5,781 nt of DNA from a virus (lineage: Duplodnaviria; Heunggongvirae; Uroviricota; Caudoviricetes). The position numbers and the translations under genes were made by a program. How positions within the stretch are numbered: position 1 is the first letter of the stretch; every line of letters begins with the position of its first letter. Of this stretch, positions 1 through 5,781 are shown piece by piece. The notes beneath the pieces are model-generated. The model was not told the DNA's origin, did not search any database, and worked only from the letters and a program-made list of their open reading frames with translations. The DNA is taken from IMG/VR virus record IMGVR_UViG_2744054627_000015, positions 1 through 5,781 of that record; one strand, given 5' to 3'.

Positions 1-1062
1 TTCTCCCAAACCAAGGTATGCGAGAAGACCTGCTACATCCTTTCCACTCAAATGAGTCAGCGTATTGTCCAGCGGTTGTTTACCTGCCAGCGCATTAAGC
101 ATTGTCGTGGCAAAGTTCGGATCATTCCCCAGTGCCGCCGCCAGTTCGTTCAGTGTATCCAGTGCCGCAGGTGCAGAACCCACCATTGCCGCAATCGCCG
201 ATTTCACAAATGCCGTGGTGGCAATCTGTGTATTGTTGACCGACTGTGCCGCAGTAGGTGCTGTTGGCGTTCCGGTGAGTGCCGGACTCGACAGCGGCGC
301 TTTCAGTGCCAGCGCATTATTAATAGTGGTACTGAATTTCGGGTCATTGTTAATGGCTGCGGCAATTTCTTTCAGTGTGTCCAGCGTGGCTGGCGCACCG
401 TTAATCAGAGCAGTAATAGCGGCCTGAACAAACTCTGTGGTCGCAATCCGAGTGGTGTTATTTCCTGCTGCAGGCGTCGGCGCTTTTGGTTCTCCGGTAA
501 ATGTCGGATTATGTTTCTGCGCATACTGGGTATGAGGATCTTGTGCGGCAATGTGGTTTCTCATCTGGTCATCCACATACAGCTTTAATTCCAGGACTTT
601 ATCATCCACGTATTTACGGGTTGCCAGCACTACAGCAGGGTCGATTTTCAGGGTGATATTGTCCGTACTGCTGGTAATCAGCACCATGCGCACGGTCTGG
701 GTGCGCCCGCTGCCTTCAGCCAGTTGCGGCTTATAGCTTTCCGGGCAGTTGCCCACGGCAATCAATGCCCCGGACTCATCAAACAGGCCCACTTCACGTA
801 TCCACCAACCGCCCTCGTTTTCAGGGATCACCTGTTCAGCAATAATCTGGCTGCTGTTCTGCGGGTCGATATAAAGCATATTCAGCGCAGCCCGGCGTTT
901 CTCATTTACCAGTGCCGTCTGCTTTGCGTCCGGCGTTGGCAATACTCCGCCGCCATCGCCCACCGCCATATGGGTAATTTTTAGCGGCACACCGAGCGCG
1001 GCGGCGCTGGCAAGTTTCGCCGCGCCAATATCCGTCAGCAGGGTATAAAATTTTGTGCTCAT
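1..1062 (-). CDS. H: Phage tail fibre protein (P2 gpH-like), N-terminal 354 codons; the gene continues past the window start
   Basis: Minus-strand ATG at 1062..1060 overlaps the gene I stop (ATGA). Translation MSTKFYTLLTDIGAAKLASAAALGVPLKITHMAVGDGGGVLPTPDAKQTALVNE... resembles the conserved N-terminal domain of P2-family tail fibres as recalled. The frame stays open to position 1. It is absent from the ORF track only because no stop codon falls inside the window. Confidence 0.88.
   Translation of the reverse strand, partial: MSTKFYTLLTDIGAAKLASAAALGVPLKITHMAVGDGGGVLPTPDAKQTALVNEKRRAALNMLYIDPQNSSQIIAEQVIPENEGGWWIREVGLFDESGALIAVGNCPESYKPQLAEGSGRTQTVRMVLITSSTDNITLKIDPAVVLATRKYVDDKVLELKLYVDDQMRNHIAAQDPHTQYAQKHNPTFTGEPKAPTPAAGNNTTRIATTEFVQAAITALINGAPATLDTLKEIAAAINNDPKFSTTINNALALKAPLSSPALTGTPTAPTAAQSVNNTQIATTAFVKSAIAAMVGSAPAALDTLNELAAALGNDPNFATTMLNALAGKQPLDNTLTHLSGKDVAGLLAYLGLGE
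70..462 (-). repeat. Diverged tandem duplication inside tail-fibre gene H (two units of about 170 nt, 220 nt apart)
   Basis: Protein units at residues 201-257 and 276-331 align (NNTTRIATTEFVQAAITALINGAPATLDTLKEIAAAINNDPKFSTTINNALALKAPL against NNTQIATTAFVKSAIAAMVGSAPAALDTLNELAAALGNDPNFATTMLNALAGKQPL). At DNA level, 308-400 and 88-180 share runs such as ccagcgcatta. Confidence 0.6.
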
Positions 1063-1663
1063 GGATTCACTCTCATTGTGTCAATAACATGGACCGCCCC
1101 GCCTTCATGCGCGGTGCCACCGGAAATAATCGTTTCGTTGATATACGGATAGATCGTGATTTCTTCGCCAAGATAGCTGGCGGCTCCCACCCAATGCGGG
1201 CCGCTGGTCTGCAGATTGATGGACATGCCGATCATGTGGCGGCTACATGGTTTGGCATCGCTTATCAGTCGCTCAAGTTCCAGATAGGTATCTTCAGTGA
1301 TGCCCTGGTCCTGCACGCCGATATCTAGGCGAAACGTGCCCGCTGCCTCTCCGGTCTGCCACCACTCAATAATGCGGATCAGAAAGCCGAACGGCTCCAC
1401 CACCCGCCGCACGGCACTGGTGGTCCCTTTATGCTGATGAATATAAAAAGCATCCTTCACCACCTGGCGCTTGACGCTTTCTGTCCAGCCCTCGTCCCAG
1501 CGATCCACAGAGAACGCCCAGGCGAGATAAGGCAGGAAACTGACCGGACAGGTTGCCGGATTCCACAAGTCACGAAGCGGCACCTGCAGATCAGAATCCC
1601 GCTGCAGGTTTGCGCCAGTCGGCGCTCCAGTGGTGTTGAACCCGGTGGCAGCAGACTATTCAT
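1059..1663 (-). CDS. I: Baseplate assembly protein (P2 gpI-like) with an apparent 1-nt frameshift near 1598-1600; the intact body is the 174-codon frame 1059..1583
   Basis: Body frame (…LRDLWNPATCPVSFLPYLAWAFSVDRWDEGW…) resembles P2 gpI as recalled. The ATG at 1663 has a strong GGAGG (1673..1669, 5-nt spacer), sits 5 nt before the J stop, and encodes a gpI-like N-terminus (MNSLLPPGSTPLERRLAQTCSG), but in a different frame from the body. One extra C in the CCC run at 1598-1600 (G on the coding strand) would join the two. The stop overlaps the H start (ATGA). Confidence 0.72.
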
Positions 1664-2564
1664 CCGTTCCTCCGTTGGTTACGCTCCACTGCGTACATGA
1701 TGCCGCCTGTGTTTTGTTCAGGACCACATCCGCCAGAGGAGAAGCCAGCTCCACACGCTGCACACCCTCAACATGCAGGGCGGCAAAGATGGCGCTACGG
1801 CGAATATCCCGACCAAGACGCGTCTGACTGGCGATGTACTTCTGCAGGCTGGCTTTTGCCGCTGCCATTACCGGCTCTGCTTCCGGTCCCGGATAAAGAA
1901 AAATGGTGGCTTCCACGCGATACGGGATGATTTCTGCGCTGCGAACCGTAAGACGGTCAGCCACCGGGCGGACGTTCTCACTGTTCAGAGCTTTTCCCAC
2001 CACGTCCAGCAGGTCTTTTTCTGCAGTTCCATCGCCTTCGCGGCTAAGGACAGTCAGCACCACCTCTGCAGGTGCCGGGCTGGTTGCACTGGCATCCGCC
2101 ACGCGACCGTCGGCGCTTCGGGCATGAAATTCATAAGCTGCAGTTGGCCCCGCGACTGAAAGCCCTTCAAAGGCTGCAGGCACACGCAGGCGTAACGCTT
2201 CATCGCTTTCCATCACAGCTGCAACGGGCGGCACAGCGTCATTATCAGCAGGCGTCACCGTCAGGCGTTTCACGTTGTAGTTGGCAGCGAGCTGGTCAAG
2301 ATCGCCGCCCATCGCGTAAGCCACCATCACCGCCTGCGCGGCTTCGTTAATGCGCTGGCGCAGAAGCAACTCACGGTAAGCGTTCTCCTGCAACAATTTG
2401 GTGACGGGTTCAGATTCCAGTTCCAGCGTACGCATCACAGCTTCCTGCTCATCTTTCGGATGGAGCGCCACAAATTCTGCCTTACGTTCTGCAAACAGCG
2501 TTTCAAAGTCCGGCACATCCACAATCTGCGGTGCAGGCAACTGCGAAAGGTCAATCACTGCCAT
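1656..2564 (-). CDS. J: Baseplate assembly protein (P2 gpJ-like), 302 aa
   Basis: ORF-track frame 1656..2603 trimmed to the ATG at 2564, which is preceded by AGGAG (2575..2571, 6-nt spacer). N-terminus MAVIDLSQLPAPQIVDVPDFETLFAERKAEF is gpJ-like, and the length matches the 302 aa I recall for P2 gpJ. The start overlaps the 3' end of W by 14 nt. Confidence 0.9.
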   Translation of the reverse strand: MAVIDLSQLPAPQIVDVPDFETLFAERKAEFVALHPKDEQEAVMRTLELESEPVTKLLQENAYRELLLRQRINEAAQAVMVAYAMGGDLDQLAANYNVKRLTVTPADNDAVPPVAAVMESDEALRLRVPAAFEGLSVAGPTAAYEFHARSADGRVADASATSPAPAEVVLTVLSREGDGTAEKDLLDVVGKALNSENVRPVADRLTVRSAEIIPYRVEATIFLYPGPEAEPVMAAAKASLQKYIASQTRLGRDIRRSAIFAALHVEGVQRVELASPLADVVLNKTQAASCTQWSVTNGGTDE

Positions 2565-2910
2565 TCTCGGCTCCTGTTGATACGGAAAGGGAAACAGGCA
2601 CACCGTTATTACGCTGTCCGGTCAGTTCCACCACCATAGAACCGTCAAAATTGCTGTTGATGGTGATGGATTCCAGCGTCAGCCGAGGCTCCCAGCGACT
2701 CAGCGCCACATACACCGCCGACATAATCTGCAGGCGTAACGCCGGATTTTGTGGCTGGTCTATCAGCGCCGACAGCAGGGAACCATATTCACGACGGGCA
2801 ATGCGGCTACCCTGCGGCGTCAGCAGAATATCCCGCACCGACTGGCGCAGATGGTCAATATCAGTAATGGCTTTACCGCTGGTATTGTTCATCCCGATAT
2901 AAAGCGTCAT
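2551..2910 (-). CDS. W: Baseplate protein (P2 gpW-like), 119 aa
   Basis: Translation MTLYIGMNNTSGKAITDIDHLRQSVRDILLTPQGSRIARREYGSLLSALIDQPQNP... resembles P2 gpW as recalled. GGAGG (2921..2917) lies 6 nt upstream of the ATG at 2910. The ATG overlaps the V stop (ATGA). Confidence 0.9.
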   Translation of the reverse strand: MTLYIGMNNTSGKAITDIDHLRQSVRDILLTPQGSRIARREYGSLLSALIDQPQNPALRLQIMSAVYVALSRWEPRLTLESITINSNFDGSMVVELTGQRNNGVPVSLSVSTGAENGSD

Positions 2911-3485
2911 ACCGGGCCTCCGGTGGTGTCGCCACCTTTCTGGACGCCAGTATGCTGATGCGCATCAACCACGATCCCGTTAGAACTCATCGCACCGCCG
3001 CCCTGGGTAACGCCACCATTGATCACCACTTCGCTGTTAATACGTGCGCGGTCAGCCTCCAGTACAAACTCACTGGTTTTCAGGGTGATGTTGTCGACAG
3101 CCTCAATGACCATTGATTTGATGCCCCTGACATACCAGCGCCCGGTGGCGGGTTCGTATTCAAACCAGCCACCGTCAGGATATTCTGTCACGCAGGCGTC
3201 CGCCGACGTCGACGGCGGCGCGAACTGATTCGAATAGACAGCGGGCAACGCAAAGGCGGTTTCCAGATTGCCACCCAGACTCAGCAGCACCACCTGCTCA
3301 CCTTCCGATGGTTTCCACCATGTGCGGGCATTACCCGCACGCAGCGTCAGCCAGCTGATCCAGTTGGTTTCAAGGTCGCCTGTTTTCACCCGGCAAAGCC
3401 AGTTCTCCCGGTCCACTTCGGTGACTACACCAGTGCGAATCAGGTTGGTGATAAGGCGCATGATTTCGGTTAAATGTGCGTTCAT
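2907..3485 (-). CDS. V: Baseplate spike / tail protein (P2 gpV-like), 192 aa from the ATG at 3485
   Basis: Translation MNAHLTEIMRLITNLIRTGVVTEVD...KGGDTTGGPV aligns with the recalled gpV N-terminus (MNTLANIQELARALRNMIRTG...) and the C-terminal GG-rich tail. The ORF-track start at 3542 adds 19 residues with no counterpart in gpV, so the internal ATG is preferred. None of the candidate starts has a convincing Shine-Dalgarno. Confidence 0.82.
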   Translation of the reverse strand: MNAHLTEIMRLITNLIRTGVVTEVDRENWLCRVKTGDLETNWISWLTLRAGNARTWWKPSEGEQVVLLSLGGNLETAFALPAVYSNQFAPPSTSADACVTEYPDGGWFEYEPATGRWYVRGIKSMVIEAVDNITLKTSEFVLEADRARINSEVVINGGVTQGGGAMSSNGIVVDAHQHTGVQKGGDTTGGPV

Positions 3486-3530
3486 GAGAAAAACTAACCG
3501 CCATTGCAAACGCAATCGAGTAGATAGGAA

Positions 3531-3548
3531 TGTTTGATTCATGGCACA
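3531..3548 (-). promoter_or_regulatory. Candidate Ogr/Delta-type late-activator box (TGT-N12-ACA) upstream of V
   Basis: Minus strand reads TGTgccatgaatcaaACA, centred about 54 nt upstream of the V ATG. P2-family late promoters carry a TGT-N12-ACA dyad at about -55 from the transcription start, and V is the first gene of a late operon in P2. It is a single occurrence that could arise by chance, and the spacing to the ATG is tight. Confidence 0.3.
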
Positions 3549-3576
3549 ATACGTTGCTTACTTTTAAGGATATAAA

Positions 3577-4021
3577 ATGAAAGACAATTTAAATCTTCTT
3601 ATAAAAAATTAATAAGAAAGGCATTTCCTGAATTTAGCAATAAGGTAACATGGACTTTACTCACTGCAGGGATCGGTATTCTTGCACTACCTGCACCCAC
3701 ATATTTATTATTCGTAAACCTTATAATTGATTTTTACAACAAAACAACTAATTCAGAAATAAGCTTCTTAAGATTGATAGCATTACACCAAGTAGTGGGG
3801 TTGCTTTAACTTTAATTCTATCCGGGCTAGTCTTTCACCTATTAATAAAAGTCCCCCATATATACCAAGAAATTCTAAAAGAGAATAACCAAAAAGAAAT
3901 ACAGGAAAGAAAAAGAGTAGCAGACGTTAAACTTTATGAGGCATTTATTGATATTCTACCAACAACCTCGTTATCAATTGAATTCTTAAAAGACCATAAT
4001 TTTGAAAACTCCCTATCATGA
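3577..4021 (+). pseudogene. Disrupted ORF for a predicted two-transmembrane protein (about 148 aa if two single-base homopolymer deletions are repaired)
   Basis: ATG at 3577 with AAGGA (3566-3570, 6-nt spacer) opens an 11-codon ORF in frame 1. Frame 0 is then stop-free across 3576..3806 and frame 2 across 3752..4018, with no usable start codon in either. Adding one A to the A6 run (3603-3608) and one G to the G4 run (3797-3800) yields a continuous protein with two hydrophobic helices and a charged C-terminal tail. Confidence 0.4.
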
Positions 4022-4057
4022 TAATAATACAAAAGATATTAGTAATCTTGAATACGG

Positions 4058-4336
4058 GTGGGTCATGCAGATCAACATTTTCATGACAATGAAATTGAAG
4101 ATAAAGCCACTCATCTTTACAGTGAAATAATAAAGTTTAATTATTTTCTCGCTTATAAATCGCACAATATCAATAACTATATGTTTAGCATGCTTACTGA
4201 CAGAGATCGAGCTATGGTGATGGAATTACTACCTCAAACAAAGGAAAATATAAAAATAGCCAATGAGTGGAGTTCTACAATTCATCAGCTTTACTGTGAC
4301 TTTATCTCCACATGTAGGAATAACTTAGCCATATAA
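4058..4336 (+). CDS. Hypothetical protein (92 aa from GTG at 4058, or 51 aa from ATG at 4181); island cargo of unknown function
   Basis: ORF-track frame, same frame as the upstream disrupted ORF and separated from it by a cluster of stops at 4019-4051. It is Asn/Ile/Lys-rich, as expected for AT-rich DNA. No good RBS precedes either start. It ends at TAA 4334-4336, 14 nt from the convergent S stop. Confidence 0.4.
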   Translation: MGHADQHFHDNEIEDKATHLYSEIIKFNYFLAYKSHNINNYMFSMLTDRDRAMVMELLPQTKENIKIANEWSSTIHQLYCDFISTCRNNLAI

Positions 4337-4350
4337 ATCATATGCTGTAG

Positions 4351-4596
4351 TTAATTAAGACAAGTAGCGAAAAAAATATCACGAGTTATCATTTCCGCTT
4401 CGTCGTTAACACCCAAAAGGCGACGCTCTGCGTAACGGACCTCCGGCCCTTTGCGACTGACGCGATCGCGCAGGCCGTAATGGTGAACACGGGCAATGCG
4501 CTGCACCTTACCTTCAAACTGCACGCTGGCAGAATCGGCGCTGGCGGCAGTTTTCAGATATTTTGTGGTGCGTAGCTTTGCAAACATCTGACGTTT
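4351..4596 (-). pseudogene. S: 3' fragment of the tail-completion / virion-morphogenesis gene (P2 gpS-like), truncated at its 5' side by the IS
   Basis: Translation ...KRQMFAKLRTTKYLKTAASADSASVQFEGKVQRIARVHHYGLRDRVSRKGPEVRYAERRLLG... fits my recollection of the gpS / Mu gpG family (MFxKLRTxxYLK ... IARVHH-GLRDR). An in-frame stop at 4621-4623 lies inside the IS end. Only about 80 of the expected 150 codons are present. Confidence 0.55.
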
Positions 4597-4649
4597 TGTA
4601 ATGACCCACTGAAATCCTGCTCAGGTCATAATGAGTGGAGATCACAGAC

Positions 4650-5003
4650 ATGAGCATCACGATGGACGAAGAAATCAAACGTTGGACGGCCAAGCGCAAG
4701 TCCGCCTTGGTCATGGAAATCATTCAGGGCAAGACCACCGTCGCCGAAGCGGCTCGAGCCTTTGATTTGCCGCCCTCCGAGATTGAAGAATGGGTAGATG
4801 ACGCCAAACGGGGCATGGAAAACGCCTTACGGGCCAAGCCACTGGATATTCGCGAGCAGTACGAGAAGCAGCTCAAGGAACTCCAGGAAGCTTATGGCGA
4901 GGCCATGCTGGAGTTACGCGCCAGAAAAAGCTGGCCTCCCTGCTGGGCGAGGACGACAGATAGTCGCCGATGTTCAGCAGGGATTACGCGCAGAAGGTAT
5001 TGA
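4650..5003 (+). CDS. IS3-family transposase OrfA (HTH DNA-binding protein), with an aberrant C-terminal extension in this copy
   Basis: ATG at 4650 preceded by GGAG (4637-4640, 9-nt spacer). Translation MSITMDEEIKRWTAKRKSALVMEIIQGKTTVAEAARAFDLPPSEIEEWVDD...EAMLELRARK parallels IS2 OrfA (...[23 protein letters not shown]). The canonical OrfA tail KKLASLLGEDDR* is in the -1 frame after the A-run at 4925-4929. The ORF-track GTG start at 4635 was not used. Confidence 0.8.
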   Translation: MSITMDEEIKRWTAKRKSALVMEIIQGKTTVAEAARAFDLPPSEIEEWVDDAKRGMENALRAKPLDIREQYEKQLKELQEAYGEAMLELRARKSWPPCWARTTDSRRCSAGITRRRY

Positions 5004-5781
5004 TGTCTCCGTCAGCAAGCTCTGCCGCTGGTTTGGCCTGCCGCGTCGTAGTTGGTACTACCGCAGCGTCAAGGCCGCGCCCAAGCTTCAGGAGCATCTG
5101 GTCACCCCGATCAAAAACATGATTGAGGAGAACCCATCGTTCGGTTACCGGACGGTTGCAGCCCTGTTGGGGTTCAACAAGAACACGGTACAGCGCATCT
5201 TCCAGCTCAAGGGCTGGCAAGTTCGCAAGCGTCCGGTTGGGTTTCGCCCCCGGATCCAGGCCCTGCCTTCGGTGGCCTCAGCGCCCAACCAACGCTGGGC
5301 GACGGACCTATGCCGGATCTGGGCTGGTCGCGATGGCTGGTGTTCCTTGGCGCTGGTGATTGATTGCCATACCCGTGAACTACTGGGATGGCATCTCTCG
5401 CGCAGTGGTAAATCGAAAACGGCCGAGGCAGCGCTGGAGCAAGCCTTAATTGCTCGCTTCGGCAGCTTGGGACGAGTTGCATCGCCGTTTTTGTTACGTA
5501 GCGACAATGGGTTGGTGTTTACCAGCCGCAACTACACAGCACTGGTGAAGAGCTATGGGTTGCAGCAGGAGTTCATCACGCCGTACACGCCGGAACAAAA
5601 CGGCATGGTCGAGCGGGTGATCAGAACGCTCAAGGAGCAGTGTGCCCATCGGCAGAGGTTCGAGACCTTGCAGCATGCCAGTCGGGTGATTGGCGACTGG
5701 ATCCAGTTTTACAACCAGAAGCGTCCTCACCAGGCGCTAAAGATGAAAACACCGGCGCAGGCCTATGCCGAAGCCGCTTAG
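4927..5781 (+). CDS. IS3-family transposase OrfB (DDE catalytic domain); here in the +1 frame relative to OrfA
   Basis: DDE(K) signature: D at 5305-5307 (WATDL), D at 5503-5505 (RSDNG), E at 5611-5613 followed by K seven residues later (ERVIRTLK). No ATG near the 5' end, as is typical when OrfB is made only as an OrfAB fusion. The frame is open from 4798, but the part upstream of the A-run overlaps OrfA and is not considered coding. Stop TAG at 5779-5781. Confidence 0.82.
   Translation, partial: KAGLPAGRGRQIVADVQQGLRAEGIDVSVSKLCRWFGLPRRSWYYRSVKAAPKLQEHLVTPIKNMIEENPSFGYRTVAALLGFNKNTVQRIFQLKGWQVRKRPVGFRPRIQALPSVASAPNQRWATDLCRIWAGRDGWCSLALVIDCHTRELLGWHLSRSGKSKTAEAALEQALIARFGSLGRVASPFLLRSDNGLVFTSRNYTALVKSYGLQQEFITPYTPEQNGMVERVIRTLKEQCAHRQRFETLQHASRVIGDWIQFYNQKRPHQALKMKTPAQAYAEAA

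Follow-up and report, generated by a model that had tools for sequence, protein, structure and literature searches.

The window, by which we mean the whole stretch of 5,781 nucleotides (nts) that was analyzed, carries on its minus strand the tail and baseplate genes of a P2-type (Peduoviridae-like) prophage, arranged in P2 order (Table 1). It corresponds to positions 2 to 5782 of contig LSBR01000054.1 (8,248 nt) in the draft assembly GCA_001641855.1. Gene I lies between gene J (baseplate) and gene H (tail fiber) in the V-W-J-I-H block. The last 8 nt of gene J (1656 to 1663) are also the first 8 nt of gene I, and the ATG of gene H (1062 to 1060) overlaps the stop codon of gene I in the sequence ATGA (1059 to 1062); such a pair of overlaps is the pattern expected for translational coupling. 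Between genes S and V, at the position of P2 orf30, the opposite strand has a hypothetical gene that is AT-rich. In relatives this gene encodes a protein of 253 amino acids (an intact copy occupies 3679 to 4440 of a relative's locus), for which we found no match in Pfam, the PHROGs or PADLOC; in the window it is broken into fragments by four homopolymer indels. Gene S is interrupted by an insertion sequence (IS) of the IS3 family, and its 5′ part has been removed at the junction (4596/4597).

TABLE 1 Features of the window (position 1 is the first nucleotide of the window)
Feature	Position	Strand	Description or basis
Gene H, 5′ part	1-1062	-	Tail fiber, first 354 codons; gene calls on the source contig, PF12571
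Gene I body, shifted frame	1059-1594	-	...SDLQVPLRDLWNP... to stop codon TGA (1061-1059); Tail_P2_I profile positions 24-138
Missing-base site (gene I)	1595-1596	-	TT on the coding strand, AA on the plus strand; TTT/AAA in all relatives
Gene I 5′ segment	1597-1663	-	ATG at 1663 to the frameshift site; encodes MNSLLPPGSTPLERRLAQTCSG(I)
Ribosome-binding site	1669-1673	-	GGAGG, 5 nt 5′ of the ATG at 1663
Gene J	1656-2564	-	Baseplate, 302 amino acids; PF04865, annotation of relatives
Gene W	2551-2910	-	PF04965
Gene V	2907-3485	-	PF04717
Second private indel	3489-3493		A5 on the plus strand, A6 in relatives; upstream of gene V
Hypothetical gene at the orf30 position	~3580-4340	+	AT-rich; between genes S and V
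Third private indel	3603-3608		A6, A7 in relatives; hypothetical gene at the orf30 position
Fourth private indel	3764		C, CC in relatives; hypothetical gene at the orf30 position
Fifth private indel (insertion)	4011-4013		CCC, CC in relatives; hypothetical gene at the orf30 position
Sixth private indel	4060-4062		GGG, GGGG in relatives; hypothetical gene at the orf30 position
Gene S, 3′ part	4351-4587	-	Prophage tail completion
Seventh private indel	4370-4376		A7, A8 in relatives; retained 3′ part of gene S
IS3-family insertion sequence	4597-5781	+	Interrupts prophage gene S; left arm of the IS-mcr-3-dgkA-IS unit on the source contig
Eighth indel	4925-4929	+	A5, canonical element A6; within the slip site A AAA AAG of the IS

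As written, gene I is split. The ATG at 1663 to 1661, which as read from the sequence follows a GGAGG (1673 to 1669) after a spacer of 5 nt, opens an open reading frame (ORF) of 68 codons; the first 23 codons are gpI-like (MNSLLPPGSTPLERRLAQTCSGI) and specify residues identical to residues 1 to 23 of the intact protein of E. coli H1, and the rest are unrelated. The body of gpI (VPLRDLWNPATCP..., also given as SDLQVPLRDLWNPATCP...) sits in a different frame, where it was listed mechanically as an ORF of 174 codons running from a GTG at 1583 to the stop at 1059. The first-pass annotation had claimed that gene I is divided between two frames and that the ATG with its GGAGG opens a gpI-like N terminus, and both claims were borne out. 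The split is no chance pattern, because all close relatives carry gene I as one unbroken gene of 606 nt. The frame that begins with the conserved N-terminal segment is interrupted at 1595 to 1596 in the window as written; with one T restored, as in all relatives, it becomes a single ORF.

That gene I is a homologue of P2 gpI, as was also proposed at first, is confirmed by its match to the Pfam family Tail_P2_I (E = 6e-54). The restored protein scored 182 bits against PF09684 (cut-off, 20.6) over profile positions 1 to 138, and the 174-amino-acid body by itself scored 156 bits over positions 24 to 138; the best PHROG match of the gene I protein was PHROG 48. The family is shared with P2 gpI (tail protein I, a baseplate wedge component; NP_046774.1) and with Orf38 of phage 186, both of which are 56 to 57% identical to the restored protein and have the same conserved N-terminal motif, LLP.GS.PLE...C..I. 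The operon position in V-W-J-I-H and the overlapping J/I and I/H junctions are also the same. The restored protein, at 201 amino acids, is longer than P2 gpI (176 amino acids) by a C-terminal extension of about 25 residues, and the gpI of Pseudomonas phage PPpW-3 has the same extension. Within the P2 gpI family gene I is thus unexceptional, and what further sets it apart from P2 gpI, as written, is that it is split by one absent base. Closest of all is the gene for WP_058101146.1, found in P2-like prophages of E. coli strains H1, AJ1, HH194M, QML220614, TB4019, and SCU-204: the DNA of the whole gene is identical except for one T, and the flanking 4.6 kb are identical or nearly so. These copies have TTT at the site, where the window has TT, and are annotated as intact.

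About 1,030 of the 5,426 complete E. coli genomes have this region. The best matches among them were 99.9% identical to the window and exactly one base longer, and were annotated with a single 606-nt gene, "phage tail protein I." Alignment with five independent E. coli copies, each of which encodes a continuous gpI, gave the lesion as GGGATTTCT > GGGATTCT. The base that was lost is one T of a coding-strand TTT (AAA to AA on the plus strand), within relatives' codons GGG ATT TCT (G-I-S), and the intact protein reads ...TCSGISDLQVPLRDLWNP, with 201 amino acids, as in WP_058101146.1. The first-pass annotation had placed the loss elsewhere, in the C/G run at 1598 to 1600, and had proposed that an extra C there (CCCC) would make the gene intact. 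This run, which is 2 bases from the lost T, is the same (GGG/CCC) in the window and in the E. coli copies; the alignment puts the loss at 1595 to 1596, and it is AAA that restores the frame. Nor did the residue proposed on the basis of an added C, an Asp (...SGDSDLQ), survive the comparison: the residue restored is Ile24 (SGISDLQ), which, unlike Asp, is conserved in P2 gpI, 186 Orf38, a P2-like Peduovirus, and the gpI of Pseudomonas phage PPpW-3. The accompanying claim that the spacing would then equal that of P2 gpI does hold, because one base added anywhere in the overlap of the two frames yields the same length.

We searched for the deletion allele in other collections. Among the 762 complete E. 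coli genomes that carry the 86-nt core around the site, none had a perfect match to the core with the deletion; the best E. coli matches had 98.9% identity and exceeded the query by one base. A 30-mer with the deletion was found in none of the JGI/ENA metagenome contigs and in none of the IMG/VR viral contigs; the corresponding intact 31-mer was found in 59 of the former and in at least 120 of the latter. The GTDB representative genomes were uninformative either way because neither allele was present among them (0 deletion, 0 intact). The frameshifted 68-amino-acid product had no record in an index of 153 billion genes, and the 174-amino-acid product was found on one contig only, the source contig LSBR01000054.1. 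Thus, in the collections searched, the deletion allele and its products are confined to GCA_001641855.1.

The missing T is one of several such differences. Over the prophage part of the window (1 to 4596; 4,596 bases), comparison with E. coli AJ1 gave no substitutions and seven one-base indels. Comparison with E. coli H1 gave eight differences, seven single-base indels in mononucleotide runs and one substitution, and the five close copies other than AJ1 differed from the window by 1 or 2 substitutions plus seven indels. The seven independent copies came from human, chicken, yak, migratory bird, and cattle sources in the United Kingdom, the United States, China, and Viet Nam. The same seven indels appeared in every comparison, and all of them are in homopolymers and private to the window. 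Among the seven relatives themselves there were no indels at all, even at 121 to 124 substitutions (strain A37). The contrast between 7 indels with 0 substitutions and 0 indels with 125 substitutions is highly significant (P = 8e-12 by Fisher's exact test). The six prophage sites other than that in gene I were scored in six full-length E. coli relatives, because the flanks of the variable orf30-position region in the metagenome and viral loci are not an exact match. One of the six, at 3489 to 3493, is just 5′ of gene V; the counterpart region in P2 holds the late promoter of the V operon and its activator-binding site.

The remaining 2.5 kb of LSBR01000054.1 contains the mcr-3-dgkA cassette, and a second copy of the IS begins there. 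When compared to three reference plasmids, this part had six further private homopolymer indels (T7>6, A6>5, C5>4, T6>5, T5>4, and A2>3), in runs next to contig positions of about 6084, 6790, 7512, 7747, 8003, and 8130, which cut mcr-3 into ORFs of 88, 277, and 176 amino acids and dgkA into ORFs of 53 and 66 amino acids (contig positions 5867 to 7986). When these are added to the seven of the prophage part and an eighth in the IS, described below, the count for the whole contig comes to 14 homopolymer indels of one base each. Of these, 12 are deletions and 2 are insertions; their density is 1.7 per kb, against at most 1 substitution. We tabulated miscalled runs by true run length, with the count for length 2 set by hand from the alignments. 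For lengths 1 to 8, respectively, the miscalled runs were 0 of 4,419, 3 of 1,216, 1 of 313, 1 of 71, 2 of 25, 4 of 6, 2 of 2, and 1 of 1. The miscall rate therefore climbs with true run length, from 0.2 to 0.3% at lengths of 2 to 3 to 8% at length 5 and to 7 of 9 at lengths of 6 or more. This dependence is the signature of homopolymer miscalling and not of evolution.

Errors of homopolymer length in the consensus of draft assemblies are a known artifact of flow-based and nanopore sequencing. The differences on this contig are of the same kind: they are one-base indels in mononucleotide runs only, they are mostly deletions (12 of 14), they lack a matching excess of substitutions even against near-identical references, and they also strike genes expected to be intact (mcr-3 and dgkA). 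A technology of this type would presumably lie behind GCA_001641855.1. From the position of the missing base, the privacy of the allele among the sequences searched, and the run-length dependence of the indels, all observed directly, we infer that the indel pattern arose in sequencing rather than in biology. On the evidence of these sequence comparisons, the apparent frameshift in gene I is very probably a consensus error, of assembly or of base calling, in the draft assembly. One T of the TTT would have been undercalled, as happens with platforms and assemblers that mismeasure the length of homopolymers, and in the real genome gene I is most likely intact, a 606-nt gene for a 201-amino-acid baseplate protein identical to WP_058101146.1. 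A wrong base call was among the possibilities raised at the outset, and it is now strongly supported: the window has 8 private homopolymer indels, the missing T among them, and the contig has 14, against 0 to 1 substitutions. The split of gene I is almost certainly not a biological feature and belongs to a well-known class of assembly artifacts.

A consensus error in gene I does have a counterpoint. The site is a short T3 run, atypical of the long runs in which errors concentrate, and miscalls of such runs on this contig are rare (1 of 313). The main alternative is a genuine one-base deletion, with gene I a pseudogene of a prophage already made defective by the IS-mcr-3 unit in gene S. Since that interruption has left gene S without its 5′ part, gene I and the other tail genes may face weaker selection, and a genuine mutation could be tolerated. 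We consider this unlikely. With 0 substitutions relative to AJ1 in 4.6 kb, the prophage shows negligible real divergence. The number of real indels expected in 606 nt is about 0.01, compared to about 0.4 to 1 error indels at the rate found for the contig, which would give odds of roughly 30 to 80 to 1 in favor of error. In addition, mcr-3, dgkA, and the IS transposase are likewise "inactivated" on the same contig, and the deletion allele is absent elsewhere in the collections searched. The proposal of the first-pass annotation that the baseplate gene is inactivated is therefore not supported; the private, indel-only pattern points to error. If the deletion were true, it would merely add one more inactive gene to a prophage already disrupted by the IS.

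A broader version of the same idea, to which we give somewhat less credence still, is that the loss of the T is real, perhaps along with the rest of the homopolymer indels, and that a decaying prophage has lost gene I, the orf30-position gene, and the acquired mcr-3 cassette by slippage in runs. If this were true, an unusual, indel-only mutational process would have been at work. In E. coli mutation accumulation experiments, the ratio of base substitutions to small indels is about 10 in the wild type and about 5 in strains deficient in mismatch repair (bioRxiv 10.1101/346874). Under those spectra, the probability that seven events out of seven would be indels is roughly 1e-7 to 1e-6. Because substitutions exceed indels in both spectra, an indel-only branch of this size is implausible. 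We also considered a mismatch-repair mutator as the source of the indels and rejected it, since even in such a strain substitutions should exceed indels about 5-fold.

It is very improbable that the functional product is an N-terminally truncated gpI made from the GTG at 1583, as had also been suggested. The 174-codon ORF does begin at this GTG, and a gene caller annotated it so on the source contig, but the GTG has no Shine-Dalgarno sequence before it (ctgcag is upstream), and the ORF lacks positions 1 to 23 of the Tail_P2_I profile. Conservation of the N-terminal segment extends to P2, 186, and Pseudomonas phage PPpW-3, and in each of the phage matches listed that cover at least 59% of the query, the alignment begins at residues 1 to 7. 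We looked for relatives in which gpI starts at the position equivalent to 1583 and found none. The chance that programmed −1 ribosomal frameshifting or transcriptional slippage unites the two frames is negligible. A −1 shift, a direction often taken in programmed events, would be required to repair the frame, but the sequence C GGG ATT CTG lacks an X XXY YYZ slippery heptamer (the junction reads AGC GGG ATT CTG ATC), the run of just 2 nt is much too short for transcriptional slippage, and the two-frame layout is not conserved, all relatives being single-frame.

A consensus error in gene I carries little biological weight; its value is practical, for judging GCA_001641855.1. With about 1.7 homopolymer indels per kb on contig LSBR01000054.1, and probably throughout the assembly, any pseudogene, split gene, or frameshift called there should be distrusted, including the apparently broken mcr-3. 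The colistin resistance gene mcr-3 of this assembly would be mis-scored as disrupted. A search of the literature for LSBR01 or GCA_001641855 found nothing. The Malaysian pig E. coli of the paper that reported the discovery of mcr-3 belongs to another assembly, JWKH01.

The IS3-family element is the one that flanks mcr-3 on plasmids. After it, on the source contig, come mcr-3, dgkA, and the beginning of the second IS (4598 to 8248). The IS-mcr-3-dgkA-IS unit thus appears to sit within the P2-like prophage. The junction between the IS and gene S was shared by none of the 5,426 complete E. coli genomes. The part of the IS in the window is the canonical element except for a change of A6 to A5. This run is in the A AAA AAG motif in the overlap of orfA and orfB, the presumed −1 slip site, and with A5 instead of A6, orfA is out of register with orfB. 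The frameshifted OrfA product had no record in the gene index. The A5 in the window is probably a further homopolymer error; plasmid pSEV4_3_mcr3.4 also has this A5 variant of the IS, and its annotation labels the gene "frameshifted."

Follow-up and report, generated by a model that had tools for sequence, protein, structure and literature searches.

The frame disruptions along a 5,781-nucleotide stretch of DNA (hereafter the window), which comprises part of a P2-like prophage and an adjoining insertion sequence (IS), are, judging from comparison with related sequences, very probably consensus homopolymer miscalls, mostly under-calls, and not mutations, so that the underlying genes would be mostly intact. 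The window corresponds to the reverse complement of contig LSBR01000054.1 of assembly GCA_001641855.1, and the contig runs on from the window into an mcr-3.1-dgkA segment. A literature search for these accessions gave no hit, and the contig is distinct from the sequence of a Malaysian pig E. coli (JWKH01) mentioned in the paper that first described mcr-3.

The prophage part carries tail and baseplate genes on the minus strand in the collinear order S-V-W-J-I-H, with the Pfam families PF05069, PF04717, PF04965, Baseplate_J, PF09684 and PF12571, which together make up a P2-like tail/baseplate module. The 5' part of the tail fibre gene H (1–1062, PF12571) runs off the end of both window and contig; in E. 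coli AJ1 and A37, gene H bears the annotation 'phage tail protein', and the part in the window is identical to that of AJ1. Gene I (1059–1663, P2 tail protein I, PF09684 Tail_P2_I) encodes 201 aa in relatives. Genes J (1656–2564, baseplate, Baseplate_J domains), W (2551–2910, baseplate, GPW/gp25) and V (2907–3485, baseplate assembly, PF04717) are intact, and gene J shows no difference from AJ1; W was assigned from its ORF, the annotation of relatives and Pfam (PF04965 is among the module families), and V also from the annotation of relatives. Gene S (4351–4596, tail completion, PF05069) is present as its 3' part only, from about codon 67 of 147 to the end: homology to AJ1 stops at 4596, and the gene is full-length in relatives. 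Between V and S lies an AT-rich (31.5% GC) island ORF on the plus strand (3577–4336), which corresponds to a 253-aa hypothetical protein in relatives (WP_058101143 in AJ1 and another relative). Among complete E. coli genomes, 12 out of 5,426 have the island gene, and Pfam and PADLOC searches with its protein returned no match. The gene order and Pfam families are common to the window and the late region S-V-W-J-I-H of P2-like phages (Peduoviridae), and annotated P2-like phages show ~94–95% nucleotide identity to the window across the shared genes. The island occupies the orf30 position of P2, between S and V, where P2-like phages have a 'moron' that is AT-rich and variable. The window differs from this late region in that gene S is cut by an IS-mcr-3.1-dgkA-IS unit and in that the island gene is rare cargo without a recognised family.

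The closest complete genome to the window is that of AJ1, with which positions 1–4596 were compared. The two differ in this region by seven one-base run-length changes and 0 substitutions, and the window becomes 100% identical to AJ1 when the seven changes are reverted. As an internal control, AJ1 and A37, two genuine relatives, were compared over the same 4.6 kb and show, in contrast, 122 substitutions but not a single indel. The island occurs in 12 complete E. coli genomes; in every one of them the runs have the longer lengths, and none shares a lesion, as seen by alignment for three genomes and, for the rest, from match spans that fit the reference run lengths. Errors in the references instead of the window were considered and discarded, since these 12 independent complete genomes agree and their ORFs are intact.

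The earlier note had traced the disruptions to four runs, CCC at 1598–1600, A6 at 3603–3608, G4 at 3797–3800 and A5 at 4925–4929. All four are present at these positions, and, judging from ORFs and translations, the sequence as written leaves a broken frame in gene I, in the island ORF and in the IS. The actual lesions, however, coincide with only two of the four runs (3603–3608 and 4925–4929). The note had further described four events, all in the same direction. The whole window in fact holds eight run-length discrepancies, seven of them in coding sequence, comprising seven losses and one gain (at 4011–4013), and the direction is therefore not uniform.

As written, gene I consists of two ORFs (1059–1583 and 1457–1663). 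Homologue-guided alignment places the true lesion at 1595–1596, where the window has AA and all relatives have AAA, and with one A added the translation is identical to WP_058101146. The neighbouring CCC, which had been taken for the lesion, is unchanged with respect to relatives in both alignment and translation; an added C does restore the frame but yields SGDS, whereas the conserved sequence is SGIS (D for I). Alignment revealed two further changes that the earlier note did not name. An A-run in the final codons of gene S (4370–4376) is A7 in the window and A8 in the reference, which alters the last five codons from ...FFRYLS-stop to ...FFATCLN-stop. The other is a non-coding A-run at 3489–3493, 3 nt upstream of the start codon of gene V, with A5 for the reference A6; coding and non-coding runs are thus both affected.

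Four of the run-length changes fall in the island ORF. Alignment confirms the A6 at 3603–3608 as a lesion site (reference A7). The second lesion is a single C at 3764, where alignment and translation indicate CC in the reference, and not the G4 at 3797–3800, which by the same evidence is identical in all relatives; repair at G4 would turn LLKIDSITPSSG into FLRLIALHQVVG, with 10 wrong residues among the 12. Two more lesions had not been named: CCC at 4011–4013 is CC in the reference, a one-base gain, and GGG at 4060–4062 is GGGG in the reference, a one-base loss. The loss compensates the gain 48 nt upstream, and the two form a +1/−1 pair. Of the two repairs that had been proposed for this ORF, the one at A6 thus holds, but the pair is insufficient, as stop codons are still met at ~4017–4050. 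Programmed frameshifting as an explanation for the breaks in gene I and the island was considered and ruled out, since the ORFs are uninterrupted in all relatives.

At 4598–5781, on the plus strand, the prophage is followed by an IS3-family element, recognised by its HTH_Tnp_1 and rve domains, its inverted repeats and its matches to other copies. The left inverted repeat, TGTAATGACCCA, occupies 4598–4609 and the right one ends 27 nt beyond the window; on the source contig the terminal repeats read TGTAATGACCCA ... TGGGTCATTACA, with 5'-TG and CA-3' at the ends. Copies with 99.9–100% identity to the element occur in 93 plasmid records and in 49 records of E. coli, which represent 34 genomes. 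It is probably ISKpn40, a name taken not from an ISfinder comparison but from literature on mcr-3 contexts, which describes a dgkA-ISKpn40 arrangement; the IS is likewise adjacent to dgkA in such contexts. No other assembly in the GTDB species genomes, the JGI metagenomes or IMG/VR contains the exact junction of gene S and the IS, and no complete E. coli genome spans both of its sides.

As written, orfA of the IS (4650–5003) encodes 117 aa. The orfB frame (4798–5781), with its DDE integrase-core transposase domain (rve), is open to a stop codon at the end of the window. A degraded slippery site, AGAAAAAG, lies at 4923–4930; it includes A5 (4925–4929), the sole difference from the reference copy. 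With A6 instead, orfA would end at a TAG stop codon at 4961–4963 and encode 104 aa (WP_039026396), and in its frame the site would be A_AAA_AAG, which is the canonical −1 frameshift heptamer of IS3 elements. In the reference copies, orfA (657–971) and orfB (968–1789) are arranged such that orfB lies in the −1 frame, whereas the A5 of the window puts orfB at +1 relative to orfA. A stable hairpin, a putative frameshift stimulator, is predicted downstream of the slippery site at a distance of 6 nt (4937–4983; MFE −39.6 kcal/mol, z = −3.9), and 0 of 200 shuffled sequences were equally stable. The IS resembles the IS3-family elements with −1 frameshifting (such as IS911, IS3 and IS150) in its TG...CA inverted repeats, the HTH domain of orfA and the DDE (rve) domain of orfB, and its reference copies also share with them the −1 position of orfB, A_AAA_AAG in the orfA frame and the predicted downstream hairpin. 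The window differs from these elements in its heptamer, AGAAAAAG with A5, and in the +1 position of orfB, which we ascribe to the same artefact. Judging from this layout, the frame break between orfA and orfB is probably natural, with A_AAA_AAG as a putative programmed −1 frameshift site. The earlier note was thus right in placing a lesion at the A5 (reference A6), but an added A does not restore a single frame; it would give the natural two-ORF layout with orfB at −1.

Compared with the copy on plasmid pCP53-mcr, the IS shows 0 substitutions and 1 indel (A5 vs A6), and the other copies listed (~90 on plasmids) have match spans consistent with the same single difference. Among the 50 copies listed, only that of plasmid pSEV4_3_mcr3.4 has a span matching A5, and there the IS is annotated 'frameshifted'. 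This copy, together with the fact that dead IS copies are common, would fit a mixed case in which most sites are artefacts but the A5 is genuine and has inactivated this copy of the IS. We regard such a case as improbable: the span in the sister plasmid of strain SEV1 fits A6, suggesting an error in the SEV4 record as well, and the A5 of the window is accompanied by 13 other discrepancies of the same type on one contig.

These include changes beyond the window. No substitution separates the mcr-3.1-dgkA part of the contig from an mcr-3.1 plasmid, but six further one-base homopolymer indels do, and these split mcr-3 into three ORFs and dgkA into two. The contig thus has a total of 14 run-length changes and 0 substitutions in 8.2 kb, or ~1.7 per kb. 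Since the prophage, the IS and mcr-3.1/dgkA all carry the same type of indel, three segments of unrelated history show one error density, and adjacent DNA of unrelated origin is affected to a similar degree. Real slippage-driven pseudogenisation of a cryptic prophage, with mutations gathered under relaxed selection, could draw on the disruption of gene S by the IS, which is genuine and could relax selection on the tail genes, and on the nature of homopolymers as slippage hotspots. It would have to account, however, for seven indels with no substitution where real divergence within this lineage takes the form seen between AJ1 and A37, for an equal density of lesions both in mcr-3.1/dgkA, which is selectable and was acquired recently, and in the IS, and for the lack of any shared lesion in the 12 island-bearing genomes. 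We therefore consider it very improbable; the decay that the earlier note had offered as an alternative is not borne out, and its preference for under-calling is strongly supported by the seven indels without substitution relative to AJ1, by the difference from the AJ1–A37 control, by the recurrence of the same errors in the IS and mcr-3.1/dgkA and by the longer runs in all 12 genomes with the island. There is hardly any chance that all 14 changes are real, with a just-acquired mcr-3.1 transposon, the IS and the prophage all inactivated by slippage without substitution, which would presuppose a mutator state of an extraordinary kind, specific to indels.

The changes depend on run length. All four runs in the window with a reference length of at least six bases are shortened by one base, and half of the eight discrepancies consequently lie within 27 nt (0.47% of the sequence), the extent of these only four runs, which greatly exceeds what chance would give (P about 3e-8). 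Changes in five-base runs were seen in 0 of 9 cases in the prophage part of the window and in 2 of 13 outside the window, while 7 of the 9 runs of at least six bases on the whole contig are shortened, so that the frequency rises steeply with run length. Loss of mismatch repair makes the indel rate in runs climb steeply with run length, and a bias to long runs would therefore also fit a mismatch-repair-deficient (mutator) isolate; such an isolate, or phase-variable tracts, could have given rise to real indels fast. Mismatch-repair mutators also gather transitions, however, in numbers that exceed the indels, and here 0 substitutions occur in 8.2 kb; moreover, four events are in runs of 2–4 bases, where slippage is rare. 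Nor is phase variation indicated, as the 12 other genomes all have the same run lengths. Such an origin is extremely improbable.

In the miscall reading, the run lengths would have been altered by the sequencing platform or the assembler, and we infer that reads would show the longer runs. The platform may have been flow-based, of the 454 or Ion Torrent type, since the contig is short and breaks at repeats and carries homopolymer indels. The changes resemble the homopolymer errors left in a consensus by flow-based platforms (454, Ion Torrent) or by long-read ones (unpolished nanopore or PacBio) in being run-length changes only, mostly deletions and length-dependent, and in affecting coding, non-coding and unrelated segments alike. 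They differ from such errors in that their density and the events in 2–4-base runs are high for a well-covered consensus. For a finished consensus, too, ~1.7 indels per kb is high, and the four events in short runs (A3, C2, C2 and G4) are where classic under-calling is less usual; both observations speak against an artefact.

The underlying DNA would then most likely belong to a P2-like prophage identical to that of AJ1, with the island gene and the tail/baseplate block V-W-J-I-H both intact. The prophage would be joined to an IS3-family element of normal structure (probably ISKpn40) in which orfA and orfB, in different frames by nature, would be linked by −1 ribosomal frameshifting at A_AAA_AAG. 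This IS would form the left arm of the IS-mcr-3.1-dgkA-IS unit, and its insertion into the tail-completion gene S (4597/4598) would be the one genuine lesion. On the sequence evidence, gene I, the island gene, the IS transposase and the end of gene S are probably intact and the insertion in gene S is probably the only real damage. The run lengths, which had been thought to decide whether the tail module functions, do not do so by these sites alone, as the IS interrupts gene S regardless.

The value of these corrections lies mainly in annotation hygiene, and the frameshifts themselves hold no new biology. An annotator who accepted the sequence as written would call gene I, the island gene, the IS transposase and the end of gene S pseudogenes and describe the prophage as 'decaying'. 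Since mcr-3.1 and dgkA are broken by errors of this kind just beyond the window, a colistin-resistance gene in the public assembly GCA_001641855.1 would escape protein-level resistance screens.

The minus strand of the window carries the late tail and baseplate block of a P2-like prophage, as indicated by its ORFs, the annotations of near-identical E. coli prophages and the Pfam families on the source contig. The block comprises the 5′ part of the tail fibre gene H (1‒1062), genes I (1059‒1663), J (1656‒2564), W (2551‒2910) and V (2907‒3485), and the 3′ part of the tail-completion gene S (4351‒4596). Between V and S lies an island with a GC content of 31.5%, against about 55% in the flanks, and with a plus-strand ORF (3577‒4336) that corresponds to a 253-aa hypothetical protein in relatives. 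An IS3-family insertion sequence (IS) extends from 4598 to the window end, where the last codon is the orfB stop.

A megablast search gave E. coli AJ1, H1 and A37 as the nearest complete genomes, and the window was aligned to these three. Positions 1‒4596 differ from AJ1 by no substitutions and exactly seven one-base run lengths: AA for AAA (1595‒1596), A5 for A6 (3489‒3493), A6 for A7 (3603‒3608), C for CC (3764), CCC for CC (4011‒4013), GGG for GGGG (4060‒4062), and A7 for A8 (4370‒4376). When all seven are reverted, the window is identical to AJ1 across 4601 bases. The IS differs from the copy on plasmid pCP53-mcr only at 4925‒4929, where A5 replaces A6. The earlier note had counted four events, all losses, whereas the window contains eight, seven of them coding, with seven losses and one gain. 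The four homopolymers that it named are all present, but alignment to relatives places lesions only at 3603‒3608 and 4925‒4929 and not at CCC 1598‒1600 or G4 3797‒3800. An added C at the former gives SGDS in gene I where all relatives have SGIS, and an added G at the latter gives a 12-residue stretch of the island protein with 10 wrong residues. These two are neighbouring runs that chance to permit frame restoration, and with both proposed island repairs the ORF still meets stop codons. The note did not list the +1/−1 pair in the island (4011‒4013 and 4060‒4062), the lesion within the final codons of S (4370‒4376), or the non-coding lesion that precedes the gene V start by 3 nt (3489‒3493). 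Its preference for homopolymer under-calling was nevertheless right in kind, given seven indels against no substitutions, the dependence on run length, and the like effect on unrelated segments.

Only four runs in the window reach at least six bases in the reference state (27 nt altogether), and all four are one base short, while the nine 5-base runs of the prophage part are all unaltered. The chance that four of eight random indels would fall in those 27 nt is about 3 × 10⁻⁸. As an internal control, the genuine relatives AJ1 and A37 were compared across this 4.6 kb; they show 122 substitutions and no indels, and the window pattern is unlike such real divergence in this lineage. A mismatch-repair mutator or phase variation fails to account for the run-length changes. 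Mutators accumulate transitions too, whereas the prophage part of the window has no substitutions against AJ1. Four of the events lie in runs of only 2‒4 bases, and the other genomes show no variation in run length; the spans of all 12 island-bearing complete E. coli genomes match the reference run lengths.

The IS has TG...CA inverted repeats with TGTAATGACCCA at each end, and domain searches assign an HTH domain to orfA and an rve/DDE domain to orfB. Copies with 99.7‒100% identity occur in 49 E. coli records, from 34 genomes, and in 93 plasmid records. In those plasmids the IS adjoins dgkA downstream of mcr-3, the position in which the literature places ISKpn40. In reference copies, orfA (104 aa) overlaps orfB, which lies in the −1 frame, and the A6 run, read in the orfA frame, gives A_AAA_AAG. 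A strong hairpin is predicted at 4937‒4983 (−39.6 kcal/mol, z = −3.9); it begins 6 nt beyond this slippery heptamer and is compatible with a −1 frameshift stimulator. Programmed −1 frameshifting is standard in the IS3 family, as in IS911, IS3 and IS150, and the reference copies of the window IS appear to share this layout. A frame break between orfA and orfB is thus the natural state. Contrary to the reading in the earlier note, one added base does not fuse the two into a single frame. Rather, the missing A at 4925‒4929 would abolish the heptamer and shift orfB to +1. One other public record, plasmid pSEV4_3_mcr3.4 (L006 657‒970), also has A5 in this run, and PGAP labels its orfA 'frameshifted'. 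The IS span of its SEV1 sister plasmid, whose total length is 6 nt different, matches the A6 copies, which suggests that the run is recurrently miscalled in public assemblies.

The island gene lies at the S/V junction of the prophage, and only 12 of the 5,426 complete genomes of E. coli carry it. The corrected 253-aa protein has two hydrophobic N-terminal segments by eye and gave no match in Pfam or PADLOC; the gene is possibly phage cargo, a 'moron'. In E. coli ETEC4089 (NZ_CP122625.1) and ETEC1702 (NZ_CP122929.1), an IS1B element has inserted into the same island, a real disruption in independently assembled genomes, in contrast to the artefacts in the window.

When the truncated S product was looked up by exact protein match, a single NCBI contig was returned, LSBR01000054.1 of GCA_001641855.1 (8248 nt); starting at base 2, its reverse complement is the window. 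The IS ends with its right inverted repeat 27 nt past the window and is followed by mcr-3.1 and dgkA (L007, the contig beyond the window, 1‒2467), and a second copy of this IS then begins, of which the contig includes the first ~120 nt before it ends. This additional 2.4 kb has six one-base homopolymer indels (five losses, one gain) and no substitutions against an mcr-3.1 plasmid; through these indels mcr-3 is called as three ORFs and dgkA as two. The whole contig has 14 run-length discrepancies (12 losses, two gains) and no substitutions, with seven of nine runs of at least six bases shortened. The discrepancies are evenly distributed over the prophage, the IS and the Aeromonas-derived resistance cassette, which have unrelated histories. 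Since they are common to unrelated adjoining DNA, they most likely reflect sequence reading, not evolution. Genuine slippage-driven decay of the prophage fails as an explanation: mcr-3.1/dgkA and the IS are hit at an equal rate, the substitution-to-indel ratio contradicts it, and the lesions are not common to relatives. We conclude that the frame disruptions are almost certainly a sequencing or consensus artefact without novel biology. A mixed case, with a single real site such as the A5 of the IS, is unlikely. The short contig, its break points and its homopolymer indels together suggest a flow-based short-read platform.

The contig breaks off at the second IS copy on one side and within gene H on the other, where a repeat may have caused the break. 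The tail-fibre region differs or rearranges among near-identical prophages, which may be why the contig ends in gene H. The annotation of E. coli H1 (NZ_CP010160.1; L002 3673‒4062) lists gene H as an incomplete pseudogene with a separate gp53-like ORF after it, in a prophage that is otherwise identical. In the second IS copy, the left inverted repeat (~8120‒8135 of the contig in window orientation; L007 ~113‒128) is written as TGTAAATGACCC in place of TGTAATGACCC. One base is over-called there (A2 to A3), which would spoil automated detection of the IS end.

The IS-mcr-3-dgkA-IS order is already known from plasmids such as pTH164-3. In this contig, which is absent from the shotgun sequences that the mcr-3 discovery paper lists, the colistin-resistance composite unit is located in gene S of a P2-like prophage. 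Because its mcr-3 and dgkA ORFs are split, protein-level screens would overlook mcr-3. The actual damage lies in gene S. The match to intact prophages ends at 4596 and the IS left inverted repeat begins at 4598, so that gene S is without roughly its first 66 codons; a search for the reciprocal gene S/IS junction did not find it. The absence of substitutions against intact relatives indicates that the insertion is recent. Provided that the junction is correctly assembled, the prophage would be unable to complete tails, irrespective of the homopolymers.

What the first reader, a model, noticed from the sequence alone, without database searches (positions are those of the whole stretch)
3560..4345. 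AT-rich moron island between tail-completion gene S and baseplate gene V
GC falls from about 55-58% in the tail genes to about 27% across roughly 0.8 kb. In P2 as I recall it, S and V are adjacent or nearly so, so this is inserted cargo. Its coding signal is on the plus strand, opposite to the surrounding late operon, which suggests independent expression. The last codons of S (4354-4400) are also AT-rich, so the insertion may have replaced the native S C-terminus. Accessory loci in P2-like prophages often carry host-benefiting or anti-phage functions. Nothing here resembles a protein I recognise, so the content may be undescribed.
Basis: partly seen in the sequence, partly recalled or inferred. 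Interest (0 to 1): 0.65.

Follow-up and report, generated by a model that had tools for sequence, protein, structure and literature searches.

The report
Unknown membrane gene in P2 hotspot
The AT-rich stretch is a swappable cargo cassette in a known variable slot of a P2-like prophage; it carries one uncharacterised 253-residue membrane protein gene, which looks like an anti-phage defence gene and appears broken here, probably only through sequencing errors.

Summary
The AT-rich island is real: 31% GC against about 56% in the flanks. It lies between P2-type genes V and S, on the opposite strand.

It holds one gene, not two. Twelve complete E. coli genomes carry the same DNA as an intact 253-aa hypothetical protein. 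The window differs from the best of them by homopolymer indels only (8 indels and 1 substitution over 5.8 kb), which looks like sequencing error.

The S-V junction is the classic P2 "orf30" moron slot. Among 78 scorable near-identical backbones, 53 were empty (about 70 bp). The other 25 held at least 13 different AT-rich cargos, including PARIS, AbiU/AIPR and an OLD-like ATPase-Toprim.

The protein has no Pfam, NCBIfam, PADLOC, PDB or GenBank-phage match. It has a conserved two-helix membrane module and a confidently modelled C-terminal helical domain. That domain recurs in hundreds of protein clusters, fused to other TM segments, TIR, HNH or Schlafen/AlbA_2 domains.

Best reading, inferred and not shown: a single-protein, prophage-borne anti-phage (abortive-infection or exclusion) factor. 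An IS3-family element also interrupts gene S.

Verdict: a known kind of locus, an undescribed cargo family, and moderate interest.

The parts
2907..3485 (-). Baseplate spike gene V (192 aa), the left anchor of the slot. The mechanical ORF runs on to 3542, but the true start is 3485.
   Evidence: Pfam Phage_base_V 1e-17 and Apex 6.4e-8. The start agrees with annotated homologues.
3486..3577 (.). V-X intergenic region (GC 0.36). It arrives with the cassette and differs in sequence from the same region at empty sites. One homopolymer deletion lies at 3488.
   Evidence: Alignment of occupied and empty junctions; GC; indel list.
3531..3548 (-). TGT-N12-ACA dyad of the late promoter P_V (binding site of the Ogr-type activator). 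Its centre is about 55 nt upstream of the V start, as in P2.
   Evidence: Read directly from the sequence. The same dyad is present at empty and Cartapus junctions. P2 annotates an 'activator binding site; activation of pV promoter' 42-69 nt upstream of V.
3521..3550 (+). Putative promoter of the island gene: -35-like TAGATA (3521-3526), an 18-nt spacer containing TG (3542-3543), and -10-like CACAAT (3545-3550). It overlaps the P_V dyad. This is inferred only.
   Evidence: GTAGATA and CATGGCACAAT are conserved upstream of X alleles that share 46-99% protein identity, and are absent from empty sites. The simple promoter scan did not report it, because it matches only 8 of 12 positions.
3578..4336 (+). 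Island gene X. It is 253 codons when intact (WP_058101143.1 / P0001 family). Here it is split by homopolymer indels at 3602 (A7 to A6), 3763 (CC to C), 4011 (CC to CCC) and 4059 (G4 to G3). RBS AAGGA lies at 3567-3571.
   Evidence: 99.5% identity to 12 complete E. coli genomes that hold one intact CDS. The family has 31 clusters at 45-99% identity, all about 253 aa.
3578..3875 (+). N-terminal membrane module of X (residues 1-100): an amphipathic helix with the near-invariant FPEFSNKVTW motif, then two hydrophobic helices (about 27-47 and 73-95). Predicted topology is N-in/C-in.
   Evidence: Alignment invariants; hydropathy; K+R counts of 6, 2 and 6 in the N-tail, loop and post-TM2 segment. It is the most conserved part, with mean top-residue frequency 0.77.
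3888..4333 (+). C-terminal cytoplasmic helical domain of X (residues ~105-253; motifs HDFG and WGxADQHFH). It is a portable domain that other proteins carry fused to different N-terminal partners.
   Evidence: AF2 pLDDT above 90 across 105-253. The profile search found 928 clusters at E<=1e-3, many matching only this domain. Fusions seen: TIR_2, CAP12/Pycsar-type TIR, SLFN_AlbA_2 and HNH. No Pfam or PDB match.
4351..4400 (-). AT-rich, cassette-linked 3' tail of gene S (about the last 16 codons). One homopolymer deletion at 4369 changes the last five residues (RYLS to ATCLN).
   Evidence: Nucleotide homology to empty-site relatives decays here. The S C-termini co-vary with cargo type. GC is 0.275; indel.
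4351..4596 (-). 3' fragment of tail-completion / virion-morphogenesis gene S (78 codons of 147). This is the right anchor of the slot, truncated by the IS.
   Evidence: Pfam Phage_tail_S 6.6e-17, profile positions 71-142 of 148. Homology to HH194M ends at window 4596.
4593..5781 (+). IS3-family insertion sequence (orfA and orfB) inserted into S. It runs off the window end and carries one homopolymer deletion at 4924.
   Evidence: Pfam HTH_Tnp_1, rve and rve_3. 1189 of 1190 bases match an annotated IS3-family copy. No complete E. coli genome has this S::IS junction.

Best explanation
The island is a mobile, AT-rich, single-gene accessory cassette. It sits in the S-V ('orf30') variable slot of a P2-like prophage of the 186/Fels-2 type, at the boundary between the late O operon and the V operon. 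Cassettes are exchanged by recombination whose joints lie in the 3' end of S and at the V start, so each cassette brings its own S tail and its own P_V region.

The cassette encodes one 253-residue inner-membrane protein, X. X has a conserved N-terminal amphipathic helix plus a two-helix membrane hairpin. The second helix continues into a cytoplasmic helical-bundle domain.

The most likely function (inferred) is a prophage-expressed, single-protein anti-phage factor of the sensor-effector type. In this model the C-terminal domain detects an infection cue and switches the membrane hairpin, probably by oligomerisation, into a state that damages or blocks the inner membrane. That would abort or exclude a superinfecting phage.

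The gene is probably transcribed from its own weak extended -10 promoter, which overlaps the activator dyad of P_V. It could therefore be on in the lysogen and shut off or overrun during late lytic transcription.

In this window the reading frame is interrupted four times. This is most likely a sequencing artefact and not decay. Separately, the prophage is genuinely disabled by an IS3-family insertion in S.
For: Shown:
- There is one intact 253-aa CDS in 12 E. coli genomes at 98.8-99.5% DNA identity.
- The family is conserved full-length at 45-99% identity across Enterobacterales.
- In all 21 loci examined the gene sits in the order W,V(-) | X(+) | S,R(-). X identity is uncoupled from backbone identity: V 95-96% with X 46-48%, against V 71% with X 74%.
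- Empty 68-bp junctions occur in the closest phages, and S tails vary with the cargo.
- Slot survey: of 78 scorable loci, 53 were empty and 25 occupied by at least 13 cargo types at 31-35% GC. These include PARIS (AriA 2e-38, AriB 4e-22), AbiU/AIPR (1.7e-24 / 1.6e-25) and a fused AriAB/OLD-like ATPase-Toprim (1e-25).
- The C-domain is confidently folded and is shared with proteins whose N-termini are TIR (four cases), Schlafen/AlbA_2 or HNH, at whole-library E of 1e-11 to 2e-16, and with many unrelated 1-TM and 2-TM N-termini.
- Distant relatives sit beside RES, HigB, MNT-type, ParE and Fic toxin genes and a type I R-M system.
- The N-module is more conserved than the C-domain (0.77 vs 0.64), and charge distribution predicts N-in/C-in topology.
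- Promoter-like elements are conserved upstream of X.
- Artefact signature: 8 homopolymer indels against 1 substitution. These fall also in essential gene I and in the IS copy.

Inferred: the defence function, the sensor-to-effector logic, the membrane-damage mechanism and the promoter.
Against: - No experiment or annotation links this family to phage resistance.
- TIR, HNH and SLFN fusions are a small minority (6 of the 150 best representatives). Most relatives are simply membrane-anchored, so the TM part could be only an anchor and the C-domain the active part.
- A one- or two-helix segment is not proven to be toxic.
- The neighbourhoods of distant relatives are anecdotal (five loci).
- The AF2 confidence of the TM region is low (pLDDT 50-60).
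- No sigma-70 promoter passed the scan.
- 9 of the 13 cargo types in the slot are also of unknown function, so guilt by location is partial.
Confidence: 0.5

Rival explanations
1. X is a superinfection-exclusion protein of the classic kind. It would be a constitutively made inner-membrane protein that blocks genome entry or receptor function of incoming phages, as T4 Imm or HK97 gp15 do, without killing the cell. The C-domain would be the interaction surface and not a switch.
For: X is a prophage moron on the opposite strand with a predicted inner-membrane location. 102 of the 150 best relatives are simply TM-anchored versions of the domain. There is precedent for membrane morons inside late operons (HK97 gp15, cited in PMC10884400). 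P2 Orf30 and another cargo in the same slot are also multi-TM proteins.
Against: The bulk of the protein is predicted to be cytoplasmic. The same domain is fused to cytoplasmic toxic enzymes (TIR, HNH, Schlafen/AlbA_2) in other lineages, which fits a regulator of a toxic activity better than a passive entry block. There is no sequence similarity to any known exclusion protein in Pfam or PHROGs.
Confidence: 0.2
2. X serves the phage or host in a way unrelated to phage defence, for example as a lysis-timing, envelope-stress, colonisation or signalling membrane protein. Its position is only a permissive inter-operon site.
For: The function is unknown. The slot lies between two late operons, where insertions are tolerated. 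Other P2 hotspots carry non-defence cargo such as CDT toxin and tail-fibre genes (PMC9122126; bioRxiv 10.1101/2024.10.15.618418).
Against: Every cargo in this slot that could be identified is a defence system. The fusion partners of the C-domain are typical conflict-system effectors. Alleles are shuffled among near-identical backbones, a pattern reported for defence genes in P2 and P4 (PMC13586616).
Confidence: 0.12
3. In this particular genome the island gene is a true pseudogene. The prophage is defective because of the IS in S, and X, I and the S tail have decayed by real frameshift mutations.
For: There are four frameshifts in X, one in I and one in the S tail. The IS3-family insertion in S is a real structural change that inactivates an essential tail gene. 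A partial 153-aa version of the protein is deposited from another E. coli (P0011).
Against: All 8 indels are single-base homopolymer length changes, against one substitution in 5.8 kb. One of them lies in the IS copy, which is otherwise identical to copies elsewhere. Real decay should give substitutions as well, and indels outside homopolymers. The NAR 2026 survey reports that defence pseudogenes are rare in P2 and P4 (PMC13586616).
Confidence: 0.15
4. The AT-rich stretch is non-coding spacer or regulatory DNA, and the ORF is spurious.
For: No ORF of 60 aa or more spans the region in the window itself, apart from a 92-aa fragment.
Against: An intact 253-codon frame is kept in dozens of divergent copies down to 45% identity, with invariant motifs. 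The domain is confidently folded and has 928 related clusters. There is no Rfam hit.
Confidence: 0.01

Closest known systems
P2 Orf30 locus, the third classic 'moron' region of P2-like phages between S and V
   Same: Same position, same opposite-strand orientation and similar size (261 aa vs 253 aa). Both are AT-rich, non-essential accessory genes placed between the O-operon end and the P_V activator site, and both encode membrane proteins (PMC6823313).
   Different: There is no detectable homology (hhalign probability 0.1%). Orf30 also has no known function.
P2-like prophage defence hotspots (old/tin next to cos; Z/fun in the tail genes)
   Same: It is a small locus between two conserved phage genes with rapid cargo turnover in near-identical backbones. 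Known defence systems (PARIS, AbiU, OLD-like) occur in this slot too (PMC9122126, PMC9519451, PMC13586616).
   Different: This is a different position. The cos and Z/fun hotspots are the validated ones. The papers read here name the S-V slot only as a moron site or implicitly as 'within the tail genes / downstream of GpL'. X itself has not been tested.
Membrane effectors of signalling-based abortive-infection systems (CBASS Cap15-type and Pycsar PycTM effectors, type III CRISPR Cam1), named from general knowledge
   Same: The architecture is 'one or two TM helices plus a cytoplasmic regulatory domain'. The same regulatory domain is alternatively fused to TIR domains, including the CAP12/Pycsar-type TIR family PF10137.
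   Different: No cyclase or other signal-generating partner gene is present in the slot; X is a solo gene. The C-domain is an all-helical bundle with no similarity to cNMP-binding, SAVED, CARF or STING domains. X is therefore not a member of those systems.
Single-protein sensor-effector defences carried by prophages (e.g. CapRel-type fused toxin-antitoxin; AbiU/AIPR in the same slot), named from general knowledge
   Same: It is a solo gene on a temperate phage, with a variable sensor-like part and a conserved effector-like part, in a hotspot shared with Abi genes.
   Different: There is no sequence or fold relationship. The effector here would be a membrane hairpin and not an enzyme. The trigger is unknown.
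Superinfection-exclusion membrane morons (HK97 gp15, T4 Imm)
   Same: Both are small inner-membrane proteins encoded by morons in or near late operons and expressed from the prophage (PMC10884400 reference list).
   Different: There is no homology. X has a large, conserved cytoplasmic domain that other lineages fuse to TIR, HNH or Schlafen domains.

Membership tests
Cargo of the P2-family S-V ('orf30') variable slot | Lies between homologues of tail-completion gene S and baseplate gene V | tested here: met
   Pfam Phage_tail_S and Phage_base_V flank it in the window. The same order W,V | X | S,R was found in all 21 loci.
Cargo of the P2-family S-V ('orf30') variable slot | Presence/absence and cargo polymorphism in otherwise near-identical phage backbones | tested here: met
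   Empty 68-bp junctions in 500465-1, 4LV2017 and Fels-2. Of 78 IMG/VR loci with V at least 94% identical, 53 were empty and 25 held at least 13 cargo types.
Cargo of the P2-family S-V ('orf30') variable slot | Atypical (AT-rich) composition and orientation opposite to the late operons | tested here: met
   GC 0.31 against 0.56. The gene is on the plus strand and the late genes on the minus strand. Other cargos have 0.31-0.35 GC and are nearly all on the opposite strand.
P2 Orf30 protein family | Sequence homology to P2 Orf30 (NP_046770.1) | tested here: not met
   hhalign of the family profile against Orf30 gave probability 0.1% and E 0.42. tblastn of X against 50,697 phage records gave no match.
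Known or candidate anti-phage defence systems (PADLOC-DB v2.0) | Match to a defence-protein HMM | tested here: not met
   No family at E<=1 for X. TIR-fused relatives match only through their TIR part.
Single-protein sensor-effector abortive-infection proteins (functional class) | A regulatory domain combined with interchangeable toxic effector domains across homologues | tested here: met
   The C-domain is fused to TIR_2, CAP12/Pycsar-type TIR (three cases), SLFN_AlbA_2, HNH and diverse 1-2 TM segments.
Single-protein sensor-effector abortive-infection proteins (functional class) | Confers phage resistance, with cell death or growth arrest on infection | not testable with these tools
   This needs cloning and phage challenge. 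No literature hit was found for the protein accessions.
CBASS / Pycsar / Thoeris-type signalling systems (TM effector member) | Adjacent signal-generating enzyme (CD-NTase, cyclase or TIR) and a known nucleotide-binding sensor domain | tested here: not met
   X is the only gene in the slot in 19 of 21 loci. L011/L012 add only a 220-aa multi-TM ORF. No Pfam or PADLOC sensor domain was found.
Pfam-defined TM effector or holin families (e.g. SLATT, holins) | Match to the family HMM | tested here: not met
   No Pfam family at E<=1. PHROGs gave only noise at E>=0.09.
IS3 family insertion sequence (the element interrupting S) | HTH orfA plus rve (DDE) orfB with an A6G slippery site, and identity to annotated IS3-family copies | tested here: met
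   Pfam HTH_Tnp_1, rve and rve_3. 1189 of 1190 bases are identical to an annotated 'IS3 family transposase' locus. The single difference is at the A6 run.

The most novel reading that the evidence does not exclude
The ~145-residue C-terminal helical domain of X would be a previously undescribed, widespread sensor/switch module of single-protein anti-phage systems. It has at least 928 clusters at 50% identity and is found from Enterobacterales to Pseudoalteromonas, Methylophaga and Persephonella. It would be plugged onto interchangeable effectors: TM hairpins, TIR, HNH and Schlafen/AlbA_2. X would be its P2-prophage-borne membrane-effector version. In addition, the S-V junction would be a third bona fide defence hotspot of P2-like phages, whose cassettes carry their own P_V promoter and S tail.
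Probability: 0.35. Interest if true: 0.65.

Novelty: new member of a known kind. Interest (0 to 1): 0.42.

Why it matters
P2-like prophages are among the commonest mobile elements of E. coli, Klebsiella and Salmonella. Two of their variable slots have already yielded many new defence systems.

This analysis shows that the third classic moron slot (S-V, the 'orf30' site) behaves the same way. It is empty in about two thirds of near-identical backbones and otherwise filled with at least 13 AT-rich cargos. Three of these are known defence systems, and the rest, including this one, are unknown.

The cargo here defines a compact, testable candidate. It is a solo 253-aa membrane protein whose C-terminal domain is absent from Pfam and the PDB and is re-used with TIR, HNH and Schlafen domains elsewhere. 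If validated, it would add a new sensor domain and a new single-gene system to the defence catalogue. It would also give an anchor-gene strategy (S and V) for mining more systems.

The practical lesson for the scan is that the apparent 'two small ORFs' are a homopolymer-error artefact. The window's assembly should not be trusted for frame calls.

Tried and rejected
- DNA similarity of the island to 50,697 GenBank phage records: blastn 'distant' and tblastn both found no match. The family is seen only in prophages and IMG/VR contigs.
- Pfam, NCBIfam and PADLOC on X found nothing at E<=1. PHROGs gave only noise.
- An HD-phosphohydrolase reading of the HDFG / QHFHD motifs was considered and dropped. 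The histidines are not conserved in the wider family and no HD-domain structure appears among the fold hits.
- Profile search of PDB sequences with the C-domain alignment gave a best E of 0.022 to a BAR-domain protein, which is not credible.
- The second word-indexed homologue search, using the C-domain profile, returned only 17 hits and no new architectures.
- Homology of X to P2 Orf30 was rejected. Homology between the 268-aa cargo of L036 and Orf30 is marginal (E 0.084) and was left open.
- A Pycsar/CBASS effector reading was prompted by the Pycsar-type TIR fusions and by an ORF next to the Methylophaga homologue that looked cyclase-like by eye. That ORF has no Pfam match and the P2 slot has no partner gene, so the reading was rejected.
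- The sigma-70 and terminator scan of 3400-4450 found fewer promoter-like sites than the shuffles and no terminator.
- Rfam found no RNA family in the window.
- A search for the S::IS junction in 5,426 complete E. coli genomes found none, so the source strain could not be compared directly.
- A literature search for the protein accessions gave no papers.
Full report
**1. The observation**

A 200-bp sliding profile shows GC at 0.53-0.61 over the tail genes. It falls to 0.285-0.35 between about 3500 and 4400 and returns to 0.55-0.63 afterwards. The lowest 800-bp window in the whole sequence starts at 3561.

On the minus strand, I (Tail_P2_I), J (Baseplate_J), W (GPW_gp25) and V (Phage_base_V plus Apex) lie to the left, and a Phage_tail_S fragment lies to the right.

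**2. What is in the island**

In the window itself the region has only short ORFs. The longest is 92 aa, at 4058-4336 on the plus strand. However, the 808 bases 3543-4350 match 12 of 5,426 complete E. coli genomes at 98.8-99.5% identity, and there the DNA is 810 bases long. [quoted passage not shown]

Alignment shows that the window differs from strain HH194M only by single-base length changes in homopolymer runs. Over the whole 4,596 bases shared with HH194M there are seven such indels and one substitution. The indels lie at:
- 1594, in gene I, which is thereby frameshifted;
- 3488;
- 3602, 3763, 4011 and 4059, all in the island gene;
- 4369, in the S tail.

The IS element to the right differs from an annotated copy elsewhere by one base in 1,190, again an A6 to A5 change. 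Eight homopolymer indels against one substitution is the signature of an error-prone read technology and not of mutational decay. I therefore treat the 'two island proteins' as fragments of one gene, called X here, and the frameshifts as probably artefactual. I put this at about 85%; it is not provable without the reads.

**3. The site**

The prophage is closest to the 186/Fels-2-like Peduoviridae, with V 95-96% identical to Escherichia phage 500465-1 and Klebsiella phage 4LV2017. In those phages and in Fels-2, S and V are separated by only 68 bp. Phage Cartapus has a different 176-aa gene there on the opposite strand. P2 itself has the non-essential Orf30 (261 aa) there, also on the opposite strand. 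Orf30 is flanked by a putative terminator of the O operon and by the annotated activator-binding site of the V promoter.

So this is the junction between two late operons, and it is the third of the 'three regions known to carry morons' in P2-like phages (PMC6823313).

In the window the TGT-N12-ACA dyad typical of P2 late promoters is at 3531-3548. Its centre is about 55 nt upstream of the V start at 3485, the same geometry as in P2. The ORF-list start of V at 3542 is an over-extension.

Comparison with empty sites shows that nucleotide homology stops at the V start codon on one side and about 16 codons before the S stop on the other. The S C-terminus keeps its pattern (E-x-x-TRD-h-h-x-x-L), but its sequence varies with the cargo carried. 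Cassettes are therefore swapped by recombination inside the ends of S and V, and each brings its own S tail and P_V region.

**4. Is the slot a hotspot, and for what?**

I anchored on V and fetched 80 IMG/VR loci whose V is at least 94% identical. Of the 78 scorable loci, 53 have the empty junction of about 70 bp. The other 25 carry inserts of 556-2,250 bp, all at 31-35% GC and nearly all coding on the strand opposite to S and V. They fall into at least 13 unrelated cargo types.

Three of these types are recognisable defence systems:
- PARIS: AriA 2e-38 and AriB 4e-22, with DUF4435 5e-27;
- an AbiU/AIPR protein: 1.7e-24 and 1.6e-25;
- a fused AriAB/OLD-like ATPase-Toprim: 1e-25.

The remaining types (146, 189, 268, 304, 314, 393, 481 and 503 aa, plus X) have no annotation.

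The literature read here validates the cos-proximal and Z/fun hotspots (PMC9122126; PMC9519451). It mentions defence systems 'within the tail genes / downstream of GpL' only in general terms (PMC13586616). A systematic hotspot survey lists a different third hotspot (bioRxiv 10.1101/2024.10.15.618418). The S-V slot as a defence-type hotspot is thus consistent with the published picture, but these papers do not spell it out.

**5. The protein family**

A word-indexed search of 5.8 billion proteins found 31 clusters. All are from Enterobacterales, 45-99% identical, about 253 aa, and named 'hypothetical'. The alignment shows:
- a nearly invariant N-terminal motif, FPEFSNKVTW;
- two hydrophobic helices;
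- a charged linker;
- a C-terminal domain with invariant or near-invariant H148, W162, G163, the QHFH motif, T222 and A229-N230.

In every locus recovered by three independent routes (E. coli genomes, exact-protein look-ups, IMG/VR and GTDB scans), members with at least 45% identity sit in the same W,V | X | S,R arrangement. This covers 21 loci from Escherichia, Klebsiella, Erwinia, Pseudescherichia, Buttiauxella and uncultured viral contigs.

X identity does not follow backbone identity. Backbones with V 95-96% and R 97-98% identical to the window carry X alleles only 46-48% identical, whereas a Klebsiella backbone with V at 71% carries X at 74%. Alleles are therefore shuffled within a fixed slot.

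No GenBank phage record encodes a homologue.

**6. Structure and domain logic**

AlphaFold2 with the family alignment gives mean pLDDT 79. The TM region scores only 50-60, but residues 105-253 score above 90. The model shows a bundle of long helices with a small beta element, and the second TM helix runs continuously (residues 74-127) into the first helix of the bundle. The distribution of K and R (6 in the N-tail, 2 in the loop, 6 after TM2) predicts N-in/C-in topology, so the C-domain is cytoplasmic. No fold search gave a specific match.

An exhaustive profile search of 1.84 billion cluster representatives was informative. It returned 928 hits at E<=1e-3 and 187 at E<=1e-10. The best 150 representatives classify as follows:

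| Architecture | Count |
|---|---|
| Full 2-TM architecture (many with the FPEFSNKVTW-like motif) | 48 |
| C-domain behind unrelated single or double TM segments | 54 |
| Essentially the C-domain alone | 22 |
| Short soluble N-extension (35-99 aa) plus C-domain | 11 |
| Fragment / N-terminal part only | 8 |
| Large soluble N-terminal domain (100 aa or more) plus C-domain | 7 |

Pfam identifies the soluble N-terminal domains as TIR_2, CAP12/Pycsar-type TIR (three proteins) and Schlafen/AlbA_2. A shorter protein carries HNH. The C-domain matches of these proteins have whole-library E-values from 1e-11 to 2e-16.

The C-domain itself has no Pfam family and no PDB sequence relative.

The few neighbourhoods I could read for distant relatives contain a RES toxin, HigB/HTH and MNT-type pairs, ParE, Fic, and a type I R-M system with an IS.

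Within the P2 family the membrane module is more conserved than the C-domain (0.77 vs 0.64).

**7. Mechanism**

Shown:
- X is a conserved, solo, AT-rich cargo gene in a hypervariable slot that also carries known defence systems.
- Its cytoplasmic domain is a portable module combined with toxic effector domains in other lineages.

Inferred:
- X is a single-protein anti-phage factor in which the C-domain senses an infection cue and controls the membrane hairpin, for example through oligomerisation that damages or blocks the inner membrane.
- Upstream of X, the elements GTAGATA and CATGGCACAAT are conserved across alleles and absent from empty sites. On the plus strand they read as a -35-like hexamer, an 18-nt spacer and a TG-extended -10 (CACAAT, 3545-3550). 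This would place a transcription start about 20 nt before the ATG, upstream of the AAGGA ribosome-binding site.
- This putative promoter overlaps the P_V activator dyad, so activator binding in late infection could switch X off.

None of this is demonstrated. The simple promoter scan did not report the site.

**8. Rivals**

- A non-lethal superinfection-exclusion role is the main alternative. It is favoured by the predominance of plain TM-anchored relatives. It is disfavoured by the cytoplasmic location of the domain and its fusions to enzymes.
- A non-defence accessory role cannot be excluded.
- A true pseudogene in this strain is possible, because the prophage is already disabled by an IS3-family insertion at about 4593-4597 in S. 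The indel spectrum argues against it.
- Non-coding DNA is excluded by the conservation data.

**9. Comparison and novelty**

The locus type is already known: a moron or hotspot cassette in a P2-like prophage at the orf30 position. The cargo is not homologous to Orf30 and is not a member of any PADLOC, Pfam or NCBIfam family. It lacks the partner gene and the sensor domains that define CBASS, Pycsar or Thoeris effectors. It works like, but is not a member of, the 'TM helices plus regulatory domain' effector class.

I file it as a new member of a known kind. It is an uncharacterised candidate defence family in a known variable slot, and it has a C-terminal domain that appears to be undescribed.

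Interest is moderate. A specialist would expect unknown AT-rich genes in P2 hotspots. The domain-fusion pattern and the slot survey nevertheless make a concrete, cheap experimental lead. The copy in this window is probably mis-sequenced and sits in a defective prophage.

Noticed in passing
window 1594, 3488, 3602, 3763, 4011, 4059, 4369, 4924: There are eight single-base homopolymer length differences and only one substitution (window 654) relative to near-identical references. They frameshift gene I (the ORFs 1457-1663 and 1059-1583 are two pieces of one gene), gene X and the S tail, and they alter the A6 slippery run of the IS. This is a strong sign of an error-prone assembly, so frame calls anywhere in this window are unreliable.
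   Followed up: yes
window 4593-5781: An IS3-family element (HTH orfA, rve orfB) is inserted into tail-completion gene S after about codon 67, so the prophage cannot make tails. None of 5,426 complete E. coli genomes has this junction. The IS itself occurs in 635 genomes and on plasmids.
   Followed up: partly
L059:3750-6001, L060:553-2803, L076:4041-6001, L051:4091-6001 (IMG/VR loci): The same S-V slot in backbones with V 96% identical carries PARIS (AriA plus AriB/DUF4435), a fused AriAB/OLD-like ATPase-Toprim, and an AbiU/AIPR protein. This makes S-V a defence-type hotspot in 186/Fels-2-like prophages, and the papers read here do not say so explicitly.
   Followed up: yes
L048, L110, L096, L062, L095, L114, L045 (S-V slot cargos): Seven further AT-rich solo cargos (393, 503, 304, 314, 189, 481 and 146 aa) have no credible PADLOC or Pfam match. 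The 503-aa one has a P-loop motif (GRKGTGKT), and the 314- and 146-aa ones are membrane proteins. These are candidate unknown accessory or defence genes.
   Followed up: partly
L036:2062-2868 (also L038, L047, L091, L097): An 854-bp cassette encodes a 268-aa multi-TM protein whose 3' end overlaps the S stop. It gives a weak colinear BLASTP match to P2 Orf30 (E 0.084), so it may be a distant Orf30 relative.
   Followed up: partly
L015:4962-5723 (Methylophaga MAG): This is the only full-length X relative found outside a P2 context (24% identity, same FPEFSNKVTW motif, 253 aa). It lies directly after a RES-domain toxin gene and before two unannotated ORFs, in what may be a small defence or TA island.
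   Followed up: partly
L011/L012:3263-3925: In the most divergent P2-slot allele (45% identity) the slot holds a second gene upstream of X on the same strand. It is a 220-aa multi-TM protein with no significant Pfam family. The X gene there is called with a 72-residue N-terminal extension, which is probably a mis-called start.
   Followed up: no
P0174 (276 aa): One relative appears to contain two tandem copies of the C-terminal domain (residues 4-114 and 126-263) and no TM or enzyme domain.
   Followed up: no
window 3486-3542: The mechanical ORF for V starts at 3542 (211 aa), but all homologues start at 3485 (192 aa). The extra 19 codons cover the P_V promoter region and are not coding.
   Followed up: yes
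L034 (P2 NC_001895) 9439-10224: The R18C paper describes P2 ORF30 as '261-bp-long'. The P2 record shows it is 786 bp and 261 codons. This is a small error in the literature that makes Orf30 look much smaller than the cargos that replace it.
   Followed up: yes
window 1-1058: The left end of the window aligns with the 5' two-thirds of the tail-fibre gene H of HH194M (L001 2457-3518, minus strand). It runs off the window and was not analysed further. In HH194M an invertible tail-fibre segment with a recombinase lies just beyond it.
   Followed up: no

Follow-up and report, generated by a model that had tools for sequence, protein, structure and literature searches.

The AT-rich island between genes V and S of a P2-like prophage, in a window of 5,781 nt (the whole stretch of viral DNA that was analysed, IMGVR_UViG_2744054627_000015:1-5781), almost certainly holds, as judged by alignment with intact orthologues, a single plus-strand gene of 253 codons plus a stop. 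The four frameshifts that break this gene were very probably introduced as homopolymer miscalls of the draft assembly, the gene being intact in the strain. As an overall explanation we incline, with modest confidence, to an intact cargo gene of the orf30 slot that would encode a single-gene anti-phage membrane factor.

Gene model and origin of the frameshifts

The window corresponds to positions 2-5782 of the 8,248-bp draft contig LSBR01000054.1 (GCA_001641855.1). On the basis of the ORF listing and of annotated genomes, it was assigned to the late region of a P2-like prophage, encoded on the minus strand. The composition profile showed a drop in GC from about 0.55-0.60 to about 0.30 exactly across the island, and gene S is interrupted at 4596/4597 by an IS3-family element. 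The coordinates of all features are detailed in Table 1. The IS3-family element has the usual orfA/orfB overlap (4635-5003 and 4798-5781) and is 100% identical over window positions 4635-5781 to an E. coli plasmid copy (H19), with zero homopolymer differences there. It is followed, at 5783-8248 of LSBR01000054.1, by a gene for an mcr-3-like phosphoethanolamine transferase and by dgkA, a cassette that matches mcr-3.2x plasmids at 99.7% identity; the IS end (TGTAATGACCCAC) is present once more near position 8124 of the same contig. Provided that the contig is not chimeric, this colistin-resistance cassette (mcr-3) sits inside the prophage tail gene S.

Table 1. Features of the window, with positions counted from its first nucleotide
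Feature	Position	Strand	Basis
Tail-fibre gene H, partial	1-1062	-	
Gene I	1059-1663	-	
Gene J	1656-2564	-	
Gene W	2551-2910	-	
Baseplate gene V, left anchor of the cargo slot	2907-3485	-	
AT-rich island, 31% GC	3543-4350		
Putative ribosome-binding site AAGGA, 6 nt 5' of the ATG	3566-3570	+	Sequence reading
Predicted whole gene, 253 codons + stop (intact WP_058101143.1), here in five frame segments	3577-4336	+	Orthologue alignment
A6 run, A7 in intact genes, first frameshift	3603-3608	+	Alignment
Hydrophobic segment 1, residues ~27-53, with central P-A-P, after FPEFSNKVTW	3654-3734	+	Kyte-Doolittle, Hessa scale, alignment
Single C, CC in intact genes, true second frameshift	3764	+	Alignment
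Hydrophobic segment 2, residues ~73-93	3791-3853	+	Hydropathy, AF2 model
Conserved C-terminal domain, residues ~100-253	3872-4333	+	Alignment, AF2 model
CCC, CC in intact genes, third frameshift (+1)	4011-4013	+	Alignment
GGG, GGGG in intact genes, fourth frameshift	4060-4062	+	Alignment
Tail-completion gene S, 3' remnant, right anchor of the cargo slot	4351-4596	-	
IS3-family element	4597 to window end		

Three tiled stop-free tracks were found on the plus strand of the island, 3576-3806 (77 codons), 3752-4018 (89 codons) and 4052-4333 (94 codons), and the longest stop-free run on its minus strand was 69 codons. From the base composition of the island, the probability of a stop is 0.078 per codon, i.e. 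one per 12.8 codons, and a run of at least 89 codons starting at a given codon has P ~7e-4; 2.8% of island shuffles yielded a run of this length in any plus frame. An earlier, sequence-only reading had described the first two tracks, correctly for the first and with 90 codons for the second, and its estimates of one stop about every 12 codons and a chance of 4 in 10,000 were roughly right. The third track, which it overlooked, greatly strengthens the argument for a gene.

A megablast search with positions 3480-4400 gave matches in 12 of 5,426 complete E. coli genomes, with identities of 98.6-99.4%, all of them spanning 925 nt versus 921 nt in the window. In ten of the 12, the island is annotated as one 762-bp CDS that encodes a 253-aa 'hypothetical protein' (WP_058101143.1, WP_096148416.1) opposite V and S. 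The two others, the porcine strains ETEC4089 and ETEC1702, carry an IS1 inside the gene, which is annotated there as two hypothetical proteins (interrupted gene at 1599-3137 of the ETEC4089 locus, L003); this is a genuine inactivation of the gene. With respect to the intact reference copy of a complete E. coli genome (L001), the coding sequence in the window differs solely by four single-base run-length changes.

These alignments agree with the RBS-linked ATG at 3577 that had been proposed as the start, since the same ATG is annotated in the RefSeq orthologues and AAGGA precedes it, and with the addition of one A to the first run. The second repair that had been proposed, one G at 3797-3800, did not hold, GGGG being identical in the intact genes; the real shift is the missing C at 3764, 33 nt upstream and within the overlap of both open frames. 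Because of this displacement, residues 64-74 of the reconstruction were misread at 10 positions, as the hydrophobic FLRLIALHQVV versus the true, polar LLKIDSITPSS. It had also been argued that the G repair makes the second helix continuous; the true residues there form a polar loop, LLKIDSITPSSG, and the continuity was therefore an out-of-frame coincidence. The apparent stop at 4019-4021 is due to the extra C of the third frameshift, and this C, together with the missing G of the fourth, implies that the gene continues to its stop codon at 4334-4336. The fourth shift restores the frame of an annotated 92-aa fragment, OAF52694.1 (ORF 4058-4336).

A coding gene behind the broken frames, as had been suspected, is thus borne out, and the particular product that had been reconstructed from it is refuted by the different frame organisation of the intact homologues. 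That product, a 148-aa protein with two transmembrane helices and a charged tail, ending at 4021 and obtained by adding A at 3603-3608 and G at 3797-3800, has practically no probability left: its start codon and its A-run repair are correct and 136 of 148 residues agree with the true sequence, but its junction and its end are seen in no homologue, all full-length family members reach about 253 aa, and both conservation and fold confidence are highest in the region past 4021.

Over 4,596 nt, the window and L001 differ by 1 substitution and 7 single-base indels, all of the latter in mononucleotide runs: one in gene I, one in the V leader, four in the 253-codon gene and one at the 3' end of S. 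In gene I, AA instead of AAA at 1594-1595 gives rise to a 68-aa N-terminal and a 174-aa C-terminal ORF; A5 instead of A6 is read at 3489-3493, 4 nt upstream of the gpV start codon, and A7 instead of A8 at 4370-4376, in the last gpS codons, where the apparent stop is moved from 4355 to 4351. Further along LSBR01000054.1, the mcr-3-like gene is split into 277 + 176 aa and dgkA into 53 + 66 aa, and this part showed 1 substitution and 6 run-length indels against an intact reference plasmid. In total, the contig has 13 homopolymer indels versus 2 substitutions over three unrelated elements (prophage, mcr-3 and dgkA). When the miscalls were pooled by run length over 7.07 kb of reference, the rate climbed steeply, from 0 of 3786 single bases, 3 of 1022 runs of two, 1 of 277 runs of three, 1 of 62 runs of four and 2 of 22 runs of five to 3 of 5 runs of six, 2 of 2 runs of seven and the only run of eight (1/1); in the compared sequence of the contig, 6 of 8 runs of at least 6 nt were miscalled.

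Since the 13:2 pattern of indels to substitutions spans three unrelated elements, the frameshifts are best read as assembly errors, and the gene is therefore probably intact in the strain. A genuine pseudogene would need four real slippage mutations, accumulated during the decay of a prophage that the IS3/mcr-3 insertion in S had already inactivated. We consider it improbable, even if the prophage is defective (S is cut at 4596/4597 if the contig is correctly assembled), the gene has truly been lost elsewhere, by IS1 in the two ETEC genomes, and 3 of the 13 indels fall in runs of only 2 nt, where homopolymer errors are less typical. The excess of indels extends across the whole contig, lesions of the same type affect mcr-3 and dgkA, which belong to a different element matching intact plasmids at 99.7%, long runs are hit at a rate that single bases do not approach, and natural decay would be expected to add substitutions and longer deletions too. 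A phase-variable gene, with the A7 tract of codons 9-11 as an on/off slippage switch, is more improbable still. It would account for a 7-nt poly-A near the 5' end that the window reads as A6, but a tract of 7 nt is short for a contingency locus, A7 is present in both fully intact complete-genome copies that were aligned (L001 and L002), the remaining matches have the intact length of 925 nt or, in the two ETEC genomes, the IS1 insertion, and A6 is just one of 13 similar miscalls in the contig. Programmed frameshifting was rejected together with phase variation: the intact complete-genome copies are read in a single frame and the same lesions occur in unrelated genes of the contig.

Read as miscalls, the lesions would make this a case of a false pseudogene, in which homopolymer errors produce tiled open frames in AT-rich DNA. 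The correct repair could be obtained only via intact orthologues, and a plausible repair that joined a helix was wrong. A consensus scan around the gene gave 3 promoter-like sites versus 4.7 expected, and no terminator.

Cargo slot between genes V and S

The gene is flanked by V and S, which lie on the other strand, in the E. coli, Klebsiella, P0019 (54% identity) and P0031 (45%) assemblies, and a member from Erwinia billingiae (P0025, 49%) adjoins gpV in a prophage remnant without gpS. This slot between gpS and gpV, with the gene opposite the late genes, is the location of orf30 in P2. The gene stands alone in the slot at three loci, and one extra gene is present at the P0031 locus. The extra gene, of the same strand and placed between gpV and the family member, encodes a 220-aa membrane protein (L004/L005 7263-7925) with a weak, sub-threshold match to AI-2E_transport and no match in PADLOC; its role could be that of a partner or of a second cargo. 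The length of 336 aa called for the P0031 family member looks like an over-extended start.

To describe the slot, 80 P2-like contigs of IMG/VR with gpV 94-97% identical were sampled, 78 of them usable. The S-V junction was empty (about 70 bp) in 52 of the 78 and occupied in 26, with inserts of 160-2,260 bp and about 12 unrelated kinds. The GC content is 31-35% in all but one of the inserts, most of which share the strand of the 253-codon gene; the family of this gene was carried by only 2 of the 78 contigs. Among these cargoes PADLOC identified a PARIS pair (AriA 2e-38 and AriB 2e-21, L050/L051), a fused AriAB (1e-25, L067) and an AbiU-like protein (2e-24, L042/L049); it identified none of the others, some of which are membrane proteins. 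Further inserts encode a P-loop protein of 503 aa, read from the strand of the late genes (L071/L097/L101), and, in five contigs, a multi-TM protein of 262 aa; R-x4-H-like motifs were noted in slot proteins of 304, 386 and 449 aa.

The slot between these conserved phage genes is therefore one of presence or absence, with defence systems in sister phages, and the gene is best regarded, from its composition and its distribution, as an AT-rich, horizontally acquired and optional cargo that is transcribed opposite the late operons. Hotspots of P2-like phages have been described at old/tin, Z/fun and other places 'within the tail genes' (PMC9122126, PMC13586616, 10.1101/2024.10.15.618418), and neither orf30 nor gpS or gpV is named in these papers. 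PARIS is a validated defence system of P2/P4 hotspots (PMC9122126).

Protein family, anatomy and distant relatives

In a large protein collection the family comprised 31 clusters, with identities of 45-99%, from the Enterobacterales genera Escherichia, Salmonella, Klebsiella, Enterobacter, Citrobacter, Raoultella, Lonsdalea and Erwinia. Full-length members mostly have 250-255 aa, and lengths up to about 280 and 336 aa are found where longer N-termini were called; all named members are annotated as 'hypothetical protein'. The dN/dS ratio with respect to the Klebsiella orthologue was 0.18 for the whole protein, 0.20 for residues 1-100 and 0.15 for residues 101-253, values that point to a real gene under purifying selection; in more distant pairs synonymous sites were saturated.

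The N-terminus is basic and contains the motif K-x-I-x-K-x-FPEFSNKVTW, invariant in the family alignment. Kyte-Doolittle values of at least 1.6 at residues 28-53 and 72-96 agree with the two hydrophobic helices that the sequence-only reading had placed at the start of the protein, the transmembrane calls being made from hydropathy alone. With 6 K/R residues in the N-terminus, 2 in the loop and 7 after segment 2, a two-TM inner-membrane protein with both N- and C-terminus inside is predicted; 4 of about 40 distant full-length relatives fall below the hydropathy threshold. Next come a charged linker, which varies in length, and a conserved C-terminal region with the motif (A/P)(D/N/T)(Q/H)(H/I)FH, of which F169 and H170 are invariant. 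In the AlphaFold2 model, built with the family alignment, the mean pLDDT was 79, the N-terminal 100 residues were uncertain, with about 50-65 (about 50-60 in the hydrophobic segments), and TM2 runs on as one long helix (74-127) into a helical C-terminal domain with pLDDT above 90 over most of its length. The part that had been taken for a charged cytoplasmic tail is, in this model, a linker helix into the conserved domain of about 150 aa.

With the 253-aa protein as query, nothing was found at E up to 10 in Pfam, SLATT and holin families included, or in PADLOC-DB 2.0.0, and no significant match in NCBIfam or PHROGs. A tblastn search against 50,697 phage records, P2 included, gave zero matches, a profile search of PDB sequences a single chance match (E 0.16), and Foldseek against BFVD and PDB nothing under E = 0.1. 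No description of the gene, its accessions, its sequence motif or the source genome was found in the literature. On these comparisons, the C-terminal domain of about 150 aa is placed outside any described family.

A profile-guided query for the close family retrieved 3 loci only in 185,579 species genomes, and a word-indexed protein search with the superfamily profile returned mostly the close family again. An exhaustive profile search of 1.84 billion representatives yielded 928 proteins at E <=1e-3, 187 of them at E <=1e-10. About 40 of the best 150 relatives have the full layout of 2TM plus domain, at 20-35% identity, and the rest are mostly proteins of 150-220 aa in which the C-terminal domain is preceded by one or two hydrophobic segments at the N-terminus. 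The positions conserved across this superfamily are D117 (99%), H141-D142-F143-G144, W162, E166, F169, E175 and N230, mostly an aromatic core with few polar residues (D117, H141-D142, E166, E175 and N230), among which no known catalytic signature was recognised.

When 145 members were scanned with Pfam, recognisable partners of the domain were limited to TIR (4 proteins, PF10137 in three and TIR_2/TIR in one), Schlafen AlbA_2 (1) and HNH (1). The order of the modules was mapped for the TIR and Schlafen proteins, in which they lie N-terminal to the shared domain. The fusion relatives match, in their N-terminal parts, effector profiles of Thoeris, Pycsar and CBASS and profiles of PADLOC candidate systems; when PADLOC was applied to these relatives, the TIR or SLFN parts gave matches and the shared domain did not. 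The neighbours of distant members include HigB/HTH and nucleotidyltransferase genes, a RES toxin with a NucC/PD-(D/E)xK-like protein, and an ImmA/IrrE + DUF4411 pair, near DUF3800 and relaxase. A homologue of 24% identity in a Methylophaga MAG (L025 1296-8536) is part of an array of eight orphan genes, all on one strand, among them those for a DUF6602/NucC-like nuclease and a RES-domain protein; this array may be an uncharacterised defence island.

Putative function and comparison with known systems

That the gene encodes an anti-phage defence factor is a proposition on which we are evenly balanced; we infer that a role in abortive infection or exclusion, on which the sequence-only reading had speculated, is its best reading. 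The domain partners, the slot and the neighbours of distant members speak for defence circumstantially, but all in one direction. Many abortive-infection proteins carry a common C-terminal domain behind toxic modules that can be exchanged, and because the family matches this layout the domain was read as sensor or regulator and the 2TM module as membrane effector, a division of labour that we put forward tentatively. Under the proposed mechanism, the gene would be expressed from the lysogen, as suggested by its orientation opposite the late operons, and the protein would reside in the inner membrane, its C-terminal domain being cytoplasmic and reached by the long stalk helix. The C-terminal domain would sense or regulate and the 2TM module would be the effector: on infection by another phage, the domain would release or activate the 2TM module, probably by oligomerisation through the stalk helix, and the inner membrane would be damaged, with collapse of its potential, or entry would be blocked, with protection of the lysogen population. 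The effector role would pass to a TIR, Schlafen or HNH module in distant relatives.

The gene might instead be intact and functional in another role, as a superinfection-exclusion protein that blocks DNA entry at the inner membrane, a membrane protein for lysogenic conversion or host fitness, or a toxin-like addiction module by which the prophage is stabilised. Such a role is unlikely in our judgement, yet not to be neglected: the orientation opposite the late operons is equally what expression in a lysogen would lead one to expect, P2 can dispense with Orf30, a membrane protein of this slot that is not homologous, and the 253-aa protein matches no defence family. The other identifiable cargoes of the slot are abortive-infection systems, which speaks for defence, but slot position is weak evidence for it, since several other cargoes are also unknowns. 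Against another role stands also that the C-terminal domain is common to TIR, Schlafen and HNH proteins with matches to defence-effector profiles, and the logic of a triggered effector fits this sharing better than a passive block of entry does.

For the preferred reading as a defence factor, a further step can be proposed, which we regard as possible but doubtful: the C-terminal domain would be an undescribed, widespread module (at least 928 representative clusters) for phage sensing or regulation, mounted on interchangeable killing modules, and its 2TM version a new single-gene abortive-infection system. If true, it would be a new system of this type in a P2 gpS/gpV hotspot that the main hotspot papers do not name. 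The gene is a conserved orphan whose C-terminal domain is absent from Pfam and PADLOC and yet recurs with TIR, Schlafen, HNH and TM partners; as an orphan in a cargo slot with a recurring domain, it is thus a well-defined candidate anti-phage system of one 762-bp gene.

Comparison with Orf30 of P2 (AAD03281.1) revealed the same slot and orientation, an AT-rich cargo and hydrophobic (membrane) segments, and similar sizes of 261 aa versus 253 aa for the window protein. The layout of the hydrophobic segments differs, however, and Orf30 does not have the conserved C-terminal domain. Homology was rejected (hhalign probability 0.1%, E 0.42; no match by tblastn), and Orf30 is considered, by sequence comparison, a positional analogue and not a member of the family. 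PARIS (AriA/AriB) and the AbiU-like protein occupy the same gpS-gpV slot in sister phages and are likewise AT-rich and mostly on the opposite strand, but PARIS consists of an ATPase and a TOPRIM/DUF4435 protein, and neither system shares sequence similarity with the window gene.

Membrane damage has been proposed as the mode of action of PycTM and Cap15, and the membrane-spanning version of the family would act likewise. The likeness to PycTM/PycTIR of Pycsar and to the TM/TIR effectors of CBASS is found at the level of the superfamily, in a conserved C-terminal domain combined with alternative N-terminal modules (2TM, TIR of the CAP12/Pycsar-type PF10137, Schlafen and HNH). In contrast to these systems, no cyclic-nucleotide-binding, SAVED or STING domain was detected in the window protein and no cyclase is present in the slot; the resemblance is one of logic only.

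Finally, two N-terminal membrane helices in a phage- or defence-associated protein are shared with the SLATT 2TM effectors and with class II holins. No match to Pfam SLATT_1-5 was found in the 253-aa protein (E up to 10) or in 145 relatives. Class II holins are proteins of about 70-110 aa, encoded in the lysis cassette beside the endolysin and co-transcribed late; this identity is not supported for a protein of 253 aa, encoded on the opposite strand and optional. Nor is the holin-like role that had been suggested for the short reconstruction, the gene being opposite the late operons and optional in close relatives. It lies between the baseplate and tail-completion genes, outside the lysis cassette, in which the intact reference prophage carries its own HP1-family holin and a lysozyme.

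Follow-up and report, generated by a model that had tools for sequence, protein, structure and literature searches.

The window analysed here is the whole stretch of 5,781 nucleotides (positions 1 to 5,781 of the IMG/VR virus record IMGVR_UViG_2744054627_000015, Caudoviricetes); its source is contig LSBR01000054.1 of assembly GCA_001641855.1. On the minus strand it holds a P2-type tail and baseplate block with the genes of the tail fibre, gpI, gpJ, gpW and gpV, followed by an island, a truncated gpS and an element of the IS3 family (Table 1). The island, 0.8 kb long and with about 31% GC, lies between gpV and the truncated gpS. In the tail-fibre gene there is an internal repeat, with two segments of about 200 nt (85–286 and 307–508) that are about 65% identical. 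At the other side, the IS3-family element is followed by mcr-3, dgkA and a second copy of the IS (4594–5781 in the window and 5783–8248 in L038), so that a colistin-resistance unit (IS-mcr-3-dgkA-IS) sits inside gene S of a chromosomal-looking P2-like prophage.

Table 1. Features of the slot between gpV and gpS and of its borders (window coordinates; changes are given from the reference to the window)
Feature	Position	Strand	Remarks
gpV, baseplate spike, left boundary of the slot	2907–3485	−	PF04717
TGT-N12-ACA dyad	3531–3548	−	position equivalent to the annotated activator site of the P2 late promoter P_V; low weight
RBS AAGGA (3565–3569) and true start ATG (3577–3579)	3565–3579	+	start agrees with the RefSeq CDS in HH194M
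Island gene, one CDS of 253 codons	3577–4336	+	759 bases here, 762 when intact; fills the AT-rich island
Indel 1	3602, run 3603–3608	+	A7 to A6; frame shifted after codon 9
Indel 2	3763, base 3764	+	CC to C; frame shifted at codon 63
Indel 3	4011, run 4010–4012	+	CC to CCC, an insertion; frame shifted at about codon 146; makes the stops TGA TAA TAA
Indel 4	4059, run 4060–4062	+	GGGG to GGG; true frame restored; gives the 92-aa ORF its apparent GTG start
92-aa ORF	4058–4336	+	GTG start; residues 162–253 of the 253-aa protein, last three helices of the C-terminal domain
gpS, 3′ remnant, tail completion, right boundary of the slot	4354–4593	−	PF05069; truncated by the IS at 4594; homopolymer deletion at 4369
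IS3-family insertion sequence interrupting gpS	4594–5781	+	left arm of the IS-mcr-3-dgkA-IS unit on the source contig

The island gene and gpV diverge from a shared intergenic region of 91 nt. In that region, about 46 nt separate the gpV start from the dyad upstream of it (the TGT-N12-ACA motif is not above chance, with 1.35 occurrences expected in the window). Since the island gene starts only about 29 nt from the dyad, the signals for its expression and the late promoter must overlap. The scan for a sigma-70 promoter upstream of the island gene gave nothing convincing, and no intrinsic terminator was found.

In the source assembly, the gene caller annotated the ORF at 4058–4336 as a gene of 92 aa. 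The ORF is present as the sequence-only reading had described it, on the plus strand with a GTG start, downstream of a two-TM coding stretch in the same orientation and convergent with the gpS remnant. When the island was shuffled 2000 times with its dinucleotides preserved, an ORF of at least 92 codons arose in 40 cases, so that this length is moderately unusual for DNA with 31% GC. That the sequence is coding and belongs to the island, as had been assumed, agrees with the dN/dS values given below and with the intact alleles. The ORF is, almost without doubt, the C-terminal fragment of one gene of 253 codons and no independent gene.

Pairwise alignment of the island with that of E. coli HH194M gives no substitution and five single-base homopolymer indels, four of them inside the CDS. 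As a result of these four indels, the island gene stands in five frame segments in this assembly. With the four repaired, the translation is identical to WP_058101143.1, a hypothetical protein of E. coli HH194M. By megablast, the island is matched in 12 of 5,426 complete E. coli genomes with 98.8–99.4% identity, over 884 bases (881 in the window), and each time it lies between gpV and gpS. The CDS of 253 codons is uninterrupted in 10 of the 12, and this speaks against the two-gene cassette that had been proposed; the remaining two have an IS1 in it. In the porcine ETEC genomes ETEC4089 and ETEC1702 (protein P0075), the IS1 cuts the gene after codon 48. These two insertions are genuine inactivations, unlike the state of the copy in the window.

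The four indels of the island gene are very probably sequencing or assembly errors and not decay, because the same class of homopolymer indel also breaks gene I, gene S, the slippery site of the IS, mcr-3 and dgkA. Over 8.2 kb, the source contig differs from the best references by 2 substitutions and by 14 homopolymer indels, of which 12 are deletions and 2 insertions; some are in runs of only 2–3 bases, and all genes of the contig are affected. The window accounts for 8 homopolymer indels and 1 substitution; against HH194M, over 4,596 aligned bases, there are 7 homopolymer indels and 1 substitution. In gene I, the change of AAA into AA at 1596 leaves gpI in two ORFs. Ahead of the gpV start, A6 has become A5 (at 3488) and, at the 3′ end of gpS, A8 has become A7 (at 4369). 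The sole difference between the IS and its reference copy is A6 to A5 at 4928, at the programmed-frameshift site (an A6G slippery sequence), a change that makes orfA and orfB look abnormal. Beyond the right end of the window, the same contig has mcr-3 split into 3 ORFs and dgkA into 2; compared with an intact mcr-3.26 plasmid, 6 homopolymer indels and 1 substitution fall within the 2.5 kb of the mcr-3/dgkA stretch.

The alternative is that the four frameshifts are real and that the gene is a true pseudogene, decaying in a prophage already crippled by the IS in gpS. It is improbable in view of the ratio of 14 indels to 2 substitutions, with every indel homopolymeric and 12 of the 14 being deletions, and of the recurrence of the same class of change in the genes and sites just listed (twice in mcr-3). 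Further, two of the four indels of the island gene fall in runs of two bases, where true slippage is rare, and the gene does not carry a single substitution with respect to the intact allele. What can be said for real decay is that gpS is truly interrupted by the IS, so that selection on the prophage may be relaxed, that the same gene is inactivated by IS1 in the two ETEC genomes, and that one plasmid copy of the IS (H19) also has the A5 variant. For the IS insertion in gpS, which is a structural difference, one may presume that it is real. In the public record of GCA_001641855.1, an artefactual ORF is thus called a gene, and mcr-3 and dgkA are shattered in the same record. In scans of raw sequence, differences from near-identical relatives that are confined to homopolymers should be checked before cassettes of small genes are proposed.

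With sequencing or assembly error as the origin of the frameshifts, most of what had been read into the ORF can be put in place. Its 5′ boundary is an artefact, with the G4 to G3 deletion at 4059 lying under the apparent GTG start. The doubt about the start (GTG at 4058 or ATG at 4181, both with a poor RBS) was justified as to the RBS, since translation does not begin at 4058, and not as to the choice of codons, the real start being ATG 3577. The membrane part and the soluble partner do exist, as domains of one protein and not as two genes. What had been taken for a separate two-TM ORF upstream is the N-terminal portion of that one gene. In related islands, the sequence of the ORF is kept, always within the longer frame. 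The 92 residues cover only the last 60% or so of the C-terminal domain and are, therefore, not even one complete domain. That they form an independent soluble protein, started at GTG 4058 or ATG 4181 and paired with a separate two-TM protein in a two-gene cassette, is hardly tenable: the ORF exists and was called by the gene caller, but there is a separate gene at this place in no relative, every intact homologue reads through as a CDS of 250–265 codons, an RBS is absent, the apparent start is made by the indel, and the fragment lacks the first 60 or so residues of the domain, including those most conserved in the superfamily (D117, LPS and FLxxHDF).

The intact protein of 253 aa consists of an N-terminal module with two TM segments and a helical C-terminal domain (C-domain) of about 150 residues. 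The N-terminus is basic and helical (amphipathic) and carries an invariant FPEFSNKVTW motif. TM1 is a long hydrophobic stretch with a kink at an invariant LPAP; a short, weakly charged loop and TM2 follow. In the AF2 model, TM2 continues as one helix (residues 74–127) into a helical bundle (residues 100–253, approximately), and the pLDDT of the C-domain is above 90. Counted together, K and R number 6 in the N-terminal part, 2 in the loop and 7 behind TM2. Because of this distribution, the protein is probably an inner-membrane protein with both termini inside (N-in/C-in) and with the C-domain in the cytoplasm, as predicted from the sequence and the model. Two assignments of the C-domain were considered and rejected. 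An HD-phosphohydrolase could be suspected from the HDF motif, but H and D are only about 75% conserved and the E. coli allele has HN; for a HEPN domain, the Rx4-6H motif is missing. The protein belongs to neither the HEPN, nor the SLATT, nor the P2 Orf30 family.

The close family comprises 31 clusters at 90% identity, all of about 253 aa, and is found in Escherichia, Salmonella, Enterobacter, Klebsiella, Raoultella, Lonsdalea and Erwinia. In 29 clusters, the full-length architecture is kept at 45–99% identity. Between the E. coli and Klebsiella genes, dN/dS is 0.18 overall, with 0.20 for residues 1–100, 0.11 for residues 101–161 and 0.18 for residues 162–253. With values between 0.11 and 0.20 in all three segments, selection runs across the artificial boundary of the ORF. 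The absence of a recognisable family, reported earlier for the 92-aa ORF, holds for the fragment and for the whole protein. The 253-aa protein matches no Pfam family at E ≤ 10 (no SLATT or other TM-effector family for the N-terminal module, and no HEPN or Abi_C family), and the ORF gave nothing there either. In PADLOC-DB v2.0.0, no family is matched by either sequence at E ≤ 10. Across the two sequences, the best match in PHROGs is phrog_20378 (E 0.013) and the best one in NCBIfam is MetA (E 0.022, far below the curated cut-off); both are marginal and were dismissed as noise. A sequence profile search of the PDB gave only SEC39 (E 0.16), and no Foldseek match in the PDB or BFVD had an E value below 0.1. 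Among 50,697 phage records, neither megablast with the island nor tblastn with the protein and with the allele P0033 gave a match. Members of the close family come solely from prophages and UViGs.

The slot between gpS and gpV of P2-type prophages has received the intact gene by horizontal transfer, as a moron on the strand opposite to that of the tail genes. The order gpV, island gene, gpS, with the gene on the opposite strand, is present in all 18 related loci (17 tested, plus L001). The 17 include 12 IMG/VR contigs, 7 of which span 32–38 kb, like a P2 genome, and in these 12 contigs too the gene is one uninterrupted CDS. In P2, the slot is occupied by orf30, whose region counts among the three moron regions recognised in P2-like phages (PMC3091744; PMC6823313). 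The nonessential P2 orf30 (AAD03281.1) shares with the island gene the S-V slot, the opposite-strand orientation, a similar size (261 aa vs. 253 aa), a high AT content, hydrophobic segments and a divergent intergenic region of 84–91 nt that contains the P_V late promoter. Unlike these features, the sequences have nothing detectable in common, either directly (BLASTP E 4.5) or as profiles (hhalign probability 0.1%). Judged by sequence comparison, P2 orf30 is a positional analogue of the island gene, not a homologue.

The systematic studies of defence hotspots in P2 cover only the cos-proximal (tin/old) and Z/fun loci, and the S-V slot is not treated as a defence hotspot in them (PMC9122126; PMC13586616). 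Like old, tin and the Z/fun genes of P2 (Rousset et al. 2022; PMC9122126; PMC13586616), the island gene is nonessential, AT-rich and quickly swapped cargo of P2 prophages, and its expected role would be in the lysogen, directed against other phages. It differs from them in its locus and its protein family, and its function is a predicted one.

The slot gene of E. coli P2-like prophages comes in at least two alleles; these share only 47% identity, in backbones with 95% identity in gpV (L018–L020, from IMG/VR, compared with L001). The P0033-type allele, with 169 member sequences, is far commoner than the type of the window (the 12 of 5,426 complete genomes mentioned above). The turnover of slot-gene alleles is rapid, far faster than that of the flanking structural genes. 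In one lineage (L005/L006, 5263–5925), an additional and unrelated gene for a two-TM protein of 220 aa is present in the gpV-gpS slot, upstream of the family member; the slot is, therefore, not limited to a single cargo gene.

Beyond Enterobacterales, 16 loci with a homologue came out of a scan of species-representative genomes, in which a set of 19 query sequences was used. The hosts are Marinomonas, Halomonas, Pseudoalteromonas, Aeromonas, Photobacterium and Bowmanella, as well as Stutzerimonas, Gilvimarinus, Pseudomonas, Pararhizobium, Thiothrix and Flavobacterium. In none of the 16 loci are there P2 tail genes around the homologue, and no neighbouring gene family recurs across them. In marine Gammaproteobacteria, including Pseudomonas and Stutzerimonas, the relatives are single-gene integron cassettes. 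The attC sites were assessed by repeat analysis, inspection and folding. In Pseudomonas sp. G34 (L035), 14–16 copies of an attC-like repeat of about 80 nt (CTAAC...GTTAG) bracket single genes, the homologue among them. In Stutzerimonas (L030), there are 5–6 repeats, and an IntI-type integrase (SAM_4 and Phage_integrase) lies divergently and directly upstream. In 11 of 13 loci, the stop codon passes directly into TAACAA, and a GTTA follows 45–125 nt downstream. When five candidate attC sites were folded, three (L021, L030 and L031) formed hairpins closed by the TAAC and GTTA ends. At the copy in the window, which sits in the prophage slot, no attC is visible.

A nearly identical attC-like element of about 68 nt comes right after the stop codon in L021 (6742–6810), L023 (6757–6825) and L024 (6709–6777). 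Its carriers are two Marinomonas species and Halomonas olivaria, and the sharing of the element suggests a recent transfer of the cassette between genera. Amid ordinary cassette cargo, the neighbours of the homologues include PtuA and PtuB of Septu, GajB of Gabija, methyltransferases, restriction-modification (RM) genes, HipA, DUF6602 and a SEFIR/TIR protein. The immediate neighbour in Pseudoalteromonas is a defence-like SEFIR/TIR_2 protein of 495 aa (L025, 4425–5912) and, in Pararhizobium, a helicase of the HNH-DEAD/ResIII type, also defence-like (L032, 3217–4920). Integron cassettes are known to store compact, often single-gene defence systems (bioRxiv 10.1101/2024.07.02.601686; 10.1101/2024.07.02.601719). 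One of these, "Brigantia" of the V. cholerae superintegron, is a TM-only defence protein (bioRxiv 10.1101/2024.07.02.601686). By description alone, the relatives resemble Brigantia in being single-gene integron cassettes for a TM protein with no known domain; unlike Brigantia, the copy in the window is in a prophage slot and not in an integron.

The C-domain defines a larger superfamily, with 928 clusters at 50% identity in an exhaustive profile search (E ≤ 1e-3). Among the best 150 clusters, about 40 are full-length look-alikes, and most of the others share only the C-domain, placed behind other N-termini with one or two TM segments. There are also fusions of the C-domain to enzymatic heads: a TIR_2 head (P0117), a TIR head of the CAP12/Pycsar type (P0153, P0168 and P0171), a Schlafen/AlbA_2 head (P0087) and an HNH head (P0151). 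Such fusions are rare and mostly metagenomic singletons; P0117 is a singleton on a contig of 2.1 kb. In P0174, two C-terminal domains stand in tandem with no effector head. An HMM built from the Enterobacterales C-domain alone recovers the fusion proteins over the whole domain with E values of 1e-20 to 1e-26, and the homology of the C-domain is therefore solid. The PADLOC matches in the superfamily fall only on the TIR, HNH and AlbA heads, with none on the C-domain.

A common C-terminal domain on swappable N-terminal heads is also the architecture of PycTM and PycTIR in Pycsar, of 2TM-SAVED and TIR-SAVED in CBASS, and of the ThsA variants in Thoeris. The head types shared with these effectors are the two-TM, the TIR (including the CAP12/Pycsar type) and the HNH ones. 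Unlike in CBASS, Pycsar and Thoeris, a gene for a CD-NTase, a cyclase, ThsB or another signal producer adjoins in none of the loci; the C-domain has the form of an all-helical bundle and not a cNMP-binding, SAVED, STING or SLOG fold, and no PADLOC model matches it. Because there is neither a signal-generating partner nor a matching sensor fold, the protein falls outside CBASS, Pycsar and Thoeris.

The explanation that we favour overall, at somewhat better than even odds, is that the 92-aa ORF is a fragment of a frameshifted moron gene whose intact protein is a putative one-protein anti-phage system. We read it in this way because the C-domain is found on swappable N-termini, because there is no conserved partner, and because the gene travels singly in two kinds of cargo site. 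The protein would work with no dedicated partner, since it is isolated among structural genes of the opposite strand in prophages and is a one-gene cassette in integrons. Taken for itself, the putative anti-phage function, exerted by a single protein acting on the membrane, has about an even chance of being right; the assignment of the TM module as effector and of the C-domain as sensor is tentative. In the proposed mechanism, the intact protein would act alone as a one-protein system. Its cytoplasmic C-terminal domain would sense an infection cue or hold the protein in check. The two-TM module, joined to it by the continuous helix, would damage or depolarise the membrane once triggered. The outcome would be abortive infection or the exclusion of a superinfecting phage.

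The fusion partners of the C-domain (TIR, CAP12-type TIR, HNH and Schlafen/AlbA_2) are typical immune-effector domains, genes of Septu, Gabija, SEFIR and RM occur in the neighbourhoods, and the gene diverges far faster than the structural genes on its flanks, as would be fitting in an arms race. Given these three observations, a role unrelated to phages is unlikely, whether as a lysogenic-conversion or host-fitness factor (envelope, stress) or as a selfish, addictive toxin-like cassette that stabilises its carrier. In favour of such a role, the moron slots of P2 do hold cargo other than defence genes, like neaT at Z/fun (PMC3573123), integron arrays contain many non-defence genes, and no defence model matches the protein.

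The inner-membrane location, the origin from a prophage moron within the tail-gene region and the fast turnover of alleles would also suit a superinfection-exclusion factor, which would block genome injection or an entry component at the inner membrane and leave the cell unharmed. Such a factor would resemble the membrane morons of temperate phages, P22 SieA and HK97 gp15, and the orientation opposite to the tail genes suggests expression in the lysogen. Exclusion of this kind is, nonetheless, quite unlikely: the same C-domain occurs on cytoplasmic enzymatic effectors (TIR, HNH, AlbA_2), which would be unable to block injection, and, away from prophages, integron cassettes of the family are widespread too.

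Read as a one-protein anti-phage system, the protein would be of a known kind (single-protein defence, or a moron whose effector is a TM module). What is new is the domain and the locus; its function is a predicted one. The C-domain may possibly be an undescribed phage-sensing or regulatory module on interchangeable heads, and the protein the founder of a new family of single-protein Abi systems present in the orf30 slot and in integron cassettes; we advance this with some reserve. Behind the artefactual ORF there is a real, conserved and previously unannotated gene family with a defence-like modularity and mobility, in a gene of only 0.76 kb. If the anti-phage reading is true, the orf30 slot would be a third defence hotspot of P2-like phages, beside tin/old and Z/fun. 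If the protein is a defence protein, it would bring a new sensor domain to the anti-phage toolkit, and the long-ignored orf30 position would be a defence locus.

Follow-up and report, generated by a model that had tools for sequence, protein, structure and literature searches.

Five adenines at the frameshift site of a prophage-borne ISKpn40 copy, probably a one-base homopolymer undercall

Is a transposase gene whose frameshift site is one base short a dead gene, a gene recoded in another way, or a gene that was misread? The question is raised by the window analyzed here, the whole stretch of 5,781 nucleotides that forms positions 1 to 5,781 of the Caudoviricetes record IMGVR_UViG_2744054627_000015. 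Most of it is a block of P2-like prophage genes, and its end is occupied by an insertion sequence (IS) of the IS3 family, in which the run of adenines where the ribosome would be expected to slip has five bases instead of six. The reading preferred here, with a probability of about 0.9, is that this is a normal ISKpn40 with an A6G slip site that was undercalled by one base. The miscall is inferred from the pattern of differences in the sequence. The features of the window are collected in Table 1.

Table 1. Features of the window; positions are counted from its first nucleotide
Feature	Position	Strand	Remarks
P2-like prophage tail/baseplate block	1..4596	-	Tail fibre, gpI, gpJ, gpW, gpV, AT-rich moron (+ strand), 3' part of virion morphogenesis gene
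Left 1185 bp of ISKpn40 (full element 1213 bp)	4597..5781	+	Matches other copies except for one missing A
Tip of left terminal inverted repeat, TGTAATGACCCA	4597..4608	+	A 12-nt perfect complement closes full copies
OrfA as written	4650..5003	+	117 aa, last 24 codons aberrant; Pfam HTH_Tnp_1 E = 7.7e-8
OrfA with the missing A restored	from 4650, TAG at 4961-4963	+	104 aa
Open OrfB frame, DDE/rve catalytic domain	4798..5781	+	+1 to OrfA as written, -1 in A6 copies
Slippery site	4925..4930	+	A5G in the window; virtually all other copies have A6G (A AAA AAG in the zero frame of OrfA)
Predicted stem-loop, presumed frameshift stimulator	4931..4993	+	Core helix 4937-4949 with 4971-4983, from 6 nt past the heptamer

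As written, positions 4922-4930 of the window read CAGAAAAAG, with the five A at 4925-4929. The ATG of OrfA sets its frame (4650 mod 3 = 0), and the codons at the slip site are GCC AGA AAA AGC TGG. This means that the heptamer A AAA AAG is absent from the zero frame of OrfA, and A AAA AGC stands there instead. OrfA then runs on into an aberrant tail, SWPPCWARTTDSRRCSAGITRRRY, of 24 codons (SWPPCW...RRRY) that stops at 5001-5003, and the OrfB frame, with its stop at 5779-5781 (mod 3 = 1), is displaced by +1. The initial annotation had described both the five-A run and the two frames in just this way, and the sequence and the coordinates of the reading frames agree with it. It had also noted that a -1 slip could not produce OrfAB from the sequence as given, which holds, the window being one A short.

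The effect of a single added base is considerable. When one A is inserted, OrfA ends in RARKKLASLLGEDDR followed by a stop, and a -1 slip on the A AAA AAG of the restored sequence gives an OrfAB of 377 amino acids that reads through RARKKAGLPAGRGRQIVADVQQ; this is the six-A outcome that had been predicted. RefSeq annotates the same 104-aa OrfA (WP_039026396.1) in copies with six A. The reconstructed OrfAB scores 257.9 bits against the NCBIfam model transpos_IS3 (cut-off 160) and covers profile positions 3-368 of 369 collinearly (366/369). The window element has the overlapping pair of an OrfA with a helix-turn-helix (HTH) domain and a DDE (rve) OrfB, which is a feature of the IS3 family, and OrfB matches the Pfam models rve (E = 1.2e-19) and rve_3 (E = 2.3e-22). 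The assignment to this family in the initial annotation is borne out by the HTH_Tnp_1 and rve domains together with the OrfAB match. The family also has OrfB at -1, and this is how it lies in the A6 copies L001, L003, L020, and L006-L009, unlike in the window copy. The +1 position of OrfB in the window is most likely due to a one-base undercall.

By its sequence, the element is ISKpn40 of the IS3 family. The name rests on a match of 100%, bar one A, to the IS found in the mcr-3.19-dgkA context and named in PMC10232291. The IS in this mcr-3.19-dgkA-IS context is called ISKpn40 in both PMC10232291 and PMC5882877, and direct repeats of 4 bp have been reported for it (PMC10232291). The boundaries and the length of 1213 bp were set by comparing three independent insertion contexts. 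The element ends TGTAATGACCCA...TGGGTCATTACA in L001, L002, L003, and L005, with 4-bp target duplications of GTTT in L001 and GGCG in L005; these are full copies elsewhere, the right end lying outside the window, which closes with the stop codon of OrfB, 27 bp before that end. Terminal inverted repeats of the form TG...CA and short target duplications of 3-5 bp are thus found as in other IS3-family members, the right repeat and the duplications being those of full copies elsewhere. A megablast search detected the same element, at an identity of at least 99.8%, in 49 records of E. coli and in 92 of plasmids. The plasmid hosts belong to Escherichia, Salmonella, Klebsiella, and Aeromonas, and in pCP53-mcr the element lies directly downstream of mcr-3.19-dgkA.

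The length of the run in other copies can be read directly, and six A is the norm for ISKpn40. A probe of 81 nt carrying the A5 form matched 102 places in 49 records of complete E. coli genomes. Only one of these places matched it at 100%, in the record pSEV4_3_mcr3.4, and among the matches listed all of the other full-length rows (47/47) aligned at 98.8% over 82 bases, which amounts to one extra base. L001, L003, and L020 were read directly and have six A. In the plasmid collection, 83 of the 90 records had no A5 copy. When one genome per species was scanned for the exact pattern, with runs of 4 to 8 bases allowed, four loci were returned, and every one of them has six A. One is a copy in Aeromonas, and the other three are relatives in the Comamonadaceae, in a Brachymonas metagenome-assembled genome (MAG; L006), a Limnohabitans MAG (L007), and Curvibacter sp. 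CHRR-16 (L008), with overall identities of 74-76%. The initial annotation had taken A AAA AAG, with OrfB at -1, as the normal state, and this is what the other copies have. The comparison with other copies that it had proposed was thus carried out and returned six A elsewhere; the outcome that would have counted against it, five A as the rule, was not seen.

Conservation around the slip site goes beyond the run itself. A block of 37 nt around the heptamer is unchanged in the three Comamonadaceae relatives, and 40-column windows at the slip site reach a conservation of 0.93-0.94, the highest in the element, compared to about 0.75 overall (a wrongly placed row for the Aeromonas segment was left out of the first DNA alignment). 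In these relatives, about 75% identical, the 11-bp stem downstream is invariant in both of its 11-nt arms. The slip site is under constraint, as the top conservation of these windows and the unvarying stem arms show. The relatives differ from ISKpn40 in the loop and in the OrfA stop, which is TGA rather than TAG. They also give a hint as to the hosts of this element family beyond the Enterobacterales and Aeromonas.

The predicted stem-loop folds with a minimum free energy of -35.1 kcal/mol (z = -3.42), and none of 200 shuffled sequences folds as well. Covariation in the stem-loop amounts to zero compensatory changes, the arms being invariant among the four sequences compared. A scan of the IS part against Rfam returned no frameshift-element family, only chance-level hits to mir-92 and HIV-1_SD. 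In the consensus fold (alifold), an inverted repeat of 5 bp, GCCAG...CUGGC, brackets the A-run at 4920-4935 of the window. In this model, the heptamer could lie within the loop of a small hairpin at 4920-4935, which would form in competition with the large stem-loop's outer helix.

The prophage part of the window serves as a control on the base calls. Its nearest relative is the E. coli HH194M prophage, from which positions 1-4596 of the window differ by a single substitution and by seven indels of one base each, six deletions and one insertion. The indels are at 1594, 3488, 3602, 3763, 4011, 4059, and 4369, and every one of them is inside a homopolymer (AAA, A6, A7, CC, CC, G4, and A8), for which P = 0.004 if indels were placed at random. 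Each of the three runs of at least 6 nt in the reference (A6, A7, and A8) is one base short in the window; if seven indels were placed at random, three or more would hit such runs with a probability of about 3e-6. In the ISKpn40 consensus, the slip site is the sole run of at least 6 nt, so that the long runs that are short by one come to four of four. The length in the reference is shared by eight independent complete genomes, which have 1201 bases where the window, at 3400-4596, has 1197; the window is the outlier.

These indels also have an effect on the genes. For example, gpI, which is intact in the reference, is split by one or more of them into overlapping open reading frames at 1457-1663 and 1059-1583. 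An AT-rich hypothetical gene at about 3577-4336, likewise intact in the reference, is fragmented. The breaks in both genes probably stem from the assembly and do not mark pseudogenes. The AT-rich gene (window 3577-4336; 4179-4940 in L004) codes for 253 amino acids on the plus strand, opposite to the two genes that flank it, baseplate gene V and the virion-morphogenesis gene. It has a GC content of 0.315 compared to about 0.55, and its position is a typical one for a moron. Searches with Pfam and PADLOC gave no match for it.

The age of the copy has a bearing on what may have happened to it. ISKpn40 starts at 4597 and cuts a P2-like virion-morphogenesis (gpS-like) gene, of which the 3' part is left at 4351-4596 on the minus strand; the insertion probably disables the prophage. 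The uninterrupted prophage of eight complete E. coli genomes matches the window up to 4596, and the junction of prophage and IS at 4596/4597 is absent from the 5426 complete E. coli genomes searched. Nor was the window's flank found on the 10 contigs read that encode the exact aberrant OrfA of 117 amino acids. Bar the missing A, the copy equals the consensus throughout its 1185 bp. Since the copy is otherwise the consensus and its site is unique among those 5426 genomes, the transposition was recent. A recent insertion in turn needed working OrfAB expression, and therefore a working frameshift site, so a real deletion would have to be later than the insertion.

Such a deletion is the first alternative to be weighed. 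One base would have been lost from the slippery run after insertion, leaving a frameshift-dead ISKpn40 with a 117-aa OrfA that carries an aberrant tail, no OrfAB, and mobility only with transposase supplied in trans. The given sequence does read A5, and a true loss from A6 to A5 would look identical to a miscall. Homopolymer runs are also hotspots of real mutation by replication slippage, and some of the public A5 copies (L018, L015, L005, and L002) have no other indel in the IS and may be real A5 alleles. Even so, a genuine deletion is unlikely. It would have to be set against seven further homopolymer indels and one substitution in the same window, with every run of at least 6 nt one base short, and an IS that otherwise equals the consensus at a unique site has had very little time for mutation. 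The initial annotation had concluded that the copy is probably transposition-defective unless the base call is wrong. With homopolymer indels across the whole window, its escape clause is far likelier, and the defect does not stand as the leading conclusion. The indels of the window, that of the slip site included, are best taken as base-calling errors rather than mutations because indels outnumber substitutions 7:1, are confined to homopolymers, and affect runs of 2-3 nt as well. A mismatch-repair mutator was also considered as their source and was rejected, since many transitions would be expected of it, compared to the one substitution in 4.6 kb, and runs of 2-3 nt are affected too.

It is also conceivable, if highly improbable, that A5 is a real allele that still functions, with the ribosome shifting by +1 or -2 to make OrfAB, or with the RNA polymerase adding an A as it slips. 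The whole of the support for this is that OrfB is open and intact in the +1 frame and that the downstream stem-loop is intact. To our knowledge, A AAA AGC is no +1 shift site, and the A site holds neither a rare codon nor a stop codon. Transcriptional slippage is known to be productive mainly on runs of about 7-9 bases or more. Against a functional A5, six A is strictly conserved even in relatives that are about 75% identical, whereas the A5 copies are sporadic and accompanied by other errors. The preferred reading remains a miscall: in the A5 of the window, the assembly would have dropped one base from a homopolymer, as is typical of a long-read consensus. The DNA itself very probably carries six A and, with them, a frameshift cassette that is normal and functional. 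ISKpn40 would then obtain OrfAB, its transposase, through programmed -1 frameshifting of the ribosome at A AAA AAG, presumably aided by the downstream stem-loop.

Other public A5 copies have much in common with the window. The exact aberrant OrfA of 117 amino acids is encoded on 18 contigs, of which ten were read, and several of the ten are long canu-style "tig" contigs with visibly fragmented genes. The A5 recurs along with C5->C4 at IS position 652 and T5->T4 at position 893, as well as with errors at CCAGG (Dcm) sites at IS positions 287-289 and 663-664. One pair of sister plasmids in the same context illustrates this. The slip site has six A in pSEV1_3_mcr3.4 and five in pSEV4_3_mcr3.4; the two differ only by such small changes, and mcr-3 is flagged with "internal stop" in the latter. 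Where databases annotate ISKpn40 as "frameshifted", a systematic artefact of long reads is the likely cause. In L010-L014, L016, L017, and L019, recurrent errors are seen at ISKpn40 positions 287-289, 652, 663-666, 826-829, and 893. L012 (CP050731.1, 5948-12354) has full and partial copies of ISKpn40 nested in both orientations within 6 kb, with A5 and A6 calls side by side in one record. The flanks of the short A5 Logan contigs L015 and L016 had no match among E. coli genomes, these contigs being from something other than E. coli.

The biological weight of the locus is small, the element being an ordinary, well-known one and its oddity a probable artefact. If the deletion were real, this would be an ordinary inactivated IS copy, and only a functional A5 would mean that one IS had naturally changed the direction of its frameshift. 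The practical lesson is one of caution. The apparent frameshifts in the window, at the slip site, in gpI, and in the AT-rich moron, should not be read as pseudogenes or recoding before they are confirmed at the level of reads, because every homopolymer of at least 6 nt in the window is one base short. The same caution applies to the annotations of a "frameshifted transposase" in ISKpn40 in some public assemblies.

How the window compares to known systems can be summarized as follows. It shares with the ISKpn40 next to mcr-3-dgkA 1185 of 1186 aligned positions, compared to the copy in pCP53-mcr and about 100 others. It differs from the copies next to mcr-3-dgkA in being one A short, in lying in a P2-like prophage gene, and in having its last 27 bp outside the window. 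The 4-bp duplications of the full copies described here agree with the reported 4-bp direct repeats of ISKpn40 (PMC10232291).

With the homopolymer errors of long-read assemblies, the window shares indels that are found only in homopolymers and are mostly deletions, long runs that are all affected, broken conserved genes, and indels that far exceed substitutions. Dcm-site (CCAGG) errors accompany other A5 copies, and the assignment of the window to this class of error is circumstantial.

The frameshift cassette itself has well-known counterparts. IS911, IS3, and IS150 use a programmed -1 frameshift on A AAA AAG together with a downstream structure. ISKpn40 with six A shares with them the heptamer in the zero frame of OrfA, OrfB at -1, an OrfA stop shortly downstream, and a stable predicted stem-loop 6 nt past the heptamer. 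The difference is that frameshifting in ISKpn40 is assumed from its family, and its structure is a predicted one, conserved without covariation and without an Rfam family. By analogy, ISKpn40 would frameshift as IS911, IS3, and IS150 do. Judged by its sequence, the A6 form is a textbook -1 frameshift cassette of the IS3 family, and the copy in the window is that cassette written one A short.
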